This document shows, one piece after another, positions 1-64,000 of a stretch of DNA of 64,000 bases. The position numbers and the translations under genes were made by a program. The notes beneath the pieces were generated by a model. That model was not told the origin of the DNA and made no database searches. It saw only the letters and a program-made list of their open reading frames with translations. Source of the DNA: Dehalococcoidia bacterium. Lineage in GTDB: Bacteria; Chloroflexota; Dehalococcoidia; Lucifugimonadales; G958296245. Where the stretch lies: positions 3,156,347 to 3,220,346 of the forward strand of contig CBDHEI010000002.1 in NCBI GenBank assembly GCA_965262055.1, given 5' to 3'. The first letter of the stretch is position 1, and every line of letters begins with the position of its first letter.

Positions 1-217
1 CCATCCCCGTTGCGATGCCTAGTTGCGGTGACCATCGCCGTGCGGGGTATAGTGTACCGCACTGGCGGTATCTCTACAGGACGGCAGCGCCCCGGTGCCA
101 CAAGTCGCGCCACGATCCCGGCTGCTCTACAGCCGGTTGTGAAACATGACGGCTCCGAAGGTGCGGGCGCCCGTGCGCGCTAGGGCCGTCTGGTCTATGG
201 CGTTCATCGCGTGCCGA

Positions 218-226
218 TGCTACAAT
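218..226 (+). promoter_or_regulatory. candidate extended -10 promoter element (TGcTACAAT) for the dapA-like operon
   Basis: tgc (218-220) plus tacaat (221-226) lies ~33 nt upstream of the ATG at 260. There is no convincing -35. The same TGn + TAnAAT/TATATT architecture recurs before infC, tRNA-Ser and the ORF at 16291. Confidence 0.3.
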
Positions 227-259
227 CTCGCCGCCTTTAGACGAAAAGGGGAGGACGCA

Positions 260-1264
260 ATGAGACGCGACGAGCTAAAGAAGCTGATCCAGGGCTCGAT
301 ATGCACGCTGCCCGCACCGTTCGACGAAAACCACCGTGCCGACTACGGTCGGATGTATGAGCTCTGCAAGTTCCTGGTGGACCAGGGGCTGCGCACGGGC
401 AACTCGGTGCTCAAGGTCGCAGCCGCCGGCGGGGAAGGGAGCCAGCTTGCCGACGACGAGTGGGCCGCCATGGTGCAGTCCGTCGTGAGCGCGGCCGACG
501 GCAAGGTGCCGGTGATGGCTGGCATATCGCACAAGGACACCTACAGGACCATTGAGGACGCGAAGAAGGCGCAGGACCTCGGCGCGGTCGGGCTGCAGAT
601 ATCGCCTCCCATCTTCAACGACCCGAAGCAGGACGACCTGCTGCGCCACTACTCCGCCATATCGGACGCCATCGAGATCGGGGTCATGGTCTACAACACG
701 CCGTGGTTCTCCATGCAGATGGGCAAGCGGTATGGGGGAGGGGGTATCCATTCCCTGGGCGACCACCATCCCGACACCATCGTGAAGATGGCAGACTTCG
801 AGCACATCGTCGCCATAAAGTGGTCGGTGTCGGACGACTACGAGTACGAGGAGATGACGCGGTTCGCCCACATCTTCAACGTTTTGGACAACAACACGGA
901 CCCGATGCTCTGCCACAAGCTGGGGGGTAGGGGTTATATCAACACGTTCAACGACGCGTACCCGGCTCACGATATCGAGATATGGAACCTCATGGAGAGC
1001 GGGCGGTACGAGGAGGCGCAGAAGCTGTATATGCACCCGCGCACACCGGAGATGGCGGCCTTCTCGGCGAAGGTCATGGCGAAGTCTGGCGGCATCGCCC
1101 GGATCAAGAAGGGCATCATGGAGGTCATAGGCCAGCCCGTGGGCGCGATGCGTCCTCCGTCGCTGCCGCTGACGGAGGAGGAGGTCGACGAGCTGCGCGA
1201 GATTGTGCGGAGCTGGGGCTGGCCGGTCGTCGAATCGAAGGCCAGGCAGCCTGTGGCGGTCTGA
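260..1264 (+). CDS. dihydrodipicolinate synthase / N-acetylneuraminate lyase family (class I aldolase) protein
   Basis: ORF 146..1264 was trimmed to the ATG at 260, which is preceded by aaaggggagga. The product MRRDELKKLIQG...VPVMAGISHKD...GLQISPPIF resembles the DapA/NAL family. The specific substrate is unknown. Confidence 0.75.
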   Translation: MRRDELKKLIQGSICTLPAPFDENHRADYGRMYELCKFLVDQGLRTGNSVLKVAAAGGEGSQLADDEWAAMVQSVVSAADGKVPVMAGISHKDTYRTIEDAKKAQDLGAVGLQISPPIFNDPKQDDLLRHYSAISDAIEIGVMVYNTPWFSMQMGKRYGGGGIHSLGDHHPDTIVKMADFEHIVAIKWSVSDDYEYEEMTRFAHIFNVLDNNTDPMLCHKLGGRGYINTFNDAYPAHDIEIWNLMESGRYEEAQKLYMHPRTPEMAAFSAKVMAKSGGIARIKKGIMEVIGQPVGAMRPPSLPLTEEEVDELREIVRSWGWPVVESKARQPVAV

Positions 1265-1268
1265 TTCC

Positions 1269-2444
1269 GTGGTTACGGAAGAGGGACGAGGGACCGACTA
1301 CTACTCCAAGCTCGGCGTCCGGAGGGTCATCAACGCCTGGGGGAGCAGCACGGTGCTCGGCGGCTCGGAGTCGTCGCCCGAGGTCGTGCTGGCCATGGAG
1401 CAGGCGAACACCAGCTTCGTTGAGATGGACGACCTGCTGCGGCGCTCGGGCGACTACATCGCCGACGTGCTGGGCACGGAAGCTGCCTATGTGACGGCTG
1501 GCGCGGCAGGGGCGATAGCCCTGGGCACGGCAGCGTGCATGACCGGGGTGGACGAGGAGAAGGTTCGCCGTATCCCCGACACCACCGGCATGAAGAACGA
1601 GGTGGTGCTGCAAAAGGCCCAGCGCTACCGGTACGACAGGTGCTTCACCATGTCGGGGGCGAGGCTGGTGGAGGCCGGGGATGCGGACGGCTGCACGAAG
1701 GAGCAGCTGGCGGCGGCCATCAGGGAGAGCACGGCGGCAGTCGCCTACCAGGTGCAGTACGGGCGCCCGGAGACGGTGCTGTCCATAGAGGACGTGATGG
1801 AGGTCGCCCATGAACACGGGGTGCCGGTGATCTCGGACGCGGCGCCACACAATTACCCGCTGGACTACTTCAGGCGCAACGCGCAGGCGGCCGACCTGGT
1901 CTGCTTCAGCGCGAAGTACTTCCAGGCGCCGCAGACGATAGGGATCATATGCGGGCGGCGCGACCTGATTGAGGCTGTTCGGGCCAACGGCTTCACGGCG
2001 TACCACGCCAAGGAGGCGGGCGTCGTGGAAGCCATGACGAAGTTCCCAGCCGGCGCGTGGGGGCGGACGATGAAGGTGGACCGGCAGGCGCTGGCCGGTG
2101 GGCTGGCGGCCCTGGACCGGTGGTTCTCAATGGACCACGAAGACCGTATCCTGGGGTACCGCGCAGTCATGGAGGCGATCCAGGCCCCCCTGGAGGGCGT
2201 GTCGCACGTCGAGAGCGAGGTTGTCGACGTGCCCAACTTCTGGCAGGTGGAACTGCACGTGCGGCTCGACTCGCTGGCATTGGGCAAGACTGCCGAGCAG
2301 GTGGCGACGGAGCTCGACGCCGGCGACCCGCGCATATGGGTGGCGTTCTTCGGCGCCGGCCAGATAGCGATTAAAACCAATACTATGACGGAGGAAGACG
2401 GCGAGATACTCGGGGACAGGCTGAGGGCCGTGTTGACCCCCTGA
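1269..2444 (+). CDS. SelA-like / DgaE-like pyridoxal-phosphate-dependent enzyme (not bona fide selenocysteine synthase)
   Basis: YYSKLGVRRVINAWGSSTVLGGSESSPEVVLAMEQA...AAYVTAGAAGAIALGTAACMTG is typical of the SelA-related aminotransferase/ammonia-lyase family. The start was set to the GTG at 1269, just after the upstream stop; this start is uncertain. Confidence 0.6.
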   Translation: MVTEEGRGTDYYSKLGVRRVINAWGSSTVLGGSESSPEVVLAMEQANTSFVEMDDLLRRSGDYIADVLGTEAAYVTAGAAGAIALGTAACMTGVDEEKVRRIPDTTGMKNEVVLQKAQRYRYDRCFTMSGARLVEAGDADGCTKEQLAAAIRESTAAVAYQVQYGRPETVLSIEDVMEVAHEHGVPVISDAAPHNYPLDYFRRNAQAADLVCFSAKYFQAPQTIGIICGRRDLIEAVRANGFTAYHAKEAGVVEAMTKFPAGAWGRTMKVDRQALAGGLAALDRWFSMDHEDRILGYRAVMEAIQAPLEGVSHVESEVVDVPNFWQVELHVRLDSLALGKTAEQVATELDAGDPRIWVAFFGAGQIAIKTNTMTEEDGEILGDRLRAVLTP

Positions 2445-2471
2445 GTAGCGCAGTCTGTGGGAGCGAATCGC

Positions 2472-3194
2472 ATGAGGACCAACAAGGTACTGGAGAAGAT
2501 GAAGCAGGGAAAGAGGGCGGTTGGCTGCGCCCTCGTCTTTCCCTCCACTGATCTCGTGGAGCTGATCGGCATGGCTGGGATGGACTTCGTCTACATAGAC
2601 TTCGAGCACGGTGGCTTCTCGCCGGAGTCCATCGTGGACATGTGCAGGGTGGCCAACCTGTACGACGTGACTCCCATAGGCAGGGCACCGGACATTCTGC
2701 CGTCGACGATAGGCAGGCTGCTCGACTGGGGATACCAGGGCGTCGAGGGTCCGCACGTGGGGACTCGCGCCGACGCGCAGCAGCTTGTGGACGCGTGCTA
2801 CTACGCCCCCATGGGCAAGCGCAGCCTGGGGGCCAGCCGGGGCGCGGCGTACGGCGCCAGCGGGCCCGCGACGGAGTACACGCAGGAGGCCAATTCTCAG
2901 ATATACGTCTTCGCGCTGCTGGAAGACCTCCGGGCCGCGGAGAACATCGAGGAGATAGTGGAGGTCGACGGCATCCACTCGTACCACATCGGCACCAACG
3001 ACCTGGCGCAGTCGATGGGGCTGCCCGGACAGCCGAACCATCCCAAGGTGCAGGAAGTGGCGGACCGCATGGTCGACGCCATCCACGCCGCCGGCAAGAA
3101 GACGTCGGAGGAGCTGGTTGCGGCCGCCCGTGGTACAAACATCTTCCTCGACGGGGCTAAGGCGTTCGTGGCCGAAGTGGCCGCGTCCGGGTAG
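2472..3194 (+). CDS. HpcH/HpaI family 2-keto-3-deoxy-acid aldolase
   Basis: MRTNKVLEKMKQGKRAVGCALVFPSTDLVELIGMAGMDFVYIDFEHG is a classic HpcH/HpaI N-terminus. The ATG at 2472 lies within ORF 2457..3194. Confidence 0.75.
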   Translation: MRTNKVLEKMKQGKRAVGCALVFPSTDLVELIGMAGMDFVYIDFEHGGFSPESIVDMCRVANLYDVTPIGRAPDILPSTIGRLLDWGYQGVEGPHVGTRADAQQLVDACYYAPMGKRSLGASRGAAYGASGPATEYTQEANSQIYVFALLEDLRAAENIEEIVEVDGIHSYHIGTNDLAQSMGLPGQPNHPKVQEVADRMVDAIHAAGKKTSEELVAAARGTNIFLDGAKAFVAEVAASG

Positions 3195-3229
3195 GTACCT
3201 CGCCCTACGAGCGCCATCGAAGACGCATT

Positions 3230-4048
3230 GTGGCCCGTGGGCCTGCTGTGCCGGTTGCGGGGCCGCGAGTGTTTCTGAGTCATTCCATCGCGTTTCGGCT
3301 GCTGTGGCTGCTCGCCTTCGCGGCGGTGGTCGCCCCCCTTTCGTGCGTCGATCGCCCTAGGGTTGCGGAGCTTGGGCTGACGGAGCTAGACGCCGCCGGA
3401 GCTTGTTTCCCTGCCGGCAGGCTCGAAGTGGTAGCGGGCGACGAGTGGAAGCTGACTGGAGATCTCCGGTCTCTGGATGTCTACGGCGGCGGTGAGCAGT
3501 CAGCGGCCTTCGTCACCACCCACATCAGCGTGACCGGCATCTACGACGGGGTCACCGAGTCGGGCGGCGAACAGGTCATCGTGCGCGGAGGGGTAGTGGA
3601 GGGGACCATGGAGGACCGCTCCGACGAGAGGGGAGTGCCTCCGGCGCCCGCGTTGCCTTTTTCTAACTCCACCGTATCGTCCATCGACCAAGGGCCAGTC
3701 CTGACTATCGATTGGGAGTGTCATCGGAACGCCTGGCTGTCGCACGTGGACGTGAGCGAGAAGAGGACGCCGGAGAAGTTCAGGGGGCCCACGAAGTACC
3801 AGCGGATCGTCGAGGAAAGGATCCTGGGCTCCGGCATGGAGGTGATCGTCTTCAAGCTCAAGCGGGACGAGCCGGGACTGATCAGCTCCAGGTTCACGAC
3901 CTTCGTCACGAGTTTCGGGTACGATAGGGAGACGGGTAGGCTGGTACTCAGAGAGGTCAGCACCTTCGGCATACAGGAGGAGGAGACCTTCGGCACGTTC
4001 TCCTCGCAGGAGCTGGTGGCGGAGGACGAGCCGCCCGCTCTGGAGTGA
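3230..4048 (+). CDS. hypothetical secreted protein or lipoprotein
   Basis: The N-terminus is hydrophobic (LLWLLAFAAVVAPLSC) and lipobox-like. I recognise no family. The start is uncertain. Confidence 0.4.
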   Translation: MARGPAVPVAGPRVFLSHSIAFRLLWLLAFAAVVAPLSCVDRPRVAELGLTELDAAGACFPAGRLEVVAGDEWKLTGDLRSLDVYGGGEQSAAFVTTHISVTGIYDGVTESGGEQVIVRGGVVEGTMEDRSDERGVPPAPALPFSNSTVSSIDQGPVLTIDWECHRNAWLSHVDVSEKRTPEKFRGPTKYQRIVEERILGSGMEVIVFKLKRDEPGLISSRFTTFVTSFGYDRETGRLVLREVSTFGIQEEETFGTFSSQELVAEDEPPALE

Positions 4049-4079
4049 AACACGGCGTCCACAGCTGGAGGCAGCAGAT

Positions 4080-4556
4080 ATGTCAGACACCAACGCCGCT
4101 GGCAGGGCTGAGCGGATGGAGCAGCTTATACGCACGTATTTCGAGGGGTGCAACGAGGCCGACGCCGAGAAGATGACCTCGTGCTTCGTGCCGGATGCAG
4201 TGCACTACTTCCCGCCGGACATGTACGACGGCCCATGGATGTCGGCGCGAAGGATCGCCGAGGGGTGGCAGGCAGCGGTGGACAAGCTGGGCTCGTACTG
4301 GGTCATCGACCGGCTGGTTACCGACGCCGAGCGCCACGAGGCTGTGATCGAGTGGTCGCACTTCAAGACCAAGCAGGGCGTGGTGCTGCGCGGGGCCGAG
4401 TGGTACGAGTTCGACGAAGAGACCGGCCTGATCAAGGAGCTGCGCGCCTACTACGCCTCCCCCCAGGACAAGGGGCTGGACAGGCTGGAGCTCGGAGGAA
4501 TGGACTACGAGGGACGTGGTTACTCGATGGCGCCCCCGGCAGGCGCGAGGGACTGA
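4080..4556 (+). CDS. SnoaL-like / NTF2-fold protein
   Basis: LIRTYFEGCNEADAEKMTSCFVPDAVHYFP is typical of the SnoaL/ketosteroid-isomerase-like domain. Confidence 0.55.
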   Translation: MSDTNAAGRAERMEQLIRTYFEGCNEADAEKMTSCFVPDAVHYFPPDMYDGPWMSARRIAEGWQAAVDKLGSYWVIDRLVTDAERHEAVIEWSHFKTKQGVVLRGAEWYEFDEETGLIKELRAYYASPQDKGLDRLELGGMDYEGRGYSMAPPAGARD

Positions 4557-4586
4557 GCGGCGCCGTCACTGTAGGAGGGAGTCGTA

Positions 4587-6326
4587 ATGCAAGAGACAGC
4601 GGAAAGCGACCTGTCGGAATTGAGGAAGCGCATTCGCCACTCGGCGTCCCACGTCATGGCGGATGTGGTAACCAGGATGTACCCGGGTACGCGTCTTGCG
4701 ATAGGCCCGCCTACGGATGACGGCTTCTACTACGACTTCGACACCCCGGAGCCCTTCTCCGACGACGACCTAGAGCGCATCGAAGAGCGCATGAGGGACG
4801 TCATAGCGCGGGACTTCAGTTTCGAGCTCCAGGAGTACCCGCGGGACGAGGCGTTGGAGATGCACTCCGGCGAGCCGATGAAGCTGGAGATAATCGGCGA
4901 GATCCCGGAAGGCGACTCGATCACCACCTACCGCCACGGCGAGTTCGAGGACCTGTGCGCCGGGCCGCACGTCGAGTCTACGGGCAAGATACCCGCCTTC
5001 AAGCTGCTGAGCGTGGCTGGGGCGTACTGGCGCGGCGACGAGCGGCGGCAGATGCTCCAGCGCGTGTACGGGACGGCGTTCGAGTCGCAGGAGGCGCTGG
5101 ACGAGCACCTGAGCCGGCTGGAGGAGGCGAGGAGACGCGATCATCGGCATCTCGGGCGACAGCTAGACTTATTCTCCATGCACGACGAGACCGGCCCAGG
5201 GCTGATCGTGTGGCACCCGAAGGGGGCGACAGTGCGTGGGATCGTGGAGGAGTTCTGGAAGGGGGAGCACCGCCGCCGGGGGTACGATCTCGTCTATACC
5301 CCGCACATAGGGCGTTCCACCCTCTGGCAGACCAGCGGCCACCTCGATTTCTTCAAGGAGAACATGTTCGCGGCGATGGAGATGGAAGGGTACGACTACT
5401 ACCTGAAGCCGATGAACTGCCCGTTCCACATCCTCTACTACAAGACGGACCTACGCAGCTACCGCAGCCTGCCGATGCGGGTAGGGGAGTTGGGCACGGT
5501 GTACCGGAACGAGCGCGCCGGTGTAGTCCATGGGCTTCTCCGCGTGAGGGGAATGACGCAGGACGACGCCCATATCTTCTGCCGTCCCGACCAAGTCGAG
5601 GACGAGATCAACGGGGTGCTCGACCTGACATTCTTCTTGATGAAGAGCTTCGGCTTCGACGAATACGACGTGATGCTGTCCACGCGCCCCGAGAAGGCTG
5701 TGGGCGAGGTAGAGCAGTGGGAGCTTGCCACCGCGTCGCTGCGCAATACGCTAGAAGCCCGGGGCATAGAGTATGGCGTGGACGAGGGCGGGGGAGCCTT
5801 CTACGGGCCGAAGATCGACATACATATCAGGGACGCCATCGGCCGGCTCTGGCAGTGCACGACCGTCCAGTTCGACTTCAACCTGCCCGAGCGGTTCGGG
5901 CTGACCTACATCGGCGAAGACGGGCGGGAGCACAGACCGTACATGGTCCACCGGGCGTTGCTGGGGTCGCTGGAGCGCTTCATGGGGGTGCTGATCGAGC
6001 ACTACAGCGGGGCCTTCCCCACGTGGCTGTCCCCCGTGCAGGCCGTGGTTATCCCGATTGCCGAGAGGCACTTGGAGTATGCGCGTCAGGTTCAGGAGCA
6101 GATCGCCGGCGCCGGCATCAGGGTGGAGACCGACGACCGCAATGAACGCATGAACGCGAAGATCAGGGACGCGCAACTCCAGAAGGTGCCCTACATGCTG
6201 GTCGTGGGCGACCGGGAGGCAGAGGCCGAAGCGGCAGCCGTTCGTCTGCGCTCAGGCGAGAACCTCGGGGCCGTGCCGGTCTCGCAGGTGATCGAAAGGA
6301 TATCCTCGGAGAACAGGCCCGCTTGA
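4587..6326 (+). CDS. thrS: threonine--tRNA ligase (short form without the N-terminal TGS domain)
   Basis: The editing-domain motif RHSASHVMADVV sits at residues ~17-28, followed by the class II core (NCPFHILYY, RVRGMTQDDAHIF) and a C-terminal anticodon-binding region. Confidence 0.9.
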   Translation: MQETAESDLSELRKRIRHSASHVMADVVTRMYPGTRLAIGPPTDDGFYYDFDTPEPFSDDDLERIEERMRDVIARDFSFELQEYPRDEALEMHSGEPMKLEIIGEIPEGDSITTYRHGEFEDLCAGPHVESTGKIPAFKLLSVAGAYWRGDERRQMLQRVYGTAFESQEALDEHLSRLEEARRRDHRHLGRQLDLFSMHDETGPGLIVWHPKGATVRGIVEEFWKGEHRRRGYDLVYTPHIGRSTLWQTSGHLDFFKENMFAAMEMEGYDYYLKPMNCPFHILYYKTDLRSYRSLPMRVGELGTVYRNERAGVVHGLLRVRGMTQDDAHIFCRPDQVEDEINGVLDLTFFLMKSFGFDEYDVMLSTRPEKAVGEVEQWELATASLRNTLEARGIEYGVDEGGGAFYGPKIDIHIRDAIGRLWQCTTVQFDFNLPERFGLTYIGEDGREHRPYMVHRALLGSLERFMGVLIEHYSGAFPTWLSPVQAVVIPIAERHLEYARQVQEQIAGAGIRVETDDRNERMNAKIRDAQLQKVPYMLVVGDREAEAEAAAVRLRSGENLGAVPVSQVIERISSENRPA

Positions 6327-6681
6327 TCTATCCTGCCCATCTTGTCTATGCATGTTCCATCATGCGGATCACGGTTGACGGCCGCGAACACGAGTGCTAG
6401 AGTTCTTCCTGTGGCACGGACGACTCCGGACGCGGTGACTGCGCTGCCGGGGTGGAGCCTCGGAGACCCTGCCCTGAGCCTGCAAAGATTGGGCGTGTCA
6501 CATTGGTGCCACATTCCGTCACATCCGTGTCGCGTTCGTGTACCCTGCTGTAATGTGGGCCATAGCTGAAGGGTGACAGAATGTTACAGGTTCAAAGGGG
6601 ACCCGCCGTATTTCGATGAGCAAGACCGGCGCGAGCGGCGGCCTTAGGTGCGATTCCAATGGCTGAATACCAAGGTTCTTG

Positions 6682-6711
6682 TTGCCCATGACTTGCGCGT
6701 TGTGCTATATT
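6682..6711 (+). promoter_or_regulatory. candidate sigma70-type promoter of infC-rpmI-rplT
   Basis: TTGCCC (6682-6687), an 18-nt spacer, then TGc-TATATT (-10 at 6706-6711). It lies ~38 nt upstream of the infC GTG. Confidence 0.45.
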
Positions 6712-6748
6712 CCTTGCTGTTCATTTTGGCCAGTATGGCCTCCGAGAG

Positions 6749-7321
6749 GTGGGAAGAATACCTAAAGACTATAGGATCAACGGACGGATCAGGGTTCAGC
6801 AGGTCCGGCTCATAGACGAAACGGGCAAGCAACTAGGTGTGATGCCGACCCGGACCGCCATGGACACTGCGCAGGCTCGCGGTCTGGATCTGGTTGAGGT
6901 TGCGCCCAACGCGGCGCCGCCGGTGTGCAGGCTTCTCGACTACGGCAAGTTCCGCTACGAGGTGACGCGCAAGGAGCGGGAGGCCCGCAAGGGGCAGAAG
7001 TCGAAGGGAGGAGCGCAGCAGCAGCGGGAGGTCCGCTTCAAGACGCGGATCGGCGACCACGACCGGGAGACGAAGACGAGACTGGTCAAGCGGCTTCTGG
7101 AGGAGGGGTCTAAGGTGCGGGTCTCCGTGTCGTTCAGGGCGCGCGAGATCACCCACCCCGAGTTCGGGATGGCCGTCTTGAGGAGGGTCGCCGAAGACCT
7201 GATCGAGGACGCAGAGATGGAGAAGACTCCCGGGTTCGAAGGTCGGTTCCTGACAATGGTCCTCGTGCCCACCGATAAGAAGGCCCCCGAGCAGAAGGAG
7301 CCGCAGAGTGCCAAAGCTTAA
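6749..7321 (+). CDS. infC: translation initiation factor IF-3
   Basis: YRINGRIRVQQVRLIDETGKQLGVM...LDLVEVAPNAAPPVCRLLDYGKFRYE. The start is the GTG at 6749, preceded by gagagg. Confidence 0.9.
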   Translation: MGRIPKDYRINGRIRVQQVRLIDETGKQLGVMPTRTAMDTAQARGLDLVEVAPNAAPPVCRLLDYGKFRYEVTRKEREARKGQKSKGGAQQQREVRFKTRIGDHDRETKTRLVKRLLEEGSKVRVSVSFRAREITHPEFGMAVLRRVAEDLIEDAEMEKTPGFEGRFLTMVLVPTDKKAPEQKEPQSAKA

Positions 7322-7511
7322 GACCCACAAGGGAGCGGCGCGCCGCTTCCATATAACGGGGACCGGCAAGCTCCGGCGCATGAAGGGCCACAAGAGCCAC
7401 CTGCGCCGCAAGAAGCCCGCGAACGTCCGACGCCTGTACAGCAAGAAGCTGAAACTGGGTCAGGGCGACGAGAAGAGGATCAGACGCCTCCTCCCGAATG
7501 GACTGCCGTAG
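7308..7511 (+). CDS. rpmI: 50S ribosomal protein L35
   Basis: MPKLKTHKGAARRFHITGTGKLRRMKGHKSHL. It overlaps the end of infC. Confidence 0.9.
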   Translation: MPKLKTHKGAARRFHITGTGKLRRMKGHKSHLRRKKPANVRRLYSKKLKLGQGDEKRIRRLLPNGLP

Positions 7512-7558
7512 GGCAGGCAAGTTCGAGGGAGAGAATGCAAAGAGAACGGGGTAGCTAG

Positions 7559-7936
7559 TTGACCAGAATAAAGAGGGGTGTCACCAGACACCGGCGCCAC
7601 AAGAAGATACTAAGCCAGACCAAGGGCCACAAGGGCGGGCGCCACACGCTTGTCAGGCAGGCCCGCGAGTCGCTGATCCACGCGCTCAGCTACTCCTACG
7701 CGCACCGCAAAGAGAAGAAGGGCGACATGCGCAGGATGTGGAACGTGCGCATCAACGCGGCCGCCCGCGCCAACGGCCTCTCATACAGCAAGCTGATCCA
7801 CGGGATGAAGCTTGGCAGCATCGAGGTGAACCGGAAGATGCTCGCGGAGCTCGCGATGCTCGACCCCGGCGGCTTCTCCAGCATTGCGGCCCAGGCCAAG
7901 CAGAACCTGGGGCTCGCCTCGACCGCCGCGGCTTAG
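7559..7936 (+). CDS. rplT: 50S ribosomal protein L20
   Basis: M(TTG)TRIKRGVTRHRRHKKILSQTKGHKGGR...RINAAARANGLSYSKLIHG. Confidence 0.9.
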   Translation: MTRIKRGVTRHRRHKKILSQTKGHKGGRHTLVRQARESLIHALSYSYAHRKEKKGDMRRMWNVRINAAARANGLSYSKLIHGMKLGSIEVNRKMLAELAMLDPGGFSSIAAQAKQNLGLASTAAA

Positions 7937-7942
7937 CGCTGC

Positions 7943-8563
7943 CTACTCGTACAGCCTTCGAAGCCAGCTTACGAATCTGTTGCTGTCTTCCCCCTGAGTG
8001 TTCAGGTCCCCTGCGCCTATTGCCAAGCCCATAGGACGGGGGTCGCTTCGCGTCGCTAGCCAAGCGTAGACCTTGGCCCTCAGAGTCTTTCCCTCAGCGA
8101 ACTTGCGGTCAGCTTCAGGGATGCCGTTGACGTAGTCTTCGGACAAAGGCCACACCGCATCGTCGTGCGGAATCATCTCAGCGATGAAGTCCTCGAGTTC
8201 GCCCGGCGATTTGTTATCGGGCATCATCCAGATGCCCACACGGGGCCTGCCGGCTATAATCGTACCGCCCGGATCTGGACTGCTGGGCGGTTCCATACCC
8301 GTTGCTCGTATCCTATCCACCACGGCCTGCCAGCGGGCGTTCGGATCGTCGTTCGCGTCCACCAGGATGCCAAGGGCGGTACGTTCTTCAACCAGTATCT
8401 CCCCGCGGATGCTACGTACGAGTGCAGGTACTCCATCCTTCTCTCGAATGGAGAACGGAGGCATCTTTAAGGAGGAACGTGAAAGGTGTAGAACAACGTG
8501 CATATCATCGCGACCTTCTACAAGAAGCACGCGCTCTTCGTCCGATGCCCCGCCGTCCGTCAT
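7943..8563 (-). CDS. small Toprim-like protein (DUF4276/DUF4435/RloB-like partner of the ABC-type ATPase); candidate nuclease
   Basis: RVLLVEGRDDMHVV provides the Toprim acidic Glu in a VEG context, and LGILVDANDD provides a DxD-type acidic cluster. The start lies 4 nt after the ATPase stop. The region is more AT-rich than its flanks. Confidence 0.55.
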   Translation of the reverse strand: MTDGGASDEERVLLVEGRDDMHVVLHLSRSSLKMPPFSIREKDGVPALVRSIRGEILVEERTALGILVDANDDPNARWQAVVDRIRATGMEPPSSPDPGGTIIAGRPRVGIWMMPDNKSPGELEDFIAEMIPHDDAVWPLSEDYVNGIPEADRKFAEGKTLRAKVYAWLATRSDPRPMGLAIGAGDLNTQGEDSNRFVSWLRRLYE

Positions 8564-8567
8564 AGGC

Positions 8568-9704
8568 TTACCTTACTTCGATCCCCTGCTCGGACGTGAT
8601 AGCCAGCTCTTCCTCCCAGTACTCCACGGCTCGCAACTCTCCGTCGCGCCGCGAGAGGCGAACGAGCACGCCCTCGGCCTCTTCGATCTCAGACGCCGCC
8701 TCCGCGAAGCCCCGTATGCAGTCCGAGCTGTGCGTCGTGGCGAAGACCTGCACGTTGTTCTCGTGTGCCGCCCGCAGGACCATACGCCAGTAGTCGCGCT
8801 GCACGGAATAGTGTATGCCGTTCTCGGCTTCGTCGATGAGCAGGAAGCCGTCGCGGCTGTTGGCGAGGGCGAGAGCGACTCCGAACAGGCGCAACGCACC
8901 GTCTCCGAGGCTTCTCAACGGGACGGGGTTTCTATGGCCTCTAAGCCTCACCATTGCCCGTCTACCTACTCTTCTGCCAATTGGCCGATCGTCGCCAACA
9001 ACGGCAACGGCGTCTATACCACTGCCGAAGACTGGTCTCAGGGCATCTACTGCTCGCTCCTGATCGTCTGTCAGAACCACGCCATCCCAGAGGCGTGCCA
9101 AGTCTATGTTGTTCAGCAGCCCCGGTCCCTGGGATTCGCATTTCATAGCTGGTAGCGGTTCGTCCTCGCCGAGCAAGCGGTGCATGTCTCGTCGCCTAGC
9201 TTGTCTCCTAGTTGTCTGGGGAACCAAGTGGGTAGCCAACTCGTTGAGAATAGTCCAAGTGAGTGCCTGAGTAGTTTCTCTGTACGTGGCCTTGAGCACC
9301 TGTATGGGAGCATCAACAGGAAAACCCTGTAGCCGAGCTTGTTGATCGTCTGGTATGCCCAACTCGATAGTCAGGAGATCCTCATCGTAGTCTGACCCAA
9401 TGGATATGCGGGCTTCCTGTGACATGTTCCTTCCGTAGAAGAGAGCACCCCAATCGGGCCTAAGTACACTGTCGCCATCTTCGTCGACAGTGGTGTACAC
9501 TTCCTCGCGGTCCCACAGCAGGCTGGATAAAGAGCGACCTCGCGAAGCGTAGACTGCGACGGCATCAAGTACCGTGGTCTTGCCGACACTATTCATCCCA
9601 GCCAGTAGGGTTACGCGGCCCAACCGCGGAATGGACAGCGCGTCAATTCCTCTGAAACCTCTTATCGACAGGTCCGGGAGGTGGAGTTGTCTCGCATCTG
9701 TCAT
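8568..9704 (-). CDS. ABC/SMC-like AAA ATPase (AAA_21/AAA_15-like)
   Basis: Walker A is LLAGMNSVGKTTVLDA, an ABC-signature-like motif is RSLGDGALRLF, and Walker B is FLLIDEAENGIH followed by ATTHS. Confidence 0.7.
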   Translation of the reverse strand: MTDARQLHLPDLSIRGFRGIDALSIPRLGRVTLLAGMNSVGKTTVLDAVAVYASRGRSLSSLLWDREEVYTTVDEDGDSVLRPDWGALFYGRNMSQEARISIGSDYDEDLLTIELGIPDDQQARLQGFPVDAPIQVLKATYRETTQALTWTILNELATHLVPQTTRRQARRRDMHRLLGEDEPLPAMKCESQGPGLLNNIDLARLWDGVVLTDDQERAVDALRPVFGSGIDAVAVVGDDRPIGRRVGRRAMVRLRGHRNPVPLRSLGDGALRLFGVALALANSRDGFLLIDEAENGIHYSVQRDYWRMVLRAAHENNVQVFATTHSSDCIRGFAEAASEIEEAEGVLVRLSRRDGELRAVEYWEEELAITSEQGIEVR

Positions 9705-9776
9705 GGGGCTGCTCCCCCGCGCCTGTTCCGTCTGCTGGACAGGGCGTACGGTCTCTGGTCAACTTCACACAGGGGC

Positions 9777-9782
9777 ATTATA
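9777..9782 (-). promoter_or_regulatory. possible -10 box (TATAAT on the minus strand) for the ATPase/Toprim pair
   Basis: The plus-strand attata at 9777-9782 reads TATAAT on the minus strand, ~70 nt upstream of the ATPase ATG. No clear -35 was found. Confidence 0.25.
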
Positions 9783-9867
9783 TCCCAAGGCTTGGTGAAC
9801 GCAGGTTTGATCCCTTATCTGGTGAGCGATACGCCGGATATCACGTAGGATCTTACCCGCGCATCGG

Positions 9868-10560
9868 CTATCGCAGCAGGGCGCGGATGTCTTTGACGAG
9901 GGACGCTGGGTCGAAGGGCAGGGTGTGAAGTCCGCGTAGGAGCCCTTCCCGGTCGATGAGGTAGACCGGGGCAGAGTGGGTTATGGTGTAGTCCTCGGCT
10001 ATGCCCTCGGCGAGTTCGCTAACGCCGCCGCTCCCAGTGCCTGAGCTCCCACGGCGTGCCTCCTGCGATTCCGACGGACCGACCTCCGCCGGGTCGATGT
10101 AGTAAGCAGTCCACACGGGCTGCAGGTCGGCCTCCTCACCTACCAGGAACGACCACGTGTCGACCATGCGCCAGCGCTCCGAGTAGTCGTGCGCCTGCTG
10201 CACGGAATCGCGGTCGGGATCGACGCTCACGGCTATGATGCCGACCTCGCGGGCGTCGGAGCCCAGCATTTCGTGCGCGTCCCGAAGGTGGGTGGTCACC
10301 ACGGGGCATATGTCTGGGCAGGCTGTGTAGAGGAAGGTGAGGACAGCGACGCGGCCCCGGAAGGCTTCAAGGTCTACGGGGTCTCCGAACTGGTTGACCA
10401 GGCTGAACGGTGGCGCTGGTTTTGGGTCCTCGAAGATGGTGCCTTCGGAGGGCCCAGGCTGCGAGCAGGCGGACAGGAGCGCGGCGAGGGCCAGTGCGGT
10501 TAGAAGCAGCCAGCTTCTGGACTCCGGCCTACGCCGGAGTGACGAGATGGGGGGCAGCAC
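9868..10560 (-). CDS. SCO1/SenC family copper chaperone (thioredoxin fold)
   Basis: VLTFLYTACPDICPVVTTHL carries the CxxxC motif. The signal/lipobox LLLTALALAALLSAC is present. ORF 9868..10737 was trimmed to the GTG at 10560 to avoid overlapping the upstream small ORF. Confidence 0.75.
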   Translation of the reverse strand: MLPPISSLRRRPESRSWLLLTALALAALLSACSQPGPSEGTIFEDPKPAPPFSLVNQFGDPVDLEAFRGRVAVLTFLYTACPDICPVVTTHLRDAHEMLGSDAREVGIIAVSVDPDRDSVQQAHDYSERWRMVDTWSFLVGEEADLQPVWTAYYIDPAEVGPSESQEARRGSSGTGSGGVSELAEGIAEDYTITHSAPVYLIDREGLLRGLHTLPFDPASLVKDIRALLR

Positions 10561-10592
10561 GGCGCCGGGTCGCCCGGTGCCCAATGGCCGGT

Positions 10593-10802
10593 TCAGGACT
10601 GGCCGAATCTCCGCTCGAGCAGAGCCGCCGCGGTGGGGACGGACACCGTGATCGCCACGCCGAGCGCCACGACGGCCCACTCCTCGATTATCAGCTCGTT
10701 GATCACTGAGAAGACTACGCCGAGCCCCCCCGCGCACGTGATCACGACCAGCACCGCAAGTAGGGGGAAGAGCAACGCCCGTTTGAATCTAAGCTTTTCC
10801 AT
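10593..10802 (-). CDS. small two-helix membrane protein inside the cox operon
   Basis: The 69-aa product has two hydrophobic helices (ALLFPLLAVLVVITCAGGLGVVF and WAVVALGVAITVSVPTAAALL). An SD-like gaggac lies upstream of the ATG. Confidence 0.45.
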   Translation of the reverse strand: MEKLRFKRALLFPLLAVLVVITCAGGLGVVFSVINELIIEEWAVVALGVAITVSVPTAAALLERRFGQS

Positions 10803-10883
10803 AAGTTGTCCTCAACCTCGGACCGCTCTGGAGGCGGTCTCCTCTGATTACCTTGTTGTTGCGAGGGAGAAGGCGCGTAGTTG

Positions 10884-11738
10884 CTAGCTGTCCACCTCGT
10901 ACCCCGCCTCGGCAAGCTCCTTGCGCGTCTTCTCCTGCTCCCGGCTGTACCAGCGGAAGAAGGTCGCAATGATGAGCGCAAGGAGCAGAAGTCCGCCGCC
11001 TATCTTCATGATGATAGCACCTATCTGCTGGTCTGCGACCGCGTCCAGGGCGAGTATCCTCGGCGCGTTGGCGTACCACTCGTATAGCGGGCTCGTGGCG
11101 AATGTGATAGGCGCGAAGATGATGAGCTGCGCTATCGACAGGAGGAAGAGATAGAGCATCTGTAGAGGGTACGAAAGACGGGGCAGCTCCGGCATGATGC
11201 TGGTGATGGGCCACCACATCAGGACTGCGGCTGCCATGAACAGCACGTGTTCGAAGACGTGCACAGCATGGACCGTCACGCTCAGGTTGTACAGGGCTGG
11301 CATGTGCCACATCGAGAAGATGACGTTGAAGAGCAGGAACGCGACGACCGGATAGGTGGCTATCCTGGCGGCGATGAAGAGCGGGTCCGGCCTCAGGATG
11401 CGGCGTATGAGCCAGTCCGGCGTGCCCAGAATCAGCAGCGGTGGAGCGACCAGTGTCAACAGGACGTGCTGAAGCATGTGGGCGCTGAAGAGGAAGTCGT
11501 TGCTTATCCGGTGCAGGGGGGAGAGGAGCGCGAAGAATATGACTAGGACGCCCAGGGTAAAGGTGGCGGTCTGTCTGGGGTCGCTGGCCTCTGCAAGGCC
11601 GTAGCGCTCCCTGAGGGGGCCGACGCCTAGCAGGTACCCACCCTGCAGCAGGCCCAGGCCTATCAGCACATCGGGGTGCGAGTGCCACTCTGTCCAAATG
11701 GAGTCCACCACGCTGTCGGGACGCCCCTTTCTCCTCAA
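10884..11738 (-). CDS. ctaG: cytochrome c oxidase assembly factor CtaG (caa3_CtaG family)
   Basis: FFALLSPLHRISNDFLFSAHMLQHVLLTLVAPPLLILGTP is typical of the Bacillus-type CtaG membrane protein. Confidence 0.75.
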   Translation of the reverse strand: MRRKGRPDSVVDSIWTEWHSHPDVLIGLGLLQGGYLLGVGPLRERYGLAEASDPRQTATFTLGVLVIFFALLSPLHRISNDFLFSAHMLQHVLLTLVAPPLLILGTPDWLIRRILRPDPLFIAARIATYPVVAFLLFNVIFSMWHMPALYNLSVTVHAVHVFEHVLFMAAAVLMWWPITSIMPELPRLSYPLQMLYLFLLSIAQLIIFAPITFATSPLYEWYANAPRILALDAVADQQIGAIIMKIGGGLLLLALIIATFFRWYSREQEKTRKELAEAGYEVDS

Positions 11739-11786
11739 GCCCGGCGCAGGGCGGGACGGCTTCCCGGCCCCCCAATACGGGCCTTG

Positions 11787-12104
11787 CTACACGAAGAACT
11801 TGAACAGGGCGAGGACGGCCAGCACAATCGAGATGGCCAGCAACAGCCCGCCCAAGAAAAAGCCGGAGAACAGCCTGGCGTCGTAGCGCAGGTGCATGTA
11901 GAACATCGCGACCATCGCGAACTTGACGGTCGACAGGACCACCAGAATCGGGACGATGCCAATCCCCAGGTCCTCGATGTAGAAAATGCCCACCTCGGCG
12001 GCCGTAATGACCGAGAGGGTCATTGCGACCTTGAAGTAGGTCAACGGGGTCGGATGCCCTGTGTGTACGTTGCTTTCCGATTGGCTATGTGTCTGCTCGG
12101 CCAT
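11787..12104 (-). CDS. ctaF: cytochrome c oxidase subunit IV (prokaryotic CoxIV/CtaF family)
   Basis: The 105-aa product has three helices, and KFAMVAMFYMHLRYD is a typical motif. It lies directly downstream of subunit III. Confidence 0.75.
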   Translation of the reverse strand: MAEQTHSQSESNVHTGHPTPLTYFKVAMTLSVITAAEVGIFYIEDLGIGIVPILVVLSTVKFAMVAMFYMHLRYDARLFSGFFLGGLLLAISIVLAVLALFKFFV

Positions 12105-12113
12105 GCTCCTGCC

Positions 12114-12875
12114 CTATATGCCGGGGAATACCCCGAAGAGGTAGACGACTGTGAAGATGACGATCCACACGATGTCGACGAAATGCCAGTAGAGGGCCGC
12201 CAAGTCGACGTCCAGGTTGCGGGCCGCCGTCACGCCGCCTCGGGTGAACGAGAAGAAGAACAGCGACAGCAGCCAGATTACTCCCAGGGTGACGTGGGCG
12301 CCGTGGAAGCCGGTCAGGGTGAAGAAGGTCGTGCCGAACAGGTTGGTCCGGGGGGTCAGGCCGTGCTGTTCTTCGAACTCGTCGACACCCTCCACGCACC
12401 TGTCTACGAAAGTCTTCTCGTAGTCGGTCAACTCATCGATGGCGTGCTCGTTGGTACGCAGCTCAATGCAGTCCAGGTGCACCTCGTGGTTGGCGAAGTC
12501 CCTGAACTCGAATACCTGGAAGGCCAGGAAGGTCATGCCCATGATGGCGGTGGAGGCGATCCAGATGCGGAAGCCCTTGATGCTCCCGCGGGTGAGTGCG
12601 GAGTAGGCCAGCACCATGCTCATGCTGCTCATCAGCAGGACGAAGGTGCTGACCGACGTGGTCGGGATGCTGAAGACATCCTCGGGGAAGGGGCCGACCT
12701 TGCTCTTGCCGAAGTAGACGACGTAGGTGGCGATAAAGGACCCGAAGAACATGCAGTCCGAGCCCAGAAACGCCCACATAAGGAGCTTCCTGTGGTTCAG
12801 GCCGGTGGTTGTCTCTTCGTGCTCTCCGCCGTGCGCGGCGGCCTCTGCGTGTGCCAAGGGAGGCTCCTGCTCCAT
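12114..12875 (-). CDS. ctaE: cytochrome c oxidase subunit III
   Basis: ORF 12114..13229 was trimmed to the ATG at 12875 (MEQEPP...). That ATG overlaps the ctaD stop as TAATG. FTLTGFHGAHVTLGVIWL is a typical motif. Confidence 0.85.
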   Translation of the reverse strand: MEQEPPLAHAEAAAHGGEHEETTTGLNHRKLLMWAFLGSDCMFFGSFIATYVVYFGKSKVGPFPEDVFSIPTTSVSTFVLLMSSMSMVLAYSALTRGSIKGFRIWIASTAIMGMTFLAFQVFEFRDFANHEVHLDCIELRTNEHAIDELTDYEKTFVDRCVEGVDEFEEQHGLTPRTNLFGTTFFTLTGFHGAHVTLGVIWLLSLFFFSFTRGGVTAARNLDVDLAALYWHFVDIVWIVIFTVVYLFGVFPGI

Positions 12876-14731
12876 TAGTCGTGCCCTTCGTCCGGCTCGT
12901 TCACCGGCTCGAAGGACCATGCGTATATCGAGACGATCGTGATTGCGAGGCCGATGGCGCCGACGATTTTGCCCGCCCAGGTGGCGCTGTATACGAGGCC
13001 GTAGGCTCCTATCAGCAGGCCCGTGGACGCCAAGAGCGGCCAGTATGAGGGCTGCGGAAGGTGTATGCCGTGGCCGTTGTCCTCGGAGGCGCCTGCCACC
13101 GGAACGGTGCTGACCCGCTGACGCTTCTGCATCCAGAACGGGTCTATTCCGTGCACGACGGGGATCTGCTCGAAGTTGTACTCCGGGGGCGGGGAGGGGA
13201 TGGACCACTCCAGGGTCCGTCCGTCCCAAGGATCCGGACCGGCCAGCTCGCCCTTCCTGGCGCTGCGCACCATGTTGATGATGAGCACCAGAATGCCCGC
13301 GGCCAGGACGGCGGAGCCCAGAGAGGAGATGAGGTTCCAGAAGTCCCAGCCCATATCGGAGTCAAATGAGTGGATGCGGCGGGGCATGCCGTCCAGTCCG
13401 ACGAAGTGCATCGGGAAGAAGGTGATGTTCATGCCTATGAACACCAGCCAGAAGTTGAGCTTGCCCATCGCCTCGTTCATGAGGCGTCCGGTGATCTTGG
13501 GGAACCAGTAGTAGGCGCCCGCGGCGATAGCCATGATGCTGCCGCCGAAGAGCACGTAGTGGATGTGGGCGACGATGAAGTAGGTGTCCTGCTGCTGGGC
13601 GTCCGAGGCGGCGGAGGAGTGCATGACGCCGCTCAGGCCGCCGATGATAAACAGGAAGATGAAGCCGATCGCGAAGAGCATCGGGGTCCTCAAGTCTATG
13701 GACCCCTTCCACATCGTGCCTATCCAGTTAAATATCTTGACGCCAGTGGGCACCGCAATGGCCATCGTGCTCAGGGCGAAAACCGAGTTGGCCACAGGGC
13801 CGAGCCCCACGGTGAACATGTGGTGGCTCCAGACCATCCAGCCCATGAAGCCGATGATGACGCCGGACAGGACGACGACGGGATAGCCGAAGAGCGGCTT
13901 GCGGGAGAAGGTTGGGATGATCTCCGAGACTATTCCCATGGCAGGCAGGATCAGGATGTAGACCTCCGGGTGGCCGAAGATCCAGAAGAGGTGCTGCCAG
14001 AGCAGGGGATTGGCGCCGGCTCCGGTGCTAAAGAAGTTCATCCCGAAGAAGCGGTCGAACATCAACTCGATGAGCGCCACCGTTATTACCGGGAAGGCCA
14101 GCACCAGCAGGAAAGAAGTGACGAGGGTCATCCACGTAAAGAGAGGCATCCGCATCAGCGACATGCCCGGGGCGCGCATGTTGACTATCGTCACGATGAA
14201 GTTGAAGGCCGCGGCCAGCGAAGCGATACCCAGCACCTGCAGGCTGACGGCCCAGAAGTCGATGCCGTGGCCTGGGTTGAAGTCGCTGCCCGTGATCGGA
14301 GCGTACCCGAACCAGCCCGCGTTGGGCGCTCCGCCCAAGAACCAGCTCAGCTTGAGGAGGATCGCGCCTGCCAGGAAGGTCCAGTAGCTGAAGGCGTTCA
14401 GACGTGGGAAGGCCACGTCCCTGGCGCCTATCTGCAGCGGTATGACGAAGTTGAAGAACGCTGCTCCTAGGGGCATGACGCCCAGGAAGATCATCGTCGT
14501 GGCGTGCATGGTAAAGAGCTGGTTGAAGACCTCCGGGCTGACGAGGTCCTGCTCCGGCCGGGCGAGCTGGACGCGCATGTACAGCGCCTCCAGGCCTCCT
14601 GTAATGAACAGGATGAACGCCGACACACCGTAGAGGATGCCGATCTTCTTGTGGTCTATGGTAGTCAGCCATGCCATCACCCCCGTGGGGTGGGCCGGCC
14701 TCTTTGGCAGCGGTATAGCGAGCGTAGTCAT
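12875..14731 (-). CDS. ctaD: cytochrome c oxidase subunit I
   Basis: The 618-aa product contains WQHLFWIFGHPEVYILILPAMG and HHMFTVG, which are haem-copper oxidase signatures. Confidence 0.95.
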   Translation of the reverse strand: MTTLAIPLPKRPAHPTGVMAWLTTIDHKKIGILYGVSAFILFITGGLEALYMRVQLARPEQDLVSPEVFNQLFTMHATTMIFLGVMPLGAAFFNFVIPLQIGARDVAFPRLNAFSYWTFLAGAILLKLSWFLGGAPNAGWFGYAPITGSDFNPGHGIDFWAVSLQVLGIASLAAAFNFIVTIVNMRAPGMSLMRMPLFTWMTLVTSFLLVLAFPVITVALIELMFDRFFGMNFFSTGAGANPLLWQHLFWIFGHPEVYILILPAMGIVSEIIPTFSRKPLFGYPVVVLSGVIIGFMGWMVWSHHMFTVGLGPVANSVFALSTMAIAVPTGVKIFNWIGTMWKGSIDLRTPMLFAIGFIFLFIIGGLSGVMHSSAASDAQQQDTYFIVAHIHYVLFGGSIMAIAAGAYYWFPKITGRLMNEAMGKLNFWLVFIGMNITFFPMHFVGLDGMPRRIHSFDSDMGWDFWNLISSLGSAVLAAGILVLIINMVRSARKGELAGPDPWDGRTLEWSIPSPPPEYNFEQIPVVHGIDPFWMQKRQRVSTVPVAGASEDNGHGIHLPQPSYWPLLASTGLLIGAYGLVYSATWAGKIVGAIGLAITIVSIYAWSFEPVNEPDEGHD

Positions 14732-14776
14732 CTTCTGGCTACCTCATTCATTCCTGCTAGTACGTCCAAACGTGGT

Positions 14777-14908
14777 GGAGGAATCCTTCCAGACCTTCCT
14801 TCAGATCCCTTCCTGGACAGGAAGGGTAGAGATTTTGTATGTGAGGGATACCCTCAGACTCCCGGCAAAGGGGCTCCGCCCCTCTGCACACGCCGTATTT
14901 TAGCAGCC
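14777..14908 (-). repeat. copy A of a ~130-145 nt hairpin-rich intercistronic repeat (between ctaC and ctaD)
   Basis: The core gtgagggataccctcagactcccggcaaaggggctccgcccctctgcaca is near-identical to 22132-22180 and 24331-24380. It contains three local hairpins. Confidence 0.8.
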
Positions 14909-14933
14909 TACTAAGATTCGGGCCGCGGCCCGT

Positions 14934-16001
14934 CTACTTTAGCCCCCGCAGATAGGCTACGAGCGCGGAGATATCCGCTTCTGTCAGTTCTCTGGCGGGG
15001 TCGTTGTAGACCTCTGCGTCCCTGGCCATAAGGTTGCCCGGCTTGACGTCGGCGGGATCCTCCAACCACTTGCGCAGATTGGCTTGCGTATTCTCCATAA
15101 TACCGGCGGCGATGTGGCCCCTGCTGGCGACGTGCGTAAGGTTGGGCCCTTGCTCACCCCGGGCTCTCGTTGAGCCCGCCACGGTGTGGCAGGACCAGCA
15201 CCGGGCGTCGCCTTCGAAGAGGTTCTTACCAGCGATTGCGAGCGGGTCGGTGGGGACTGCCGCGTCCTGCGCCTGCGCGGTGAGCCAGGTATCGAACTCC
15301 TCCTGCGGATGGACGATTACCCGGAACCTCATGTTGGCGTGGGCGACTCCGCAGAACTCGGCGCACTGTCCGTAGTACTCGCCGGGCTTCTCGGCCAGGA
15401 TCCACATCGTGTTCGGATGGTTCGGCACGAGGTCGACCTTGCCGGCGATCTTCGGGATCCAGAAGCTGTGCAGCACGTCCTTGGAGTCCAGGTTGATGTT
15501 GATGACCTCGTCGACGGGTATATGGAGCTCGTTCGAGACTACCGTCGTGGCGTCGGAGCCGTCGGGATGGGGATAGTTGAACTCCCACCACCACTGGTGG
15601 CCGACGACATCGATGGTAAGGGAGTCGGGATCCGGGGAGTTAGCGTTGTCGAAGATGGTGGTGACCGTGGGCACCGCGACGACGGCTAGGATGAGCGCCG
15701 GGGCTACTGTCCAGCCTATCTCGAGCGGGGTGTTCCCGTGGGTCTGCTCCGGGTCCGGGTCGCCCGGCTTCCGCCTGAACTTGACCGCCGCGTAGATGAG
15801 GATGCCCTCTACGACTATGAATACGAAGACCGCGGTCCACAGGATCCAGTAGAAGAGGGTTAGCTGCGACCGGGCCACCGGGCCCGTAGTGTCGAAGGTC
15901 GACTGGTTGTGCTCAGGAGTACAGCCTACGGCCAGCAGGACCAACAGCACGGCCAGCACGACGATTGCCAGCCTAGACGAGTAGCGGTCTATCTTCGACA
16001 T
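14934..16001 (-). CDS. ctaC: cytochrome c oxidase subunit II with fused C-terminal cytochrome c domain (caa3-type)
   Basis: The CuA site is HSFWIP...CAEFCGVAHANM. The C-terminal haem-c motif is CWSCH. Confidence 0.9.
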   Translation of the reverse strand: MSKIDRYSSRLAIVVLAVLLVLLAVGCTPEHNQSTFDTTGPVARSQLTLFYWILWTAVFVFIVVEGILIYAAVKFRRKPGDPDPEQTHGNTPLEIGWTVAPALILAVVAVPTVTTIFDNANSPDPDSLTIDVVGHQWWWEFNYPHPDGSDATTVVSNELHIPVDEVININLDSKDVLHSFWIPKIAGKVDLVPNHPNTMWILAEKPGEYYGQCAEFCGVAHANMRFRVIVHPQEEFDTWLTAQAQDAAVPTDPLAIAGKNLFEGDARCWSCHTVAGSTRARGEQGPNLTHVASRGHIAAGIMENTQANLRKWLEDPADVKPGNLMARDAEVYNDPARELTEADISALVAYLRGLK

Positions 16002-16133
16002 GCAGCCTTAATGCCTCTCCTCCGGCCCGGGGACTCCCGGAAGCCGGACAGAATCTATCAAAGCGTGACTTTGGCCGTCAAGCCCACTGCGGGCCTGTCC
16101 AACGGCAACCGCTACACTATGCGCGAGGCTGTT

Positions 16134-16149
16134 TGTGCAAAGTTTCACA
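16134..16149. promoter_or_regulatory. CRP/FNR-family-like palindrome TGTGC-N6-TCACA upstream of ctaC
   Basis: tgtgcaaagtttcaca lies 133-148 nt upstream of the ctaC ATG, in the divergent intergenic region. Confidence 0.3.
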
Positions 16150-16236
16150 AGAATAGCACTGTCAGACTTCCGGGTCAACGTCCAATCCTTAGTATTCGCG
16201 ATGCGTTAAGGGACTGGCGGCGGAGCGGCGCCGGGG

Positions 16237-16245
16237 TGGTATATT
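16237..16245 (+). promoter_or_regulatory. candidate extended -10 element TGgTATATT
   Basis: It lies ~46 nt upstream of the ATG at 16291 and has the same motif as the infC and tRNA-Ser promoters. Confidence 0.35.
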
Positions 16246-16290
16246 GGGGCTGAACGCAATACCGCCTGTGGGCGGCGCTAACGGGGAGTC

Positions 16291-16689
16291 ATGGCTGACA
16301 GGTACTTCACGCTGGAAGAGGCGCAGGGGCTGGTAGGTTGGCTAGAAGAGAGCTTCGGGGCCATGCGCCCGTTCGTCCGGCGGCTCTCGGACCTGGAGAA
16401 AGAATTGGTGGAGCTACGGGGCCGGATGGGTTCGAATGGAGGCAGCGAGCTGGGGGGCCGGCTGAGCCGCATTCAGAGTGAGCTGAACGAGGCAATCGCC
16501 TCAATACAGCGTGGGATAGCCGCCATAACGGAGGAGGGGATCATCGTGCGGCGCGTGGAGGACGGCCTGGTGGACTTCCCGGCGCTGCGCGAGGGGAGAG
16601 AAGTCCACCTGTGCTGGCGTTCGGGCGAGGCGAAGATCGACTACTGGCACGAGGTCGACGCCGGAATCGCCGGACGCCAGCCTCTCTAG
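16291..16689 (+). CDS. DUF2203-like protein
   Basis: MADRYFTLEEAQGLVGWLE...GLVDFPALREGREVHLCWRSGEAKIDYWHEVDAGIAGRQPL matches my recollection of the DUF2203 family pattern. Confidence 0.55.
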   Translation: MADRYFTLEEAQGLVGWLEESFGAMRPFVRRLSDLEKELVELRGRMGSNGGSELGGRLSRIQSELNEAIASIQRGIAAITEEGIIVRRVEDGLVDFPALREGREVHLCWRSGEAKIDYWHEVDAGIAGRQPL

Positions 16690-17003
16690 CCGCCGCCCGC
16701 GTCATCCTCGGCGTGGGAGCCCATTATCTGGTGTATGTATATGCTGACGTCGAAGGCCGGCATGCTCATGAGGCTGAGGGTGCCACGTGAACCGAACTCC
16801 GCCGAGATCCGGGCCACGGTCTCGTTGTCGGGGGCCTGCAGCACGGTGACGAAGTCGTAAAGACCCAGCACCACGTATTGCGCGATGACCCTGGCTCCGA
16901 AGGATTCGATCTCCTTGTTGACCTCCAGGACGCGCTGCGGCCGCTCCTTTACGGTCTTTCTGCCCTCCTCGGTGAGCGTTCCCATGAGTATGTATGTGGC
17001 CAT
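16686..17003 (-). CDS. GYD domain protein
   Basis: MATYILMGTLTEEGRKTVKERPQRVLEVNKEIESFGARV...GLYDFVTVLQAPDNETV. The ATG at 17003 is preceded by aggagg. Confidence 0.7.
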   Translation of the reverse strand: MATYILMGTLTEEGRKTVKERPQRVLEVNKEIESFGARVIAQYVVLGLYDFVTVLQAPDNETVARISAEFGSRGTLSLMSMPAFDVSIYIHQIMGSHAEDDAGGG

Positions 17004-17148
17004 CAGGTACCTCCTATGGACGGGCTGCCATTCTAGGATCTGGCCAGTTGCAAAGTCAACGCGAGCGCCGAGCATCGACCACGCGTAGGGCGCATCTAAG
17101 GGATAAGCAGCTAATGTATAGCTACACGAGCACTAGGGAAAGAGGGCA

Positions 17149-17954
17149 GTGAACCGTCTACGCCTTGCCTGGGCCGGTGTAGCGGCTGCTGTGCTGATAG
17201 GGGTGGCGGTGCTGATTGCCGTCGCGCTGAACGTCGGGCGGACGAGCCCGGAGCGAGATGCGGCTGGTCCGGCAGTCTCGGGCGACGCGACGTCTCCACA
17301 GACAGAAGCTTCTTCGGAAGCCGCGCGGGGCGAGACGCAGGAACCGTCGACAGCAGCGACGGACACGGAGAGTGCGGACGCTTCGGGTACGGTCTCCCCC
17401 GGAGACGACGAGGAGGTCGTGCTAACGGACCCGCTGGGAGGGGTCGGGATGGACCCCTCTGTGGCGGAGGCGTTCCCGGACTTTGCGCGGGTACTGGGTA
17501 AGGACGACATTCTCCCGATCTACGACCCGGTACTGGTCCGCGCCGAGGAGGCGGGCCTGCAGGACGATGACCACGTGATGGGGCTGGCGATAGACGGGGA
17601 GGCCAGGGCCTACCCTGTGAGGGAGCTCTTCTCGCGGGAGATGGTCAACGATGAGGTTGCGGGCGTGCCAGTGCTGGTCACGTGGTGACCGATCTGCAAC
17701 ACCGGTCTCGTGCACGACCGGCGGATCGAAGGCAAGGCCCACGTGTTCGGGAACTTCGGGAAGCTGTACCTGAAGGCGATGACGTGGTGGGACCACGAGA
17801 CCGGCAGCGTCTGGTCGCAACCCTTGGGGCAGGCGCTCAAGGGTCCCTACAAAGGAACACGGCTGGAGATGATCCCGGTGGCGGTACTGCCCTGGAAGTC
17901 ATGGAGGAACGAGCACCCCGACACCTTGGTGTTGAAGGTGGACAACCCTTTCGA
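17149..17954 (+). pseudogene. DUF3179-domain protein, 5' part (split by IS; in-frame TGA at the first Cys of the CxxC motif)
   Basis: An N-terminal TM helix is followed by GLAIDGEARAYPVRELFSREMVNDEVAGVPVLVTW-TGA-PICNTGLVHDRRIEGKAHVFGNFGKLY...SVWSQPLGQALKGPYKG. The family motif as I recall it is VTYCPLC. The reading frame continues after the IS at 19645. Confidence 0.75.
17690..17728 (+). other. SECIS-like stem-loop immediately 3' of the in-frame TGA
   Basis: The lower stem is CGATC (17690-94) paired with GATCG (17724-28). The upper stem is CCGGTC (17702-07) paired with GACCGG (17716-21). The 8-nt apical loop TCGTGCAC has GU at positions 25-26 counted from the U of UGA. Confidence 0.3.
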
Positions 17955-19637
17955 ACCTGTCTCACAAAGGGTTGTTGGTGGTGATGGGGAGCACTGCATT
18001 GGTTGGTCGGATCCGCTGGGGGCCGGGTTGGCGTGTCATGGCAGTCCGTGTGCGGGGAGGATGGCGGTCTGGCGCTCCTGGCATCCCCAGATTCGGGCCG
18101 AAGTTGCCGTCCAAGAGGTACGTCCGTGACGCCACATGTCCGCCCCGGCCCGCCAGATGCGCCAGAGGGTGCGCAGGTTGAAGGCCGTGGCCAGCAGCGT
18201 CCATTCGGCCGCGACATTGGCGATGCCGCGCAGCAGGAACCTGCGGCCTGCCTGCTGGTCTTTGATGATCCCGAAGACCGGCTCGATCAGCCCTTGCCTG
18301 CGCTCATAGGACCGGCTCGCCTCCTCGGTCGACATCCACTCACGGTGGACACGCAGCGCAGCATCGTGAGGCCCTATCTCCAGTGCGCGACCATAACGAG
18401 CGTCCTTCGTACAGGTCCCGAAGGCAGGACACGCCCGGCAGACGGCGCCGGAGGCCCGGTACCGCCGCATCGGCACCCCATGATTGCGCTTGATGCGTAT
18501 GAAGCGCAACGCCTGACCCTGGGGGCATCTATAGCTGTCGCTGCTCTCGTCGTAGGTGAATCGGTCCTTGTGGTACGGACGCCGCAGCGCACGGCGCTGG
18601 GACTCTGGCATCGCCACCCGCTGGCCCCTGCTGGCGCACTCCTCCAGCGCCTGCCCCGAATGGTAGCCCGCATCGGCCAACGTCATGTCCGCCCTGGCGC
18701 CCGTATTGTCCTCGGCCTTGTCCAGCATCGGAGTCAACTGGCCGTGGTCGTCCGGTTCGTCCACCACCTCGACCGCCGTGATCAGCATGCCTGCACGCTG
18801 TCCGTCGGCAGTCCGTGCGGGCGAGGCCATCGCCTGCGCGTTGTAGCCGGGCATGACGCCCTGGCGTGTCTTCATCAGACGAGCCTCTCGGTCGGTCAGG
18901 TTGATGCGCCGTCCCTCCTCGTTCGAAAGATCGTCCATCGCCTGGCGCACCTGCTCTCTCAGGACCCTGTTGTCGTACAACTCCTGCGGCAACTGGGCGG
19001 TTGGAGCATCCTCTCCCGATTCGTTCTGGGACTCCAGGTCGCTTATCGCACGCTCAAGCCGCTCCAAGAGCCGCCGCAGTCCCTCCGCATCGTATGTCCT
19101 GGCCTTCGATGCGTTGGCTCCAACCTTCGTCCCGTCCACCGCCTGCAACGCCAGGTCCACCAACTCCATCTTCACCGCCATCCGAACCGTACGCTTGAAC
19201 AGCCTCCTCATCGCCTGGCGGTGGCTCTTGTAGAACCTCCAGAGTGTGTTGTGGTCCGGATATTGCACGCACGTCAACCACAGGTACGGTATCTGGTCCC
19301 GGCAGGCCGCCTCCAACTTGCGGCACGAGCGCACTCCGGTCATGAAGCCGTACAGCCACACGCTCAACAGCGCTCGAGGATGGTACGAAGGAGGCCCAAG
19401 ATCACCTCCGTCTATTTCCACCCCAAGCTCCGCCCAGTCCTCTCGGTCGAGTGCGTCCACCACCTCGGCCACGAACCGCGAAGGGTGCTCGGCAGGGATC
19501 AGGTCGCCCAGGCTCGGAGGCATCAGCCACATCTGTTCTCGGTCCATCGCTCGCAGCGGCATCCATCTCTCCATCGCGGCCAGGATGGCCACAACTATAT
19601 TCTTCCATACCCCACTGCACGACTTATGAGACAGGCT
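17955..19637 (-). mobile_element. IS1182-family insertion sequence (~1.68 kb)
   Basis: The imperfect terminal inverted repeats are acCTGTCTCAcaa at the left end and ttaTGAGACAGgct at the right end. It is flanked by the 7-bp direct repeat CTTTCGA (17948-54 and 19638-44). Removing it restores the DUF3179 reading frame. End positions are +/-2 nt. Confidence 0.8.
18036..19592 (-). CDS. IS1182-family (IS5-like DDE) transposase
   Basis: The 518-aa product has LMPPSLGDLIPAEHPSRFVAEVVDALD (DUF772-like N-terminus), a DDE core, and RCPQGQ...CRACPAFGTCT near the C-terminus. Confidence 0.85.
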   Translation of the reverse strand: MAILAAMERWMPLRAMDREQMWLMPPSLGDLIPAEHPSRFVAEVVDALDREDWAELGVEIDGGDLGPPSYHPRALLSVWLYGFMTGVRSCRKLEAACRDQIPYLWLTCVQYPDHNTLWRFYKSHRQAMRRLFKRTVRMAVKMELVDLALQAVDGTKVGANASKARTYDAEGLRRLLERLERAISDLESQNESGEDAPTAQLPQELYDNRVLREQVRQAMDDLSNEEGRRINLTDREARLMKTRQGVMPGYNAQAMASPARTADGQRAGMLITAVEVVDEPDDHGQLTPMLDKAEDNTGARADMTLADAGYHSGQALEECASRGQRVAMPESQRRALRRPYHKDRFTYDESSDSYRCPQGQALRFIRIKRNHGVPMRRYRASGAVCRACPAFGTCTKDARYGRALEIGPHDAALRVHREWMSTEEASRSYERRQGLIEPVFGIIKDQQAGRRFLLRGIANVAAEWTLLATAFNLRTLWRIWRAGADMWRHGRTSWTATSARIWGCQERQTAILPAHGLP

Positions 19638-19644
19638 CTTTCGA

Positions 19645-20035
19645 GTTGACCTACGATCCGTTCGAGTTCACCCAGGACATCTACGTGCTTGGGGTCTCGC
19701 TGGGTGAGGACGCCAAAGCGTACCCCTGGCCGGCGGTCAGCGCCGAGGTAGCGGTGAACGACCGGCTTGGGGAAGTGCCACTGCTGGTATACGCCAACTC
19801 CGAAACGAGGGCGGCACACATCTACGTGAGGCGCGCCGGGGGCAGGGAGCTGGAGTTCGTCTGGCGCGATGGGGCGCTCACCGACGTGGAGACGGGCTCG
19901 ACCTGGGACCCCGGAACCGGGAGCGCGGTCAAGGGAGAGCTTCGCGGCGAGGTGTTGAAGCAGGTGCCGTACGCGACTGCCTTCGACTGGGCGTGGGCCG
20001 ACTTCTACCCCGACACGGCGGTATACGGCCAGTAG
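19645..20035 (+). pseudogene. DUF3179-domain protein, 3' part
   Basis: LTYDPFEFTQDIYVLGVSLGEDAKAYPW...TGSTWDPGTGSAVKGELRGEVLKQVPYATAFDWAWADFYPDTAVYGQ is the typical C-terminal half of DUF3179. Confidence 0.75.
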
Positions 20036-20050
20036 CCAGGGGCGCTACAG

Positions 20051-20260
20051 CTACCTCCTTCGCACCTCTGGGAAGGTGTAGCCGTGCCTGGGCACCCAGT
20101 AGCTCAGCCATAACTGTTCGCAGTCGGGGCTGTGGAATACACGACGCTGTCCCTGGTGCTCCGACACCCACTGCCGACGCGGGATCATCTGGCCGCAGAA
20201 CTCGCAGTTCTGCACCTTCGTCTCCCACCAGTCCAGATCGAGAAGCTCCCAAGAGCCCAC
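20051..20260 (-). CDS. small Cys/His-rich (zinc-ribbon-like) protein coupled to hyuB
   Basis: The 69-aa product contains NCEFCGQ...FHSPDC. A strong SD (gaggaggg) precedes it, and it begins 10 nt after the hyuB stop. Confidence 0.6.
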   Translation of the reverse strand: MGSWELLDLDWWETKVQNCEFCGQMIPRRQWVSEHQGQRRVFHSPDCEQLWLSYWVPRHGYTFPEVRRR

Positions 20261-20270
20261 GTATCCCTCC

Positions 20271-22046
20271 TCAGCGGCCTCTGAGCCGGGCGGTCTCTTC
20301 GTGGTCGATGGCCAGGCGTCTGTCTACACGCTCTACCCCGACGTCATAGAGGTCTCTGGCTGCCTGCGCTGAAATGAACCCCTGGCTGACGTCGTCCAAC
20401 ACCCTGTTGACCTCGCGCTCGGGGGTGGGGCCAAAGCCTCCGCCGCCCGGGGACTCGATCAGCACCTGGTCCCCCGCCTCGACGACGCAGTTGGCAAACT
20501 TGGCGGCGCTCACCGTGCCGTAGACTTCGGAGAAGGTCCTGAACCTGTCGTCGCCCTTCTTCTTGACGAGCACAGCCGCGTTGCCCCCGGACCCTCCACC
20601 GAACAGCCCCCAAGGGTTGACGCTCACCCGCTCAAAGACCGCGCTGACGGTGATTTTGGCAGGTTCTACAACCTCCAGGACGCGCCGGATCCCGAGACCG
20701 CCACGGTACCGGCCCGGCCCCGCAGAGTCCTGGACGAGCTCGTAGGAGATGGTGCGCCACGGGTAACGGGAGTCGAACACCTCAACGGGTGTGTTGCGGC
20801 AGTTGCCATTGGGTACCACAACAGCGTTGTTGCCGTCCCGGCTGGCGCTTCCGCCCCAGCCGCAGCCCTCGAAGTTGTAGACCACGTAGTACTCTCCGGT
20901 CTCCGGGTGCTCGCCGCCGAACAGGAAGTTGCAGGAGGACCCTCCCTCTGCGGCGGCCACCCGGTCGGGCACCGCCTGGCTGAGGGCGCCTAACACTATG
21001 TCGACGATCCTGGGGTGGGTCTCTGTATTGCCGCCGACCGATGGGCCAGGGTGCTGGACGTTTACCACGCTGCCCGGCGGGGCGATGATCTTGATGGGGC
21101 GGTAGGCGCCCGAGTTGTGCGGAATCTCCTTGTCGGTGGCGTGGAAGATGCCGTTGTAGGTGGCTGAAGCCGTGACCCCGTAGGTGCAGTTGATGATGCC
21201 CTGGGCTTGGGCATCCGAGGCGCTGTAGTCCGCTATGAGCTCGTCTCCCCGTACGACGAGGTTGAGGCGTATCCAGGTCGGGTCGTTGGTTACGCCGTCG
21301 TCCTCTACGCAGTCCTCGAAGTAGTAGTCGCCGTTGGGGATGCGGCGTATCTCCTCCCGCATCCAGCGTTCGGCATGGTCCATGAGCTCCTCGTTGGCCT
21401 GGTTGACGAAGTCGACGCCATACCTGTCCAGCAAGTCTTTCAGGCGCTCCTCGGCAACGTGGAGCGACCCGATCATGGCATGGAAGTCGCCCCAGGTATG
21501 GGAAGGCGTGCGGTGGTTGGTGAGGATCACCTTCCAGACATCTTTGGCATACTCGCCCCGGCGCATGATTTTGACCAGCGGAAGGCGCAGTCCCTCCTGG
21601 TAGACCTCGGTGGCGGTGGCGGCGAACGATCCCGGCGCCATGCCTCCGATCTCGGCGACGTGTCCGATGTTCGCAACGAAGCCGAAGATCTCTCCTTCGT
21701 GGTAGACGGCCTTGATCACGGCGTGCTCCGGCATGTGGCAGCCACCGCGGTACGGGTCGTTGTGAATAACGACGTCGCCCGGCTCGAAGTTCTCCAGCCC
21801 GTACTCCTCGATGGCCCACTTGATGGTGTAGAGGATTGCCCCGAGCTGGGCTGGGCAGAACTCCGCCTGCGCGATCATGTCGCCGTTGCGGTTGAAGATC
21901 ACGCACGAGAAGTCGAGGCCCTCGTTGAAGATGGTCGAGTAGGAGGTCTTCATCATGGCGATACCCATCTCGCGGCAGATGTTGACCAGCTTGTTGTGGA
22001 GTACGCTCAGCGTGACTTGGTCTATGGCGGGTCCGTCGTGCGCGAT
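20271..22046 (-). CDS. hyuB: hydantoinase B / oxoprolinase family protein (HyuB-like); N-terminus extended to a non-canonical ATC start
   Basis: The ORF track starts at 21968 (MGIAMMKTSYSTIFNEGLDFSCVIF). The same frame stays open upstream and encodes the family-typical AHDGPAIDQVTLSVLHNKLVNICRE. AGGAGG lies 6 nt before an ATC at 22046-22044. No ATG, GTG or TTG is available in frame. Confidence 0.7.
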   Translation of the reverse strand: MAHDGPAIDQVTLSVLHNKLVNICREMGIAMMKTSYSTIFNEGLDFSCVIFNRNGDMIAQAEFCPAQLGAILYTIKWAIEEYGLENFEPGDVVIHNDPYRGGCHMPEHAVIKAVYHEGEIFGFVANIGHVAEIGGMAPGSFAATATEVYQEGLRLPLVKIMRRGEYAKDVWKVILTNHRTPSHTWGDFHAMIGSLHVAEERLKDLLDRYGVDFVNQANEELMDHAERWMREEIRRIPNGDYYFEDCVEDDGVTNDPTWIRLNLVVRGDELIADYSASDAQAQGIINCTYGVTASATYNGIFHATDKEIPHNSGAYRPIKIIAPPGSVVNVQHPGPSVGGNTETHPRIVDIVLGALSQAVPDRVAAAEGGSSCNFLFGGEHPETGEYYVVYNFEGCGWGGSASRDGNNAVVVPNGNCRNTPVEVFDSRYPWRTISYELVQDSAGPGRYRGGLGIRRVLEVVEPAKITVSAVFERVSVNPWGLFGGGSGGNAAVLVKKKGDDRFRTFSEVYGTVSAAKFANCVVEAGDQVLIESPGGGGFGPTPEREVNRVLDDVSQGFISAQAARDLYDVGVERVDRRLAIDHEETARLRGR

Positions 22047-22057
22047 GTCTTGCCTCC

Positions 22058-22200
22058 TACCAGGCTGCGGAAGAACACTCCCAGACCTTCCTTCGGGCGC
22101 TCCCCTTTCAGGAAGATAGAAAGAGATTATATCTGAGGGACACCCTCAGACTCCCGGCAAAGGGGCTCTGCCCCTCTGCACTCCCTGTTCTTCAGTAGCC
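22058..22200 (-). repeat. copy B of the hairpin-rich intercistronic repeat (between hyuA and hyuB)
   Basis: ctgagggacaccctcagactcccggcaaaggggctctgcccctctgcac plus shared flanks. The ends form an imperfect inverted repeat (GCTGCGGAAGAACA / TGTTCTTCAGTAGC). Confidence 0.8.
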
Positions 22201-22203
22201 CTC

Positions 22204-24237
22204 CTAGTCTATGATTACTATTCCGCGGTCGGTGACGGTGAGCCGCCTCTCAGCCGGTAGGGCGACGGTCGAGTCGGCGTCGTCGATCACGGCCGGCCCC
22301 TGGATGACGCTGCCCGGCGCAAGCTCGTGCCTGAAGTATACGGGACAGTCCCGGGCGCCTTCCTGGCCCAGGTGTACAGGGCGTAACGCGGGGGTCGCTC
22401 CCTTTCCAGGGGCGCCGCGCCACAGGGGCAGGCGCACCTTCGGGACCGCTCCTATGACGCTGACGTTGAAGTGGATGAGCTCAATTACTTCGCCGGGCAT
22501 CTCGTAGCCGTAGAAGCCCTGGTGCTGGCGATGAAAGCGGCCGAAGACGTCATGGATGGCGGCTTTGGTGATGCGCCCCGGAGGCACCGACACGTCCTGC
22601 TCGTAGTTCTGGCCCATGTAGCGCATGCTGATGGACCGCTGTACGAGCGGCTCGCCGTCGAAGCCCTCAGAGGCAAGGTCCTCAAGCGCGGACATGGTGA
22701 GGGACTCGAAGCGCTCGTCGATTCGGTCTACGTCCAGGGCGTTGGAGCGGTACGCGTGTGTCCACGAGCGGTCGACCCGGAGGTCGGCCACCAGGGTCCC
22801 GAAAGCGGATGCGAGGCCGGCGTTGGGCGGTATGATCACGCGCCCGATGCCGACCGCGTCGGCCAAGGCGACGGCGTGAAGCGGCCCGGCTCCTCCCATG
22901 GCTACCAGATCGAGGTCCCTGGGGTCGATACCGCGCTCCACCGTCACTAGCCTTATGGCGTCGGCCATGTTCTCGTTGGCAAGCCGCACGATAGACAGCG
23001 CGACTTCCTCAACCCCAGTACCCAGTCTCTCGGCCACGCGGCCCAGGGCCTTGACCGCCTTGTCGTGGTCCAGCTTCATGCGGCCGCCCAGGAAGTAGTC
23101 GGGATTGAGCCAGCCGAGCACGAGGTTTGCGTCGGTGACCGTGGCGTCTGTGCCCCCAGCGCCGTAGCAGGCCGGGCCAGGCTCAGCGCCCGCGCTCTGC
23201 GGGCCGACCTTGAGGAAGCCGCCTTTGTCGATCCAGGCGATGGAGCCGCCGCCCGCCCCTATGGTGGTCACGTCGATGAAGGGGGTAGCGACCGGGAGTC
23301 CCCACTCGACCTGGTACTCGGTCGTGAAGCCGTACTCTCCGTCGACAACAAGTCCGACGTCCGTGCTGGTTCCGCCCATGTCCAGCGTTACCACACTGCG
23401 GCTGTCGACCAGATCTCCGAAGTAGCGTCCGGCGATGACTCCACCGGCGAGACCTGACAGGAGAAGCTGAACGGGATATTCACGGGCGGAAGCGGCGACC
23501 ATCTGGCCACCGTTGGACTTCATCAGCTGAAGCGGCACCTTCAGGCCCCGTTCCTTGAGACCCGCGTCGACATCGCCCGCAAAGCCGGCCACAAGGTGCT
23601 TGACGTAGGCGTCGGCCAGGGTAGTGGTGCCACGCTCGTACTCTCTCCACACGGGGGCGACGCGGTGGGAGAGCGACACGGGCAGGTGCGGGAACTCGTC
23701 CCGGAGGAATTGGCCTAGCCTCTGTTCGTGCTCGTGATGGGCATAGCTGAACAGGAGGTTGACGGCTAGGGCAATGGGGCCCTGCGTTTCGGCCACGCGG
23801 ATACGAACGACGGAGGCGATGCGCGCGAGCTCGGCGTCCGCGAGCGGGGCCAGGACACTCCCGTCTTTGGATATGCGCTCGTTTACCCCGATGCAGTCCC
23901 GGCGCTGGGCGAAGGGGGCGGGTTTGATCCAGGAGAGGTCGTAGTGGTGGCGACGGTTTATGCGCTGGATGAAGGGGACATCTTCGAACCCCTTCGTGGT
24001 CAGGTAGAGCACCCTCGCGCCCGACCTCTGGTGGAGGGCGTTGATGGCTATGGTTGTCCCGAGGACGAGGTAGGAGATGCCTTCCGGGCCTATGCCCGAG
24101 GCCTCCAACGCGTCGAATACGCCCTCATGGGGGACTCGCGGCGTCGATGGCCGCTTGGCGACCAGTATCTGGTCACCATCGTGGTCGATGGCCACCAGGT
24201 CGGTGAAGGTGCCTCCCGTGTCGATTCCCACACGCAT
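22204..24237 (-). CDS. hyuA: hydantoinase A / oxoprolinase family protein (HyuA-like, ATP-dependent)
   Basis: MRVGIDTGGTFTDLVAIDHDG... is the actin-like ATPase N-terminus. ORF 22204..24282 was trimmed to the ATG at 24237 because the 15 upstream codons fall inside repeat copy C. Confidence 0.85.
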   Translation of the reverse strand: MRVGIDTGGTFTDLVAIDHDGDQILVAKRPSTPRVPHEGVFDALEASGIGPEGISYLVLGTTIAINALHQRSGARVLYLTTKGFEDVPFIQRINRRHHYDLSWIKPAPFAQRRDCIGVNERISKDGSVLAPLADAELARIASVVRIRVAETQGPIALAVNLLFSYAHHEHEQRLGQFLRDEFPHLPVSLSHRVAPVWREYERGTTTLADAYVKHLVAGFAGDVDAGLKERGLKVPLQLMKSNGGQMVAASAREYPVQLLLSGLAGGVIAGRYFGDLVDSRSVVTLDMGGTSTDVGLVVDGEYGFTTEYQVEWGLPVATPFIDVTTIGAGGGSIAWIDKGGFLKVGPQSAGAEPGPACYGAGGTDATVTDANLVLGWLNPDYFLGGRMKLDHDKAVKALGRVAERLGTGVEEVALSIVRLANENMADAIRLVTVERGIDPRDLDLVAMGGAGPLHAVALADAVGIGRVIIPPNAGLASAFGTLVADLRVDRSWTHAYRSNALDVDRIDERFESLTMSALEDLASEGFDGEPLVQRSISMRYMGQNYEQDVSVPPGRITKAAIHDVFGRFHRQHQGFYGYEMPGEVIELIHFNVSVIGAVPKVRLPLWRGAPGKGATPALRPVHLGQEGARDCPVYFRHELAPGSVIQGPAVIDDADSTVALPAERRLTVTDRGIVIID

Positions 24238-24255
24238 GACATGACCGCCTAGACC

Positions 24256-24398
24256 CACCAGGCTGAGGAAGAACTCTTCCACATCTTCTTCTGGGCTCTT
24301 CCCTGTTCCCAGGGAAGAGAGGAATTATATCTGAGGGACACCCTCAGACTCCCGGCAAAGAGGCTTCGCCCCTCTGCACACCCCGTTTTTCAGCAGCA
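24256..24398 (-). repeat. copy C of the hairpin-rich intercistronic repeat (between the P-loop-like gene and hyuA)
   Basis: ctgagggacaccctcagactcccggcaaagaggcttcgcccctctgcac, plus a perfect 10-bp hairpin CTCTTCCCTG-ttcc-CAGGGAAGAG (24296-24319). Confidence 0.8.
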
Positions 24399-24400
24399 CC

Positions 24401-25126
24401 TTAAGTTTGGCTGCGGCACTTGTGCCGCTCGCGCCTTTCGGTGTCGTCGGACGAGAGTAACGGCTGGATCTTACCGGCGAACTCTGCCAGCGTTTCTTCC
24501 ACCGTGGCGGAGGTGGTGTCCAGAGAGAAGCGGTTAGGGATGGTTGACCGCTCATACTCCTCTCGGAACCTGTTCAGGACGTGCTCAACGTCGGCTTCCA
24601 GGACGACCTGCCGGGGATGCGGGTCTGCCTTCATCCGGCTGCGTATCGTGTCTGGAGATGCCTCCATGAGCACGAGGACGAAGTCGGGCGCTGCCTCCAG
24701 TAGGGCCCTCTCGACAGTCTTCTTGACGATGCTGCGGGCGCCGGGCTGGCCATCGGCCCCGTAGTAGAAGTAGAGCGGGCCGTAGACTGAGTCCTCGATG
24801 TGCATTCCGACGGCCAGGTAGTCCGAGTAGAAGCCCTGCTCCTCCTCGTGGCCCTTCCTGAACGCGCCGGGCTGTATGTGGTAGTAGAGGCTGTGGCGCT
24901 GCATCTGCTCCTTGACCTTCGGCGCCAGGGCGAGAAGGCCTTCCTGCTCATCCTCGGCCATGAAGCTGTCGGTGTCGATGGGCCAGTGGCCGGTGACGTT
25001 GGGAATCTTCCAGTGGTCGTGGAAGAGGCCGAAGTCGGCGCCCATCTGCTCGGCGCCCCAGCGGTATATCTCCTTGGCGAGGGTCGTAGTGCCGACGTAC
25101 TCGCATCCGACGAGCAGTATCCTCAT
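24401..25126 (-). CDS. P-loop NTPase-like protein with degenerate Walker A
   Basis: MRILLVGCEYVGTTTLAKEIY has GxxxxGTT in place of GxxxxGK[ST]. The ATG at 25126 overlaps the upstream stop as ATGA. Confidence 0.5.
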   Translation of the reverse strand: MRILLVGCEYVGTTTLAKEIYRWGAEQMGADFGLFHDHWKIPNVTGHWPIDTDSFMAEDEQEGLLALAPKVKEQMQRHSLYYHIQPGAFRKGHEEEQGFYSDYLAVGMHIEDSVYGPLYFYYGADGQPGARSIVKKTVERALLEAAPDFVLVLMEASPDTIRSRMKADPHPRQVVLEADVEHVLNRFREEYERSTIPNRFSLDTTSATVEETLAEFAGKIQPLLSSDDTERRERHKCRSQT

Positions 25127-26250
25127 GACTGTCCTTCCCGTGCGTCCGGCAGGCCCATGACGCGGGCCATGTTGCCACCCGTAATGGCGCCAATGTCCCC
25201 GGCGCTCAGTACGTTGTCGTAGTTGCGAATCTGGTCGAGGCACTGCCTGAAGGTGTAGTGGAGCATCTCGAAGGGGTGGTCGGAGCCCCACATCAGCTTG
25301 TCCGCTCCTATACGCTCCACCAGCTTCTCCATCGCCGGCTCGAACTGCGGCATTGGGTACGGCCAGCGGGCGCCGAGCGTGACGGAGACCACGAGCTGCA
25401 TGTAGAAGTTGGGGCTATCTGAGGGGACCTCCTGGAAGAGCTCGTCCGGGAGATTCATCGTGTCGCCTTCGCGGAAGGTGCGCCAGCTAAAGCCGTGGGT
25501 GAAGATGACCACGACGTCTGGGTACGCCTCCATCCACCTGCGGAGCACCTTCGGCTCGTCTATGTAGGAGTCCACGGTCGCGCTGCGGGGGGCAAGCGTG
25601 AAGAAGACGGGGATGGCCATTTCGGCCACGGCGTCCCAGAAGGGTTTGAACCCTGGCGCGTCCCAGTCCTCGTACTGCTCGTATGCGCTGAGGAACATAG
25701 GCATGAACTGGAGGGCGGAGAGCCCCTGCCGGTTGATCGCCTCGTCGAGTTTGGCTATACAGGCGTCGGGCTCCGGCTGCACGAGCCAGGGCTCTATGAA
25801 AGCGAGCCCCTGAAGGCGGTCGGGGTACTGCCGTACGCAGTTCGCGACGAAGTCGTTGCCGATGCCCAGGTAGGCCGTCCGGTGGAGCATCGCCATGTCC
25901 ACCCCGGCGTAGTCCATCTCCGCGATCAGGCTGTCGGCGTCGTAGTCCATGTCGGCTATGGACGGGGGCATGAGCTGCTTGACGTAGGTCTCACCGCCGG
26001 CGGTCCATTCGAAGCGGCCGCGAGAGGCCGTGAGGTTGGCGTCCTCGAGGGCGTCGAACGACCAGCCCCTGGACATGTCGGCGAGGGCGCTGGTGTCAGC
26101 CGGGGCGCGGTCGCGCTTGCGCCAGGGCTCGCGGCTGTGACCCATCCCCGCGACCGCAAGCTGTACGTGGCGCTGGAACTCGTCCCGGTCAGCGAAGCCT
26201 CCGTTACCCCGCAGGTCGGGGAAGCAGTAGGCGTGGCCGTCGTAGATCAT
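25123..26250 (-). CDS. amidohydrolase-2-like metal-dependent TIM-barrel hydrolase
   Basis: MIYDGHAYCFPD...VVIFTHGF...WGSDHPF is a typical amidohydrolase_2 pattern. Confidence 0.6.
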   Translation of the reverse strand: MIYDGHAYCFPDLRGNGGFADRDEFQRHVQLAVAGMGHSREPWRKRDRAPADTSALADMSRGWSFDALEDANLTASRGRFEWTAGGETYVKQLMPPSIADMDYDADSLIAEMDYAGVDMAMLHRTAYLGIGNDFVANCVRQYPDRLQGLAFIEPWLVQPEPDACIAKLDEAINRQGLSALQFMPMFLSAYEQYEDWDAPGFKPFWDAVAEMAIPVFFTLAPRSATVDSYIDEPKVLRRWMEAYPDVVVIFTHGFSWRTFREGDTMNLPDELFQEVPSDSPNFYMQLVVSVTLGARWPYPMPQFEPAMEKLVERIGADKLMWGSDHPFEMLHYTFRQCLDQIRNYDNVLSAGDIGAITGGNMARVMGLPDAREGQS

Positions 26251-26454
26251 GCAGACTCCCGGAGGCGTACCGCCGGGAGCGAGTCTAGCAGCGGCCCGCC
26301 GGGCCCGTCAATCTGAGACTGGTGGGCTGCATCGGGCAGGCGCCGGCCTATTGGATGGGACTCCATGGGAAGGCTGACTGGCTTCATGCGGCCCACTGAG
26401 TGTAGGGCCGTGTAGTAGGATAAATCCCATTCGAAACAAAGGGGGGAACAACAG

Positions 26455-26706
26455 ATGGGCGACTTCCTGACATTCCGCCGGATGGTCACGCCGATACTCA
26501 TCCAGGTGGTGTATTGGATAGTCACGGTCGTGGTGATTGTCGGCGGCCTTGTGGTGCTGGTGGCGGCACCAGAGGGAACGGAAAGGGCGTTGGGGTTGGC
26601 TGTCCTAGTACTGGGGCCCCTAGTTGTCCGAGTCTATGCCGAGGTATTGCTCGTGGTATTCAGAATCAACGACACCCTCACCGACATCAGAAACATGAAG
26701 AAGTGA
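26455..26706 (+). CDS. DUF4282-like small membrane protein
   Basis: MGDFLTFRRMVTPILIQVVYWIVTVVVIVGGLVVL... Confidence 0.55.
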   Translation: MGDFLTFRRMVTPILIQVVYWIVTVVVIVGGLVVLVAAPEGTERALGLAVLVLGPLVVRVYAEVLLVVFRINDTLTDIRNMKK

Positions 26707-26726
26707 GGCTAGGAGCGGCATACGAG

Positions 26727-27419
26727 ATGTCCAACACCACTACAGCAAGGTCCCCAATCACACGCGCGCCGGACGGCTACGCCCGCATGGCCGGCGTGTT
26801 CCTGTTGCTCACGGCGGCCGCAACGGTAGCTATGGTAGGGCTGCGCGTCGCGGGCGACACGGACCAGGCTACCCTGATCGAGTCGCTGCGCGCGATCGCG
26901 GAAGACCGGGGCGCATACGCGGCGGGCGGCGCCGCGCGGTTCATTTCGGGGGTGACCCTGTTGGTGGCGGCCTGGGGCCTGTCTAGAATCGGGACCTTCC
27001 GGAACGGCCTGGGCGCACCAGTCGTTTCGTACCTGTTCGGCGCGGCCGGCATCATCACGGCGGTATCGGGGGCGTGCGCCGTCCTGCTGGCGGCGTACCA
27101 TCTGCCCGACGCGAGCGTTGCCGTTCCGGCATGGGTGGAAGCTACAGCAACCCTGCGCTGGCTCACTGGCAAGGCTGGGTTCGCGGTCTCCGGAGTCGCT
27201 CTTGTCGTCGGCGCCGTGTACCAGTGGCGGGGCGGTGGAAATCTGAGGAAGGCCGCCGTCGCATTCGCCGTCATAGGTCTGGGAATGCAGCTCATATGGG
27301 TCGACTCGGTGACGATCATGCACCGTATCGTGGGAGCCGCGTTCTGCATCTGGCTGATTGCCGTAGGAGTGATGCTAACCACGTGGCGCGTCGAAAGGCA
27401 GGCGGATGGCCCGCAGTAA
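26727..27419 (+). CDS. hypothetical multi-pass membrane protein
   Basis: The ATG at 26727 lies within ORF 26514..27419. The product has several hydrophobic helices. No family was assigned. Confidence 0.45.
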   Translation: MSNTTTARSPITRAPDGYARMAGVFLLLTAAATVAMVGLRVAGDTDQATLIESLRAIAEDRGAYAAGGAARFISGVTLLVAAWGLSRIGTFRNGLGAPVVSYLFGAAGIITAVSGACAVLLAAYHLPDASVAVPAWVEATATLRWLTGKAGFAVSGVALVVGAVYQWRGGGNLRKAAVAFAVIGLGMQLIWVDSVTIMHRIVGAAFCIWLIAVGVMLTTWRVERQADGPQ

Positions 27420-27446
27420 GGAGGGAGGGGCTGGCAGTCCGAGCCG

Positions 27447-29048
27447 CTACTCGATGGGCGGGAAGAAAGTCAGGTCGGCCCCGTGGTTGTCCATTGCCTC
27501 GATCTCGTCGTCTCGCAGCCTTACCCTGATGCTGCGCGTGCGGTGCTCCAGTGTGATCTCGCGTCTGGAAAGCGGGAATGTGATGGAGACGGGCTTGCCG
27601 ACGGCGGGCCTCGGCAGGTAGAGGTAACCGCCGGCTAGCCTTGGCGTTCCGGGCTCAGCGGGCTCTGCGCCTGAGACTGGGGAGTTGGCGCCGCGCACTT
27701 CTATCTGGCCCTCGTCTGTCCAGGAAGGGATGCGGACGAAGAGTGGGCCCGGCTTCTTCAACGTGACTCGCAGCGCGGAATGGGTGTAGGGTGACTCGAC
27801 CCTTATGGCGTCGGTCTCGTGGTCGAAGTGCATGTCCACCCAGTGGCCCGCCTCGTCGCGGCGGGTAGCCTCGCGGTAGACCTCGCATAACGATGCTCCG
27901 GAGCCGCCAACTATGTCCATGTTGAAGCTGACGCGGGTGGATCCCACGGGCTCGTGGCCGTAGGGCGCCGGGAAGCCGAACGCCCCCAGGTGCCGGTCGG
28001 CGACGTTGTGGCGACCGTCCTCGCCGTCGGGGTTGGGCGTCTCCTCGATGAAAGAGACGTCCCGGAGCTGTGACGGCAGCATGTGGCAACGGACGATGCG
28101 CTCGGCGTCCTCGTAGTACTCGGGGTTGCCGTGGCGGCCGAGTATCAGCGCGGTCTCGACTATGTCGCCGGTGTTGTTGACCTCCCCCTTGTCGGGGTCC
28201 GAATCGGGGGCTGAGGACTCAATGACCCACCCCAAGGCGTCCCGTATCTGCCACAGGCCGTTGTCGTAAAAGGCCTTCACGCGGTCGAGCAGCCCTTCGT
28301 CCCTGGTCAGGTCTGCCAATTGGGCAAGCGAGGACATGACGCAGGTCGTCGAGTGGGTGTGGCGGCCGAACAGTTGCCTGTCGTACTCACCGGCGGGGGT
28401 AAAGAACTCGGCGACGGCCTTGTCTTTCAGCACCGTCGCAAGCTCCAGGGCGGGCTGGTAGGCGGTGGCTCGGTAGTACTTGACCAGCGGGCCGATTGCG
28501 CGGGCTAGGCCGGTTATGAAGGTCAAGTCACTGAAGAGGCTCAGACCGTAGTCGCCGGCGAGCCGGGCCTCGTCCCATCCGTCTACCGGGTCCCAGAGGT
28601 CGAATATGGCGTCGATGCTTGCCTCGGCGGTGTGGCGCGCTTGCTCCGATTGCCGGTACTTGACCAGGGCGTACAGGGCGTGGAAGCCCTCGCGCACGTT
28701 GTGGGCGCGGAAGTTGACCAGTTGCCCGCCCACGCGGTCGCGGTTCAGTGGCAGCGCTACGGAGCCGCCGTAGGATAGGAAGGTCGCGCGGGTGTGATTC
28801 TCGACGGCGCTCTCGTCCAACTCCACGCCGGCGACGGCTTCGGCGGTGAGCATGGCGTTCAGGTGGCGTCCCGGGACGTGGGCCTCGGAGCAGTCCGGGC
28901 TGAAGGTGAGCTGCGCCTCGGGGCGCACGGTGGATCCGAAGAAGGGCACGTTGTCATCGTCGGCGTTGAAGACGCTCGACATGGTGCGGCAGCCCAGGCG
29001 GATGGCGCCCAGAATGTCGGTCGTGTTGACGCCGCTGACCCTAGGCAT
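27447..29048 (-). CDS. hypothetical protein (possibly an alpha/alpha-barrel glycoside-hydrolase-like fold)
   Basis: A 533-aa ORF with coherent coding style. I do not recognise the family; the fold suggestion is only an impression. Confidence 0.4.
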   Translation of the reverse strand: MPRVSGVNTTDILGAIRLGCRTMSSVFNADDDNVPFFGSTVRPEAQLTFSPDCSEAHVPGRHLNAMLTAEAVAGVELDESAVENHTRATFLSYGGSVALPLNRDRVGGQLVNFRAHNVREGFHALYALVKYRQSEQARHTAEASIDAIFDLWDPVDGWDEARLAGDYGLSLFSDLTFITGLARAIGPLVKYYRATAYQPALELATVLKDKAVAEFFTPAGEYDRQLFGRHTHSTTCVMSSLAQLADLTRDEGLLDRVKAFYDNGLWQIRDALGWVIESSAPDSDPDKGEVNNTGDIVETALILGRHGNPEYYEDAERIVRCHMLPSQLRDVSFIEETPNPDGEDGRHNVADRHLGAFGFPAPYGHEPVGSTRVSFNMDIVGGSGASLCEVYREATRRDEAGHWVDMHFDHETDAIRVESPYTHSALRVTLKKPGPLFVRIPSWTDEGQIEVRGANSPVSGAEPAEPGTPRLAGGYLYLPRPAVGKPVSITFPLSRREITLEHRTRSIRVRLRDDEIEAMDNHGADLTFFPPIE

Positions 29049-29122
29049 TCAGCACGTCCATGATGAATTCCCTTGGGTGGCCTGCTTCAGGGTGCGGGGT
29101 GGAAGGGAAGATCCAGTTCTTC

Positions 29123-29488
29123 CTAGTCGACCACCTCGGTGACGCATTGCCCCGTCTGTAGAGAGATGTGGGAGAAGTCGGCTTCGTCCCTCGCCCCGTG
29201 GCGATGCACCTCGCCGGCGGGGATCAGCGCCGTGTCTCCCTCGGTGATCTCGACGTTCTCGTCGCGCGTACCCACAAATCCCTTGCCTTTCGTGACGTAC
29301 AAGACCTGGTCGCACGTGTGGGTATGGAACTTCGTCCGTGCCCCGGACACAAAGTTGACCACGTTAAACCGGTAACTCTCGGAGTCGTCCGTGTCGATCA
29401 ACGGGTTCATCACCACCTTCCCACCTTCGAAGATAGGCCGGTGCGAGTTGTCCACTGCTTCCCGATCTGCCGCTTTGATTACCTTCAT
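29123..29488 (-). CDS. cupin domain protein
   Basis: ARTKFHTHTCDQVLYVTKGKGFVG...IPAGEVHRHGA carries the two cupin motifs. The ATG at 29488 has an aaggatg SD. Confidence 0.7.
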   Translation of the reverse strand: MKVIKAADREAVDNSHRPIFEGGKVVMNPLIDTDDSESYRFNVVNFVSGARTKFHTHTCDQVLYVTKGKGFVGTRDENVEITEGDTALIPAGEVHRHGARDEADFSHISLQTGQCVTEVVD

Positions 29489-29528
29489 GATTACATCCTT
29501 TGTTGATATGAGCCCGTAGTATACCCGG

Positions 29529-31232
29529 TCACCGGGCTGTCTCAGAATCCTTGTCCTGGAAGACGTCGGCGACGCGGGCCGGGTAGGGTAGCTCGTCGGG
29601 GTCGACGGGGACCTCGATAACCGTGGGCACGTCGGAGGCGAGGGCTTCGGAGACTGCCTCGGCCACGTCGTCGGGGCGCTCGGCATAGAAGCCGCGGCCT
29701 CCGCACATCTCGGCCAGCCTGTCGAAGCGGGGGTTGGTGAGGTCGGCCTCGACGTACCTTCCGCCGTAGAGCTCCCGCTGGTAGGCCTTCTCGGAGCCCC
29801 AGGAGTTATTGTTCATGACGATGTTGACCACCGGCACCGCCCAGCGGGAGGCCGTCTCCAGCTCCTGCGCGTTCATGAAGAAGCCGCCGTCGCCGCTTAT
29901 GGATACGACGGGTCGCTCCGGCTCGCCCATCTTCACGCCCATGGCGTGGGGCAGCGCGGAGCCCACGCAGGCGAGGTCGATGGTGGTGTACATGCTCCTG
30001 GGCGTGTGGTAGTCGATGCGGTCGAAGCCGAACGCGGGTCCGCCGCCGGCGTCGAAGACCACCGCCGTGTTTTCCGGCAGCACGCGCCGCAGCTCCACGT
30101 AGACCCTCTGCGGCTTCATAGGCAGGCCGTCCAGCTTGGCGTCGGCGTCGATACGATCCCGGCGGCGGCGGCGCAGGGCGGCGACGGCTTCGCGCCGACG
30201 CTCGATCTCCGCCGGCGGAACGGCGTCTTGCAGCCTTCCAGCCAGCGACTCGGCCACAGCGCCGGCGTCGCCGAGGATGCCCACGTCGACCGGGAAGTTG
30301 CGGCCTATCTCGCGCTGGTCGATCTCCACCTGGATGATTGCGGCGCCTTTCGGGACGGTCCTGTTGTCGTAAAAGGTGGTGAAGTGTCCCAGGCGTGTGC
30401 CCAACGCCAGCACGACGTCGGCCTGCCGGCAGGCCTCCTCGGCCTCGGGGGCGCCGGCGCGCCCTATGGACCCGATGTAGAGGGGGTGGTTGTTGGGTAT
30501 AGCGTCGTTGTGGCCGTAGGAGGTGACGACTGCCGCGCCGAGAGCCTCAGCCAGCCGGAGCGCGTCGGACTCGGCGCGACCCCAGTCCACGCCTCCGCCG
30601 GCTATGAGCACCGGACGCTTTGCTTTCGCCAGCAGTGCGGCGGCGTCGGCTACCCTGCGGGCGTCTCCTTCTGGTCGCTGCGAGGGGCGGTACGCCGCGG
30701 GCGCTGTCAGGTCGATGTCCACCTCGCCGGCGTTGAGCAGGTCACGGGGCAGGTCGACGTAGACCGGGCCCATCTTGCCCGAGGCGGCCACGCGGAAGGC
30801 GTCGCGTAGAATCTCCGGGGCGCGCTCAGGGCTGTTGACCGGGAGCACCTCCTTGCAGACGGGACGGAATATGCCCGGCTGATCGAGCTCCTGGAATGAG
30901 CTGCGGTACATCTGCCCGGTCATCGACGCGCCGCCGATGATCACCATGGGCGTGTGGCAGACGAGCGCGGCGGCGGCGTTCGTGACCAGGTTGGTGACGC
31001 CGGGGCCGTTCTGCGCCACGCAGACGCCGGGCTGTCCCTTAGCGCGGGCGTAGCCTTGCGCCATGAAGCCAGCGCCCTGCTCGTGCCTGCATCCTACGAA
31101 GCGGATGTCGCTGCGGCCGTACATGGCGTCCATGATCTCGAGGGTGGCCGAGCCGACCACGCCGAATACGTGCTCAACCCCCTCCAGCGCGAGGGTCTCT
31201 ACGATGGCCCGCCCGACCTTCATTCTGGGCAT
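29529..31232 (-). CDS. thiamine-pyrophosphate-dependent enzyme (acetolactate synthase large subunit-like family)
   Basis: MPRMKVGRAIVETLALEGVEHVFGVVGS...GDGGFFMNAQELETA...NNNSWG is the TPP-binding motif. The ATG at 31232 has a ggagg SD. Confidence 0.8.
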   Translation of the reverse strand: MPRMKVGRAIVETLALEGVEHVFGVVGSATLEIMDAMYGRSDIRFVGCRHEQGAGFMAQGYARAKGQPGVCVAQNGPGVTNLVTNAAAALVCHTPMVIIGGASMTGQMYRSSFQELDQPGIFRPVCKEVLPVNSPERAPEILRDAFRVAASGKMGPVYVDLPRDLLNAGEVDIDLTAPAAYRPSQRPEGDARRVADAAALLAKAKRPVLIAGGGVDWGRAESDALRLAEALGAAVVTSYGHNDAIPNNHPLYIGSIGRAGAPEAEEACRQADVVLALGTRLGHFTTFYDNRTVPKGAAIIQVEIDQREIGRNFPVDVGILGDAGAVAESLAGRLQDAVPPAEIERRREAVAALRRRRRDRIDADAKLDGLPMKPQRVYVELRRVLPENTAVVFDAGGGPAFGFDRIDYHTPRSMYTTIDLACVGSALPHAMGVKMGEPERPVVSISGDGGFFMNAQELETASRWAVPVVNIVMNNNSWGSEKAYQRELYGGRYVEADLTNPRFDRLAEMCGGRGFYAERPDDVAEAVSEALASDVPTVIEVPVDPDELPYPARVADVFQDKDSETAR

Positions 31233-31292
31233 GTGCTGCGCCTCCTGCGGCGCGGCTATGGTACCATTTGCCGCGCACACAGGGGGGTTGAC

Positions 31293-32213
31293 ATGGAGAC
31301 AGCCATACTTGGAAGGACCGGTCTGGAAGTGAGCAGGCTCGGCGTGGGCCTGGCGGAGATAGGCTCGCTGGAGGACTCAGGAGAGGCGGGCAGGGTGCTC
31401 AACGAAGCTCTGGACGCCGGCATCAACTTCTTGGACACGGCGGAATGCTACGGGCGCAGCGAGGAGTTCCTGGGGAGAAACGTCTCCCACCGCAGGTCCG
31501 AGTTTGCGCTGGCGACCAAGGCGGGGCACGTACACGGGCCCGATCCGTTCGATGGAGAGCCGTGGACCGGCGCAACGGTGACCGGCACGATAGAGCGCAG
31601 CCTGAAGAGGCTAAAGACGGACTACGTCGACCTGGTACAGCTACACGCCTTCGACATTCCGGCGCCGCCGCCGGACGACGTGATCGAAGCGTTGCTGAAG
31701 GCCAGGGACGCGGGCAAGACGCGGTTCGTGGGCTACAGCCAGGAGAACGAGGAGGCCGAGTGGGCAGTCGACAGCGGCATTTTCGACACGCTGCAGACGA
31801 CTTTCAACCTGGTAGACCAGAAGGCCCGGCACAACATTTTCGACAGGGCGCGAGCGCAAGGGGTCGGGATCATCGCCAAGAGGCCCATCGCCAACGCCGT
31901 CTGGGGAAGCAACGTAAGTCCCGCCGAGTACGAGGGTGTCCGCGTGCTGTTCGCCGAGCGCGCGCAGGCCATAGCCGCCATGGGGCCGATCCCGGGGGAG
32001 CCCGAAGACCCGATAGCCACGGCGCTGGGGTTCGTGCTGGCGCACGAAGACGCGCACACGGCGATAGTGGGCACGCGCAACCCGTCGCACATGCTGGAGA
32101 ACATCCAGGTCGTGGAGACGCAGCTACCTATACCGGAGTCGGTGGTCGAGGAGCTGCGGAACAGGTTCGACCAGATCGGGATGGACTGGGTGGGCCTGGA
32201 CGTAGTGCGGTAG
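31293..32213 (+). CDS. aldo/keto reductase
   Basis: METAILGRTGLEVSRLGVGL...GINFLDTAECYGRSEEFLG...VDLVQLH. Confidence 0.8.
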   Translation: METAILGRTGLEVSRLGVGLAEIGSLEDSGEAGRVLNEALDAGINFLDTAECYGRSEEFLGRNVSHRRSEFALATKAGHVHGPDPFDGEPWTGATVTGTIERSLKRLKTDYVDLVQLHAFDIPAPPPDDVIEALLKARDAGKTRFVGYSQENEEAEWAVDSGIFDTLQTTFNLVDQKARHNIFDRARAQGVGIIAKRPIANAVWGSNVSPAEYEGVRVLFAERAQAIAAMGPIPGEPEDPIATALGFVLAHEDAHTAIVGTRNPSHMLENIQVVETQLPIPESVVEELRNRFDQIGMDWVGLDVVR

Positions 32214-32264
32214 TCCGGCCTCAGCCCGGTTACGACATGGCGCCGGGGCGCAGAGTATTACGCT

Positions 32265-32867
32265 TTACCGGCGGCGCAATCTGAGTGCCTCCAGGCACCT
32301 TTCTGTAAGCTGGGCCACATCGGACTGCGAGGCATCTATGAGGGTCAGTCTGTGGCGATTGACAACCTCGACCATCTGCGAGTCGTAGGCAAGGGTACGC
32401 GCCAGGAACTTGCCTACCATCGTTTGTTCGCGAGAAGATTTGGAACGATACATGCTTCCATGGCGAATCCTTCGACTAAAGACTTCCTCGCTGGCTGTGA
32501 GCCATAGCGCGGCGATTCTGTCGAAGTCCAGGCTTGTCACGAATTCAGGCCACAGAGCCGAACCTTCCAGGACTATTCGAGCAGTGGATGTCTTGTCGAT
32601 GTGAGACGCGACGATTGCCTCGACCCTCGGCCACACGTTGACCCTGTAGTGGCGTAGTACGTCCGTGATCAACTCGTCGACCGACAGGGAGAGGTAGTGC
32701 TCGGCCACATCGTCTGGCACCTTCTCCGGATGCGGTTTCCACGGCCGGCCATGGTGACGGGCAAGCGAGTCCGTGGAGATATGGGTCCAGCCCAGGACGG
32801 CAGCCAACGACTCGGCGAGTGACGACTTTCCGACGTGGGAAGATCCTCCGATGAGGACCACCCTCAA
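32265..32867 (-). CDS. P-loop kinase-like ATPase (more AT-rich than its flanks)
   Basis: M(TTG)RVVLIGGSSHVGKSSLAESLA carries the Walker A motif. The long ORF 32265..33344 was trimmed because it overlaps the dapA-like gene. The start is uncertain. Confidence 0.5.
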   Translation of the reverse strand: MRVVLIGGSSHVGKSSLAESLAAVLGWTHISTDSLARHHGRPWKPHPEKVPDDVAEHYLSLSVDELITDVLRHYRVNVWPRVEAIVASHIDKTSTARIVLEGSALWPEFVTSLDFDRIAALWLTASEEVFSRRIRHGSMYRSKSSREQTMVGKFLARTLAYDSQMVEVVNRHRLTLIDASQSDVAQLTERCLEALRLRRR

Positions 32868-32917
32868 GTTGGGATGTACGTCACTATCCTTCGACGTTCT
32901 GCCCGTTTCAGCCCACT

Positions 32918-33871
32918 TCAGACGGCGGACAGGGCTCCGGCGTGGGACTCGACGAGGCGCTGGAAGGCGTTTCTGGTGTCCTGCGAGACGGCGGCGTCCC
33001 GCGAGGGCAGGCGCGAGGGGCCGCCCCGGCGGCCGGTTCCGTCCATGGCCGCCTTGACGAAGATGCCCTCGCCCGCGGTCTGGCCGCCGATGGCGCCACG
33101 TACCCTTCCGTACTCGCCCATGAAGCCCTCGAAGAACTCCTGCGCCTCCGTGAAACGGCCTTGCTCCATCAGGTCGTGGGTGCGCCAGCAGAACTCTGGG
33201 TAGAAATTCGGCACGTGGCTGATCCACGCCTTGCAGCCGAGCACGGCCGCGTATATGACGAGGCTGCCGTTGTTGACGAGGGCCGACTTCCCGGACCACT
33301 TCATCAGGCCCTGCACGTAGCCGTCTATGTTGGGGGACCCCCACTTGACCGCGTTGGTGTTGGGTATCTCCAGCAGCCGGTCGATGACCTCCACGGGCAC
33401 GTCGTACTTCGAGCCGCTGTACCAGTGGCTGTAGGCCGAGAAGCCGATGCCGGTGTGCCTAGCGACCTCTTCATGCCACGCGATGGTGTCGTCGTCCTGC
33501 ACGGTGTAGTAGTACGCGCCGCTGATCTGGGCTATCTCGACGCCGTTGTCTTCGGCGAGCTGGCAGAGGGTGATGGTGTCGCGGATGTCGGTGCTCTGGA
33601 CGCCGGCCATCATGGGGACGTCGTTGTCGCGGCCCACCTTGGCCACGGCCTCGATCACCTGCTTGCGCTCCTCCATGTTGAGGACGGTGAAGTCGCCGCC
33701 GGAGCCGGCGATCAGGAATACGGTGTTGCCCTGCCTGGCGCCACGGTCGACGATCCACTGGGCGTTGTCCGCGGTGCCCTGTACGTCGATGGATAGGTCG
33801 TCGTTGAATAGGGTGGCCAAAGGCACCACCACGCCCTGGAAACGGTCTCTGGCCTCTAGCTTGGATAGCAT
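32918..33871 (-). CDS. dihydrodipicolinate synthase family protein (second paralogue)
   Basis: FQGVVVPLATLFNDDLSID...TVFLIAGSGGDFTVLNMEERKQVIEAV...VPMMAGVQS. Confidence 0.75.
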   Translation of the reverse strand: MLSKLEARDRFQGVVVPLATLFNDDLSIDVQGTADNAQWIVDRGARQGNTVFLIAGSGGDFTVLNMEERKQVIEAVAKVGRDNDVPMMAGVQSTDIRDTITLCQLAEDNGVEIAQISGAYYYTVQDDDTIAWHEEVARHTGIGFSAYSHWYSGSKYDVPVEVIDRLLEIPNTNAVKWGSPNIDGYVQGLMKWSGKSALVNNGSLVIYAAVLGCKAWISHVPNFYPEFCWRTHDLMEQGRFTEAQEFFEGFMGEYGRVRGAIGGQTAGEGIFVKAAMDGTGRRGGPSRLPSRDAAVSQDTRNAFQRLVESHAGALSAV

Positions 33872-33932
33872 CCGCGACTCTCCTTAGTGATCCTGTGCTA
33901 TGGCAGCATCATATCCATGACAGTGGTCTCAG

Positions 33933-34868
33933 TCAACGCTCGGCTATGGTCACGGTCTCCAGGAAGAAGTCGCCTGGGGCCTGCCACTCCTCTCCGTCCG
34001 CAGTGAGGGCGGTTACGCGGCGCGAGTAGTCGCCGGGCGGAAGCGGGCCGCCGCTGCTCTCCGAGGCAGTGTCTTCCGGCAGAGGGAAGCCGATGGTGAG
34101 GGACGGCGGGTCGATGTGGAACGTCTCGCTATAGGGCCCGGCGTCATTGCTGTCCAGGACCAACAAGACGCGGGCAATGGGCTTATTGAACCTGCATCCT
34201 GCGCCGTTGGCGCTGTCTATGGCGGTGCGAAGCCGGTCGTCGAGGGAGCTCAACACTATACTCAGGTCGCCTCCGATCAGCGTACTTGAGCACTCGGATA
34301 CCAGCTCGACCGTACCGGGGACGCTCAGTCCGAACACGTAGCCGACCGTGTTGTACCGCCGTTCGACGTAATCCGTGGTCTCGTTGTGCTGCCACTGCCC
34401 TTCGACGCGGATGTGGTAATCGCCGGGGTCCAGGTCGAGATCGAGCACGGGATACCTCGTACCAAGCTGCAAGAAGTCGACCATGATGTTCCCGTCCTTG
34501 GTGTACACCTGGGCGAACATCTTGTCCGGCCTCGTCTCGGAGTCGACCCTGATGTGAATCTGCTTGCCTGGTACGATCCCAGGGTAGGTATTGACTCCAG
34601 ACCCGGGGAGGTATTGCTCGCAGACAGGGTCGGCATCCTCTCCGAAGCGCCAGCAGTACGAGCTGGGAGAGCCCCAGACCAGCCCGCTCGAGTGCTCCAA
34701 CGCTATGACAGGCAGCGGCGGTACCGGCCAACTGTCCGGCCACACTTGTTTGGTTACCGGCGTGGCGTCGCCGCGCTCCTCCGGTTGGGCTCCGCCGTTC
34801 GTACTACACGCGGCTACCAGCACCGTCAGCGCGAGGGTTGCGAGGGAAGCCTTGAACACGCCTGTCAT
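33933..34868 (-). CDS. hypothetical lipoprotein
   Basis: The signal peptide with lipobox is MTGVFKASLATLALTVLVAACS. No family was assigned. Confidence 0.5.
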   Translation of the reverse strand: MTGVFKASLATLALTVLVAACSTNGGAQPEERGDATPVTKQVWPDSWPVPPLPVIALEHSSGLVWGSPSSYCWRFGEDADPVCEQYLPGSGVNTYPGIVPGKQIHIRVDSETRPDKMFAQVYTKDGNIMVDFLQLGTRYPVLDLDLDPGDYHIRVEGQWQHNETTDYVERRYNTVGYVFGLSVPGTVELVSECSSTLIGGDLSIVLSSLDDRLRTAIDSANGAGCRFNKPIARVLLVLDSNDAGPYSETFHIDPPSLTIGFPLPEDTASESSGGPLPPGDYSRRVTALTADGEEWQAPGDFFLETVTIAER

Positions 34869-35023
34869 GAGAGGACTCCTATAGCGTTAGGTCCATGGTC
34901 TACGGTCGTCCTGCCGCACGTGTACAGTCTCCGCCGTTACTCTCATTCTACAACTGCCGTCGAGAGCGAGCCTTGCGGCTTTGCGGGTATCACGGCCGCA
35001 AGCAACGCGTTATTGTTAGGGGC

Positions 35024-36289
35024 ATGGACCAGAGTCACGAGCAGGAACCAGCAGGCGGTGGAAGAGTCAGAGCCAAGACTCCCAAGACGTTAGAGGCCTT
35101 TGCGAGCCCGGCGTACCGCACCCTCTGGCTGGGCTCGAACTTCATTGGCCTCGGCACGTGGGCGGAGATGCTGGTCGTCGGTTGGCTGGTATTGGTGTGG
35201 ACCGACTCGGTGCTCCTCTCAGCAGCCACTTTCGGCCTCCGGAGCGCGCCCGCCATCATTGCAGCGCCAATAGGCGGCGCCGTTGCGGACAGGTTCCCGC
35301 GCAACAGGATTTTGCCGGTAACAGCGTTCATCAAGGGAGCCGCGGTCCTGCTGATGGCGTTGGTAGCCGCGAGCTGGACCTCCAGTCCGTGGCCTATCTT
35401 CGTGCTGGTGGCGGTAGGAGGGGTAGTGAACTCCTTCGAGATGCCGGCGAGGCAGGGACTGATTACCGACGTCGTGCCCCCAGAGACGCGGATGAACGCC
35501 ATATCGCTCCATTCCGTCGGGTTTAGGGCGGTCAGCGCAGGCGGGGCGTTCGCCAGCGGGCTGATAGCCGAGTTCGTGGGGATCCCTGAGGCGCTGCTGG
35601 TAGCCGGGGTCTCGATTCTCATTGGCGGGGCCATCGTGCTGTTCATACCGGGGCCGGGTAGGGCGGTTGGGAGGGCTAGAACACCCCTGGCGAGTATCTT
35701 CCGGGATGCGGCGGTTGGAATCCTGTCCATGGCGCGGATGCCTACGGTATCGACCCTGCTCTGGATGGCGATTGTCGTGGAGATATTCGGTTTCGCATAT
35801 CTGTCGGTGTTGGCCGCGTTGGCGAGAGACGAGCTGATGGTCACCGAGTCGGGGCTGGGTACATTGAGGCTTGCCATGGGAGTGGGAGCGGTTGGCGGGG
35901 CGGTGGTGCTGTCCCTGCTGGGCGATTTCAGGCGTAAGGGCCCGCTGCTGCTCGGCGCCACGATGGGTTATGGACTCGGCCTGTTTGGGCTTGCGGTCAG
36001 TCCCGGTCTATTTACGGCGATTGCTCTTGTTGCCGTTGTGGGCGCGATGTCGTCGATGTTCGACTCGATGGAGTGGACGCTTCTGCAGGTGAACGTGCCG
36101 GACGGCATGAGAGGCCGCGTCATTGGAGGTTGGGTCTTCGCGACCGGCTTTGGCTGGCTGGGCCACCTGGCCATGGGCGTGGTGGGAGAGGCTGTCGGTG
36201 TGAGGTGGGCGATAGGCGGCGCCGGGGTAGTGGTGGCTGTGACGAGCCTGATCGCGCTGGCACTGGCGCCCACATTGAGGCGTGCCTGA
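35024..36289 (+). CDS. MFS transporter
   Basis: About 12 hydrophobic helices. ADRFPRNRILP resembles an MFS loop motif. The ATG at 35024 lies within ORF 34895..36289. Confidence 0.7.
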   Translation: MDQSHEQEPAGGGRVRAKTPKTLEAFASPAYRTLWLGSNFIGLGTWAEMLVVGWLVLVWTDSVLLSAATFGLRSAPAIIAAPIGGAVADRFPRNRILPVTAFIKGAAVLLMALVAASWTSSPWPIFVLVAVGGVVNSFEMPARQGLITDVVPPETRMNAISLHSVGFRAVSAGGAFASGLIAEFVGIPEALLVAGVSILIGGAIVLFIPGPGRAVGRARTPLASIFRDAAVGILSMARMPTVSTLLWMAIVVEIFGFAYLSVLAALARDELMVTESGLGTLRLAMGVGAVGGAVVLSLLGDFRRKGPLLLGATMGYGLGLFGLAVSPGLFTAIALVAVVGAMSSMFDSMEWTLLQVNVPDGMRGRVIGGWVFATGFGWLGHLAMGVVGEAVGVRWAIGGAGVVVAVTSLIALALAPTLRRA

Positions 36290-36355
36290 GCTTGGTGCCG
36301 GGGTGGATAGGTGCTAACATTCGGCTCGCTACTCTTAACGACGGGAGATGCCACG

Positions 36356-38020
36356 ATGGACCATTCCAAGGCGATAGTTATCTCTGACCTGAGCGTCTGC
36401 CAGCCGCAGACAGCAGTGACCCCTGGGCACCTTAAGTACCACTGGCAGGCGACGCCGTACGAGGCCGAGGGCGTCTCTGGCACCCTGCTCTTCGCCGGGC
36501 CGGAGACGGAGGCGCCACCCCTGACCCTGCCCCTGGAGGTGTCCGGCTGGCACGCGATATTCGTAGGGCTGTGGAGCAACTGGACGCCGTCGCTGCTGAA
36601 GATCAAGCTGACCAGCGACCCGGCCTACGTGACGATGAACCGGGAGGAAGCTCCCAACGGCCGGGTGGACAACTTCACCACGGACGAGCGTTTCTTCAAG
36701 TACGCCGACCTGACGAGCGAGGAAATCATGCTGGCGCAGCAGGGAGGTGGCGCACCGACCCCAGCGTACATCACGTACGTAAAGCTGGTGCCCCTCTCGG
36801 ACGCCGAGGTGGCGGCCATAAAGGCCGAGAGGGCCGGTAGCGAGACCAAGCGCCTCTTCTTCATGAACGACGGGTTCAGCAACTTCGGCACGTTGAGGCC
36901 CACTACCGTCGAGGATATTTGGCAGTGGCTGGAGCCGTACCGGGACACCGACTTCAAGACGCTGCTCTGGTGTCCGGGCGCCGGCGGCGACGTGCTCAAC
37001 TACATTTCGGAGTACGGGGGCCTGATAGGGGACAGCACGACCGACTACCCGCGCGTCAGCGACAGGCAGAACGCCGAGTCGCACCAGATACTCGCAGGCA
37101 AGGGCATCGACCCGATGAAGACGGTCATCGACTACTGCCACGCGATGGGCGTGCAGGTGCACGTGAGCAATCGGATGGAGGCGTTCCAGTGCTCGCCGCC
37201 CTTCGAGGAGTTCTTCACGGGGCGGTTCTACACGGAGCATCCAGAGTGGCGCTGCGTGGACATCGACGGGCGGGAGATCGCCAGGATGAGCTACGCCTAC
37301 GAGGGCGTCCGCGACCTGATGCTCAACATGTTCAAGGAGGCGACGGACAAGTACGACGCCGACGGGGTGAACCCGATATTCAACCGGGGCGCGCCGTTCC
37401 TGCTGTACGAGCAGCCTCTGCTGGACGGGTTCGAGGCGGAGACGGGTCTCGACGCCCGGCAGCTTGCAGAAGACGACGAGCGGTACTTGCGATACAGGGC
37501 AGGGGTAATGACGGACTTCATGCGCAAGCTGCGCCGGGAGCTGGACGCCATCGGCGAAAAGAAAGGCCGGAAGCTGGAGGTCTCGGCCCACGTGCTGAGC
37601 AACGAGGAGACCAACCTGTTCTTCGGCCTGGACGTGCCCACGTGGATCGAGGAGGGGCTCATAGACAACCTCATCTCCTACCCGTGGCGCGACGTCGAGC
37701 CAGACGTGGCTTACTTCGGGAGCCTGACTAAGGGCACGCCGGTCAAGTTCTACCCGGAAGTGATGCCGCGCCGCATGTCGCCGGAGCAGTACCGGCTCCG
37801 TGGCATCGAGAACTACGCGGCCGGCTCGGACGGCATGTGCTTCTGGGACACGAACGGGCGCGACCAGATGCGCAAGGAGTGGAGCATGCTGAGGAGGCTG
37901 GGCCACAAGGACGACCTGGCAGGATGGGACGACGGCGAAGGCAAGTTCTGGCGGTCGCGGAAGATGATCAGCGTGGGCGGTTACGTGCTGGACAAGTACC
38001 CGCCGCACTGGGCTTTCTGA
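36356..38020 (+). CDS. uncharacterised ~555-aa protein, paralogue 1 of a three-gene tandem array
   Basis: It starts MDHSKAIVISDLSVC and ends GGYVLDKYPPHWAF. It is collinear with 38064..39770 and 40949..42627. Confidence 0.75.
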   Translation: MDHSKAIVISDLSVCQPQTAVTPGHLKYHWQATPYEAEGVSGTLLFAGPETEAPPLTLPLEVSGWHAIFVGLWSNWTPSLLKIKLTSDPAYVTMNREEAPNGRVDNFTTDERFFKYADLTSEEIMLAQQGGGAPTPAYITYVKLVPLSDAEVAAIKAERAGSETKRLFFMNDGFSNFGTLRPTTVEDIWQWLEPYRDTDFKTLLWCPGAGGDVLNYISEYGGLIGDSTTDYPRVSDRQNAESHQILAGKGIDPMKTVIDYCHAMGVQVHVSNRMEAFQCSPPFEEFFTGRFYTEHPEWRCVDIDGREIARMSYAYEGVRDLMLNMFKEATDKYDADGVNPIFNRGAPFLLYEQPLLDGFEAETGLDARQLAEDDERYLRYRAGVMTDFMRKLRRELDAIGEKKGRKLEVSAHVLSNEETNLFFGLDVPTWIEEGLIDNLISYPWRDVEPDVAYFGSLTKGTPVKFYPEVMPRRMSPEQYRLRGIENYAAGSDGMCFWDTNGRDQMRKEWSMLRRLGHKDDLAGWDDGEGKFWRSRKMISVGGYVLDKYPPHWAF

Positions 38021-38063
38021 CTAGGGCAAGGCGCCGGGAGAGGCAATAGAAGGAGGGGTTCCG

Positions 38064-39770
38064 ATGGACCATTCCAAGGCGGTCTACATTACCGACATGG
38101 GGGTTTGCACCCCGGCCGCGGCGCTCTCTGCCGAGCACCGCAAGTACCGGTGGCAGACGGTGCCGTACGAGGCCGAGGGAGTGTCGGGGACGATGATCTA
38201 CTCCGGGCCGGAGACGGACACGCCGCCGGTGACTCTCCAGCTGGGAGTCTCAGGGTGGTACGCGGTGTTCCTGGGGCTGTACAGCAACATCCACAGCGCG
38301 AGGCTCAAGGCGCGCCTGACCGGCGACCGCGGCTACACATGGTTCGAGCGCGAGGAGTCGGAGGCGGGCTCCACCGACCCTGTCTACTCAGGTCCGTCAG
38401 CGGGCAGGGTGGACAGCTACGCACTGGATGAGCGGTTCTGGAAGTACGCCGATCTTACCGGCCAAGACATCGTATTCGCGGCGGATGTGGCCAATTCCGG
38501 CCCGACCCCGGCATACGTCGCCTACGTGAAGCTGGTGCCCCTGTCGGACGCGGAGGTCGCGGCCGTACAGGCGGGCCGCGCGCCGGACGCGGAGACGAAG
38601 CGGCTGATACTGATGAACGACGCCTTCAGCGAGTACATCTCGCTGCCCCACCACGATCCGAGGCAGACGATATGGGACTGGCTGGAGCCCTACCGGGACA
38701 CCGACTTCAAGACGTTGCTCTGGTGCGCATGCCAGGGCGACGCCGCGCACTACCCGTCGAGGGTCGTCCCGATCATCGGCTCCGGCACGACCGACTTTCC
38801 CAGGGACATAGACCGGACGATCCACGAGTCGATCACGGACCTGGCGGGCAGGGGCGTAGACGCGCTGCACGAGGTCATAGAGTTCTGCCACGAGGCAGGG
38901 ATACAGGTCCACGTCAGCAACCGGATGGAGTCGTTCCAGTGCTCGCCGCCCTTCGAGGAGTTCTTCACGGGGCCGCTCTACCTGGAGCACCCGGAGTGGC
39001 GGTGCTCCGACATAGACGGGCGCGAGATCGCCCGCATGAGCTACGTCTACGAGGGCGTGCGCGAGCTTGTCATGGACATATTCAGGGAGTACGCGAACGA
39101 CTACGACATTGACGGCATTAACCCGATCTTCAACCGGGGCGCGCCCTTCCTGCTCTACGAGCAGCCGTTGCTGGACGGCTTCAGGGCGGAGACGGGACTC
39201 GACGCCCGCGAACTGGACGAGCACGACGAGCGGTACCTGCGCTACCGGGCTGGGGTGATGACGGAGTTCATGCGCGGCCTGCGCAGGGAGATGGACGAGA
39301 TAGGGGAGAGGCGCGGCAGGAAGATCGAGATCTCGGCGCACGTGCTGAACGATGAGGAGACGAACCTGTATTACGCCCTGGACCTGGCAGCGTGGGTGAA
39401 GGAGGGGTTGGTCGACAACCTCATATCGTACCCCTGGCAGAACTTGGAGATTGACGTGCCCTACTTTGTGGGGCTCACGAGGGGTACGGGCGTGAGCTAC
39501 TACAACGAGGTGATGCCCCGGCGGATGCCGCCGGAGGAGTACCGGCAGCGTGCCATGGCGGACTATGCGGCGGGGGTGGACGGGCTGTGCTTCTGGGATA
39601 CGAACGGACGGGACCGCTTCAAGAAGGAGTACAGCATGATCAGGCGCCTCGGCCACAGGGACGAGCTCGCCGGATGGGACGACGGCGACAGCGAGTTTTT
39701 CACTACGAGGCGGATGCTCAGCGTGGGCGGCTACGTCATGGACAAGTACCCACCGCACTGGGCCTACTGA
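38064..39770 (+). CDS. uncharacterised ~568-aa protein, paralogue 2
   Basis: It starts MDHSKAVYITDMGVC and ends GGYVMDKYPPHWAY. Blocks shared with paralogue 1 include LEPYRDTDFKTLLWC, HPEWRC.DIDGREIARMSY.YEGVR, FNRGAPFLLYEQPLLDGF and CFWDTNGRD. Confidence 0.75.
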   Translation: MDHSKAVYITDMGVCTPAAALSAEHRKYRWQTVPYEAEGVSGTMIYSGPETDTPPVTLQLGVSGWYAVFLGLYSNIHSARLKARLTGDRGYTWFEREESEAGSTDPVYSGPSAGRVDSYALDERFWKYADLTGQDIVFAADVANSGPTPAYVAYVKLVPLSDAEVAAVQAGRAPDAETKRLILMNDAFSEYISLPHHDPRQTIWDWLEPYRDTDFKTLLWCACQGDAAHYPSRVVPIIGSGTTDFPRDIDRTIHESITDLAGRGVDALHEVIEFCHEAGIQVHVSNRMESFQCSPPFEEFFTGPLYLEHPEWRCSDIDGREIARMSYVYEGVRELVMDIFREYANDYDIDGINPIFNRGAPFLLYEQPLLDGFRAETGLDARELDEHDERYLRYRAGVMTEFMRGLRREMDEIGERRGRKIEISAHVLNDEETNLYYALDLAAWVKEGLVDNLISYPWQNLEIDVPYFVGLTRGTGVSYYNEVMPRRMPPEEYRQRAMADYAAGVDGLCFWDTNGRDRFKKEYSMIRRLGHRDELAGWDDGDSEFFTTRRMLSVGGYVMDKYPPHWAY

Positions 39771-39807
39771 TCCCCGGCGAGAGATAGGGAGTCTACGGAG
39801 GAGCCCG

Positions 39808-40563
39808 ATGTATACGACCGACATGTATGAGGGGATGATTGCGGAGACGATCACGGTGCGAGGGCACGGCGGGGACGTTGTGAACGCCTACCTGGCGCGG
39901 CCCCTGGGACCGGGGCCGCATCCCGGCATGGTGCTCGCTCACCATATGCCCGGGTGGGACGAGTGGTACCGGGAGACGGCCCGGAAGTTCGCACACCACG
40001 GCTACGCGACGATCTCGCCCGACCTGTACCACCGTGCCGGGCATGGCACGCCCGACGACGTGGCCGCCAAGGTGCGCTCGGAGGGCGGAGCGCCGGACGA
40101 CCAGGTGGTGGGCGACCTTGCCGCGTCGATGGAGTATCTGCGCTCTCTGCCGAACTCCAGCGGGAATGTCGGCGCGTTCGGGACGTGCTCTGGCGGGCGC
40201 CACGTGCTGCTGACGGCCTCACGCGTGCAGGGGTTCGACGCGGTGGTCGACTGCTGGGGCGGGCGCGTAGTCATGGCAGAGTCCGAGCTGACGCCGCAGA
40301 CTCCGGCCGCGCCCATCGACTACACGGCAGACCTCTCCTGTCCGGTCCTCGGCCTCTTCGGAGAGGACGACAGCAGTCCCTCGCCGGAGCAGGTCGCCCT
40401 ACACGAAGAGGCACTGAAACGGCATGGCAAAGAGTACGAGTTCCACATGTACGCCGGAGCGGGGCACGGATTCTTCTACTACGACCGCTCCGTCTATCGC
40501 CAGGAGCAGGCAGTGGACGGCTGGCGGAAGGTATTCGCCTTCCTGGCGAACCATCTCGCGTAG
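39808..40563 (+). CDS. dienelactone hydrolase family protein
   Basis: ITVRGHGGDVVNAYLARPLGPGPHPGMVLAHHMPGWDEW...GTCSGG...AGHGFF. Confidence 0.75.
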   Translation: MYTTDMYEGMIAETITVRGHGGDVVNAYLARPLGPGPHPGMVLAHHMPGWDEWYRETARKFAHHGYATISPDLYHRAGHGTPDDVAAKVRSEGGAPDDQVVGDLAASMEYLRSLPNSSGNVGAFGTCSGGRHVLLTASRVQGFDAVVDCWGGRVVMAESELTPQTPAAPIDYTADLSCPVLGLFGEDDSSPSPEQVALHEEALKRHGKEYEFHMYAGAGHGFFYYDRSVYRQEQAVDGWRKVFAFLANHLA

Positions 40564-40597
40564 GGGCGTCCCCCACGCTGAACTGAGGAGTAAGGCG

Positions 40598-40876
40598 ATG
40601 TGCACCATGATCACCGAACAGGGCGCCATAGCCGGCAGCGGCAAGGGCACTCCAGGCTGGATCGAGGTCGACCGGGTCAACGTGTCGTACGACCACCCGG
40701 CCCACATGACGATAGAGCACACCCTGAACATCGATTTCGTGAACGCTTCCGGGGGGCTAAGCGACCGCGTGGCCGTCGAGCTGACGCGCCAGTCAGCCCG
40801 CCAGCTCGTAGACCTGATCGGCGCCGCCCTGGAGCGGGGCGCAGAGGTGGACGGCCCGGAGCCGGTCCCGGCATAG
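40598..40876 (+). CDS. small hypothetical protein (92 aa)
   Basis: The ATG at 40598 is preceded by gaggag. The product is MCTMITEQGAIAGSGKGTPGWIEVDRVNVSYDHPAHMTIEHTLNIDFVN. The family is not known to me. Confidence 0.5.
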   Translation: MCTMITEQGAIAGSGKGTPGWIEVDRVNVSYDHPAHMTIEHTLNIDFVNASGGLSDRVAVELTRQSARQLVDLIGAALERGAEVDGPEPVPA

Positions 40877-40948
40877 CCGCTGCCACAGAAGTGTACAAAT
40901 CGAGCTTGGCACAACGTATCGGGAAGCAGGAGTAGCGGGAGGCAGGAG

Positions 40949-42627
40949 ATGGACCATTCCATGGCCGTCTACGTAACCGATCTGAGCGTGTGCACGCCGG
41001 CGGCGGCCTTGTCCGCGGGGCGGCGGAAGTACCACTGGCAGACTATCCCGTACGAGACGGAGGAGTTCTCGGGGGTGATGCTGTCCACCGGACCGGAGAC
41101 GGAGGCCCCGGAGGTCACGCTGCCGTTGGGCGTGACCGGATGGCATGCGGTCTTCATCGGACTGTGGGGGACGGAAAGCCAAGACGTGTGGGGCGATGGC
41201 ACGAACCAGGACACGGTCAAGGTGCGCCTCAGCGACAACCCCTGCTTCACGCGCATAGTGCGCGAGGACCTGGACTACTTCACCTTCGACGAGCGCTTCT
41301 GGATCTACGCGGACCTGACGGGCAGGGACATCGTCTTCGGGCAGCAGATGAGCGGCTGGCCGGCGCGCGCATATCCCGCCTACGTGAAGGTCGTGCCTCT
41401 GTCGGACGCCGAGGTAGAGACCATCCAGAGCGAACGGCAGCGCGAGAATACGAAAACGCTGATCGGCATCGCCTGTGAAGGGGACGACTACCTGGGAAAC
41501 CTGCGGCCAACGACCCGCGAGGAGATATGGGAGTTGGTCGAGCCGTACCGGGATACGGACTTCAGGCAGCTCTTCTGGTGCGTCGGCAGCGGCGGCGACA
41601 TTTGCACATACCCGACGCGTATCGGCGCGTTGCAAAACGTAGAGAGGGAGGACCGGTCGCGGCCCTTCGACCGCGTAAAGGGCGAGGCGCTGAGCATCCT
41701 GCTGGGGGGAAGGGCATCGACCCGCTGGAGGAGGCCGTCAGCCATGCGCACAAGCTGGGGCTGGAGATGAATGCCCAGCTACGCATGGGGGCCTTCCAGG
41801 CGGCGCCGCCTCTTGAGGGGACGTACACCGGCCCTGTGTGGGGCCGTCACCCCGAGTGGCACTGCATCGACATAGACGGCCGCGAGATCGCCCGCATGAG
41901 CTACGCCTTCGAGGGCATGCAGGACTACGTGCTGTCGTTGCTGCTGGAGCTGGCGGGATACGACGTGGACGGCGTATGCATGACCTGGGTCAGGGGCGCG
42001 CCCTACGTGCTGTACGAGAAGCCCTTGGTGGAGGGCTTCAAGGCGAAGACGGGGAAGGACCCGCGCGACCTGCCGGAGGACAATGAGGAGTACTTGCGCT
42101 ATCGGGCTGGATTCATGACGGCTTTCGCTCGAAAGGTGCGCCGCGCCATGGACGAGAGGGGACGGCAGCGCGGGCGCAAGGTCGAGCTGCTCACGCACGT
42201 GCTCAACGACGAGGACGCCAACCTGTTCTACGGGTTCGACGTAGAGACGTGGGTGCGCGAGGGGCTCATCGACACACTGATCCCTTACCCCTGGCGGGAG
42301 AAAGACATCGACGTGGCGTACTTTGCAGGGATCACCGGCGGCACTTCGGTGTCGCTACGCCCGGAGATCATGCCTCGAAGCATGCCGCCGGAGCAGTTCA
42401 GGCGGCACGCCCTGGACTTTTATGACAAGGGCGCCGAGGGATTCTGCTTTTGGGACACGGAGGGGCGGCACCTGCGCAGGGCGGAGTGGAGCATGATGCA
42501 GAGGCTGGGCCACAAGGATGATCTGGCCGGCTGGGACGACGGAGAAGGGGAGTTTTTCCGTTCAATTAAGCTTCGCAGCCTGGGCGGATACGTGATGGAC
42601 AAGTACCCGCCGCTGTGGGCCTATTGA
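40949..42627 (+). pseudogene. paralogue 3 of the ~560-aa family, frameshifted in a G6 run (41704-41709)
   Basis: Frame A (40949..) reads ...GEALSILLGG. Frame B continues KGIDPLEEAVSHAHKLG...GGYVMDKYPPLWAY. Joined, these align with ...HQILAGKGIDPMKTVIDYCHAMG of paralogue 1. Confidence 0.7.
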
Positions 42628-42654
42628 CCGCCATGCCACGATGGCCCAGGGCGG

Positions 42655-43044
42655 GTGGCGTTCATGGGGTATAATTCGAGCATGGCTGTTGGAGAAACGC
42701 TAGACCCCGCCGACTGCGCGCAGACTATCGTAGACGTCGCTTCCGACAGGTTGGCGTCTGACATAGTCATGCTCGACCTGCGGGGAGTGAGCGACTTCAC
42801 CGACTACTTCGTCATAATGTCGGCCGGGTCGGCCCGTCAGATAGATGGTCTGGTCGAATACCTCGAAGCCGACGTCAAGCAGAAGGGCGGCAGTCTGCAC
42901 CACCGCGAGGGGCCTGCCGAGGCCGGGTGGGTGCTGCTTGACTTTGGCGACGTAATCGTCCACATCATGCGCCCCGAGGAGCGGGAGTTCTACGACATCG
43001 AGGGGGCGTGGTCCGCCGGCAAGGAGACCGTCAGGATTCAGTGA
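42655..43044 (+). CDS. rsfS: ribosome silencing factor RsfS (iojap family)
   Basis: [36 protein letters not shown]...[15 protein letters not shown]. The start is either the GTG at 42655 or, more likely, the ATG at 42682. Confidence 0.8.
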
Positions 43045-43483
43045 TCCAGCGGTCTATGTCCCGCTCGTAGCCGAGCACCTCGCCAGGGGTGAAGAAAACC
43101 CCAATCTCCCTCTCCGCCGACTCGTCGGAGTCGGAGCCGTGGACCAGGTTCTGGCCGATGGTCAGGGCGTAGTCGCCCCGTATCGTGCCTGGAGGCGAGT
43201 CCTCCGGGCTGGTCTCCCCCATGAGGGAGCGCACGGCTTGGACGGCGCCGGGGCCCTCGACAACCAGGGCTACCAGCGGGCTCGACGTGATGAACTCTAT
43301 GAGTCCGGGGAAGAACGGCTTGTCGACGTGGGCCTCGTAGTGACGTGTCCCCAGGCTCTCGTCGGCCTGCAGCATCTTCATGGCCGTCAGCTTGAGGCCG
43401 CGGCGCTCCAATCGCGATATTAGCTCTCCGACCAGCCCGCGCTGTACGGCGTCGGGCTTTAGTAGTATCAGGCTTCTGTCCAA
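43031..43483 (-). CDS. ndk: nucleoside diphosphate kinase
   Basis: [32 protein letters not shown]...NLVHGSDS. Confidence 0.9.
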
Positions 43484-43517
43484 TTCGTTCCTGCCCTCTT
43501 CGTTGATGGTCTGGTCC

Positions 43518-44204
43518 CTACGAGTCTAGCATTCGGACGCCACTCCGTGCGGAGTCAAGCTGCGAGCCCCGGATGTATGTGGGCTGTAGCGCTTCGGCGT
43601 CGTCAAGGTCCGACTCGCACAGTCGCCGGTACGCAATGGCCGCCAGGGCGGACGGCAGCCTTGTCGGAGCAGCGCAGCTTGCTGCTGAGGCGCCCTTGGG
43701 CAGTCCGTGCTCGACAAGCACGGGGACAGATTCGCCGCAGAAAAGCGTGTTCTCAGGGCTCTCGGCGGCTACGTCTTCGGGAGCCTCTACTTCGTAAGCG
43801 CCGTCTTCATGGGTGCCGGCGTTCGGATCGAATCTACCAGCGTAAAGCGTCTTCTTCCCTGCGGTCATAACGGCGCATACGGGGCGTCCCAGCCCAAGGT
43901 ACGGGTAAGCCTCTACGTGGAGGCTGCCCACGGCGACCAAGGGGATGCCCTGCGCCATCGACATCGCCTTGGCCACGCTGACGCCGACTCGCAGCGCGCT
44001 GAACCCCCCCGGCCCCCTGGCTACAAAGACGGCTTCTACGTCCTCGGGGGACACGCCGGCCTGTTCCATCAGGCGACGTATGGCCGGTACGCACTCGACG
44101 GAGTGGTTCTGCTCGGAACGCCAGGAAAGCGCGTGCGTTACCTGACCATTTTTGGACAACGCGACCGAGGCGTAGCGCGTCGACGTATCTATGGACAGCT
44201 CCAT
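43518..44204 (-). CDS. tsaB: tRNA t6A37 biosynthesis protein TsaB
   Basis: [16 protein letters not shown]...[24 protein letters not shown]. Confidence 0.8.
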
Positions 44205-44217
44205 GGTATGGCCCTGC

Positions 44218-44709
44218 CTATGGCGCCCGGCTCGCTCTCAGGGCGGCGAGCGCATCGGCAAAGGCGGCCCCGTCCGCGGACACCTTCATGCGGCGCGTCT
44301 CGTCGTCCACGTACTTCAATTCGATGCTCATGTGTTGCTCGTCCAGCAGTCCGGGCACCCTGTCCGCCCACTCGACCACCGTGACACCGTCGCTTTCAAG
44401 GTACTCCTCCAGGCCCAGGTCCAGCACGTCCGCGCCGCCCTTCAGCCGGTACAGGTCCACGTGGTAGAGCGTCATCCGGGCGCTGTACTCCGAAACCAGC
44501 ACGAATGTGGGGCTCCTGGCCGTCTCGTCCGAGCCCAGCCCCCGCAGGATGCCCTGCGTAAGGCAGGTCTTGCCCGCTCCCAGCTCGCCGGTCAGCAGGA
44601 AGACGTCCCCGGGCCGGGCCACCTCCCCCAGCACCCTGCCTACGCGTCGGGTCTCTTCAGGGCCGGTGGTGGTCAGCTCCAGGCACTCTATGACGCCTCC
44701 ATCACTCAC
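44218..44709 (-). CDS. tsaE: tRNA t6A37 biosynthesis ATPase TsaE
   Basis: GDVFLLTGELGAGKTCLTQGILRGLG...SPTFVLVSEY...LYHVDLYRL. Confidence 0.85.
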   Translation of the reverse strand: MSDGGVIECLELTTTGPEETRRVGRVLGEVARPGDVFLLTGELGAGKTCLTQGILRGLGSDETARSPTFVLVSEYSARMTLYHVDLYRLKGGADVLDLGLEEYLESDGVTVVEWADRVPGLLDEQHMSIELKYVDDETRRMKVSADGAAFADALAALRASRAP

Positions 44710-44735
44710 GTTGCGTCCGTCCTGGGTGGCAACCG

Positions 44736-45491
44736 CTAGAAATCGTCTTCGTCCTCGTCCTCGTCGTATGCCGGCGATGGGGCAGGGCCCGGTGTGTGGG
44801 GCACCAGTGCGCTGCGATGCTGCTGGCGCTCCCTGCGGCGTGGCAGCGACAACAGCGCGTCCCTTACGCTGGCGGCCTCTCCCGACCCGTGGCCCACGAT
44901 GAGCGCGTTGACGCCCGCCAGGCGCAGCGACTCGAGCGCGGTGGAGTCAAGGCCGTCGGGGGCCTCCACCAGGAGGGGCTTGTCCGTGAGCCCGCGCAGG
45001 GTCTGCACCGCCATGAGAGCTTCTATGGTCAGCGGGAGCTCAGTCAGCGGCGGCGTGAAGAGCACCCCGTCCACCTGCAGCTCCATGAGGGCGCGAACCG
45101 ACTCCTCGTCCATGTCGGCGGGCACCTCAGCAATGACGCCGAGGTCCTCGTCGTTGAGCACGGCGGCGTGGGTCTCCAGCGACTTGAACACGACGAAATC
45201 GCAACCTTTACCGAGGAGGTTGGTGGACTGCTCGAGCGTAAAGCTGGAGGAGCGCACGCCCCAGACACGGTCTTCGATCCCTTGAGCTCCGTCCATGGGG
45301 TCGGAAGAGTCAACCACAATGGCGTCGGCCGCTGAGGTAGCGGAGGCTGCGTCGCCGATCTGTTCGGCGCTTACCGACTCGATCAGCACCAGGTCCGGGG
45401 TGGCTTGCTCTTTCCCGGCGGCGGCACCGAACCCCAATGGCGGAGCCGATTGCAGTCCCGCCTTCTCAATTATGTCTATCAGTCTGCTCAT
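44736..45491 (-). CDS. hypothetical protein with acidic C-terminal tail
   Basis: The ATG at 45491 has a gagaggag SD. The product ends ...YDEDEDEDDF. No family was recognised. Confidence 0.5.
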   Translation of the reverse strand: MSRLIDIIEKAGLQSAPPLGFGAAAGKEQATPDLVLIESVSAEQIGDAASATSAADAIVVDSSDPMDGAQGIEDRVWGVRSSSFTLEQSTNLLGKGCDFVVFKSLETHAAVLNDEDLGVIAEVPADMDEESVRALMELQVDGVLFTPPLTELPLTIEALMAVQTLRGLTDKPLLVEAPDGLDSTALESLRLAGVNALIVGHGSGEAASVRDALLSLPRRRERQQHRSALVPHTPGPAPSPAYDEDEDEDDF

Positions 45492-45610
45492 GCAGCAACT
45501 CCTCTCTCTCGCTGTCTCCAAGGGATTCTAAGGCAGCAGCCAGACTGGTTCAACTTGTCCGGCTGCGTTAGTCTGTAACGGAACGAACCAGCACGCGCGG
45601 AGGACAAGAC

Positions 45611-46297
45611 ATGCAAGCGCGCCGCTTCCAGGGGAAGACCCTGGCTTACGTCACAGTGGAGCCGGACGGGTACGAAGCTGGCCGTCAGTACCCCATGATC
45701 ATACTGCTTCACGGGTACGGCGCAAACATGGGAGACCTGGCCGGCCTCAGCGGCGTGCTGGGCGATTCCGGTTACGTCTACGCGATGCCCAACGCCCCCA
45801 TAGAGCTCCAGACGGGGTTTGGGATGATGGGATTCGCGTGGGCAGACCCGCCGGCGGGAGGCGAGGGCAGCGGCATCTACGAATCCGATGAGCGCCTTGG
45901 GGTGTTCTTCGAAGAGGTGATGGCCCAATACGGTGTGGAGGCGGGCAACGTAGTGCTCGGCGGCTTCTCCCAAGGCGGCATGATGAGCTGCCGCCTCGGT
46001 CTGGCCAGACCGGAGACCTTTCGCGGCCTCGTCTGCCTCAGCGGCGTGGTGCTGGATACGGACGGGTTGAAGGAACGGCTGCCGGGGGACAGGACACAGC
46101 CCATCTTCATGTCGCACGGAACGGATGATACGGTAATTCCGATAGAGTCAGCCCGGCGATCCCTGCAGCTCCTGCGGGCCGAAGGCTACGCTCCCCAGTA
46201 CCGCGAGTACGGCATGGGACACGAGATCAGGGCCGAAGTGCTCGACGATCTGACGCCCTGGCTCCATGAAGTACTTCCGCCGTTGGGGAGTAGCTAG
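45611..46297 (+). CDS. alpha/beta hydrolase (phospholipase/carboxylesterase family)
   Basis: MIILLHGYGANMGDL...LGGFSQGGMMS...SHGTDDTVIP...GHEI forms a Ser-Asp-His arrangement. Confidence 0.75.
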   Translation: MQARRFQGKTLAYVTVEPDGYEAGRQYPMIILLHGYGANMGDLAGLSGVLGDSGYVYAMPNAPIELQTGFGMMGFAWADPPAGGEGSGIYESDERLGVFFEEVMAQYGVEAGNVVLGGFSQGGMMSCRLGLARPETFRGLVCLSGVVLDTDGLKERLPGDRTQPIFMSHGTDDTVIPIESARRSLQLLRAEGYAPQYREYGMGHEIRAEVLDDLTPWLHEVLPPLGSS

Positions 46298-46482
46298 CGC
46301 CGCCTCGGCGCGCAACGGGGACGCTTGGCGAAATTGCGCATATACGTGAGGAAACTCAAGAAGGTTCGCTGGCATCGTCACGAACTGGAAACACACAGCC
46401 GCGAATACGTAACGTAGGCGGCTAGTGCAGTCGCTTTCAGCGGAGTATCTCCGAATAGTGTCGAAATTCACAATCTCGACAA

Positions 46483-46511
46483 TTGATTGAGTTGCGTATC
46501 TTTGCTATATT
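46483..46511 (+). promoter_or_regulatory. candidate promoter of tRNA-Ser
   Basis: TTGATT (46483-88), a 17-nt spacer, then TGc-TATATT (46506-11). The predicted transcription start is a few nt before the mature tRNA 5' end at 46521. Confidence 0.5.
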
Positions 46512-46520
46512 GGAATCCTT

Positions 46521-46612
46521 GGAGGGATCGCATAGTGGTCTAGTGCGGCCGCCTGCTAAGCGGTTAGGGGGAGAAATCCCTCTCATGGGTTCGAATCCCA
46601 TTCCCTCCGCCA
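46521..46612 (+). tRNA. tRNA-Ser (anticodon GCU), long variable arm, CCA encoded
   Basis: The acceptor stem is GGAGGGA/TCCCTCC. The anticodon stem-loop is gccgc-CTGCTAA-gcggt. A long variable arm and the T-loop ggttcgaatcc are present. The 3' end is gCCA. Confidence 0.9.
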
Positions 46613-46694
46613 TTTTCAGAAGATGAGTAGGTAGCCAAGTCGTTTGACGAATAAGCTCGCCTCGGCGGGCCTAGTTGAATAGACCTCCCTTCCC

Positions 46695-47996
46695 ATGGTA
46701 TCCACGCCTACCGCACCAAGCAGCTTCCATATCTGGACTATCGGCTGCCAGATGAACAAGGCCGACTCCGAGCGCCTGGAAAGTGCGCTGGGCCAGTTGG
46801 GGCTTGGGGAAACCACAGTCGCTGCGGACGCCGACGTCATCGTGCTCAATAGCTGCGTGGTGAGGCAGAGCGCCGAGGACAAGGTGGCCGGCATGCTGGG
46901 GTCGTTGAAGCACCTCAAGCGGCGCGACCCGGAAAAGGTTATCGCGCTGATGGGGTGCATGGTGGGGCCGAAGACGGACGCGCTGTCCACGCGCTTCCCG
47001 CAGGTCGACGTATTCATGCGCCCGCAGCAGTACGAGCCGCTGTTCGACCTTCTCAGCGACCGCATGGGCGTGGACGTAGAGGGGTGCATCGGGCCGCTGA
47101 CTGCCCGGGCCGCCGTTACGGCGTACATACCCATCATCCACGGCTGCGACAAGTTCTGCACATTCTGCATCATCCCGTACCGTCGGGGTAGGGAGGTCAG
47201 CAGGCCCGTCGCGGACATCGTCCGCGAGGCCGAGCTGCTGGCGATGCGCGGGGTCAGGGAGGTGACGCTGCTGGGCCAGAACGTCGACTCCTACGGCCAC
47301 GATCTGGCGGGGACGGTCGATCTGGGCGACCTGCTGGCGACCGTCAACGGCGTCGAGGGTCTGGAGCGCGTGCGCTTCCTGACGTCGCATCCGAACGACA
47401 TGAGCGACCACATCATCGACCAGGTGGCCGAGCTCGACAAGGTGTGCGAGCACATCAACCTGCCGTTCCAGGCTGGCGACGACGAGGTCCTGCGCCGGAT
47501 GAGGCGGGGCTACACCGCCGGCGACTACAGGACGCTGATAGACAAGATCCGCGACAGGATACCCAACGTGTCGCTCAGCACAGACCTGATAGTCGGCTTC
47601 TGCGGGGAGACGGACTTGCAGTTCGAGCGGACACTCGACATGCTGCGCGACGTCAGGTTCGACAAAGTACACTCCGCCGCCTACTCGACGAGGGAGGGTA
47701 CGATCGCGGCCCGCAAGCTGGTGGACGACGTGCCCGACGAAGATAAGAAGGCCAGGCTGAAGGCCATAGAGAGCCTGCAGGAGCAGGTGCTGACCGAGAT
47801 CAACGCCGGCCTACAGGGAACAAGAGTCGACGTCCTGGTAGAGGGCACGAGGCGCGGGAAGGCCCAGGGCCGCAACCGGAACGACAAGATAGTCTACGTG
47901 GCGGGAGCCGAAGACCGTATCGGAGAGGTCGTCACCGCGACGGTCGAGGAAACGAGCCCATGGTCGCTGCAGGCCCGATTAGAGGCGGCGGCGTAG
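46695..47996 (+). CDS. miaB: tRNA-2-methylthio-N6-dimethylallyladenosine synthase (radical SAM methylthiotransferase)
   Basis: FHIWTIGCQMNKADSE...IIHGCDKFCTFCIIPYRRGRE carries the CxxxCxxC motif, followed by a TRAM-like C-terminus. Confidence 0.85.
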   Translation: MVSTPTAPSSFHIWTIGCQMNKADSERLESALGQLGLGETTVAADADVIVLNSCVVRQSAEDKVAGMLGSLKHLKRRDPEKVIALMGCMVGPKTDALSTRFPQVDVFMRPQQYEPLFDLLSDRMGVDVEGCIGPLTARAAVTAYIPIIHGCDKFCTFCIIPYRRGREVSRPVADIVREAELLAMRGVREVTLLGQNVDSYGHDLAGTVDLGDLLATVNGVEGLERVRFLTSHPNDMSDHIIDQVAELDKVCEHINLPFQAGDDEVLRRMRRGYTAGDYRTLIDKIRDRIPNVSLSTDLIVGFCGETDLQFERTLDMLRDVRFDKVHSAAYSTREGTIAARKLVDDVPDEDKKARLKAIESLQEQVLTEINAGLQGTRVDVLVEGTRRGKAQGRNRNDKIVYVAGAEDRIGEVVTATVEETSPWSLQARLEAAA

Positions 47997-48013
47997 GCAT
48001 TAAGAGAGGCGAA

Positions 48014-49216
48014 TTGGTAACCACACTGCGAAAGCCAACCATCCCAATCACCGAGATAGAGCAGTCAGCCTTTTGCCAGCCGGAGGACGAGCTCAAGTCG
48101 AAGACGCTGGCTGAGGAGTTCGACGCCAGCGTGCGCTGGCAGAAGCTGCCCACCGAGTACCTGAAGAAGACGCCGGAGGAGCTTGAAGCCCGTATAGCCG
48201 AGGCGAGGGCCAAGCTGGGCTCCAGGCTCGTCATCCTGGGACACCACTACCAGCGCAACGAGGTCATCAGGTTCGCCGACCTGCGGGGCGACTCTTTCAA
48301 GCTGTCGCAGTACGCCGCCTCTCAGCGGGACGCCGAGTACATAGTGTTCTGCGGCGTGCACTTCATGGCGGAGACGGCGGACGTGCTCAGCGCTCCGTCC
48401 CAAAAGGTGGTGCTGCCGAACCTGACAGCCGGCTGCTCCATGGCCGACATGGCCCACATCGACGACGTGCTCGACTGCTGGGACGACCTTCACGGCCTAT
48501 TCGGGGACAGTGTAATTCCCATCACCTACATGAACTCCACGGCGGCCATAAAGGCGCTGTGCGGCCGCAACAACGGCATCGTGTGCACCTCCACCAACGC
48601 GACGGCGACCTTCAGGTGGGCTTTCGAGCGCGGGGAGAAGGTGCTGTTCCTGCCCGACCAGCACTTGGGCAGGAACACCGGTGTGAAGCTCGGCGTCGGC
48701 CTGGACGAAATGGTCGTGTGGAACCCGTTCAAGCCCATGGGGGGCCACACCGAGGAGGAGCTGAGCCGGGCGAAGATCATACTCTGGCAAGGCCACTGCT
48801 CCGTCCACACCAGGTTCAAGGTCTCCCAGATAGAGGAGGCCCGAAGGCGCTACCCCGACGTGACCGTAGTGGTACATCCCGAGTGCTTCAGGGAGGTGGT
48901 CGAGGCCGCCGATATGGACGGCTCCACCGAGTACATAATCAGGGTCGTCAGCGAGGCGCCACCCGGCAGCGTCTGGGCTATTGGCACCGAGATCAGCCTC
49001 GTACACCGGCTCGCCCAGGAGAACCCGGACAAGACGGTCTTCTGCTTGGACTCGGTCGTCTGCCCATGCTCGACCATGTACCGCATCCATCCGGCGTACG
49101 TGTCGTGGGTGCTCGACGGACTGAACGAGGGGGTCGTAGTCAACCGCATCGAGGTGGAGGGGCAGACGAGGGCCGAGGCGCGGGTGGCTCTGGACCGCAT
49201 GCTTTCCGTGGCTTAG
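48014..49216 (+). CDS. nadA: quinolinate synthase
   Basis: LVILGHHYQRNEVIRFADLRGDSFKLSQ...VFCGVHFMAETADVL...HPEC.... The start is assumed to be the TTG at 48014, after the miaB stop, and is uncertain. Confidence 0.8.
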   Translation: MVTTLRKPTIPITEIEQSAFCQPEDELKSKTLAEEFDASVRWQKLPTEYLKKTPEELEARIAEARAKLGSRLVILGHHYQRNEVIRFADLRGDSFKLSQYAASQRDAEYIVFCGVHFMAETADVLSAPSQKVVLPNLTAGCSMADMAHIDDVLDCWDDLHGLFGDSVIPITYMNSTAAIKALCGRNNGIVCTSTNATATFRWAFERGEKVLFLPDQHLGRNTGVKLGVGLDEMVVWNPFKPMGGHTEEELSRAKIILWQGHCSVHTRFKVSQIEEARRRYPDVTVVVHPECFREVVEAADMDGSTEYIIRVVSEAPPGSVWAIGTEISLVHRLAQENPDKTVFCLDSVVCPCSTMYRIHPAYVSWVLDGLNEGVVVNRIEVEGQTRAEARVALDRMLSVA

Positions 49217-49217
49217 G

Positions 49218-50078
49218 GTGCCTGCTGTTCTCCCGACTCACGCCGAGATAGAGGCGCTGGTCGACCGCGCCCTATCCGAGGACCTGTCCGCGGGAGACCT
49301 GACGACCAACGCCGTCATACCGCCCGACCTACACGGGAAGGCGGTCATCATGTCCAAAGCGACGGGAGTCGTGGCCGGGCTGCCGGTTGCGCTTCTCGTC
49401 TTCAACCGCCTCGATCCCGGTGTGCAGACACGTTCCCTCATGAGAGACGGCGACCGCGTCGAGCCCGAGAGCTTCGTTGCGGAGGTGGAGGGTCCAGTTG
49501 CCTCCATCCTGAAGGCGGAGCGGACGGCGCTGAACTTCCTACAGCGTCTGAGCGGGATCGCCACCGAGGCGAGCCTGTACGCAGCCGCGGTGGAGGGACA
49601 TCCCGCGCGGGTTCTGGACACCAGGAAGACCACGCCGGGACTGCGCGCCCTGGAGAAGTACTCAGTAGCCGTGGGCGGAGGGCGGAACCACCGCCACAAC
49701 CTCGGTGACGGCATTTTGATTAAGGACAACCATCTGGAGGCCGCGCGCCGCATGGGGTACGGCATCGCGCATGCCGTCGAGTCGGCGCGAGCGTCCGCCC
49801 CTCACACCGTCAAGGTGGAGATCGAGGTAGAGGACCTGGGGCAGGTCAGGGAGGCGCTCGACGCCGGGGCGGACATCCTGCTCCTGGACAATATGGGCCT
49901 TGATGATATGAGGGCGGCTGTGGAGATGGCCCGGGGGCGGGCCGTCATCGAGGCGTCAGGCGGGATCACGCTGGACAACGTCCGCGATGTGGCCGCAACA
50001 GGTGTGGACTTCATATCGGTGGGTGCGCTGACGCACTCTCCACGCGCTCTAGACATGAGCCTGGAGTTGGTGGGGTAG
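49218..50078 (+). CDS. nadC: nicotinate-nucleotide pyrophosphorylase (carboxylating)
   Basis: RTALNFLQRLSGIAT...DTRKTTPGLRALEKYSVAVGGGRNHR...LLDNM. Confidence 0.85.
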   Translation: MPAVLPTHAEIEALVDRALSEDLSAGDLTTNAVIPPDLHGKAVIMSKATGVVAGLPVALLVFNRLDPGVQTRSLMRDGDRVEPESFVAEVEGPVASILKAERTALNFLQRLSGIATEASLYAAAVEGHPARVLDTRKTTPGLRALEKYSVAVGGGRNHRHNLGDGILIKDNHLEAARRMGYGIAHAVESARASAPHTVKVEIEVEDLGQVREALDAGADILLLDNMGLDDMRAAVEMARGRAVIEASGGITLDNVRDVAATGVDFISVGALTHSPRALDMSLELVG

Positions 50079-50136
50079 GGCGGCCGAGATCAACCTGCAT
50101 CCAAGAACAGCTTGACCAGAATTCCTACGTTTCCGG

Positions 50137-50328
50137 CTACCAGCGCTGCCCCAAGCCGAACAGCGGGAATATTACACGGTCGAGCCGTTGCTCCATGCTG
50201 GCCAACCGTTGGTCAACGCTTCTAACCCGTTGCCCAACGGTTCCCAGCCGCTGGTCAACGACACCTACTCGACCTTCTAGCTGCCCAAGGCCGCGGGCGA
50301 CCTCTTCTGTGCCAGTTGAAGCAACCAT
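50137..50328 (-). CDS. possible small coiled-coil ORF (weak)
   Basis: The 63-aa product has reiterated VDQRL/VGQRV/MEQRL units. The SD is weak and the region is more AT-rich. Confidence 0.25.
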   Translation of the reverse strand: MVASTGTEEVARGLGQLEGRVGVVDQRLGTVGQRVRSVDQRLASMEQRLDRVIFPLFGLGQRW

Positions 50329-50345
50329 ATCCTACCCTAGAACCC

Positions 50346-50696
50346 TTAGAACCCTTGCCTCTTCGACCAGCCTTGATTCCGATGCGTCATACCCAACAAT
50401 GGCAGTATACCGCTTGCCGTCCGTACGAGAGGTTTGGGTATACGGAATCCACCGATATGGCTGTACGCCGCGCGGTGGTCGACACGTACTGCGTATGTCA
50501 CCGCAGTTGGCCTCCGGCTCAGCAAGCGCCGCGTGGCTGTCGCGTCTCTTGCGTCGAGCTCATAGTCACCGGTCTCAACGTCGATGACTACGAATGTCCC
50601 CTTCTCCACCGGCCCAACTTGAGAAAGGACCCGTTCATGGTATATGGCTTCTCCCAAGGCTGTTATTTCCCCGGGTTCGTAAGCACGGCCTGCCAT
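50346..50696 (-). CDS. small hypothetical protein
   Basis: The ATG at 50696 is preceded by a strong aggaggaggg SD. The product is MAGRAYEPGEITALGEAIYHERVLSQV...TFVVIDVETGDYELD. The family is not named. Confidence 0.5.
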   Translation of the reverse strand: MAGRAYEPGEITALGEAIYHERVLSQVGPVEKGTFVVIDVETGDYELDARDATATRRLLSRRPTAVTYAVRVDHRAAYSHIGGFRIPKPLVRTASGILPLLGMTHRNQGWSKRQGF

Positions 50697-50848
50697 GGCG
50701 CCCTCCTCCTGACAATGGTGAAGCGTCTTGGCCACTATTTAAAGATACGCTCCAAGCTGCCCTATGGTCAATCAAGAGTGGGTGAGGCCGTTTAGCCCCG
50801 TATCCCGAGTGCGGGCTGCCCCCGTTTGCGGAACGTCCGGCGACTGAG

Positions 50849-50854
50849 TACAAT
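50849..50854 (+). promoter_or_regulatory. possible -10 box TACAAT upstream of the GS-like cluster
   Basis: It lies 64 nt upstream of the ATG at 50918. No clear -35 was found. Confidence 0.2.
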
Positions 50855-50917
50855 TCTCCACGAGTCGTGAGCAGAGTGGCTTCACGGCCGTATCCGGTCA
50901 GATCCGCAGGGTGAGCC

Positions 50918-52252
50918 ATGACCGCCGACAACCCCTCCATAAATGAGCTGGTGCGCGCGTGGGGAGAGCAGGGCGTGCGCTACGTGCGCTTCGAGCTCCC
51001 CGACCTCCACGGCACCAGCCGCTCGAAGATAGTGCCGCTGGCCCACGTGGAGGGGTTCGCCGCCAGCGGGCTGAACATGTACGGCGGCGCCGTCACGCTG
51101 GATACCGCATCTTCCGTGGTCGACGGCACCCTGTACAACGAGGAGGTCCTGTACGCCGACCAGTTCCTCGTCCCGGACCCGGCGACGGCGGCCATCGTTC
51201 CATGGACCGAGTCCACGGCACGGCTTATCTGCGACGGCTACTGGGCCGACGGCACCCCCCAACGCGCCGCGCCGCGGCAGGTCTTGGCGCGCCTGATGGA
51301 GCGGGCGCGCGAGATGGGGTACATGGTCAATGCAGGCCTGGAATACGAGTTCTACGTGCTGGACGGCGAGACCGGCGAGCCCACATTCGGCGGCATCCAC
51401 ATCTTCAACAGCATAAGGAACACCTACATACCGGTCATCGAGCAGGTACTCGACCAGATGTCGGAGGCGGGCATCGACATAATCACTGCCAACAGCGAGT
51501 ACGGCCCCTCCCAGTTCGAGATAAACTACGCCCCCGCAATTGGGGTCGCCGCCGGAGACACGGGCTTCACGTTCAAGAACGGCGTCAAGGCGATAGCGCA
51601 CCAGCTCGGCTACAACGCTACCTTCATGACCAAGCCGTTCGCCGACCAGTCGGCGAGCGGGTGCCATGTTCACGTGAGCTTGTTGGACAAGGACACGGGC
51701 GAGAACGTCTTTTTGGACGCCGAAGACTCGGATGGGCTGTCCGCCGTCTGCCGGCAGTTCATCAGGGGGATGCTGGACCACGCGGGCGCGAGCATGGCGC
51801 TGCTTGCCCCCTCTTTGAACTGCTACCACCGATTTGTGCCGCACCACTTCGCGCCCTCCAACGTGAGCTGGGGCGTCGAGGATCGGACGGCACTTGTGCG
51901 GGCGAAGAACCCGCGTGACGAGAATACCCACTTGGAGAACAGGCTCGGAACTGGCCTCTCGAACCCCTACCTCGCCTTGGCTGCGGTCGTGGCCGGGGGA
52001 CTGCTGGGGCTGGAGGCCGGCGTGCCCGCGGCCCCTCCTGGTGAGGGAACGGCGGAGAGCCGGCCGGAGCATGCGGCGCTTCCTGGCAGCCTTTCAGAGG
52101 CGCTGGACGCCCTGGAGACAGACGGCGCCTTCTCCGAGCTGCTCGGCGGCGAGTTCGTCGAGGCGTACTGCACGATGAAGCGTTACGAGGTGCAGCGCTT
52201 CAGAGAGCACGTCACGGACTGGGAGCGCACCGAATACCTGGAGGTGTACTAG
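50918..52252 (+). CDS. glutamine synthetase family protein (gamma-glutamyl-amine synthetase-like, GmaS/GlnA3-like)
   Basis: The 444-aa product contains VRYVRFELPDLHGTSRSKIV, EYEFYVL, EYGPSQFEIN and CHVHVSL, which are GS catalytic-domain signatures. Confidence 0.8.
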   Translation: MTADNPSINELVRAWGEQGVRYVRFELPDLHGTSRSKIVPLAHVEGFAASGLNMYGGAVTLDTASSVVDGTLYNEEVLYADQFLVPDPATAAIVPWTESTARLICDGYWADGTPQRAAPRQVLARLMERAREMGYMVNAGLEYEFYVLDGETGEPTFGGIHIFNSIRNTYIPVIEQVLDQMSEAGIDIITANSEYGPSQFEINYAPAIGVAAGDTGFTFKNGVKAIAHQLGYNATFMTKPFADQSASGCHVHVSLLDKDTGENVFLDAEDSDGLSAVCRQFIRGMLDHAGASMALLAPSLNCYHRFVPHHFAPSNVSWGVEDRTALVRAKNPRDENTHLENRLGTGLSNPYLALAAVVAGGLLGLEAGVPAAPPGEGTAESRPEHAALPGSLSEALDALETDGAFSELLGGEFVEAYCTMKRYEVQRFREHVTDWERTEYLEVY

Positions 52253-52254
52253 CT

Positions 52255-53265
52255 ATTAAGAGAATAGTAATAACCAAGCCGCTCGAGGCTGGCATCGACG
52301 AGACCGACGAGCCGAGGCCCGGCCCTGGGCAGGTGCTGGTGAAGACGTCCGTCACCGGCATAAGCGCCGGCACGGAGATGGGCCTTTACAAGGGCACGAA
52401 CGAGGCGCTGGTAAAGCGGCGCTGGGGCGAGAACTGGGTCTACCCCATGTACCCGGGCTACGAAGCAGTGGGAAGGGTGGTGGAGTGCGGCCCAGGCGCG
52501 GATCGGCTCAAGCCGGGCGACCGCATCATAAGCTACGGCGGTCATACCGAGTACAACGTAGTCGACGAGGCGGGGGCAGTTAAGCTTCCGGACAACATCT
52601 CCGACCGCCAGGCCACGTTGTCGATCCTGGGCACCACGTCCCTCCACGGACTACGCCGTGGCCGGGTAGAGTACGGCGACACCGTGGCCGTAGTCGGCAT
52701 GGGCCAGATGGGCCAGATGGGCATTCAGCACGCCAGGTTGTCCGGGGCCGCCCGCACCATAGCTGTGGACAAGGACCCGTGGCGGCTCGACATGGCGAGG
52801 CGGCTGGGCACCGAGCACTGCATCAACCCTGACGACGGCGACCCTGTAGAGGCCATCGCGCGCATCTCGGACGGAGGCGCTCACGTCGTGCTGGAGACCG
52901 CCGGCGTGGCGCCCGCCATACCACTTGCCATGGCCCTTGCCCGCGACGAGGGGCGAGTAGTGATCGTGGGCTGGCACCTGGAGTCCATCGACTTCGAGCC
53001 AGGCGAGGACTTTCTCTACAAGGAGCTGGAGCTATTGGCGTCGCGGGGCAGCGGCTATACGGACGTTTCGGAGACTGGCCCCAGGCGCTGGACAAACCCA
53101 AAGAACCGGGCCCTCGTAATAGACCTCATCTCGCGCGGCCTTATCCGCACCGAGGGGCTGGTCACTCACGTGCTGCCCTATACGGAGATCAGCCGCGCTT
53201 ACGAGATCATCCGCACGAAGTCGGAGCCGTCCCTCCAGGTCGTGCTGACCTGGAACGAGGCTTAG
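52255..53265 (+). CDS. zinc-dependent alcohol dehydrogenase / MDR family; N-terminus extended to a non-canonical ATT start
   Basis: The ORF track starts at the GTG at 52333 (MLVKTSVTGISAGTE). The open frame upstream encodes the typical MDR N-terminus IKRIVITKPLEAGIDETDEPRPGPGQVLVK. GGAGG (52240-44) precedes an ATT at 52255, 2 nt after the GS-like TAG. Confidence 0.65.
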   Translation: MKRIVITKPLEAGIDETDEPRPGPGQVLVKTSVTGISAGTEMGLYKGTNEALVKRRWGENWVYPMYPGYEAVGRVVECGPGADRLKPGDRIISYGGHTEYNVVDEAGAVKLPDNISDRQATLSILGTTSLHGLRRGRVEYGDTVAVVGMGQMGQMGIQHARLSGAARTIAVDKDPWRLDMARRLGTEHCINPDDGDPVEAIARISDGGAHVVLETAGVAPAIPLAMALARDEGRVVIVGWHLESIDFEPGEDFLYKELELLASRGSGYTDVSETGPRRWTNPKNRALVIDLISRGLIRTEGLVTHVLPYTEISRAYEIIRTKSEPSLQVVLTWNEA

Positions 53266-53279
53266 GAGGACTGCTGACC

Positions 53280-54209
53280 ATGTGCGGGATCGCGGGGATT
53301 CTCTTCAAGAACGGCAGTGAAGAAGGCCCGGTGGGGCAACATCTGCTCGCGATGGCGTCCACCCTTGGGAGTCGTGGTACCGATTCCACGGGAATGGCCA
53401 TTACGCGCATGGGGCAGCCCGGCACGCTCGTCATGGTGGCCTACCTGGAGGGTCTCGCGACGTCCGACGCGGGTGTCCGGGACCGCGAGGTCATAGAGCG
53501 GGTAGGGGAAGTCGCGCCAGTGGAGGGTTTCCACCTAGCCGGTGAGTTGCTGCGCGTGGTCGTACGGGACGTCTCTGAAGAGGCGAGCATCGACCTGCTA
53601 GGCAGGATTACCCGCGCCGCCGAGTCCGTGGACGAGGTCAAGGTGTTCAGCATCGGGCGCGGCATGGAGATACTCAAGGACGTAGGCGTTGCCGAGCGAC
53701 TGAACGAGGGTTACGCCGTGGGAGCGGCGTCGGGGACGCACGGGCTTGCCCATACGCGTCTGGCTACGGAGAGCCGCGTGGACGTCTGCCACTCCCACCC
53801 GTTCTGGGCGCGCCCCTTTCCCGACATAGCGGTCGTTCACAATGGCCAGCTCACCAACCACCACAAGCTGCGCCGGCAGTACGAGCGCCGCGGCTACGAG
53901 TTCCTGACCGAGAACGACTCCGAGGTGATAGCCGTCTACGTGGCCGATCGCCTGTCGCAGGGCGCCTCGCTGGCCGAAGCGCTCACCGACTCGGTGGACG
54001 TGCTGGACGGCACATTCACCTACCTGATATCGACCAAGGACTCGATCGGATACGCCAAGGACCGGTTCGCCACGAAGCCGCTGGTGGTGGCCGAGAACGA
54101 CCGGTACGTGGCCATGGCGTCCGAGGAGATAGCCTTGCTCCCAGCCATAACCCCGGACTCCGTTGTCCACGAGCCCTCCGCCAGGGCGGTGAAGACTTGG
54201 TCGAGATAG
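53280..54209 (+). CDS. class II glutamine amidotransferase (glutamate synthase N-terminal-domain-like, MgsA-like)
   Basis: MCGIAGILFKNG has the N-terminal nucleophile Cys. HTRLATES...HPF...HNGQLTNH is also present. Confidence 0.75.
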   Translation: MCGIAGILFKNGSEEGPVGQHLLAMASTLGSRGTDSTGMAITRMGQPGTLVMVAYLEGLATSDAGVRDREVIERVGEVAPVEGFHLAGELLRVVVRDVSEEASIDLLGRITRAAESVDEVKVFSIGRGMEILKDVGVAERLNEGYAVGAASGTHGLAHTRLATESRVDVCHSHPFWARPFPDIAVVHNGQLTNHHKLRRQYERRGYEFLTENDSEVIAVYVADRLSQGASLAEALTDSVDVLDGTFTYLISTKDSIGYAKDRFATKPLVVAENDRYVAMASEEIALLPAITPDSVVHEPSARAVKTWSR

Positions 54210-54889
54210 ACTGCGCCGGTCTCACCACCTCAGAGATAAACCGGAGCATCAAGGGCTCCCTCGGCCCGGAATCCTCCGTAAGAGTGCTGAACCCGGCATC
54301 GCGACACAACCTCGGCGTGGCCGTCAACGACGCGGGCAGCATATTCTTCGATGGGAGCGTCGGGTACTACTGCGCGGGCATGCTGAAGTACGCCAACGTC
54401 GAGGTGAACGGTAGCTGTGGCTGGTCTGTGGGTGAGGGAATGATGTCGGGGAGCGTCGTAGTACGCGGCAGCGCGAGCGCGGCAGCGGGCGCGGCCATAC
54501 GCGGCGGCACGCTAATCGTCCACGGCAACGCGGGGCCCAGGACTGGCATCTCCCAGAAGGGCGGGACCATCGTCATAGGCGGCGACGTCGGCTACATGTC
54601 CGGGTTCATGATGCAGAAAGGCGTGTTCGTCATCTGCGGAGACACCGGGGAGGCCCTTGGAGACTCGCTGTACGAGGGCAGAATATACGTGGGCGGGCGT
54701 ATCGAGCAGCTTGGCAACGATACCGTGGCCAAAGAGCCCGACGACGACGACGTGGCCATGCTAAAGGGACTGTTCGATCGATACAGGGTCGACGCCCCGG
54801 AACCCGAGGCCTTCACCAAGATAGAGTCTGGCAGGCGCCTGTACAACTTCGATAAGCAGGACATCGGCCTATGGAAGGCGGCGCTATGA
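54197..54889 (+). CDS. GXGXG-motif protein (glutamate synthase alpha-subunit C-terminal-domain-like, MgsB-like)
   Basis: Repeated beta-helix G-rich units are present (VVVRGSASAAAGAAIRGGTLIVHGNAGPRTG..GGTIVIGGDVGYMSG). The TTG start at 54197 overlaps the upstream gene. Confidence 0.7.
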   Translation: MVEIDCAGLTTSEINRSIKGSLGPESSVRVLNPASRHNLGVAVNDAGSIFFDGSVGYYCAGMLKYANVEVNGSCGWSVGEGMMSGSVVVRGSASAAAGAAIRGGTLIVHGNAGPRTGISQKGGTIVIGGDVGYMSGFMMQKGVFVICGDTGEALGDSLYEGRIYVGGRIEQLGNDTVAKEPDDDDVAMLKGLFDRYRVDAPEPEAFTKIESGRRLYNFDKQDIGLWKAAL

Positions 54890-56217
54890 CCACCGACGGC
54901 GGCGACGGCGCCCGGCCACTGTTGCAGGAGAGCTACTTCTACAGCCGCGAGGTGATAGAGGACATCCAGGCCAAGGCTGCCCTGGGCCGGTACCGGATTC
55001 GCGGCTTCGGGACGTTGCGCAAGCTGCCTGGGTTCGACGATCTGACCTTCGTAACGTCGGGCCTCAGCCGCGTGCCGCTGGAGGGGTACCGGGAGAAGTG
55101 CAGCACCGAGACGGTGCTCGGCTCTAGGTACGCCTCCGAACCGATGCGGCTGGAAACGCCAATAACGATAACCGGGATGAGCTATGGCGCTCTTTCGCGC
55201 AACGCCAAGGTCGCCTTGGGTAAGGCGGCGACCCGCGTGGGCATATCGACCTGCACCGGGGACGGCGGCATGCTGGAGGCGGAGCGCGAGGCGTCTCGCC
55301 TGCTCGTCTACCAGGTGCTGCCCAGCCGCTACGGTTTCGACCCCGACCACCTCCGCATGGCGGACGCGCTGGAGGTCGTGATCGGGCAGGGGGCGAAACC
55401 CGGCACGGGCGGCGTGCTGCTGGGTCAGAAGGTCTCCGAGGAGATCGCCAACCAGCGGGACCTACCTCCTGGGATCGATCAGCGCAGCCCGGTGCGGCAC
55501 CCTGACTGGATGGGCGTCGACGACCTGATCATCAAGCTCGAGGAGCTCAGGGAGGCGACCGAGGGCCGCGTTCCCGTCTACGTCAAGGTGGGCGCCGGCA
55601 GGGTCACGGACGACGTGAAGCTGGCAGCCAAGGCTGGCGCGGACGTCGTCTTCGTGGACGGCATGGAGGCCGGCACTGGCGCATCCCCGGAGATGCAGCT
55701 CGACCATACGGGTATCCCCACCATGGCGGCCCTGGTGGAGGCCGTGGCTGCGCTTGAGGATATCGACCTGAAGGACGAGGTCCAGCTGATCATCGCAGGC
55801 GGCATACGCGGAGGCGCGGACATTGCGAAAGCCCTCGCCCTTGGCGCCGATGCCGTGGCCATAGGCACTGCGGCACTCATAGCGCTAAACTGCAACCGGC
55901 CCATATACGTCGAAGACTACCGCGCCCTCGGCGCCGAGCCGGGGAAGTGCCACCATTGCCACACGGGCATGTGCCCCGTGGGGATCACGACGCAGGACCC
56001 CGACCTTATGGCGCGCCTCGACGTGGACGAAGCGGCCGACAGGGTTACACGCTACCTGAACGCTCTCACCATGGAGGTGCAGCTCGTCGCCCGCGCCTGC
56101 GGCAAGTGGAACGTGCACGACCTGGAGCCCGAAGACCTGCGCGCGCTCACGATGGACGCCTCCTTCATAACCGGCATCCCCATGGTGGGCAGCAACAAGG
56201 TGCCGGCGGGCCAGTAG
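54886..56217 (+). CDS. FMN-binding glutamate synthase family protein (MgsC-like)
   Basis: ITGMSYGALS...QGAKPGTGG...FVDGMEAGTGASP...IAGGIRGGADIAKALALGADAVAIGTA. The ATG at 54886 overlaps the upstream stop as ATGA. Confidence 0.8.
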   Translation: MTTDGGDGARPLLQESYFYSREVIEDIQAKAALGRYRIRGFGTLRKLPGFDDLTFVTSGLSRVPLEGYREKCSTETVLGSRYASEPMRLETPITITGMSYGALSRNAKVALGKAATRVGISTCTGDGGMLEAEREASRLLVYQVLPSRYGFDPDHLRMADALEVVIGQGAKPGTGGVLLGQKVSEEIANQRDLPPGIDQRSPVRHPDWMGVDDLIIKLEELREATEGRVPVYVKVGAGRVTDDVKLAAKAGADVVFVDGMEAGTGASPEMQLDHTGIPTMAALVEAVAALEDIDLKDEVQLIIAGGIRGGADIAKALALGADAVAIGTAALIALNCNRPIYVEDYRALGAEPGKCHHCHTGMCPVGITTQDPDLMARLDVDEAADRVTRYLNALTMEVQLVARACGKWNVHDLEPEDLRALTMDASFITGIPMVGSNKVPAGQ

Positions 56218-56255
56218 GGCGGGTTCGAGCCAGGCGGGCAGGGGTGCACCCCGAA

Positions 56256-57161
56256 ATGGATGAACGGAACGTAGTAACCGTGACGATAGGCGGGAGCGCC
56301 GTCCGCGTCGTCCTGCTCGAAGACGCCGCGCCGCGTATATGCTCGGCCTTCCGCGCCAGTCTCCCTCTCGACAGCTTTGCGGTGCACGCGAAGTTTGCGG
56401 GCGAGGAGCTGATAGCCATGCTGCCGTTCTACGAGGGCCCTGAGAACGAGGTGCCCTCGGTCGCGCCGGGAGACATTGGCTACTACCCCGCACGGCAGAC
56501 GCTATGCCTCTTCTACGGCGAAATCATGCCATTCGCCAGCGTCAGTCTCTTCGCCCGCGTCCATCTCGACGACCTCGGCGCTGCGCAGGAAGCGGGTAGG
56601 GCCGTACTGAGCTGCGGGCCCGCTCCTGTGAGCATCGGATGCGGGACGGGCTTGAAGGCCCCGCTGCGGCGCGGGCTTGCAGCCGGCATAGAGTCCGAAG
56701 TGCTGCGGGCCCTAGACGACATATGGTCCCATGAGCCGGAGGACGTGAGCGCTCTGCGGAGCTTCGAGCGCCCGCCGATGGGCAACATGCCCTGCGTGCT
56801 CTATGCCAACTTCGACCTGTTCTGGATCGTGGAGAACCTCCTTGTGTTCCGTGGCCTCGCCTCGGACGAGGCGCTGTCGCCCAAGCAGCTCGCGCGCACC
56901 ATGGCCGCCCTGACGCGGAAGACCCAAAGCCGGCTGGCGCATTGGGGCTTCCCAGAGGCCTGCGCCCTGCTAGAGCGCGTCTCCGACCATCTCGACCGCT
57001 CGCCTAGGCCCACGCGACGGGGCTTGGTCGCGCTGATAGACAGCCTCGTCCTGTATACCAACCGGCTGCAGTCCTGGGTCGATGCCATGGCGCCCTGGGG
57101 CGACATGGACAGCCTGGAGCTTGCCCGCCCCGCGCACGGGGAGCCTCCACTTGGGCGCTGA
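56256..57161 (+). CDS. DUF3830-like (cyclophilin-like fold) N-domain fused to an unknown C-terminal domain
   Basis: VTVTIGGSAVRVVLLEDAAPRICSAFRASLPLDSFAVHAKFAGEE...GDIGYYPARQTLCLFYGE is followed by ~170 aa with no family I recognise. Confidence 0.5.
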   Translation: MDERNVVTVTIGGSAVRVVLLEDAAPRICSAFRASLPLDSFAVHAKFAGEELIAMLPFYEGPENEVPSVAPGDIGYYPARQTLCLFYGEIMPFASVSLFARVHLDDLGAAQEAGRAVLSCGPAPVSIGCGTGLKAPLRRGLAAGIESEVLRALDDIWSHEPEDVSALRSFERPPMGNMPCVLYANFDLFWIVENLLVFRGLASDEALSPKQLARTMAALTRKTQSRLAHWGFPEACALLERVSDHLDRSPRPTRRGLVALIDSLVLYTNRLQSWVDAMAPWGDMDSLELARPAHGEPPLGR

Positions 57162-58203
57162 CGCCGAGCGCACCTACCGCGCCGCCATCATCGGATGCGG
57201 CGACGTAGGGAGCACCATAGGCGACCACATGCTGGGCGCCCCGGGGCGTTGGGTCCTGCCTCACGGCCACGCACCGTCCTACGAGGCCGCATCTCGCGTG
57301 GAGCTAGTCGCCGGCGCGGAGATACACGAAGAGAGACGGCTTGCCTTCGAGGAGCGCTGGGGCATAGCGGAGCACGTCTACGCCGACTACCGCGAGATGC
57401 TGGAGTCGGAGCAGCCAGACATCGTCAGCGTCGCCACGCCGACGCCCATGCACGAGGAGATGGCGTTGGCCTCCGTGGAGGCTGGCGTGAAGGCGATATT
57501 CCTGGAGAAGCCAATCGCCAGCAACCTGGCAGGCGCTGACCGGGTAGTGGCCGCGTGCGCCGACGCCGGCATACCCTTGGCTGTGAACCACACCCGCAGG
57601 GGCGACGCCGTCTACCGGAAAGTCGCCGAGCTGGCGCAGTCGGGAGAAGTGGGCGAACTGCACAGCATGATGATGCTGTTCCCGAGCAGGCTGATGTGGA
57701 TAGGCACACACGGACTGGACCTCATGAACTTCGTCGGCGGCGACGTGCCGGTCCGCTGGGTCAGCGGCGAGATCCAGGAAGGAGGCGACCGCGACCCCGG
57801 CGGCAACGCCATCTTCGAGTACGAGAACGGCGTGCGCGGGTTCATCAACGGCTTCAAGAACAACCCAGTCGGCTTCAGGCTGCACGTGATCGGCTCGGAG
57901 GGCGAGATCGTCATCAGCCGCTACGACCTCAAGCTGTGGCGCAACAAGCCCGGAACCCGGATGGGCTACGAGCCTGTCGTATATCCCTTCCCGCTCAGCC
58001 TCAATTACGTGTCACCCATGGTCAAGCTAATTGAGGAACTCGTGGACGCCATCGAGGGCGGCCCGGAGCCGGTCTCCAACGGCCGGACGGCGCTCAGGGC
58101 GCTTGAGCAGGTAGTCGGCATGTACTGCTCGTCGTGCCAGGACTGCCGGCGAGTCCGCCTCCCCGACGACCTTGACCGCGACCTCACCATAGACTCGCTC
58201 TAG
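57151..58203 (+). CDS. Gfo/Idh/MocA family oxidoreductase
   Basis: YRAAIIGCGDVGS is the Rossmann motif. IVSVATPTPMHEEMALASVEAGVKAIFLEKP is also present. The TTG start at 57151 is assumed. Confidence 0.7.
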   Translation: MGADAERTYRAAIIGCGDVGSTIGDHMLGAPGRWVLPHGHAPSYEAASRVELVAGAEIHEERRLAFEERWGIAEHVYADYREMLESEQPDIVSVATPTPMHEEMALASVEAGVKAIFLEKPIASNLAGADRVVAACADAGIPLAVNHTRRGDAVYRKVAELAQSGEVGELHSMMMLFPSRLMWIGTHGLDLMNFVGGDVPVRWVSGEIQEGGDRDPGGNAIFEYENGVRGFINGFKNNPVGFRLHVIGSEGEIVISRYDLKLWRNKPGTRMGYEPVVYPFPLSLNYVSPMVKLIEELVDAIEGGPEPVSNGRTALRALEQVVGMYCSSCQDCRRVRLPDDLDRDLTIDSL

Positions 58204-58217
58204 CGCCCCCGTACGTT

Positions 58218-59171
58218 CTAGCCAACCCCCGTCAGAGCCCGGCGCGGGTTCTCCACCATGATGCGGTGGAACTGCTCCTCGTCCACGCCCAGCTCGCCCA
58301 GTATCCCGAGGAGTTGCGTGGAGATGAAGTCGTACCCAGGGCCCCCATATGCCTTGTAGTCCTTCTTGTAGCAGACATCGTGTGAGAAGAGCAGATGGTC
58401 GATCAGCCCGGCGTCCAGTATCTGGCCAACGAGACCGAGCAGTTTCTCGCGCTCGTAGTCGTTGGCCTTGAGCAGGTTACCCATCCGGTCGAAGCAGATG
58501 AAGGCGCCGCGCCTGGCTATCTCCGCGCTGTACTCAAGGTAAGGGTAACTGTGACAGTGGCCGATCGACACGCGGCGTGGGTCAACGCCCTCGTCGGCCA
58601 GGATGTCCAGCTGGTCCAGCCCCACCGGACCGCGCGTACTGTGAGTTGTGAGCAGCACGCCGGTCTTCTTCTGGGCGCGGGCGGCCGCCCTAAGCACGCG
58701 CTCCTCCACCGGCGATAGCCATGTGAAGTGAGCGCCCATCTCGCCTATGATGCCTGCCTTGACGTCCGTGCCCTCGATGCCCTCCGTCAAGTCGACGACC
58801 AATTCCTCGGCGATCTCGTCCGTCTTCTTCCTCCACAGCGAGGGCTCGTAGTAGGTCTCTCTGTACCATCCGCACCCCAGGACGATGTTTACCCCCGTGC
58901 GCTCGGCGACCTGGCGCACAGCCTCGGCGTGCTTGATGGGAAAGAGATCGTGGTCGTTGCCGCGTAGGCCGCCGCTCGTCTGGTCGACGATGGTCACGCC
59001 GCCGGCCTCCTTGAAGGCGCCGATCTCCTCGGCCGTGAGATTGGGGTCGTTAAGGAAGCCGTCCCCCGACCAGACGTCGCGCATCAGGTCGAGATAGATG
59101 TGCTCGTGTATCAGGGTGAAGCCGAGTTCGTTGGCTGGCACTGGCCCGGTGACGGTCATAACGCTTTCCAT
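58218..59171 (-). CDS. phosphotriesterase-related (PTE/PHP family) amidohydrolase
   Basis: LGFTLIHEHIYLDL...TTHS...IGHC...SHD matches the binuclear-metal-centre pattern. Confidence 0.75.
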   Translation of the reverse strand: MESVMTVTGPVPANELGFTLIHEHIYLDLMRDVWSGDGFLNDPNLTAEEIGAFKEAGGVTIVDQTSGGLRGNDHDLFPIKHAEAVRQVAERTGVNIVLGCGWYRETYYEPSLWRKKTDEIAEELVVDLTEGIEGTDVKAGIIGEMGAHFTWLSPVEERVLRAAARAQKKTGVLLTTHSTRGPVGLDQLDILADEGVDPRRVSIGHCHSYPYLEYSAEIARRGAFICFDRMGNLLKANDYEREKLLGLVGQILDAGLIDHLLFSHDVCYKKDYKAYGGPGYDFISTQLLGILGELGVDEEQFHRIMVENPRRALTGVG

Positions 59172-59193
59172 CTATATCCTCCAAGCCTCAAGT

Positions 59194-61122
59194 TCAGCAG
59201 GGGTCTTCTCTGGACGTGGTGGGGCTGACGCGCATCATGTAAAGGTTTGCCGTGTCAAACGGGTCTTCACCCGCCTCCAGGGCCTCTATCCACGCCAGGC
59301 GGCTGGGCGCGTAACGTTCCCTGCATGTCTCCTTTGGAGACCTGTCCACCCACGCGAGGAACGCCTCGAAGTCGTTGATCGCGTCGTCGGTCCGGCCCAT
59401 CACCGCGTATACGAGGCCCCTGCTGTCGCTGGAAGCCCCCGATGGGTCGGCGTCGACGGCCAGGTTGCAGTAGGGCAGCGCCTGCTCCGGTTTGCCGGTT
59501 ACCCCTAGCTGCCAGCATAGGGTGGTATTGAACTTTCTTTCCTCAGGACTCAGCTCCTGGGCTCTCCGTAAGTCGTTCAACGATCTCTGCAGGTCCTCCA
59601 GCAAGGAGTGCACGAGGCCTCGGTTGAAGTATGCCATGGCGGATTCGGGCGCCAGCTCGATCGCGCGGCCGAAGTCGTCCACGGCGCGGTCGTAGTCGTC
59701 CACATAGCCGCGGGCAAGGTAGGCAATCCCCCGGTTGTGGAACGCTGCCGAGAGCTCGGGGTCGAGGTCCAGGGCATGCTCGATGTCGCCAAAGGCTCGA
59801 TCGAGGTCTCCCGTTTCGGCCCTGTCCATGTAGGTCACGGCCCTGTTGACGTAGGCGGCGGCGTATTCTGGCCGTATAGCAATGGACTGGCTCAGCTCCG
59901 AAACGGCACGGTCAAGGTCCCCAAGCTGGCCGCGTTCCCTGTATGCGATTGCCAGTATGAGGTGGGTGGTGGGATTCTCCCCCTCGATTGCCGCCGCCCT
60001 GGTCAGGTCAGCCAGGGCCTGATCCACGTCTCCGGGCCTGTCTCTTTCCAAATGCGCCAACGCCCGGCTGTTGTAGGCGTCTACCAGGCTGGGTTGCACG
60101 GCCAGGACCTGCGTGAAGAGTGTTATAGCCTCGTCGAAGTCGCCCAGTTCCCCTCCCAGGTACGCGCGTCCCAGACGGAACCTCAGCCCGGCCAGCGCCT
60201 GGGGGTCCGCGGGCGGCTGGGCCATCGCATGGATCAGCACCGCTTTCGCCTTATCGTATGCCCTCTGCTCCAAGTACAGTTGCCCGAGCGTCAGCAATGC
60301 TACGTGGCGCACCTCTTCGGTCAGGGCCACGTTGACCGTCGCGGGCAGGTCCGATGGTGAGGACGCCAGGTCCACGACCTGCTGGTCGTGCGTCTCCGAG
60401 TGGCTCTTCGGGATCGTGAAAGTGGCAATGACCCTGCCGCTGTCGTACTCCCCCCAGATCACGATGGTGGCGCCGGACTTCAGTCCAGCCTCCAGGGCCG
60501 CGTCCTCCCCGTCGATCTCCTCCGGCCACTCGACCGTCCGCACCTGTTCGAGCCCCGCCGCCATGACCTCGCTGTCGATCTGGTGCTTGAGCCTGCCCCG
60601 AACGTTGAAACCCTGCTGCCCTCCCGTGTAGTTGACGAACGGCGCCATGATGATTAGCGACTCGTCCTCCGCGGCCTCCGGGAAGCCGGGGCCGCCCAGA
60701 AGGAGCGCCGCCAGTAGGCCCGCGAGCACCGCCAGCATCACCGCCGCCACCGCGCCGGCTATTCTGGGCCATTTGCGCTGCCACAGCGGCTCCGTCTGGG
60801 CTGGAGGAGCTGGAGCCGCCTCGGCGGGCTCGGAGGTCTGCGCCTCCTCTTCTATGCGCACCGGCGGCGGGGTCTCGGTGGCGACCTGCGAGTTCTCCGG
60901 GGAGAAGCCCGCGGTCAAGAGCAGCTCGTCCTGCTCCTCCGGTTCCAGGCGGAGGAGCTCCGCCAGGCGAACAACATCCTCCCGGTGACGGGGCCGACTG
61001 GTCACACCCTCTTTCCAGCGAACGAGGGTTAGCCGGCTCACACCGACCCGGCGCGCCAGCTCGGCATCCCCGAAGCCGGTCCGAGCCATGTATTTAGTCA
61101 GCAGCTCGGCGAAAGTGTCCAA
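59194..61122 (-). CDS. membrane-anchored HTH (XRE-like) + TPR-repeat protein
   Basis: The N-terminus is ELARRVGVSRLTLVRWKEG. One TM helix follows (IAGAVAAVMLAVLAGLLAALLLGG), then multiple TPR-like units (AY.NRG.AY...GD.D.A..D...A). Confidence 0.65.
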   Translation of the reverse strand: MDTFAELLTKYMARTGFGDAELARRVGVSRLTLVRWKEGVTSRPRHREDVVRLAELLRLEPEEQDELLLTAGFSPENSQVATETPPPVRIEEEAQTSEPAEAAPAPPAQTEPLWQRKWPRIAGAVAAVMLAVLAGLLAALLLGGPGFPEAAEDESLIIMAPFVNYTGGQQGFNVRGRLKHQIDSEVMAAGLEQVRTVEWPEEIDGEDAALEAGLKSGATIVIWGEYDSGRVIATFTIPKSHSETHDQQVVDLASSPSDLPATVNVALTEEVRHVALLTLGQLYLEQRAYDKAKAVLIHAMAQPPADPQALAGLRFRLGRAYLGGELGDFDEAITLFTQVLAVQPSLVDAYNSRALAHLERDRPGDVDQALADLTRAAAIEGENPTTHLILAIAYRERGQLGDLDRAVSELSQSIAIRPEYAAAYVNRAVTYMDRAETGDLDRAFGDIEHALDLDPELSAAFHNRGIAYLARGYVDDYDRAVDDFGRAIELAPESAMAYFNRGLVHSLLEDLQRSLNDLRRAQELSPEERKFNTTLCWQLGVTGKPEQALPYCNLAVDADPSGASSDSRGLVYAVMGRTDDAINDFEAFLAWVDRSPKETCRERYAPSRLAWIEALEAGEDPFDTANLYMMRVSPTTSREDPC

Positions 61123-61288
61123 GTGTTACATCTCTGATACGGAATACACCCCAAGTGTAACGTAACTGTCGTTCGGAGTGTACAGGCTCCCCCCTCATGC
61201 TGAATGTGCGGCAGCCGGACCCGCCCGCCGAGAGCAGACCGGCAAGCCGACAACAGTGGCGAATACGCCACACCAGGAGGGAGTAGAG

Positions 61289-62121
61289 ATGGTACGAAGA
61301 CTGGGAGTATATGGAGCCGTTGCGGCGATGGTGGCGCTGGTTATGGCGCTGGCGGCCTGCGGCAGCAGGGAAGTGATTAAGGAAGTGCCCGTGGAGGTGG
61401 TGGTCGAGAGGGAAGTGGTCAAAGAGGTACAGGTGCCGGGGGAGACGATAGTAGTAGAGAAAGAGGTGGTAAGGGAGGTACAGGTGCCGGGCGAGACGGT
61501 GGTGGTGGAGAAAGAGGTAGTAAAGGAAGTGCCGGTAGAGGTGGTGGTCGAGAGGGAGGTTGTGAAGGTGGTGGAGGTTCCGGTTGAGGTGGTGGTCGAG
61601 AAAGAGGTGGTCAGAGAGGTGGAGAAGGTGGTCGTGGTGGAAGTGGTGAAGGAGGTCGAAGTAAGCACGCCTTCCACTTCCCCTGCACCGACAACCAAGT
61701 CCGGTGGGACGCCGCCTGCGACAACCTTCCAGGATTACCAGCGGGAGAGGTTCGTATCTGCGGCGCAGGACGCGGTATCGACCTTCAGCCTCGATACCGA
61801 CCGCACGTCGTACTATCTGGCCCTCAACTGGGCGCGCACTGGCTACAAAGTGGAGCCTGACTCCGTCAGGGCAGAGGAGTGGATCAACGCCTTCAACTAT
61901 GGCTACGAAGCACCGCTTCACAGCGACAGCTTCGCCATATCGACCGACGTGGTCAGCCACCCCCTGGACGGCGGGCTGCACCTCGCGCGCATCGCCTTCC
62001 AGGCGCCCAAGATGAGCTCCGACAGCACCCCGGTCAACGTGACCCTAGTGCTCGACGCCTCCGGCTCGATGCGCACGGGCAACCGGGTGGACATCGCCAG
62101 GGAGGCCGCCGAGAGCATAAG
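61289..62121 (+). pseudogene. vWA-domain lipoprotein, 5' part (split by IS1380-family element)
   Basis: The lipobox is VALVMALAACGS. A Val/Glu-rich repeat linker follows, then FQDYQRERFVSAAQDAVSTFSLDTDRTSY...EEWINAFNY...VNVTLVLDASGSM, the start of the vWA MIDAS motif DxSxS. Confidence 0.75.
61370..61660 (+). repeat. in-frame tandem repeats encoding a (K/R)EVV(K/R)EV.VP.E..VVE linker
   Basis: REVIKEVPVEVVVE REVVKEVQVPGETIVVE KEVVREVQVPGETVVVE KEVVKEVPVEVVVE REVVKVVEVPVEVVVE KEVVREVEKVVVVEVVKEVEV. Confidence 0.8.
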
Positions 62122-63824
62122 CCCGAATCCACCGAAGGACACCTATGGACGGCGTGAGGACAGCGGCAGGGTGGGTGAGGGAGCTACAGGGGAGATGGCT
62201 GGGCTCATTGGGGTAGATTGGAGGTCGGCGAACGGTCTTCAGTCGCCGCATAGGGCCCCTATGGCCCTCTGCGGGAGCTGCGATGCGCGGGATGGCGAGA
62301 GAATACGCAGCAGGGAACTCTCGCGGACCGGGGTGGCACGAGTTTGCAGGGAAGTTGGGTCAGTTGCAGGCTGGCAGTCAGGCGGGGAGTGGAATGGCTC
62401 GCAGCCGGGCCATGGCGCGAGTGAACTGGGTTTCCCAAGGCCAATGCTGGGGAAGATGCAGGGTAAGGCGGCGCGCCGAGCGGGTGATCCGTCCCACCAG
62501 AGCGAAGACCCGCCGCCTGAGGGTCTTGGTGGTCACGGTCCGTTCGGCCAGACCGATGCGCGCTGTCCAGCGGGCGAGGTTGTGTGCCATCACCTGCACC
62601 GCCAGCCAGGCGCCGTTGGCGGCGAAGCGCCCCGAGGGGAGATGGTTGAGTCCGACGCCGTGTTTCAGGTCTCGAATGGCGTTCTCGATCTCGGCGTGGC
62701 GGCGATGATCGGCCTCCAGTTCCAGGGTTTCCCCGTCCCGGTCGGTGATGAAGCCGTGATAGCTGTAGGTGGCGAAGAGGGCCAACTGGGAACCGGGCGT
62801 GGGCTTCACCCGCCGGACGATGAGCCGCACCGGCGCGGCGTCGGGTTCACTCTGGAAGGGGGTATAGGTGGTCTCGGCCACATCGGCGGCGCCGTCCATC
62901 CAGTAGGGAATCGGCGTCCAGTCCTGCTCGGGGATCGCCTCAATCAACTCCCGCAGGCCTTTGTGCTGGCGGATGGTGATGGAGAAGCGGACACCCATCT
63001 CGCGGCAGACGGCGACGAGAGCGTGGGCGTAGAAGCCGCTGTCGGCGCGCACCGTGAGTTGGCCGCTGGCCCCACCGTAGCGCACCCGCCCCACCGTTTC
63101 ACGCAGGAAGTGGGCAGCGCCGCGAGCGGTGTTGGCACGGCCCTCGCGCAGCCGGGACATCAGCACATCGCCGGTTCCGGCGGCGATGGCCAGCAGTGGG
63201 TGATAGCCCCGCGCGCCGGTGTAGTTGTGGTGTCGCGCCCCTTCTTTGTCCAGTCCATAGGTCTCGCAGATGGTGGAGTCCAGGTCGATGGTCAGGGGCG
63301 AGTCGCCGGGTCCGGCCCCAGCGGCCCATGCGCGTGCCAGCAACTGGCGGCTCACCCGGTCGAGTTGACGGACATGCCCCCACCGGAAACTGCGCAGGAA
63401 GGTGCCCAGGGTGGATGGCGCCTTGACCACGCAGCCGAGAACACCGACCGTCCCACCAGCACGCAGCGCATCGGCGTCGTCGATGAAGTCGCCGCCCGCC
63501 AGCGCGGAAGCGACCAGCGTCAGCAGTTTGTCCCCCGTGTTCGCCCGCCCCGGTGCGCAGCCGAGGTCGAGGTGATGGTCGGCGAGTTCCCGCAGGCCCA
63601 GGTGCTGTGCAAGGGTGGCCGGCAGGAGCAGGCCGGCATTGGCCACCAGGCGGTGGTCGTCAAAGACGACGCCGATACGGTCGGGATTGTTCTGTGGCAG
63701 CATCTACTGGGTGCTCCTTGTTTCCGGGCGGTTTTCTGTTTCAAAACCATTCTCCCAGATTCAGAGGAGCACCCTCTGGCTTCTTCAAGGACTGTCCCCA
63801 AAGTCGTCTTTCGGTGGATTCGGG
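62122..63824 (-). mobile_element. IS1380-family insertion sequence (1703 bp)
   Basis: The terminal inverted repeats begin with a perfect 15-mer, CCCGAATCCACCGAA, and show further similarity to ~30 nt. It is flanked by the 5-bp direct repeat ATAAG (62117-21 and 63825-29). Excision restores ...AAESIRRSLRTGDRIAVVHF. Confidence 0.85.
62378..63703 (-). CDS. IS1380-family DDE transposase
   Basis: The 441-aa product contains VVFDDHRLVANAGLLLPATLAQHLGL...IDLDSTICETYG...GYHPLLA...RADSGFY...EADHRRHAEIENAIRDLK. Confidence 0.85.
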   Translation of the reverse strand: MLPQNNPDRIGVVFDDHRLVANAGLLLPATLAQHLGLRELADHHLDLGCAPGRANTGDKLLTLVASALAGGDFIDDADALRAGGTVGVLGCVVKAPSTLGTFLRSFRWGHVRQLDRVSRQLLARAWAAGAGPGDSPLTIDLDSTICETYGLDKEGARHHNYTGARGYHPLLAIAAGTGDVLMSRLREGRANTARGAAHFLRETVGRVRYGGASGQLTVRADSGFYAHALVAVCREMGVRFSITIRQHKGLRELIEAIPEQDWTPIPYWMDGAADVAETTYTPFQSEPDAAPVRLIVRRVKPTPGSQLALFATYSYHGFITDRDGETLELEADHRRHAEIENAIRDLKHGVGLNHLPSGRFAANGAWLAVQVMAHNLARWTARIGLAERTVTTKTLRRRVFALVGRITRSARRLTLHLPQHWPWETQFTRAMARLRAIPLPA

Positions 63825-63829
63825 ATAAG

Positions 63830-64000
63830 GCGCAGCCTGCGCACTGGAGACCGCATCGCCGTCGTCCATTTCACCAGCAGCGTCGTTGACGACCTCACGG
63901 TCATGCATACGGACCCGGATGACCGCGATGTCATGAGGTCGATAGACGAGCTCAGACCGCGCGGATCGACGAACGTTCAGGCCGGCCTCGACCTCGGCGT
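63830..64000 (+). pseudogene. vWA-domain lipoprotein, 3' continuation (runs off the window)
   Basis: RRSLRTGDRIAVVHFTSSVVDDLTVMHTDPDDRDVMRSIDELRPRGSTNVQAGLDLG matches the central vWA pattern. Confidence 0.7.

Follow-up and report, generated by a model that had tools for sequence, protein, structure and literature searches.

Several described defence systems pair an ABC ATPase with a Toprim nuclease. In AbiL of Lactococcus, a gene for a Rad50/SMC-type ABC ATPase is followed by a gene for a small OLD-like Toprim protein in a two-gene operon, and AbiLii superimposes on the C-terminal region of the Xanthomonas OLD protein (6njv; PMC13064643). In PARIS, the ABC ATPase sensor AriA sequesters a separate Toprim effector, AriB, until a phage protein triggers its release, and AriB then cleaves tRNA (PMC11464382, PMC12409363). 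The OLD family (P2 Old, class 1 and class 2 OLD, GajA) has ATPase and Toprim parts fused in one polypeptide. When Payne et al. assayed HEC-01, an Hma-embedded ABC ATPase + Toprim pair, they saw no defence (bioRxiv 10.1101/2024.01.29.577857). The same work predicts 145 phage defence candidates by guilt-by-embedding, with genes that sit inside BREX, DISARM or type I RM systems as the source, and PDC-M38 belongs to them. PDC-M38 is listed only in a supplement table, and in the papers searched the main texts mention neither it nor DUF3226 or PF11536.

The locus described here is a solo cassette in a Dehalococcoidia chromosome. It lies in the window (the whole 64 kb stretch of DNA that was analysed) between two housekeeping operons, thrS-infC-rpmI-rplT and SCO1-orf69-CtaG-COX4-COX3-COX1, and consists of two intact minus-strand genes, the ATPase gene first and the small gene second. 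The open reading frame calls agree with the earlier note on this DNA, which had described two minus-strand genes 4 nt apart with the rplT and SCO1 operons on either side. The features are as follows, where A1 and A2 are alignments of the small protein (A2 has members down to 20–35% identity) and A3 is an alignment of 38 ATPase homologues:

7937–7942, no strand: right junction, 6 nt separating the rplT stop from the convergent stop of the small gene (sequence)
7943–8563, minus: DUF3226 protein, PDC-M38B, 206 aa, ATG start (ORF, Pfam and PADLOC)
8192–8215, minus: N117...G121-E122-L-E124 after strand 4, second conserved polar/acidic cluster (A2)
8348–8359, minus: D69-A-N71-D72 closing strand 3, in the place of the Toprim DxD (A1 and A2)
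8516–8518, minus: Glu16 closing strand 1 (VEG), a candidate for the catalytic/metal-binding Glu of Toprim domains (A1, A2)
8564–8567, minus: 4 nt spacer between the ATPase gene and the small gene (sequence)
8568–9704, minus: ABC (SMC/Rad50-type) ATPase, PDC-M38A, AbiLi-like, 378 aa, ATG start (ORF, profile and fold matches)
8730–8732, minus: H-loop His325 (invariant in A3)
8829–8843, minus: Walker B L288-L-I-D291-E292 with the catalytic Glu (A3)
8898–8912, minus: ABC signature-like S265-L-G-D-G269 (invariant in A3)
9135–9404, minus: hypervariable insert, approximately residues 101–190 of the ATPase (A3 indels, DNA alignments, pN, GC, pLDDT)
9573–9599, minus: Walker A / P-loop GMNSVGKTT, G36–T44 (G36, N38, G41 and K42 invariant in A3)
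9705–9867, minus: left junction region from the SCO1 stop to the ATPase start (sequence and alignment with relatives)
9773–9790, minus: promoter-like element CCTTGGGATATAATGCCC, with TATAAT at 9777–9782 (conservation among alleles)

The 4 nt spacing recurs in the gene calls of other genomes (5996/6001 in L002 and 7996/8001 in L001), and the small gene's likely ribosome-binding site overlaps the part of the ATPase gene that encodes the invariant C-terminus, ...EQGIEVR; to judge from this arrangement, the two genes are probably translationally coupled across the spacer. On the right, the rplT reading frame ends at 7936 and the stop codon of the small gene begins at 7943, and the layout is alike in L001 and L169. 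A scan of this junction found no terminator-like site or hairpin, and neither strand of 7900–7990 folds better than shuffled sequences do (z +0.97 and −0.83), in agreement with the earlier claim that the cassette ends 6 nt from the rplT stop with no terminator hairpin. On the left, a GGGGGAG ribosome-binding site lies 7–8 nt ahead of the ATPase ATG, and alignment with relatives shows a region whose length varies beside SCO1 and whose core is conserved. Searches for flanking repeats or a target-site duplication around the cassette gave chance-level short repeats only, and in the window it adjoins no integrase, transposase, helicase or other defence gene.

The best match of the ATPase is to the PADLOC PDC-M38A model PDLC04611 (E 1.4e-75, residues 10–378, profile 3–383 of 383). 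The AbiLi model PDLC02336 is weaker (1.9e-44, profile 4–340 of 340), the two AriA models (4e-22 and 4.9e-16) are well below both, the GajA model (3.9e-16) covers the ATPase part only, and the HEC-01A match (1.9e-14) is weak. Pfam AAA_21 (1.5e-17) and AAA_15 (7e-17) are above cut-off, as expected from the earlier assignment to that type, and the predicted fold resembles Rad50/SMC/PtuA heads (Foldseek E 1e-11 to 1e-9). NCBIfam returned far-sub-threshold matches only and a PDB sequence search P-loop-level matches only; ATPase homologues numbered 2893. The motifs that had first drawn attention to the gene are all in the translation (GMNSVGKTT at residues 36–44, SLGDGALRLF at 265–274 and FLLIDEAENGIH, the Walker B stretch, at 287–298), and D291, E292, E294, N295, G296, H298 and H325 are all invariant in A3. 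With Walker A, signature, Walker B and its Glu, H-loop and an SMC-type head fold all present, the protein is by motif and predicted structure an SMC/Rad50-type ABC ATPase.

The small protein matches Pfam DUF3226 (PF11536) over its whole profile (E 2.1e-46, 158.8 bits vs a cut-off of 27, profile 2–208 of 208), a family of at least 2342 clusters at 50% identity, and its sole PADLOC match is the PDC-M38B model PDLC04624 (E 1.8e-35, residues 9–206, profile 12–219 of 220). It has no match to AbiLii in PADLOC (E ≤ 1), to AriB or to HEC-01B; among 46 family members RloB gave no Pfam match at E ≤ 10 and DUF4435 a weak one in a single member (E 0.064). NCBIfam has no family for it, PDB searches by single sequence or profile gave nothing, and PHROGs and BFVD hold no viral relatives of it. 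The VEGRDD (residues 15–20) and VDANDD (68–73) motifs that the earlier note had picked out are both in the translation and so is the proposed Glu...DxD layout, but with 53 residues between E16 and D69 and not the approximately 60 that had been given. D69 does not vary in either alignment, and E16 does not vary in A1 and reaches at least 90% conservation in A2. At position 71 most of the wider DUF3226 family has D, the window's subfamily has N and the L021 paralogue has E. A2 also shows P115 and E124 without variation and N117 and G121 conserved to at least 90%.

An AF2 model of the small protein (pLDDT 90.9) has the order β1(E16)-α-β2-α-β3(D69xN71)-α-β4, which is the strand/helix order of Toprim domains. 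In the PDB the fold comes closest to the retron Eco2 Toprim protein (prob 0.90) and to 6njv, the C-terminal region of Xanthomonas OLD that AbiLii also resembles (prob 0.80), although both are sub-threshold in Foldseek (E 0.03–0.1, TM ~0.47). The Pfam OLD-like_TOPRIM profile matches 10 of the 46 family members weakly (E 0.004 at best), and hhalign aligned the family with residues 391–437 of P2 Old, the start of its Toprim part (E 2.2e-4, probability 45%), placing E16 on the LLVEGK motif; this comparison was run as profile against single sequence because the homologue search with the P2 Old C-terminus yielded only 5 fragments. Each line of Toprim evidence is sub-threshold taken singly, and the second acid of the DxD is Asn in the window's protein. 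Nonetheless, because of the fold order, the conserved E16/D69-x-[D/N]71/N117/E124 set, the weak profile matches and the OLD and retron Eco2 fold matches, DUF3226 is probably an OLD-like Toprim domain and a predicted nuclease, and the earlier reading of a Toprim/OLD-type small protein is still the best one, with acidic residues that are conserved family-wide.

The HMM searches that the earlier note had called for thus place the pair in DUF3226, AAA_21/AAA_15 and PDC-M38. It matches the A and B models of the last at full length, and its genes are adjacent, on the same strand and in the order A then B; on these profile matches both proteins are members of the PDC-M38 family, with which the window pair also shares embedded relatives (below) and from which it shows no structural difference. 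The family itself is a prediction, so the earlier statement that no validated system could be assigned holds in that PDC-M38 is only a candidate, and falls in that a family, DUF3226 + PDC-M38, can now be named. The AbiL/PARIS type of logic that had been suggested gains support from the AbiLi and AriA matches, and the differences from each known system lie mostly in the second protein. AbiL has the same gene order and its ATPase model is matched over 337 of 340 positions, but PDC-M38A fits much better and the AbiLii match is lacking. PARIS likewise has a separate Toprim effector, but AriB is a 35 kDa DUF4435 protein vs 206 aa of DUF3226 here, and AriA is ~53–55 kDa vs 378 aa. The OLD family shares the ABC ATPase + Toprim chemistry, as far as weak matches tell, but its fused polypeptides contrast with the separate genes here, the DxD is replaced by D-A-N in the window's subfamily, and the GajB/UvrD-like helicase partner of Gabija is absent. 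HEC-01 has the same architecture and the window's relatives also occur inside Hma, but the protein families differ. The cassette is real but little new in kind: PDC-M38 already lists this gene pair, and AbiL, PARIS and RloAB are built in the same way.

The pairing is strict. An ATPase homologue lies directly upstream of the DUF3226 gene in all 84 loci, which come from many phyla and largely from sponge symbionts, an apparent bias that may stem from the make-up of the database. The two are likewise together in the Plesiomonas (NZ_CP027853.1, 246302–248046) and Klebsiella FDAARGOS_1316 (NZ_CP070094.1) plasmid copies (29% identical) and in the paralogous pair of L021 (20% identical). The exact small-protein sequence of the window is absent from the contig collection. 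In tblastn searches phage genomes gave no match and only 2 of 72,556 plasmids did, and megablast of the Klebsiella plasmid ATPase gene against 5,426 complete E. coli genomes found nothing. The Plesiomonas copy adjoins P2-like tail genes, and defence-type neighbours are present in 28 of 80 loci.

The cassette is foreign DNA inserted into an otherwise conserved rplT|SCO1 junction, as relatives with empty sites and its anomalous composition indicate. It is absent from the rplT junction in 80 of 80 more distant relatives (rplT 48–85% identical), in at least 17 of which SCO1 abuts rplT within ~110 nt. Its GC content is 0.583 vs a window mean of 0.639 (sd 0.017 in 1762 nt segments), which makes it the poorest in GC among all segments of that size in the 64 kb (proportion with equal or lower GC, 0.001), and GC3 is 0.64 in both genes vs 0.81–0.91 in thrS, infC, rpmI, rplT, CtaG and COX1; the AT-rich stretch that had been noticed by eye therefore spans the whole cassette and is stronger than stated. 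A second low-GC patch in the window (~46050–46950) lies between esterase-like and miaB-like genes and contains nothing notable. Because three related Dehalococcoidia carry the cassette at the same junction, the insertion is neither recent nor unique to this genome, and the earlier proposal of a horizontal insertion stands with this amendment. The contrary possibility that had been raised, a pair ancestral at this locus with host-like composition, accords with the occupied sites of close relatives but not with the empty wider clade or the composition. We also considered the rplT–SCO1 junction as a general insertion hotspot and rejected this; the larger gaps there in L088 and L104 hold purN, which is a housekeeping gene, not mobile cargo.

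The same-junction alleles are far more divergent than their surroundings: flanking proteins are 89–96% identical, while the ATPase is 57–68% and the small protein 73–74% identical. We read this divergence as the signature of an arms race, although part of the excess synonymous divergence could stem from weaker codon/GC3 constraint and not from allele exchange. Both genes are under purifying selection (dN/dS 0.09–0.29, and 0.09 vs an allele with an 89%-identical ATPase). Divergence between these alleles is concentrated in the ATPase insert, which is unconserved and rich in indels in A3; DNA alignments to L001 and L169 break at 9132–9538, the insert has pN of 0.41–0.49 with dS saturated, it is the lowest-GC stretch, with GC 0.553 over the surrounding positions 9001–9600, and AF2 pLDDT falls below 50 for residues 151–214. 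We propose that the insert may be the sensor or specificity region.

Taken together, the family match, the strict pairing, the foreign insertion, the purifying selection, the hypervariable insert and the embedding of relatives in defence systems (below) make it likely that the cassette is a horizontally acquired PDC-M38 module of the AbiL/PARIS/RloAB class of "ABC ATPase + separate Toprim nuclease" systems. By analogy with PARIS, OLD nucleases and AbiL, an ATPase oligomer might keep the DUF3226 protein inactive and sense infection with its variable insert. A cue from the phage, combined with binding or hydrolysis of ATP, would release or activate the DUF3226 protein, whose metal site (E16/D69-x-N71/E124) would cut nucleic acid (DNA, or tRNA as AriB and P2 Old do); phage replication would then halt, possibly with loss of the infected cell. 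Against a defence role speak the negative assays of the related HEC-01 pair and the solo position of the window copy among housekeeping operons, away from any other defence gene.

It is unlikely, though it would not be mutually exclusive with defence, that the pair is instead a selfish, toxin-antitoxin-like addiction module with no specific anti-phage benefit. The ATPase would then neutralise a DUF3226 toxin, and the module would be maintained through post-segregational killing or because it stabilises the DNA around it. In favour of this, the two genes form a compact, tightly coupled unit with a promoter of its own (putative, below), the distribution of the pair across phyla is patchy, MNT/HEPN and other TA-like genes co-occur with it, the 4 kb ColE1 plasmid of Klebsiella carries nothing else as cargo, and PARIS formally behaves as a type II TA system (PMC13064643). 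However, the hypervariable ATPase insert suits a sensor more than a plain antitoxin, and repeated embedding in Hma and beside DISARM/type IIG-like methylases is better explained by a sensor of changing invaders. Such embedding (9 loci have the pair flanked by HmaB and HmaC, and 11 have a DrmMI/type IIG-like methylase no more than 6 kb away), along with the definition of PDC-M38 itself from embedded instances, could also mean that the pair is an accessory or regulator that acts only jointly with methylation-based systems (Hma, DISARM-like, type IIG), and the window copy an orphan of little or no function. We consider this quite improbable, as in at least 52 of the 80 loci, and in the window, the 6 kb around the pair contain no neighbour of this kind, solo alleles remain intact with purifying selection acting on them (above), and embedded candidates mostly occur non-embedded (Payne et al., bioRxiv 10.1101/2024.01.29.577857).

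There is only a slim chance that the pair assists DNA repair or recombination in the way of RecF + RecR or SbcCD/Rad50 and was acquired as a housekeeping add-on. Toprim domains do occur in RecR, the ATPase fold is like that of Rad50/SMC heads, and its N-terminus weakly matches RecF (2.9e-6, far below cut-off) and SMC_N. But by far the best matches are defence ATPases (PDC-M38A, AbiLi, AriA, GajA, PtuA), there is no coiled-coil, no Mre11/SbcD-like partner and no zinc finger or HhH typical of RecR, and the empty junctions of distant relatives, the foreign composition and the hyper-divergence of alleles at a single locus are at odds with such a role. Least probable of all is a decaying remnant that has no current function in the window's genome: elsewhere the ATPase is only 112 aa long (L003) or split (L015, L058, L059, L070), the small gene is frameshifted (L169) or the promoter is separated by an IS (L168), but the window's reading frames are full length with all catalytic motifs intact, dN/dS is 0.09 against the allele with the 89%-identical ATPase (above), and assembly error may account for some of the frameshifts seen in long-read MAGs.

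On the preferred reading of a PDC-M38 defence module, the locus is a well-documented natural case for a candidate family, with a clean comparison of empty and occupied sites and a series of alleles at one slot (ATPase 57–98% identical, diverging mostly in the ~90-residue insert). It also replicates independently, in uncultured sponge symbionts, the Hma/DISARM-like embedding signal, and it supplies a conserved residue set suited to mutagenesis (K42 and E292 in the ATPase; E16, D69 and E124 in the small protein). If validated, DUF3226 would add a small Toprim effector family to the defence repertoire and would help in asking whether all ATPase + Toprim pairs act as PARIS does. It is conceivable, and we suggest it tentatively, that DUF3226 stands for a separate class of OLD-like Toprim effectors, compact in size, that its partner ATPase carries an exchangeable hypervariable sensor insert, and that the PDC-M38 alleles of sponge bacteria form a pool shared across at least 10 phyla and swapped or diversified at the fixed rplT|SCO1 slot in one Dehalococcoidia lineage. 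If this is true, with tRNA/RNA or a new substrate as the target and the insert setting the phage cue, the result would be a new defence family with natural alleles for mapping sensor specificity.

The promoter-like element lies ~73 nt upstream of the ATPase start. Its sequence, CCTTGGGATATAATGCCC, is invariant in the window, L001, L167, L168 and L169, whose ATPases are only 57–98% identical, and TGGGnTATAAT is found 79–96 nt upstream of cassettes at other Dehalococcoidia genomic sites (L007, L008). On this conservation the element travels with the cassette and is a putative promoter; a sigma-70 consensus scan passed it over, as no −35 match was found. In the allele with the 89%-identical ATPase, an IS21-type element has inserted downstream of this conserved motif and ahead of the ATPase gene, a further point in favour of the foreign origin.

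The two minus-strand open reading frames behind rplT agree exactly with their placement in an earlier note, including the 4-nt spacer between them, and all of the motifs quoted there are present in the ATPase and small-protein translations:

8568–9704, minus strand, ATPase gene, ORF of 378 aa
7943–8563, minus strand, small gene, ORF of 206 aa
7559–7936, rplT, convergent to the small gene, with the stops of the two 6 nt apart

This cassette is flanked by thrS-infC-rpmI-rplT on one side and by SCO1, a 69-aa ORF, CtaG, COX4, COX3 and COX1 on the other. Its GC content is 0.583 (window mean 0.639), the lowest among all 1762-nt windows of the 64 kb, and GC3 is 0.64 in each cassette gene compared with 0.81–0.91 in six flanking genes, so that its AT-richness is larger than had been described. 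As had also been reported, no terminator-like hairpin was found at the convergent rplT/small gene junction, and the folding energy there is not better than that of shuffled sequence. Only one other stretch of the window has GC as low, 46050–46950 (about 0.555–0.563), which runs from the 3′ end of an esterase-like gene into the intergenic sequence ahead of a miaB-like gene, and no mobile element is evident in it. The adjacent SCO1-like ORF (9868–10737) is 289 aa long when called mechanically from a GTG start, and SCO1 calls in relatives are shorter (213–230 aa); its N-terminal extension is probably not translated. It is 67% identical to the SCO1 of relatives compared with about 90% for the neighboring genes, and the SCO1-like protein is evolving faster than the remainder of its operon.

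We compared 80 metagenome loci whose rplT is 48–85% identical to that of the window. The cassette is absent from all 80, and in at least 17 of them rplT and the SCO1-orf69-CtaG-COX4-COX3-COX1 genes lie tail to tail with only about 10–110 nt between them; since the two abut in cassette-free relatives, this junction is ancestral and the cassette is an insertion. The proposed insertion thus holds against these distant relatives, but it is not unique to the window, as a cassette occupies precisely this position in three related Dehalococcoidia. A few distant relatives have purN between rplT and SCO1 (L088:1275–1901 and L104:1112–1726), so the junction is not strictly invariant even without the cassette.

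Related Dehalococcoidia loci with a cassette at the rplT/SCO1 junction (identity to the window)
L167: 98.5% nucleotide identity; ATPase 98%; small protein, first 41 aa only on the contig
L169: COX1 96%, rplT 93%; ATPase 68%; small protein 74% (frameshifted)
L001, a complete Dehalococcoidia MAG chromosome: COX1 94%, rplT 89%, thrS 91%; ATPase 57%; small protein 73%

The occupied sites have the 6-nt right junction layout in common. All of these alleles also share, without variation, an 18-nt promoter-like element, CCTTGGGATATAATGCCC, which lies about 73 nt ahead of the ATPase start. Because TGGGnTATAAT is also found upstream of cassettes at other sites in other Dehalococcoidia, the mobile unit seems, judging from these sequences, to bring its own putative promoter. 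In a further locus, L168 (ATPase 89% identical), an IS21-type element (Mu-transposase_C-like plus IstB; L168:100–2620) lies between the promoter-like motif and the ATPase gene, and it would uncouple that cassette from its putative promoter.

The cassette has diverged far more than its flanks, with the difference centered on ATPase residues about 101–190, where DNA alignments of the alleles break, the protein alignment is indel-rich, and non-synonymous differences reach 0.41–0.49 per site with synonymous sites saturated. The overall dN/dS of the cassette genes is 0.09–0.29, which indicates that they are maintained by selection. Synonymous divergence is about 0.9–1.55 in the cassette versus 0.38–0.70 in the flanks, a difference that fits allele replacement by recombination, although part of it may reflect weaker GC3 constraint. 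When database homologues of the window ATPase are ranked, the syntenic L001 ATPase comes only about 95th, while the L001 small protein is the closest full-length homologue of the window's, barring one 99%-identical metagenome copy, and this discrepancy supports exchange in the ATPase. Truncations or frameshifts of single genes in relatives (L003:5658–5996; L015, L058, L059 and L070; L169:7148–7764) mean either that the cassette often decays or that the long-read MAG assemblies contain indel errors.

The ATPase matches both Pfam AAA_21 and AAA_15, the type that had been assigned to it by motif. Its strongest PADLOC match, to PDC-M38A, is full-length (E 1.4e-75), and weaker matches are to AbiLi (1.9e-44), AriA (4e-22) and then GajA, HEC-01A and PtuA. 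Its Walker A (G36..G41-K42), signature-like SLGDG (265–269), Walker B with D291-E292 and H-loop His325 are invariant in an alignment of 38 homologues. The predicted structure is moderate overall (pLDDT 66), and its core matches Rad50/SMC heads and PtuA (E about 1e-11 to 1e-9). In the C-terminal EQGIEVR (window 8568–8590), Q373, I375, E376 and R378 are also invariant in the 38 homologues; the codons of this segment and the small gene's probable ribosome-binding site overlap, and either protein docking or translational coupling, or the two together, could account for the conservation.

The HMM searches that had been suggested identify the small protein as a full-length member of Pfam DUF3226 (2.1e-46) and a match to PADLOC PDC-M38B (1.8e-35); NCBIfam, PHROGs, PDB sequences and BFVD gave no match to it. 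Its AF2 model is confident (pLDDT 90.9, pTM 0.86) and has the order strand1-helix-strand2-helix-strand3-helix-(short strand)-strand4 followed by a helical C-terminal half. As in Toprim domains, E16 directly follows strand 1, D69-A-N71 closes strand 3, and P115-D-N117 and G121-E-L-E124 come after strand 4. E16, D69, N117, E122 and E124 are invariant across 34 close homologues, and across 46 members down to 20–35% identity D69, P115 and E124 are invariant, with conservation of 90% or more at E16, G17, A70 and N117. Position 71 is mostly Asp in the wider family (the canonical D-x-D), Asn in the window's subfamily and Glu in a distant paralogue. The best two full-length Foldseek PDB matches are a retron Eco2 (Ec67) protein (prob 0.90, TM 0.46) and 6njv, the Xanthomonas OLD C-terminal Toprim region (prob 0.80, TM 0.47), with RNase M5 and DnaG Toprim domains lower in the list. 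Pfam OLD-like_TOPRIM is matched weakly by 10 of the 46 family members (best E 0.0037), and OLD-like_TOPRIM_1, DUF4435 and Toprim_2 by a single weak match each. When the family profile was aligned to P2 Old with hhalign, the LLVEGxDD segment fell on Old residues 391–437 (E 2.2e-4, probability 45%), and fragments of the Old region around these residues carry PF20469. The Foldseek, Pfam and hhalign results are each sub-threshold and all point to the same superfamily, so DUF3226 is probably an OLD-like Toprim; the predicted fold and the conserved E16 and D69 fit the Toprim-like layout proposed earlier, but the expected D-x-D is D-x-N here.

The pairing of the two genes is general. With one genome scanned per species, relatives of the small protein were present at no fewer than 578 loci, the DUF3226 family comprises at least 2342 clusters at 50% identity (E ≤ 1e-3), and in all 84 loci retrieved an ATPase homologue (42–64% identical) ends just ahead of the DUF3226 gene. 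A 29%-identical pair is present on a 396-kb Plesiomonas replicon adjoining P2-like tail genes (NZ_CP027853.1 246302–248046, about 3.3 kb downstream of tape measure, tail protein X and gpD/VgrG-like genes), a region reminiscent of the accessory-gene hotspots of P2-like prophages. A Klebsiella ColE1-type plasmid of 4 kb carries another 29%-identical pair as its sole cargo apart from rop and a DNA-binding protein. In locus L021 a second pair (L021:1934–3654, minus strand) lies back-to-back with the first (L021:4796–6627), separated from it by HTH/PIN-like small genes; the small protein of this very divergent second pair has 20% identity to that of the window, and AbiLi is the best match of the partner ATPase (2.6e-55). 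L021 thus has two paralogous PDC-M38 cassettes in one island. A close relative of that second ATPase, an AbiLi-like protein of 350 aa, is encoded at L065:7367–9543 (minus strand), where a Fic/DOC-domain protein (Pfam 1.2e-19) about 220 nt after the ATPase takes the place of the DUF3226 gene, possibly a case in which the ATPase scaffold was kept and the effector exchanged.

PDC-M38 is one of the 145 "phage defence candidates" that Payne et al. (bioRxiv 10.1101/2024.01.29.577857) drew from genes lying within BREX, DISARM or type I RM systems, all added to PADLOC as predictions; it is entered in their supplementary cassette table, and our literature search found no main-text mention of DUF3226, PF11536 or PDC-M38. 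The cassette agrees with PDC-M38 in every sequence criterion and belongs to this family, which is already catalogued as predicted, not validated, defence. OLD or Gabija identity is rejected because the ATPase and Toprim-like domains are on separate polypeptides. The cassette's presumed mode of action would by analogy be like that of AbiL or PARIS, but its small protein matches neither AbiLii/RloB nor AriB/DUF4435, so it is a member of neither system. The reasoning of the earlier note was sound overall; a routine PADLOC run would give the PDC-M38 call automatically, and the cassette is a good experimental entry point to the family.

In 9 of 80 genome loci the pair is embedded with HmaB (DUF1156 methylase) on one side and HmaC (DUF499/HEPN_Swt1 ATPase) on the other; HmaC is within 6 kb of it in 13 and a DrmMI/type IIG-like methylase within 6 kb in 11. 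Other neighbors include MNT/HEPN pairs, a Schlafen-AlbA_2 protein, an FRG-TPR protein (PDC-S15) and a type II methylase, and at least one such defence-type neighbor is present in 28 of the 80. These counts independently repeat, in uncultured bacteria, the "guilt by embedding" signal that defined PDC-M38. The remaining loci, like the window's cassette, are solo insertions among housekeeping genes.

What mechanism might these features serve? The cassette combines an intact ABC ATPase carrying a variable insert with a tightly coupled, co-inherited small protein that has a conserved acidic site on a Toprim-like fold, and it shows purifying selection, foreign origin and association with defence systems. 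In PARIS, the Toprim nuclease AriB is kept sequestered by AriA; a phage protein triggers release of AriB, which then cuts tRNA (PMC11464382, PMC12409363). By analogy with PARIS, P2 Old (PMC12445682) and AbiL (PMC13064643), we consider it rather likely that the pair acts as a sensor ATPase with a DUF3226 nuclease in an abortive mechanism of this class: the ATPase would sense infection via its variable insert and release or activate DUF3226 in an ATP-dependent manner, and DUF3226 would cleave DNA or tRNA, aborting the infection. Caveats are the sub-threshold Toprim assignment, the D-x-N of the window's small protein, and HEC-01, architecturally similar to the cassette, which showed no defence when Payne et al. 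(bioRxiv 10.1101/2024.01.29.577857) assayed it.

The closest relatives of the cassette (small protein 48–73% identical; L005–L084) are spread over many phyla, with sources that include Dehalococcoidia/Chloroflexota, Latescibacterota, Spirochaetia, Bryobacterales, Gemmatimonadota, Rhodothermales, Nitrospirales, Binatia, Acidimicrobiia and Pseudomonadales. Many of their MAG names are sponge-derived (the "jk18x..." bins are MAGs from Ircinia sponges; the names SB0661 and RHO2_bin occur in sponge-symbiont papers), which suggests cross-phylum sharing of the cassette inside sponge microbiomes, as read from raw database composition in which bias is possible.

Follow-up and report, generated by a model that had tools for sequence, protein, structure and literature searches.

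An apparently undescribed repeat family, probably of MITE type, at operon junctions of Dehalococcoidia

Short mobile repeats of bacterial genomes provide the closest described counterparts of the sequence family examined here. Correia/NEMIS elements (Neisseria), ERIC (Enterobacteria, Yersinia), RUP and BOX (Streptococcus pneumoniae) are 100-200 nt long, non-coding and bounded by terminal inverted repeats; they occur in tens of copies or more per genome and are inserted beside or between genes, with which they are co-transcribed. BOX elements additionally have a modular build with nested inserts. Correia elements duplicate TA, while a YTAR target with a 4-nt duplication, mostly at CTAG or CTAA, is the pattern of insertion sequences of the IS5 group (IS5 family, DDE transposase). 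A separate class, REP/BIME/REPIN, comprises short extragenic palindromes that often lie between co-transcribed genes and are proposed to stabilise mRNA. REPs measure 20-40 nt, carry a GTAG or CGTC head, are associated with RAYT proteins, and have neither inverted-repeat ends nor duplications, whereas elements of the Correia kind in general form stable hairpins through which mRNA can be stabilised or destabilised (PMC3733652).

The family was encountered in a 64,000-nt stretch of DNA from a Dehalococcoidia bacterium (hereafter, the window), in which an initial annotation made from the sequence had described three copies of a hairpin-rich intercistronic repeat and compared them with Correia, ERIC and REP/BIME elements. 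The first part of this comparison holds, Correia and ERIC elements being themselves MITEs: the repeat shares with them, and with RUP and BOX, its size, non-coding nature, inverted-repeat ends, copy number and position beside or between genes, and with BOX its modular build and nested inserts. Co-transcription, which had been anticipated, is presumed from the sense position of copies inside operons. The likeness to REP/BIME does not hold, since the unit is ~150 nt long, has inverted-repeat ends and duplications, and lacks a GTAG/CGTC head. Unlike all the Correia-type families, the repeat is hosted by a clade of uncultured Dehalococcoidia and is most conserved in an asymmetric internal double hairpin rather than in its inverted repeats; unlike Correia, it is flanked by a 4-nt YTAR duplication. 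This duplication pattern alone makes it similar to the IS5 group, from which it differs in that the sampled loci contain no transposase gene or full-length element with these ends.

A repeat search of the window recovered three copies of one family, at 14764-14907 (copy A), 22056-22199 (copy B) and 24254-24397 (copy C), and the 20-mer CCCTCAGACTCCCGGCAAAG of their core occurs exactly three times in the window, on one strand, versus 0.01 expected from shuffles; the three-copy repeat is thereby confirmed. With the flanking 4-mers included, the copies span approximately 14757-14914, 22057-22207 and 24255-24404, so that the boundaries first drawn were right in place and a few bases short. Each copy lies between two co-directional genes, and because the flanking ORFs are all on the minus strand, the three copies share the sense orientation relative to transcription, as had been stated. 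Gene names correspond to Pfam families assigned through the orthologous locus L114 or through orthology with annotated assemblies. The features are listed below in the direction of transcription.

24401-~25126, minus: gene without a Pfam hit, upstream of copy C
24401-24404, minus: TTAA of copy C, the TAA serving as stop codon for the gene upstream
24355-24377, 24331-24347 and 24296-24319, minus: P1, P2 and H1 of copy C, the left end of which is altered
at 24259, minus: end of the right inverted repeat of copy C, ...CAGCCTG
22204-24237, minus: hyuA, between copies C and B
22057-22207, minus: copy B, a complete element (body 22061-22203)
22204-22207, minus: CTAG of copy B, whose TAG is the hyuA stop codon
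22157-22179 and 22133-22149, minus: P1 and P2 of copy B, within the body
22057-22060, minus: GTAG of copy B, followed directly by the hyuB ribosome-binding site GAGG
20271-22046, minus: hyuB, downstream of copy B
14934-16001, minus: ctaC (COX2 with cytochrome c domain), upstream of copy A; ORF, with Pfam by orthology
14911-14914, minus: TTAG, 5' flanking 4-mer of copy A and candidate target-site duplication, fitting the YTAR flanks of the family
14896-14910, minus: left terminal inverted repeat of copy A, TAGGCTGCTAAAATA (family consensus CAGGCTGMTGAAAAA), from alignment to 80 members
14841-14887, minus: conserved core of copy A (P1, linker and P2), from coordinates and predicted fold
14865-14887, minus: P1 hairpin of copy A (H3 of the initial annotation), 10 bp, loop GGA; predicted fold
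14858-14864, minus: linker CGGGAGU, between P1 and P2
14841-14857, minus: P2 hairpin of copy A (formerly H2), loop UAU, closing pair C.C; predicted fold
14807-14826, minus: variable hairpin H1 of copy A, CCCTTCC-tgtcca-GGAAGGG; predicted fold
14757-14806, minus: purine-rich right part of copy A with a degenerate right inverted repeat; the profile match stops at 14775
14757-14760, minus: CTAG, candidate 3' duplication of copy A, the exact right end being uncertain
12875-14731, minus: ctaD (COX1), downstream of copy A; ORF, with Pfam by orthology

The nhmmer match of copy A covers model positions 2-140 (window 14913-14775); its right end and the left end of copy C are degenerate. The hairpins originally named H1, H2 and H3 are present, and sense-strand folding recovered P1, P2 and H1 in all three copies, with energies of -55.9, -68.5 and -65.2 kcal/mol for A, B and C (z = -1.6, -3.2 and -3.7).

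Several additional features are found next to the copies. A perfect 12-nt palindrome, GGGCCGCGGCCC (14921-14932), lies outside the element, after the ctaC stop codon and before copy A begins, and gives a terminator-like call on the plus (antisense) strand only. Directly 3' of copy A and overlapping the ctaD ribosome-binding site, the sequence CTAGCAGGAATGAATGAGG (14742-14760) resembles the left end (CTAG+CAGGCTGATGAA...) of another copy and may be a remnant or a chance match. The longest hyuA ORF (GTG at 24282) extends 45 nt into copy C (24238-24282); the conserved HyuA N-terminus, MRVGIDTGGTF, begins at ATG 24237, and public 692-aa gene calls carry a spurious extension. The hyuB start (22044-22046, minus) reads ATC, the aligned position being ATG in L240, L114, L109 and L110. 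The hyuB frame is otherwise intact (591 aa), its first 26 codons include no ATG, GTG or TTG, and the ATC reflects a start-codon mutation specific to the strain or else an error of assembly.

Beyond the window, a genome scan for exact matches to the core 20-mer returned at least 106 stretches, all from Dehalococcoidia/Chloroflexota genomes assembled from metagenomes of groundwater, lake, spring and other samples. They represent at least 34 species-level genomes, and a single genome gives at least 22 of the stretches listed. A profile built from 16 full copies produced 190 matches in 0.89 Mb of family-bearing sequence, corresponding to 149 independent sites, 14 of which are tandem arrays. Comparison of flanks revealed almost no orthologous redundancy, the sole orthologous trio among the 106 being the arrays of L030, L053 and L088. 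These consist of truncated elements in ~155-nt units (L053:4439-4856, three units; L030:2995-3254, two; L088:49-499, three) at an orthologous junction between the same two co-directional genes in three genomes, so that the number of units varies between species.

The element has a ~142-nt body, measures ~150 nt overall and is non-coding: no ORF is confined to it, and those crossing it either extend flanking genes or are antisense artefacts. Aligned over 80 copies, the consensus reads CTAG, then CAGGCTGATGAAAAA TGGGG TGTGCAGAGGGGCGAAGCCCCTTTGCCGGGAGTCTGAGGGTGTCCCTCAGA TATAATTTCTT CCCCCTTCCTGGCCAGGAAGGGGG CCAGGGGGATGGTCGAAAGGG TTTTTCAGCACCCTG, then CTAG. Its termini are imperfect inverted repeats of ~15 nt (CAGGCTGMTGAAAAA ... 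TTTTTCAGCMCCCTG in the same alignment), and two subfamilies carry matched left and right variants; the second, which includes the window copies, pairs CAGGCTGCKGAAGAA with TTCTTCCGCAGCCTG. Internally, a 57-nt core (P1 of 10 bp with one G.U pair, the linker CGGGAGU and P2 of 7 bp) is followed by the variable hairpin H1 and the purine-rich right part. At gathering thresholds, an Rfam scan of the window yielded only a tRNA elsewhere, with no family reaching threshold on the element, and a scan of three 8-kb loci at E <= 1 placed nothing on it. BLAST searches of plasmid and phage collections with the consensus found nothing, and a literature search found no paper linking MITEs with Dehalococcoidia. 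The sequence that the initial annotation did not recognise is a genuine repeat family absent from Rfam, apparently a previously undescribed family of a known type of element, the MITE.

Evidence for insertion comes from the flanks and from empty sites. The YTAR 4-mers flanking full copies are identical direct repeats in 26 of 56 cases, versus 16.2 expected (permutation p = 0.00017); identical pairs other than CTAG number 10 versus 2.2 expected (CTAA/CTAA six times, TTAG/TTAG three times, CTAT/CTAT once). Filled and empty alleles were identified at three junctions, with a single 4-mer at the empty sites. Between hyuA and hyuB, the relatives L109 and L110 (HyuA 87-88% identical) have no element and the genes are 9 nt apart; their empty site reads gagTAGgaggcaaacATG and carries a single (G)TAG, the target being GTAG. 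The same junction is filled in the window, L114 and L240, where copy B of L240 is identical to that of the window, and reads ...GACTAG-(143 nt)-GTAGGAGGCAAGACATC in the window, or CTAG-(143 nt)-GTAGGAGG in short form. From this contrast it follows that the hyuA stop codon was the insertion point of copy B: of the two (N)TAG repeats, one still terminates hyuA, and the ribosome-binding site of hyuB directly adjoins the other.

The other junctions behave similarly. The copy C site upstream of hyuA is a 32-nt spacer in L109 and L110. L109 has its own copy, flanked by CTAA/CTAA, at the neighbouring junction, which is empty in L114 and L110 (single CTAA or CTTA). The ctaC-ctaD spacer is 71 nt in the more distant L112 and L113 (CtaD 82-84% identical) versus 202 nt in the window; the element is not conserved at orthologous junctions in more distant relatives. 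The window insertions are common to the close strains L114, L115 and L240; copies A-C therefore arose in the window lineage after the split from L109/L110. The reading as a conserved operon feature was rejected, the atpG-atpD copy of L084 being absent from all 80 related atpD loci.

At copy C, the window and L240 are without a ~996-nt gene (Pfam FAA_hydrolase) that in L114 (1016-2011), L109 and L110 separates hyuA from the unnamed gene upstream. The copy lies exactly at the junction of this ~1-kb deletion (window 24398-24410), the start of its left inverted repeat is altered, and the left breakpoint is the CTAA/TTAA site used by the independent L109 insertion. This arrangement suggests that the loss of the gene is associated with the element.

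We read the family as a MITE, with a probability of roughly 0.88: a non-coding element of ~142 nt with inverted-repeat ends and 4-nt YTAR duplications. It displays traits of such elements, namely small non-coding size, terminal inverted repeats, a target-site duplication, and dispersed copies with presence/absence polymorphism. Judging by the duplication pattern alone, a DDE transposase supplied in trans most likely moves the element, which would integrate at NTAR/YTAR tetranucleotides that become duplicated. A search of 109 loci (0.89 Mb), covering solitary ends and the intervals between inverted-repeat pairs spaced 0.6-3 kb, found no autonomous element with matching ends and a transposase. 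Copies A-C would be lineage-specific insertions in the cta and hyu operons, presumably transcribed passively, with the RNA predicted to form a closing stem and three hairpins; our verdict is that they are recent passive insertions at operon junctions.

The genomic distribution of the copies bears on this reading. Between co-directional genes, 57 sites are sense and 20 antisense (binomial p = 3e-5), and 20 and 14 further sites occupy convergent and divergent spacers, respectively. In tight spacers, where both neighbour genes lie within 120 nt, the sense:antisense ratio is 40:7, the seven antisense copies being genuinely present in operon-like spacers (e.g., L067:2232-2378). In ~20% of co-directional sites, whichever the orientation, the upstream gene ends on the flanking 4-mer, which supplies its stop codon. 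YTAR has a density of 2.0 per kb inside genes versus 7.7 per kb outside, about four times rarer inside. Because YTAR contains TAA/TAG and is rarer within genes, insertions gather at gene ends and short spacers, often on a stop codon, and the intercistronic habit follows from target availability together with selection against gene disruption. One full copy, at L063:3597-3748, is located ~200 nt upstream of a T-box leader (Rfam RF00230, 123 bits; L063:3953-4177) on the same strand.

These data also bear on the functional proposal made by the initial annotation, which envisaged a dedicated RNA processing, stability or translation-coupling signal and named, as the opposite outcome, a plain MITE with copies in both orientations and target-site duplications. 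Copies do occur in both orientations and in convergent and divergent spacers, duplications are present, and the element is missing from the same junctions in relatives; on these grounds, the hypothesis of a dedicated signal is not supported and fails the refutation tests set for it. The sense bias, both overall and in tight spacers, is not expected of a plain MITE given its largely palindromic target, and the excess in operons is best read as post-insertion selection. With 52 G and 35 C in the consensus, and similar values in copies B and C, the sense strand is rich in G and the antisense transcript consequently C-rich; such a transcript might be more polar, through a Rho loading site or pairing with a ribosome-binding site, and hence be selected out.

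Conservation is higher in the internal core than in the inverted repeats, which is unusual for a MITE. Outside the search 20-mer, it is 92-94% identical to the consensus (69 copies) versus 71-79% for the inverted repeats, and in unseeded copies, which are those without the 20-mer, the values are 80-84% versus 72-75%. The hairpins are maintained: in 80 copies the named structure is 93.9% paired, and 13 pairs show two-sided changes versus 5.0 in shuffles, with 0 of 500 shuffles reaching 13 and slid controls giving 6-11. Nine of these 13 pairs belong to H1, in which 9 of 10 pairs are changed on both sides, and H1 is a hairpin of quite different sequence from subfamily to subfamily; the early observation that it varies with pairing kept was therefore sound. 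In the core, double changes are few and tied to particular subfamilies: P2 A-U to G-C (8 copies), P1 G-C to C-G (5 copies), and C-G to U-A. Covariation in the core is modest and reflects few independent events, and the double changes of the whole structure likewise come from few subfamilies. Predicted folds of the sense RNA are 6-12 kcal/mol more stable than those of the antisense. In P1 and P2 of seeded copies, G-U exceeds A-C toward the sense strand, falling to ~27:19 in unseeded copies; the excess is mostly one fixed wobble pair plus positions left free by the search 20-mer.

The core also occurs by itself and in other arrangements. About 60 matches are cores without recognisable ends, some in tandem arrays of 141-186 nt, and some core-only copies lie directly upstream of the housekeeping genes atpD (L084), tpiA (L040) and aroK (L085). 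In the diverged orthologous pair formed by copy B of the window and copy B of L114, the core is identical at 59 of 59 positions, the adjacent parts and coding flanks at ~80%. A second repeat type has the common P1-P2 core followed by a different module of ~130 nt (GGGYGGGAYGGTGGGAACCACCAACCT...), in tandem arrays of ~186 nt (L064:1838-2474, L101:4406-5528, L063:1735-1825, L028:4041-4111); it has no Rfam match, and a tRNA-like reading was discarded since ARAGORN detected no tRNA in it.

A ~24-nt insert, CCTGYCCTGAGCNNGYCGAAGG (22-26 nt), is present in copy B of L114, copy C of L240 and the L109 copy, and not in window copies B and C or copy C of L114. Its sites include L114:4267-4288, L240 copy C, L109:1890-1913, L004:2206, L006:5617, L049:569 and L077:1887, in at least three different positions within copies (P2, the H1 loop, P1), and in close strains some orthologous copies have it while others lack it. 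It may be a tiny mobile sequence nested in the copies, or else a variant that exchange between copies has spread; that it differs among orthologs and recurs in unrelated copies suggests the latter process, by which the core could be homogenised without selection.

One alternative treats the MITE as a vehicle: the 57-nt core would act in cis in operon transcripts, as an exonuclease barrier or a ribonuclease entry site, and would set the ratio of upstream to downstream cistron, with selection keeping both the core and its sense orientation. It would account for the core being the best-conserved part of the element, for stems that are kept while loops are free to vary, and for the conserved G.U pair of P1 on the sense strand only. 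The pairing-preserving double changes in P1 and P2, the excess of double-changed pairs over shuffles, the better sense fold and the sense bias are likewise in line with it, as are the perfect core identity of the diverged copy B pair and the many core-only copies. The insertions are, however, lineage-specific and missing at the same junctions both in relatives with 82-88% protein identity and in the 80 atpD loci, and antisense copies persist in tight operon-like spacers. The G-U:A-C excess is gone in unseeded copies and stems partly, in seeded ones, from positions free to vary; the compensatory changes come from few subfamilies, hence few events; and the shared insert points to exchange that could homogenise the core without selection. 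We regard this alternative as unlikely. Within the MITE reading, conservation of the P1-P2 core is probably due to a requirement of propagation, or to exchange between copies, rather than to a function that individual sites perform for the host; a subterminal site required by the transposase is a further explanation.

The sole recurring Rfam resemblance concerns RF02937 Clostridiales-2, always on the sense strand and over P1 and its flanks, with best scores of 22.9, 19.4 and 18.2 bits versus a gathering score of 58.6. Clostridiales-2 is a candidate sRNA known from comparative genomics in a phylum different from that of the hosts of the element. Its consensus, ...AAAauaGGGggUGcaGgGGg-loop-cCCcCugCCG...GAGGGUG...GUCGAAGGGAA, is collinear in three blocks with GAAAAAUGGGGUGUGCAGAGGGGC-GAA-GCCCCUUUGCCG..GAGGGUG...GGUCGAAAGGG of the element, and BLAST of the Clostridiales-2-like consensus against plasmids gave one match only, at chance level. 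This sequence likeness is a lead and would not amount to membership. In a broader form of the vehicle idea, the P1-CGGGAGU-P2 core would be a selected cis-acting RNA module tuning cistron stability or translation, spread by MITEs and at least one other repeat type and possibly a distant relative of Clostridiales-2. Given the conserved core, the sense bias and the likeness to Clostridiales-2, there is a modest chance that the core is a selected RNA module; we hold this broader form to be improbable.

Movement as single strands by a tyrosine HUH transposase (RAYT or IS200/IS605 TnpA), in the manner of REP/BIME-like or PATE-like elements, with the orientation bias arising from replication direction, might explain hairpin-rich and asymmetric elements, their strand bias relative to genes and the tandem arrays. 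It is very improbable, because the two ends are inverted repeats of each other and the flanking 4-mers co-vary as true duplications that are single at empty sites, whereas IS200/IS605-type elements make none. The GTAG or CGTC head described for REPs (PMC3733652) is also lacking. On the complete chromosome OZ250142.1, moreover, the two orientations are interleaved, which, in a small sample, argues against a simple replication-strand rule.

Equally remote is the idea that every copy is a small-RNA gene in its own right, equipped with a promoter and a terminator and related to Clostridiales-2: the repeated sense-strand matches across P1 and the adjoining sequence (18-23 bits, E = 0.002-0.04 in ~200-nt searches) and a TATAAT-like hexamer after P2 in copies B and C speak for it, but the scores are far below the gathering score, the copies contain no promoter-like hexamer pair and no sense-strand terminator, they lie 0-50 nt from flanking cistrons inside operons, and viral contigs picked by a P1-like pattern (44 stretches, mostly phage coding sequence) include none that the family profile matches. 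The promoter reading was itself rejected, as the hexamer has no -35 partner at 16-18 nt and the copies contain no promoter-like (sigma-70-like) sites.

For annotation, these MITEs matter because they lengthen ORFs and hide true start codons, as in the hyuA ORF that starts within copy C. They split tightly coupled gene pairs and mark recent rearrangements, such as the ~1-kb deletion at copy C with the loss of the FAA_hydrolase-family gene, and the family shows that transposons have recently been active in a class that is uncultured and widespread in the environment. Close relatives that have or lack the element at the same operon junction constitute a natural experiment on a 150-nt structured intercistronic insert. 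If the greater conservation of the core than of the ends and the sense bias truly result from selection on the RNA, the family would regulate operon expression as a mobile element; and if the core is indeed a selected module related to Clostridiales-2, it would be a mobile operon-tuning element shared across phyla.

Follow-up and report, generated by a model that had tools for sequence, protein, structure and literature searches.

Proteins with a DUF3179 domain (PF11376) have already been counted among the bacterial selenoproteins. The family is tabulated, with the motif UxxC/T and with example accessions, in two published reviews (PMC9312934, PMC13188914), and both tables credit it to Zhang and Gladyshev 2007 (PMC1976440). 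The name DUF3179 is absent from that paper, where the family is probably the one listed as 'OS_HP1', as judged by elimination against its Table 2. A protein search also returned several NCBI records titled 'DUF3179 domain-containing (seleno)protein', one of them from a Chloroflexota MAG. About half of the best 120 matches in this search are C-terminal fragments of 188-226 aa, which have probably been truncated in the same manner, by annotation that splits the gene at the UGA.

The signals that accompany such UGA codons in bacteria are described by a consensus model, in which the SECIS element has an apical loop of 3-9 nt with a G in one of its first two positions, an upper stem of 4-16 bp, a spacing of 16-37 nt between UGA and loop, and a minimum free energy of -7.5 kcal/mol or lower (PMC13188914). 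Some of the accepted elements depart from this model, and bacterial SECIS elements are usually said to share little sequence similarity (PMC13188914). Within the Chloroflexi, the presence of both tRNA(Sec) (PMC5389517) and selenoproteins (PMC1794560) has been reported.

The locus described here lies in a stretch of 64,000 nucleotides from a Dehalococcoidia bacterium, referred to below as the window. It holds a DUF3179 gene with an in-frame TGA, and shares with the described family the Pfam domain, the position of Sec as the first residue of U-x-x-C, the coexistence of Cys homologues and a stem-loop after the UGA. Nothing essential separates it from the family as tabulated in the reviews, apart from the disruption of this copy by an insertion sequence. 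The gene therefore adds one more member to a family already described and does not define a new selenoprotein family, and the novelty implied by the initial annotation, which did not know DUF3179 as a selenoprotein family, does not survive the two published tables and the '(seleno)protein' name in use at NCBI. Since family and UxxC motif are already in selenoprotein catalogues, the locus adds little in that respect. It offers instead a clean comparative demonstration, in which a recoding hairpin can be recognised by a sharp local drop in synonymous variation, and a hairpin that breaks one rule of the search model used for finding bacterial selenoproteins. The best explanation, to which a probability of about 0.88 is assigned, is that this is a Chloroflexota DUF3179 selenoprotein gene, whose UGA is recoded to Sec by means of a stem-loop inside the reading frame and which has since been inactivated by the insertion.

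The interrupted gene and its intact allele

The translated frame that starts at 17149 reads ...EVAGVPVLVTW-TGA-PICNTGLVHDRRIEGKAHVFGNFGKLY... and is resumed, in the same frame, behind the insertion sequence (Table 1). When the stop is replaced and the insertion taken out, a product of 398 residues results, which scores 220.6 bits against PF11376 (cutoff 27; E-value 3.9e-65). None of the NCBIfam models matched this reconstructed protein, which indicates that the '(seleno)protein' name of NCBI is not derived from any NCBIfam HMM that was searched. In the alignment with full-length homologues, the TGA column coincides with the first Cys of a nearly invariant VTWCPxCxT motif, which, together with the Pfam match, bears out the original proposal of a UxxC in place of the family CxxC. 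The motif had been given as VTYCPLC; in this clade the residue given as Y is mostly W and only sometimes Y or F. The sequence after the TGA had also been described as family-like and in frame, and it is: once the insertion and one copy of the target duplication are taken out, the frame stays open to the TAG, and its dN/dS is low (see below). The N-terminal hydrophobic helix of the protein is likely a membrane anchor or a signal.

Table 1. Features of the DUF3179 locus in window coordinates, with what each rests on
Feature	Position	Strand	Description and support
DUF3179 gene, 5' part	17149..17954	+	Codons 1-268 and first two bases of codon 269; N-terminal hydrophobic helix, acidic Ser/Thr-rich linker, first half of DUF3179 domain with U-P-I-C; translation, Pfam PF11376; same as L001:10001-10806
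In-frame TGA, codon 180	17686..17688	+	Aligned with first Cys of CxxC in Cys homologues
SECIS-type stem-loop	17690..17728	+	Folding; stem completeness and codon entropy across Sec forms
Lower stem	17690-17696 with 17722-17728		CGAUCUG/CGGAUCG; nt 5-11 with 37-43
Upper stem	17702-17707 with 17716-17721		CCGGUC/GACCGG, 6 bp
Apical loop	17708-17715		UCGUGCAC, 8 nt; G25 U26 (from U of UGA) at 17710-17711
Target-site duplication, left copy	17948..17954		CTTTCGA, 7 bp; blastn segments of L001 and window overlap by these 7 nt
Insertion sequence	17955..19637	-	1683 bp; absent from otherwise identical L001 allele; interrupts codon 269
Terminal inverted repeats of the insertion sequence			Imperfect: ACCTGTCTCAcAAG / AGCCTGTCTCAtAAG
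Transposase ORF	18036..19592	-	518 aa; Pfam DDE_Tnp_1_6 4.4e-22, DUF772 1.4e-16, DDE_Tnp_1 5.6e-11
Target-site duplication, right copy	19638..19644		CTTTCGA
DUF3179 gene, 3' part	19645..20035	+	Last base of codon 269 to codon 398, and TAG stop at 20033-20035

That the gene is split by an insertion sequence, as the initial annotation had stated, is confirmed by the element itself, by the duplication of its target and by an empty site. The empty site is found on L001, a 114-kb contig of an ENA metagenome assembly that is independent of the assembly of the window, and which carries the same region without the element (blastn identity of 99.74% upstream and 99.99% downstream). After removal of the element and one copy of the duplication, the window gene is identical to L001:10001-11197 over 1197/1197 nt, TGA included. 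The existence of an identical allele that lacks the insertion and has the TGA means that the TGA is the older of the two, and that the interrupted allele is the exception. The element, which is single copy within the window, resembles the IS1182/IS5 group in its single DDE transposase with DUF772 and DDE_Tnp_1_6 domains, its short imperfect inverted repeats and its short target duplication; it is presumably IS1182/IS5-like, a placement made from the Pfam domain architecture and from what characterises the known insertion sequence families.

Records of the exact N-terminal fragment exist for the L001 contig and for a contig of 3,604,665 bp, and the latter also has a 129-aa product that corresponds to the remnant behind the insertion. 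Clustering at 90% identity groups 23 N-terminal fragments, nearly all of 179 aa, and 33 C-terminal fragments, mostly of 211 aa, from many assemblies; some members of the C-terminal cluster are located on contigs of 1-4 Mb. The inactivation of the gene in this genome is recent, and the same population still contains the intact allele. The interrupted copy of the window probably makes no functional protein now. For annotation, the 179-aa and 211-aa ORFs of the intact allele are to be merged into one selenoprotein of 398 residues, and the copy in this genome is to be flagged as disrupted by an insertion sequence.

Conservation and selection around the TGA codon

The family alignment was used to scan GTDB, one genome being taken per species. 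This yielded 285 confirmed matches, of which the best 80 loci were analysed. All of these 80 belong to Chloroflexota MAGs, from the Dehalococcoidia (including SAR202) and the Anaerolineae. They contain 85 gene copies, among which the aligned codon is TGA in 82 and TGC or TGT in 3, and the frame continues past this codon in every one of the 85. In two loci (L071 and L080) a Cys form and a Sec form are found as tandem paralogues, the classic Cys/Sec pair, and another one (L012) has two Sec paralogues. Together with five Cys forms that were fetched separately, the three from the scan make up the 8 Cys forms used in the comparisons below. With DUF3179 nearly fixed for Sec in Dehalococcoidia and Anaerolineae, the gene can serve as a handy indicator that these uncultured lineages decode Sec.

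The closest orthologues of the window allele are those of L002 and L006, at approximately 84% amino-acid identity. Over the 218 codons after the TGA, dN/dS is 0.137 against L002 (dS 0.64) and 0.202 against L006 (dS 0.52), and a third pairwise comparison of the same codons gives 0.130. These values are no higher than those of the 85 codons preceding the TGA, and the 218 codons downstream are thus under purifying selection. Between the TGA and the next codon that could serve as a start lie seven residues, which are conserved in the protein while their codons vary: P, C, T and G are invariant, the Pro being encoded by CCG, CCC, CCT or CCA and the Cys by TGC or TGT. Such invariance of residues under variation of codons implies that the stretch between the TGA and the next start is translated. 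On the same contig, TGA is the ordinary stop of 8 of the 38 other called genes, which means that the codon has not been reassigned throughout the genome and that its recoding is specific to the site.

The stem-loop behind the TGA

The stem-loop that had been described after the TGA does fold as proposed, with a longer lower stem (CGAUCUG/CGGAUCG) and with G25 and U26 in the 8-nt loop. It begins 2 nt past the UGA, within the coding sequence (codons P-I-C-N-T-G-L-V-H-D-R-R-I), and its two stems are separated by an asymmetric internal loop of 5 nt on the 5' side. The minimum free energy is -21.2 kcal/mol over 55 nt, which is modestly unusual with respect to shuffled sequences (z = -2.0; 5 of 200 shuffles as stable). 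The fold of one sequence alone is weak evidence, and it is the comparative data which put the hairpin beyond chance.

The clearest of these data come from synonymous codon usage. Codon entropy was computed at the conserved four- and six-fold degenerate codons among 105 aligned codons in 79 Sec forms. It ranges from 1.35 to 2.36 bits generally, and the sole exceptions, at 0.40-1.14 bits, are +1, +5, +6, +7, +8 and +11, which are the codons that make up the hairpin. Gly +6 is encoded by GGT in 89% of the forms, against 1-17% at the other conserved Gly positions, and Arg +11 is CGG in 94%, while the neighboring Arg +12 is CGG in 29% and uses five other codons. The same codons separate the Sec forms from the Cys forms: GGT at codon +6 is present in 63/71 unique Sec forms and in 0/8 Cys forms, CGG at codon +11 in 67/71 and 2/8, respectively, and the complete upper stem in 61/71 and 0/8. 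None of the 8 Cys forms uses GGT for its Gly or Ala, and most of them encode Arg +11 by CGC. The initial annotation had proposed to look in orthologues for TGA/Cys pairs at this codon and for a conserved hairpin, and both are there. The hairpin is therefore kept by selection beyond the coding constraint. The folding energy over 45 nt is alike in Sec and Cys forms (-13.2 and -13.25 kcal/mol), and the signal is that of a specific hairpin and not of general stability.

Across 77 distinct Sec forms, pairing is maintained in 94.6% of cells in the upper stem and in 75.9% in the lower stem. Covariation over the hairpin in these 77 forms is not significant (score of 0.078 against a shuffled mean of 0.072, with 79 of 500 shuffles as high), because the upper stem hardly varies, and RNAalifold returned no consensus structure for the same set. 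Repeated double changes are found at pair 9-39 only (CG 31, UA 12, GC 3). Some individual variants rebuild the hairpin: that of L052, CGGGCAUG-GUU-CAUGCCCG, restores pairing through an Asp-to-Ala change, and those of L040 and L034 likewise do so with compensating changes, the variants including D-to-A or D-to-V replacements. An Rfam search of 17550-17850 at a permissive threshold gave chance matches only, with no matching family.

With regard to the consensus model, the window hairpin remains within the limits for loop (8 nt), stem (6 bp), spacing (19 nt, positions 4-22) and energy (-10.6 kcal/mol for the upper hairpin alone, -18.8 kcal/mol with the lower stem). However, in the minimum-energy fold the conserved G occupies position 3 of the loop (G-U at 3-4) and not position 1 or 2. 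The rule on the G is satisfied only if the invariant U23-A29 is paired and C30 is bulged, giving the loop CGUGC, at a cost of 3.2 kcal/mol (-7.4 against -10.6 kcal/mol). Under a strict test with contiguous stems, 15 of the 77 Sec forms pass (loop UGGUUCAY or GUN) and 62 fail. Given this displaced G, and given that some accepted SECIS elements are themselves off the model, the structure is named here a SECIS-type element.

The hairpin had also been likened to the SECIS of E. coli fdhF. The resemblance holds for the general geometry and is approximate only: like the E. coli fdhF/fdnG type and the bSECISearch model, the element is a hairpin inside the ORF, 3' of the UGA, with a GC-rich upper stem of 6 bp, and like the E. 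coli elements it has a small apical loop with a G-U some 25 nt from the UGA; it does not extend to the conserved G, which sits at position 3 of the 8-nt loop, unlike in the consensus. A further difference from the sequence-diverse bacterial SECIS elements is the near-invariance of ACCGGUCUCGUGCAYGACCGG over two classes of Chloroflexota.

Sec decoding, competing readings and predicted function

The UGA would be decoded as Sec, and U-P-I-C would replace the C-P-x-C of the Cys homologues. By analogy with characterised bacterial systems, the stem-loop would direct the recoding by tethering SelB·GTP·Sec-tRNA(Sec) to the ribosome while the UGA is in the A site. Within the window and the flanks seen (about 85 kb in all), no selA, selB, selD or tRNA-Sec gene is found. 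Over the window, the sole tRNA detected by ARAGORN is a tRNA-Ser(GCT) at 46521, which is also the only hit of Rfam at the gathering threshold, and Pfam gave no SelA, SelB or SelD domain in ten large window ORFs or in the Pfam lists of L001 and of a further locus, L082. Look-ups for exact matches to proteins from the remainder of the window gave none on record. The ORF at 1203-2444 resembled SelA by eye and was rejected, as Pfam gave only a weak match to Aminotran_5. The window was also scanned for other selenoprotein genes, taken as a TGA with coding-like GC3 on both sides, and no other gene with an in-frame TGA was found; the only two other candidates, at 2442 (a PLP enzyme with an HpcH-type aldolase behind it) and at 42625 (a GHL10-like protein with RsfS behind it), each turned out to be a pair of unremarkable neighboring genes in the same frame. 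In related genomes, a second UGA gene, with the motif EFGSFT-U-PYC, directly follows the Sec form in 10 Anaerolineae loci (9 contigs), and its hairpin is canonical (GGAUGGC-GGC-GCCAUCC). Clustering of the gene neighborhoods revealed no neighbor common to most loci, and this second Sec gene, in its 10 loci, is the only recurrent one. The genome of the window would itself be expected to decode Sec.

The caveat attached to the initial annotation was that the TGA might be a product of decay, a TGC/TGT-to-TGA nonsense mutation in a gene split by the insertion. In a wider form, this alternative also allows for an erroneous base at 17688 from sequencing and takes the hairpin as a chance fold of GC-rich coding sequence. 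The disruption of the gene in this genome, the z of only -2.0 for the single-sequence fold and the nearly equal overall stability of the GC-rich Cys forms would all agree with such an origin. It is nonetheless refuted by the independent allele without insertion, which keeps the TGA in an otherwise identical gene, and by the TGA in 82/85 copies from about 80 species (the best 80 of 285 loci); a downstream dN/dS of 0.14-0.20 and a synonymous constraint confined to the hairpin point the same way, and a search for further inactivating mutations turned up no other frameshift or stop, which leaves decay with a practically negligible probability. Two polypeptides could alternatively be made, and perhaps assemble, if the UGA terminated translation and the downstream part were produced separately from the GTG at 17710 or from a later ATG. 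The automatic calling of two ORFs (179 aa and 211 aa) in every assembly and the position of the GTG, 8 codons past the TGA, are in line with this division, but the stop falls exactly on the conserved Cys of the family, and the seven codons between TGA and GTG show the protein conservation with synonymous variation that marks them as translated. Moreover, the C-terminal fragment called in many homologues starts far downstream, at MNAMTWW, and fragment starts that vary in this way leave no conserved restart site. Added to the constraint on the hairpin and to the published assignment of the family as a selenoprotein, this makes a split gene extremely unlikely.

Two other readings keep the TGA as a genuine feature of the family and differ in what becomes of it. 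Near-cognate decoding might place one of the standard amino acids, Cys or Trp, at the UGA without any Sec machinery, the hairpin acting only as a stimulator of read-through. The absence of Sec genes from the window and the flanks seen would fit, as would the one constraint of the bacterial SECIS model that the hairpin breaks; yet UGA in place of Cys in a CxxC motif is the signature of Sec, 15 of the 77 Sec forms of the hairpin satisfy the strict model, the DUF3179 gene is adjoined in related genomes by another UGA gene whose SECIS is canonical, and Chloroflexi are known to have tRNA(Sec) (PMC5389517) and selenoproteins (PMC1794560), so that this kind of read-through is judged very improbable. 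The gene could also be a relic, a true ancestral selenoprotein gene in a lineage that has lost Sec decoding, where the insertion is part of an ongoing loss. The insertion does show that this strain, at least, can do without the gene, and the lack of sel genes in about 85 kb is compatible with such a loss, but the intact allele is without other lesion and is the common form (33 members in the cluster of C-terminal fragments, mostly of 211 aa), and the comparison with the closest sister species still shows purifying selection. There is accordingly very little room for a relic, and a functional selenoprotein gene, interrupted in this genome by the insertion, remains by far the preferred reading.

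The product of the intact selenoprotein gene is predicted to be membrane-anchored or exported and to consist of two similar beta-rich modules. A sequence search of the PDB gave no homologue, and the structural prediction comes from AlphaFold as applied to the Cys homologue P0002. The model is confident (pLDDT 88.5, pTM 0.85) and shows an N-terminal helix, a disordered linker and the two modules. Foldseek found no significant global match for this model. It did return local alignments of approximately 90-100 residues to Rieske-type ferredoxins and to the Rieske domains of dioxygenases, with probabilities of 0.8-0.99, E-values of 0.1-0.3 and a TM-score of about 0.5 on the target. The C-P-x-C loop of the model recalls the Cys-containing metal-binding loops of the Rieske-type [2Fe-2S] fold, but the CxH...CxxH ligand set of Rieske proteins is absent from the DUF3179 protein, and the modelled likeness may be taken as a lead, not as membership.

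A far-reaching extension of these observations would see the hairpin as a distinct, Chloroflexota-wide class of SECIS with lineage-specific recognition by SelB, matching the unusual 8/4 tRNA(Sec) reported for the phylum, and serving a membrane-anchored, extracytoplasmic, Rieske-like two-module selenoprotein in metal handling; as a whole, this scenario is considered unlikely. With respect to the U/C-x-x-C site itself, thiol/selenol redox chemistry or metal binding can be envisaged, and the available leads hint at a redox or metal-handling role outside the cytoplasm. Two of the Cys-form genes directly follow FUR-ZnuA-ABC-3 genes, and one adjoins a gene for an HMA-domain protein.

Paralogues and a second UGA gene

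DUF3179 paralogues, spaced approximately 1.1-1.2 kb apart, are found in tandem in L071, L080, and L012, homologous loci from other assemblies, where they occur as Sec forms (with a TGA codon at the first Cys of the CxxC motif) or as Cys forms. In 10 loci, a second gene with an in-frame TGA lies directly 3' of the DUF3179 Sec gene and on the same strand. This second gene carries the motif EFGSFT-U-PYCGMAAP, and its product is, in appearance, thioredoxin-fold or deiodinase-like. It also holds a conserved hairpin, GGAUGGC-GGC-GCCAUCC, which agrees with the bacterial SECIS model, that is, the published consensus constraints on the recoding hairpin 3' of the UGA. A second UGA gene of this EFGSFT-U-PYC type is absent from the window.

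Coordinates of DUF3179 tandem pairs, second UGA genes, and the oxidase cluster
Feature	Position	Remark
DUF3179 tandem pair	L071:3268 and 4473	one Cys form, one Sec form
DUF3179 tandem pair	L080:3208 and 4429	one Cys form, one Sec form
DUF3179 tandem pair	L012:3190 and 4323	both Sec forms
Second UGA gene	L029:4229, L035:5084, L060:1194, L062:4052, L064:3685	same strand as DUF3179 Sec gene
Second UGA gene	L074:2166, L077:3235, L079:4076	same strand as DUF3179 Sec gene
Second UGA gene	L032:4049 and L042:4049 (one contig)	same strand as DUF3179 Sec gene
caa3-type cytochrome c oxidase cluster	window 9868-16001	minus strand, just upstream of DUF3179 gene

In-frame TGA codons in the window

Should recoding of the UGA persist in the IS-bearing allele, reading would continue past codon 269 and 58 codons into the IS, yielding a truncated chimeric product. 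The predicted read-on (window 17689-18129) is ...VDNPFEPVSQRVVGGDGEHC..., with its stop at TGA 18127-18129. Two other TGA codons followed by same-frame coding were rejected as selenoprotein sites, being ordinary gene junctions: 2442-2444, between a PLP enzyme and an HpcH-type aldolase, and 42625-42627, between a GHL10-like protein and RsfS.

Gene neighbourhoods and genome features

The neighbours of Cys forms may hint that the role of DUF3179 is related to metals. In two genomes (L086:50-4041, L087:1-3942), FUR-ZnuA-ABC-3 (metal uptake) genes are directly followed by the Cys-form gene, and in a third (L083:2714-4005 and 5622-6935) the Cys-form gene adjoins a small gene for an HMA-domain protein, and both a radical-SAM gene and a further DUF3179 fragment lie in the vicinity.

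In the window, DUF2203 and GYD genes stand between the DUF3179 gene and the oxidase cluster, which comprises COX2 with a cytochrome c domain, COX1, COX3, COX4_pro, and Caa3_CtaG; a gene for a SCO1/SenC-like protein lies in the same minus-strand interval. Compared with the near-identical contig L082, an indel or rearrangement is found inside a run of repeated VWA-domain genes (window 61396-63825 versus L082:16577-21070), and the remainder of the 16.8 kb shows 99.5% identity. The genes called on L082 and on L001, another near-identical contig, end most often in TAG (25/39), followed by TGA (9) and TAA (5); together these genes correspond to roughly 7.1-29.4 kb and 44.9-64 kb of the window. The G+C content of the genome is 63.9%.

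Follow-up and report, generated by a model that had tools for sequence, protein, structure and literature searches.

A CTAG-duplicating repeat family in a Dehalococcoidia genome, probably of MITE type, and its copy between hyuA and hyuB

Introduction

MITEs derived from IS5-type elements are small and non-coding, possess terminal inverted repeats and occur in many dispersed copies, as does the repeat family described here; MITEPsy1/ISPsy2 of Pseudomonas syringae is an example of an IS5-family-derived MITE (PMC3189936). For IS5, the duplicated target has the form Py-T-A-Pu, with CTAG as the commonest sequence (PMC5493358). Such a 4-bp duplication is likewise common to the IS5-derived MITEs and the present family. 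In contrast to them, no insertion sequence with matching ends was found for our family (the best resident IS5-type elements agree at 9 of 16 positions), and its interior consists of a conserved double hairpin instead of remnants of a known insertion sequence.

ERIC and Correia/NEMIS elements, which duplicate TA, resemble the present family in their length of about 125-155 bp, their bounding inverted repeats and their conservation across genera. They are located inside transcription units, are co-transcribed, can form a long stem in the mRNA and have orientation-dependent effects (PMC10969869). Our family differs from them in duplicating 4 bp (CTAG) and not TA, as seen in the co-variation of bases 1 and 4 of the flanks and in empty sites that read CTAT and ATAG. 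It has no sequence similarity to them and occurs in a different phylum (Chloroflexota, class Dehalococcoidia). Among structured RNAs, the Clostridiales-2 RNA (Rfam RF02937) displays a weak local likeness that covers hairpin 1 together with two short motifs; membership in that family was rejected, because copy B scores 21.6 bits against a gathering cut-off of 58.6 bits and four consensus-like copies remain unmatched.

The literature searched contains no description of MITEs in Dehalococcoidia. The family treated here, of which three copies (A, B and C) lie in the window, a stretch of 64,000 nucleotides from a Dehalococcoidia genome, is an undescribed one of an ordinary element kind (MITE) and not a dedicated regulatory RNA. 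For copy B, located between hyuA and hyuB, we put at roughly 0.9 the probability that it is an old copy of a MITE family, i.e., of a non-autonomous DNA transposon that inserts at, and duplicates, CTAG-like tetranucleotides.

Layout of the hyuA-hyuB junction

The minus strand is the sense strand of both hyuA and hyuB, and the junction reads ...ATAGA-CTAG-GAGGGCTACTGAAGAAC...GTTCTTCCGCAGCCTG-GTAG-GAGGCAAGAC-ATC... in that direction. Its parts are as follows, in window coordinates:

22204-24282, minus strand: hyuA, the upstream cistron, 692 aa
22204-22207, minus strand: 5' target-site duplicate CTAG of copy B; TAG at 22206-22204 is the hyuA stop codon; CTAG-like flanks are found family-wide
22187-22203, minus strand: 5' terminal inverted repeat GAGGGCTACTGAAGAAC (family consensus CAGGCTGCTGAAAAAC)
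22157-22179, minus strand: hairpin 1, GCAGAGGGGC-AGA-GCCCCTTTGC, its stem of 10 bp including one fixed G·U, almost invariant family-wide
22132-22150, minus strand: hairpin 2, TCTGAGGG-TGT-CCCTCAGA, of all segments the best conserved (2.1% non-consensus in the Dehalococcoidia host genome)
22116-22131, minus strand: A/T-rich linker TATAATCTCTTTCTAT
22087-22115, minus strand: hairpin 3 (CTTCC...GGAAG), different in sequence among subfamilies, constant in its hairpin fold
22061-22076, minus strand: 3' terminal inverted repeat GTTCTTCCGCAGCCTG
22057-22060, minus strand: 3' target-site duplicate GTAG, identical to the 5' CTAG at 3 of 4 positions and overlapping the hyuB Shine-Dalgarno sequence
22053-22058, minus strand: Shine-Dalgarno sequence AGGAGG of hyuB, 6 nt ahead of the probable ATC start (22044-22046)
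20271-22046, minus strand: hyuB, whose conserved N-terminus needs a start near 22046

The body of copy B comprises 143 bp including terminal inverted repeats of 16-17 bp, below the limit of about 300 bp for a bacterial MITE, and agrees with the family consensus at 84% identity. It contains no ORF of at least 80 aa, the hyuB reading frame runs into a stop inside it, and neither a consensus promoter nor a consensus terminator was found on either of its strands. The first-pass annotation had described two arms at its ends, GCTGCGGAAGAACA at 22063-22076 and TGTTCTTCAGTAGC at 22186-22199. Both arms exist and, once folded, pair at 12 of 14 positions; the latter is placed correctly, but the former lies at 22064-22077, one base off. 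The inverted repeat itself is real but reaches further out, to 22061 and 22203 (arms 22061-22076 and 22187-22203).

The same annotation had copy B filling the hyuA-hyuB spacer, which agrees with the hyuA TAG at 22204-22206, AGGAGG at 22053-22058 and the probable ATC at 22044-22046. Its placement of the element end about 12 nt upstream of AGGAGG was mistaken, as the 3' duplicate GTAG overlaps this motif. ATG, GTG and TTG are absent from hyuB before 21968, and the conserved N-terminus starts well upstream of that position. With a start at the ATC, the N-terminus is as long as that of an 83%-identical homologue that begins with ATG (MTTRDSIDQVTL).

Copies, consensus and distribution of the family

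A BLAST search with copy B against its own genome (4.2 Mb) returned 41 scored matches out of 103 candidates, and iterated nhmmer about 109 family matches over both contigs (C1 and C2 below), of which 56-66 are full-length at about 150 nt; 56 copies lie on the plus and 53 on the minus strand. By chance, the core 30-mer would occur 0.00 times in the window, so that its repetition is far beyond chance. The unit of about 145 bases is non-coding and dispersed. The other two copies of the window are:

14764-14912, minus strand: copy A
24254-24402, minus strand: copy C

Copy C possesses the same ends as copy B and the 3' end of copy A is degenerate, as had already been noticed.

The family consensus starts with CTAG, CAGGCTGCTGAAAAAC, GGGGTGT, hairpin 1 (GCAGAGGGGC-GGA-GCCCCTTTGC) and CGGGAG, continues with hairpin 2 (TCTGAGGG-TGT-CCCTCAGA), TATAATT... 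and the variable hairpin 3, and closes with ...GAAGAAGGTCAGGAAGA, GTTCTTCCGCAGCCTG and CTAG. Its ends (CTAG/CAGGCTGC...GCAGCCTG/CTAG) form terminal inverted repeats of 16 bp, complementary at 14 of 16 positions. Matches to a consensus-like copy occur in 22 of the 41 genomes of the same order, across many families. An exact 24-mer of hairpin 2 has more than 106 matching stretches in the species-representative collection, all of them in Dehalococcoidia/Chloroflexota MAGs, and the exact core has no match in viral contigs.

Several variants of the element were observed. About ten copies (e.g., at C2:1573931-1574099 and C2:916766-916936) carry a 24-nt insert, GAGCCTGCCCTGAGCCTGCCGAAG, in the loop of hairpin 2. 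The copies at C1:306804-306957 and C2:1427806-1427959 have identical flanks on different contigs, which we interpret as a recent segmental duplication. In other Dehalococcoidia MAGs (L060:1846-2631 and L070:1107-1615) the core of hairpins 1 and 2 is present without the terminal repeats, in 197-200-bp tandem arrays of 2.5-4 units with 94% matches. These arrays were considered as spacer arrays and rejected as such, being duplications of whole units.

Target duplication and empty sites

Flanks were evaluated for 63 anchored copies against 5000 shuffles. Base 4 of the flanking tetranucleotide is identical on both sides in 51 of the 63 copies, compared with a shuffled mean of 32.6 (none of the 5000 shuffles as high), and base 1 in 48, compared with 42.8 expected (39 of 5000 as high). 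Perfect 4-bp direct repeats flank 28 copies. The two ends carry CTAG in 28 and 30 copies, CTAA in 9 and 11, and CTAT in 3 and 5, respectively.

The joined flanks of 36 copies were searched against two genomes of the same genus and the matches aligned. Six clean empty sites were recovered for other members of the family, each with one tetranucleotide located exactly at the boundaries of the inverted repeats:

C2:1676641: empty site with one CTAT; filled site CTAT...CTAT
C2:1356835, adjoining a tRNA gene: empty site with one CTAG; filled site CTAG...CTAG
C1:359201: empty site with one CTAG; filled site CTAG...CTAG
C2:708792: empty site with GTAG; filled site CTAG...CTAG
C2:968737: empty site with ATAG; right-hand duplicate of the filled site likewise ATAG, not the usual CTAG
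C2:2640449: empty site with one CTAG; filled site CTAA...CCAA

At all six sites the absent DNA begins with CAGG and ends with CCTG. The empty sites reading CTAT and ATAG imply that all four bases derive from the target, and the duplication therefore comprises 4 bp and not TA. The empty-site comparison proposed at the first pass has thus placed the element boundaries at the ends of the inverted repeats, at six sites of other copies. Of the two origins suggested there for the inverted repeat, a miniature transposable element or the closing helix of an RNA, the former gains support from the terminal inverted repeats, the co-varying 4-bp flank duplication and the precise empty sites within the genus.

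For copy B itself, no orthologous empty site exists in the two same-genus genomes, both of which lack this hyuA; the best match has 40% identity and belongs to other families. In the nearest metagenomic relatives (HyuA 58-66% and HyuB 81-83% identity) the element is absent and the junctions measure -14 and +60 nt; their HyuB N-termini equal in length the one obtained from the ATC start. The closest of them (HyuA 66%, HyuB 83%) shows a normal short junction and is too distant for defining exact ends. The flanks of copy B differ at one base (CTAG and GTAG).

Other repeats were met at some of the compared sites. Two stop-codon junctions that hold the MITE in our genome (L222 and L234 in the same-genus genome G001) carry a different hairpin repeat there; its units resemble TCCCTTCCCCC..GGGGGAAGG, and as many as three of them stand in tandem. 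Such junctions look like hot spots for repeats of several families. At C2:1236107-1236249, compared with L215, the end of the upstream ORF resembles the 5' end of the MITE (GCGGGCTACTGA), and the same sequence recurs at the corresponding "empty" site in the sister genome; it may have been left by an older insertion. Near position 2188500 of C2, a MITE flank holds another short repeat with at least 25 matching places in a second sister genome (G002).

Insertion at stop codons and the history of copy B

CTAG is three-fold under-represented in the genome, with 4852 sites compared with 14146 expected; 54% of the sites lie inside genes and 10% at called stop codons. In 15 of 43 anchored copies the duplicate is the stop codon of the neighbouring gene, the exact location of copies on stop codons being a result of the CTAG ends. 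The family provides an example of a CTAG-targeting element that invades tight operons without damaging them, as the duplicate restores the upstream stop and the downstream ribosome-binding site.

For copy B we propose that an IS5-type DDE transposase, acting in trans on the MITE, would have inserted it into a CTAG in which TAG was the stop codon of hyuA and which reached into the Shine-Dalgarno sequence of hyuB (C-TAG-GAGG). Duplication of this target would have left the hyuA stop codon on one side and an intact hyuB Shine-Dalgarno sequence on the other, and with both restored the insertion would be tolerated. Copy B would now be a passenger between hyuA and hyuB, presumably co-transcribed with them, in the sole orientation that appears to be tolerated inside operons.

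It had been suggested that the position of copy B is suited to the control of hyuB translation. Copy B does abut the Shine-Dalgarno sequence, but the order of element, duplicate, Shine-Dalgarno sequence and start recurs at several other copies (e.g., CCTG/CTAA/GGAG...ATG), and is likewise expected from mere insertion at a junction of stop codon and Shine-Dalgarno sequence. The hyuA stop and the hyuB start are now 147 nt apart, with a predicted structured RNA between them. Because of this distance and the non-canonical ATC, an effect of copy B on hyuB translation is possible, and nothing in its sequence would mark copy B as special among the copies.

Substitution pattern in the helices

Four helices were scored in 96 distinct full copies aligned to the family profile. 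In an RNA with a single reading sense, G·U would be expected to be tolerated and A·C not. The departures from Watson-Crick pairing in the terminal stem comprise 89 cases of G·U and 90 of A·C, and those in hairpin 1, apart from its fixed G·U, 19 G·U and 18 A·C. Compensatory changes in the terminal stem amount to 16 of about 1490 cells (about 1%), and its consensus carries two fixed mismatches. Hairpins 1 and 2 show no covariation because they are almost invariant.

Singleton mutations strike the ends and the hairpins at similar rates (0.58-1.19 per column), an even spread that fits neutral decay after insertion. Hairpins 1 and 2 are better conserved than the ends when subfamilies or families are compared, which we take to indicate that the active source copies, and not the individual insertions, are constrained. 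Despite its different sequences among subfamilies, hairpin 3 still folds (median z -3.2), which suggests that the formation of a hairpin is a family trait, at the level of either DNA or RNA.

Orientation within operons

Between co-directional genes of the host genome, 34 copies are in sense and 8 in antisense orientation. The ratio is 21 to 1 at junctions with gaps of up to 150 nt and 15 to 0 at tight junctions, where both gaps are at most 60 nt; in other genomes 17 sense and 5 antisense copies were counted. As the target CTAG is palindromic, the orientation bias must arise after insertion. The direction of replication was considered as its cause and is unlikely on the indirect grounds that the strands are balanced and GC skew delimits no clear replichores; the gene-strand bias is weak. 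The sense strand contains 33% G and 24% C, so that antisense transcripts would be C-rich, and its fold exceeds that of the antisense strand in stability by 13 kcal/mol. We infer, as the reason for a selection against the antisense orientation, that antisense copies would be polar inside operons, either by Rho loading or by occlusion of the downstream ribosome site.

The orientation data likewise bear on the view that the element arrived as a MITE by transposition and that its G-rich sense RNA with three hairpins is now useful in operons, for instance by protecting the 3' end of the upstream mRNA or as a processing site, while polar antisense copies account for the orientation rule. The sense excess, in our genome and in others, would fit this view, as would its origin after insertion, the composition and greater stability of the sense strand, the persistence of hairpin 3 under different sequences, and the effects of ERIC and Correia elements on the mRNAs with which they are co-transcribed (PMC10969869). 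Against it stand the equal numbers of G·U and A·C departures at the ends and in hairpin 1, the singleton mutations that strike hairpins about as often as ends, and the lack of a consensus promoter or terminator on both strands of copy B. Furthermore, selection against harmful antisense copies explains the bias equally well and makes a benefit of the sense orientation unnecessary. We therefore consider a function acquired in this way unlikely.

The conservation of hairpins 1 and 2 together with the 15 to 0 orientation could reflect an added role at the RNA level. We give little credence to the wider idea that the family, spread by transposition, modifies the expression of operons according to its orientation, be it a Dehalococcoidia-wide stabiliser or processing module or an element that is polar in antisense. 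The orientation rule at tight junctions offers a simple system for studying the orientation-dependent polarity of a co-transcribed repeat.

The terminal repeat as a closing RNA stem

Copy B could alternatively be a dedicated structured cis-regulatory RNA, in which the terminal repeat closes a four-way junction that controls the translation of hyuB. The single-sequence fold of copy B does close the ends around three internal hairpins (z = -2.96), and the element abuts the hyuB Shine-Dalgarno sequence. However, the same element recurs in about 100 contexts that are unrelated to one another, convergent and divergent gene pairs among them, and this family distribution largely refutes such a function.

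The closing helix of a multi-branched RNA, which the first-pass annotation had offered as its second explanation, lacks support in several further respects. RNAalifold, one of the programs proposed there, predicts for eight copies the three hairpins and not the closing stem (covariation term -1.04 kcal/mol). The few compensatory cells and the two fixed mismatches of the terminal stem provide no compensatory signal, and its G·U departures do not exceed those to A·C. An Rfam search with copy B and four consensus-like copies gave nothing at threshold, the best match of copy B being the one to RF02937 given above. We accordingly regard a dedicated cis-regulatory RNA as very improbable. For annotation, the blocks of about 145 bp in Dehalococcoidia operons are better entered as copies of a MITE than as candidate riboswitches or small RNAs.

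Mobility class and resident transposases

The family is hairpin-rich and intergenic, and its core also occurs without terminal repeats in the tandem arrays of other MAGs, as might be expected of REP/BIME elements moved by RAYT or of IS200/IS605-type palindromic elements; these classes have neither a target duplication nor long terminal inverted repeats, both of which are present here together with clean empty sites, and an assignment to them is hardly tenable.

A MITE with a 4-bp CTAG-like duplication is IS5-like, and an IS5-type enzyme would be the plausible candidate for the transposase that moves the family. No autonomous partner with the same ends was found in this genome (up to 3-4 mismatches) or in about 1.2 Mb of related loci, neither of which contains another pair of such ends 0.4-4 kb apart. 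Patterns of the terminal repeats used in search of a parent insertion sequence matched noise only. Two resident IS5-type elements have CTAG-like target duplications: one of 1.2 kb with the ends GGAACCTCTGAACAAC, and one of 855 bp with the ends GAGGGTGTTTGCAAAG, 16 copies and a split transposase frame. The MITE ends agree with either of them at 9 of 16 terminal positions in register, a likeness that is suggestive at best.

Two family copies split by 1.75 kb were considered as parents and rejected, since they represent nested insertions of the IS1380 type with unrelated interiors. In both of these (C1:170882-172782, L248; C2:2288743-2290599, L249) a TTAA in the A/T-rich linker was hit, and the inserts are two different IS1380-type elements of 1.7 kb with PF13701 transposases of 454 and 441 aa, respectively. 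The host genome is rich in insertion sequences, with at least 150 matches to DDE_Tnp_1, among them about 55 copies of a 455-aa type and about 70 of a 441-aa type, together with the 855-bp and 1.2-kb elements named above.
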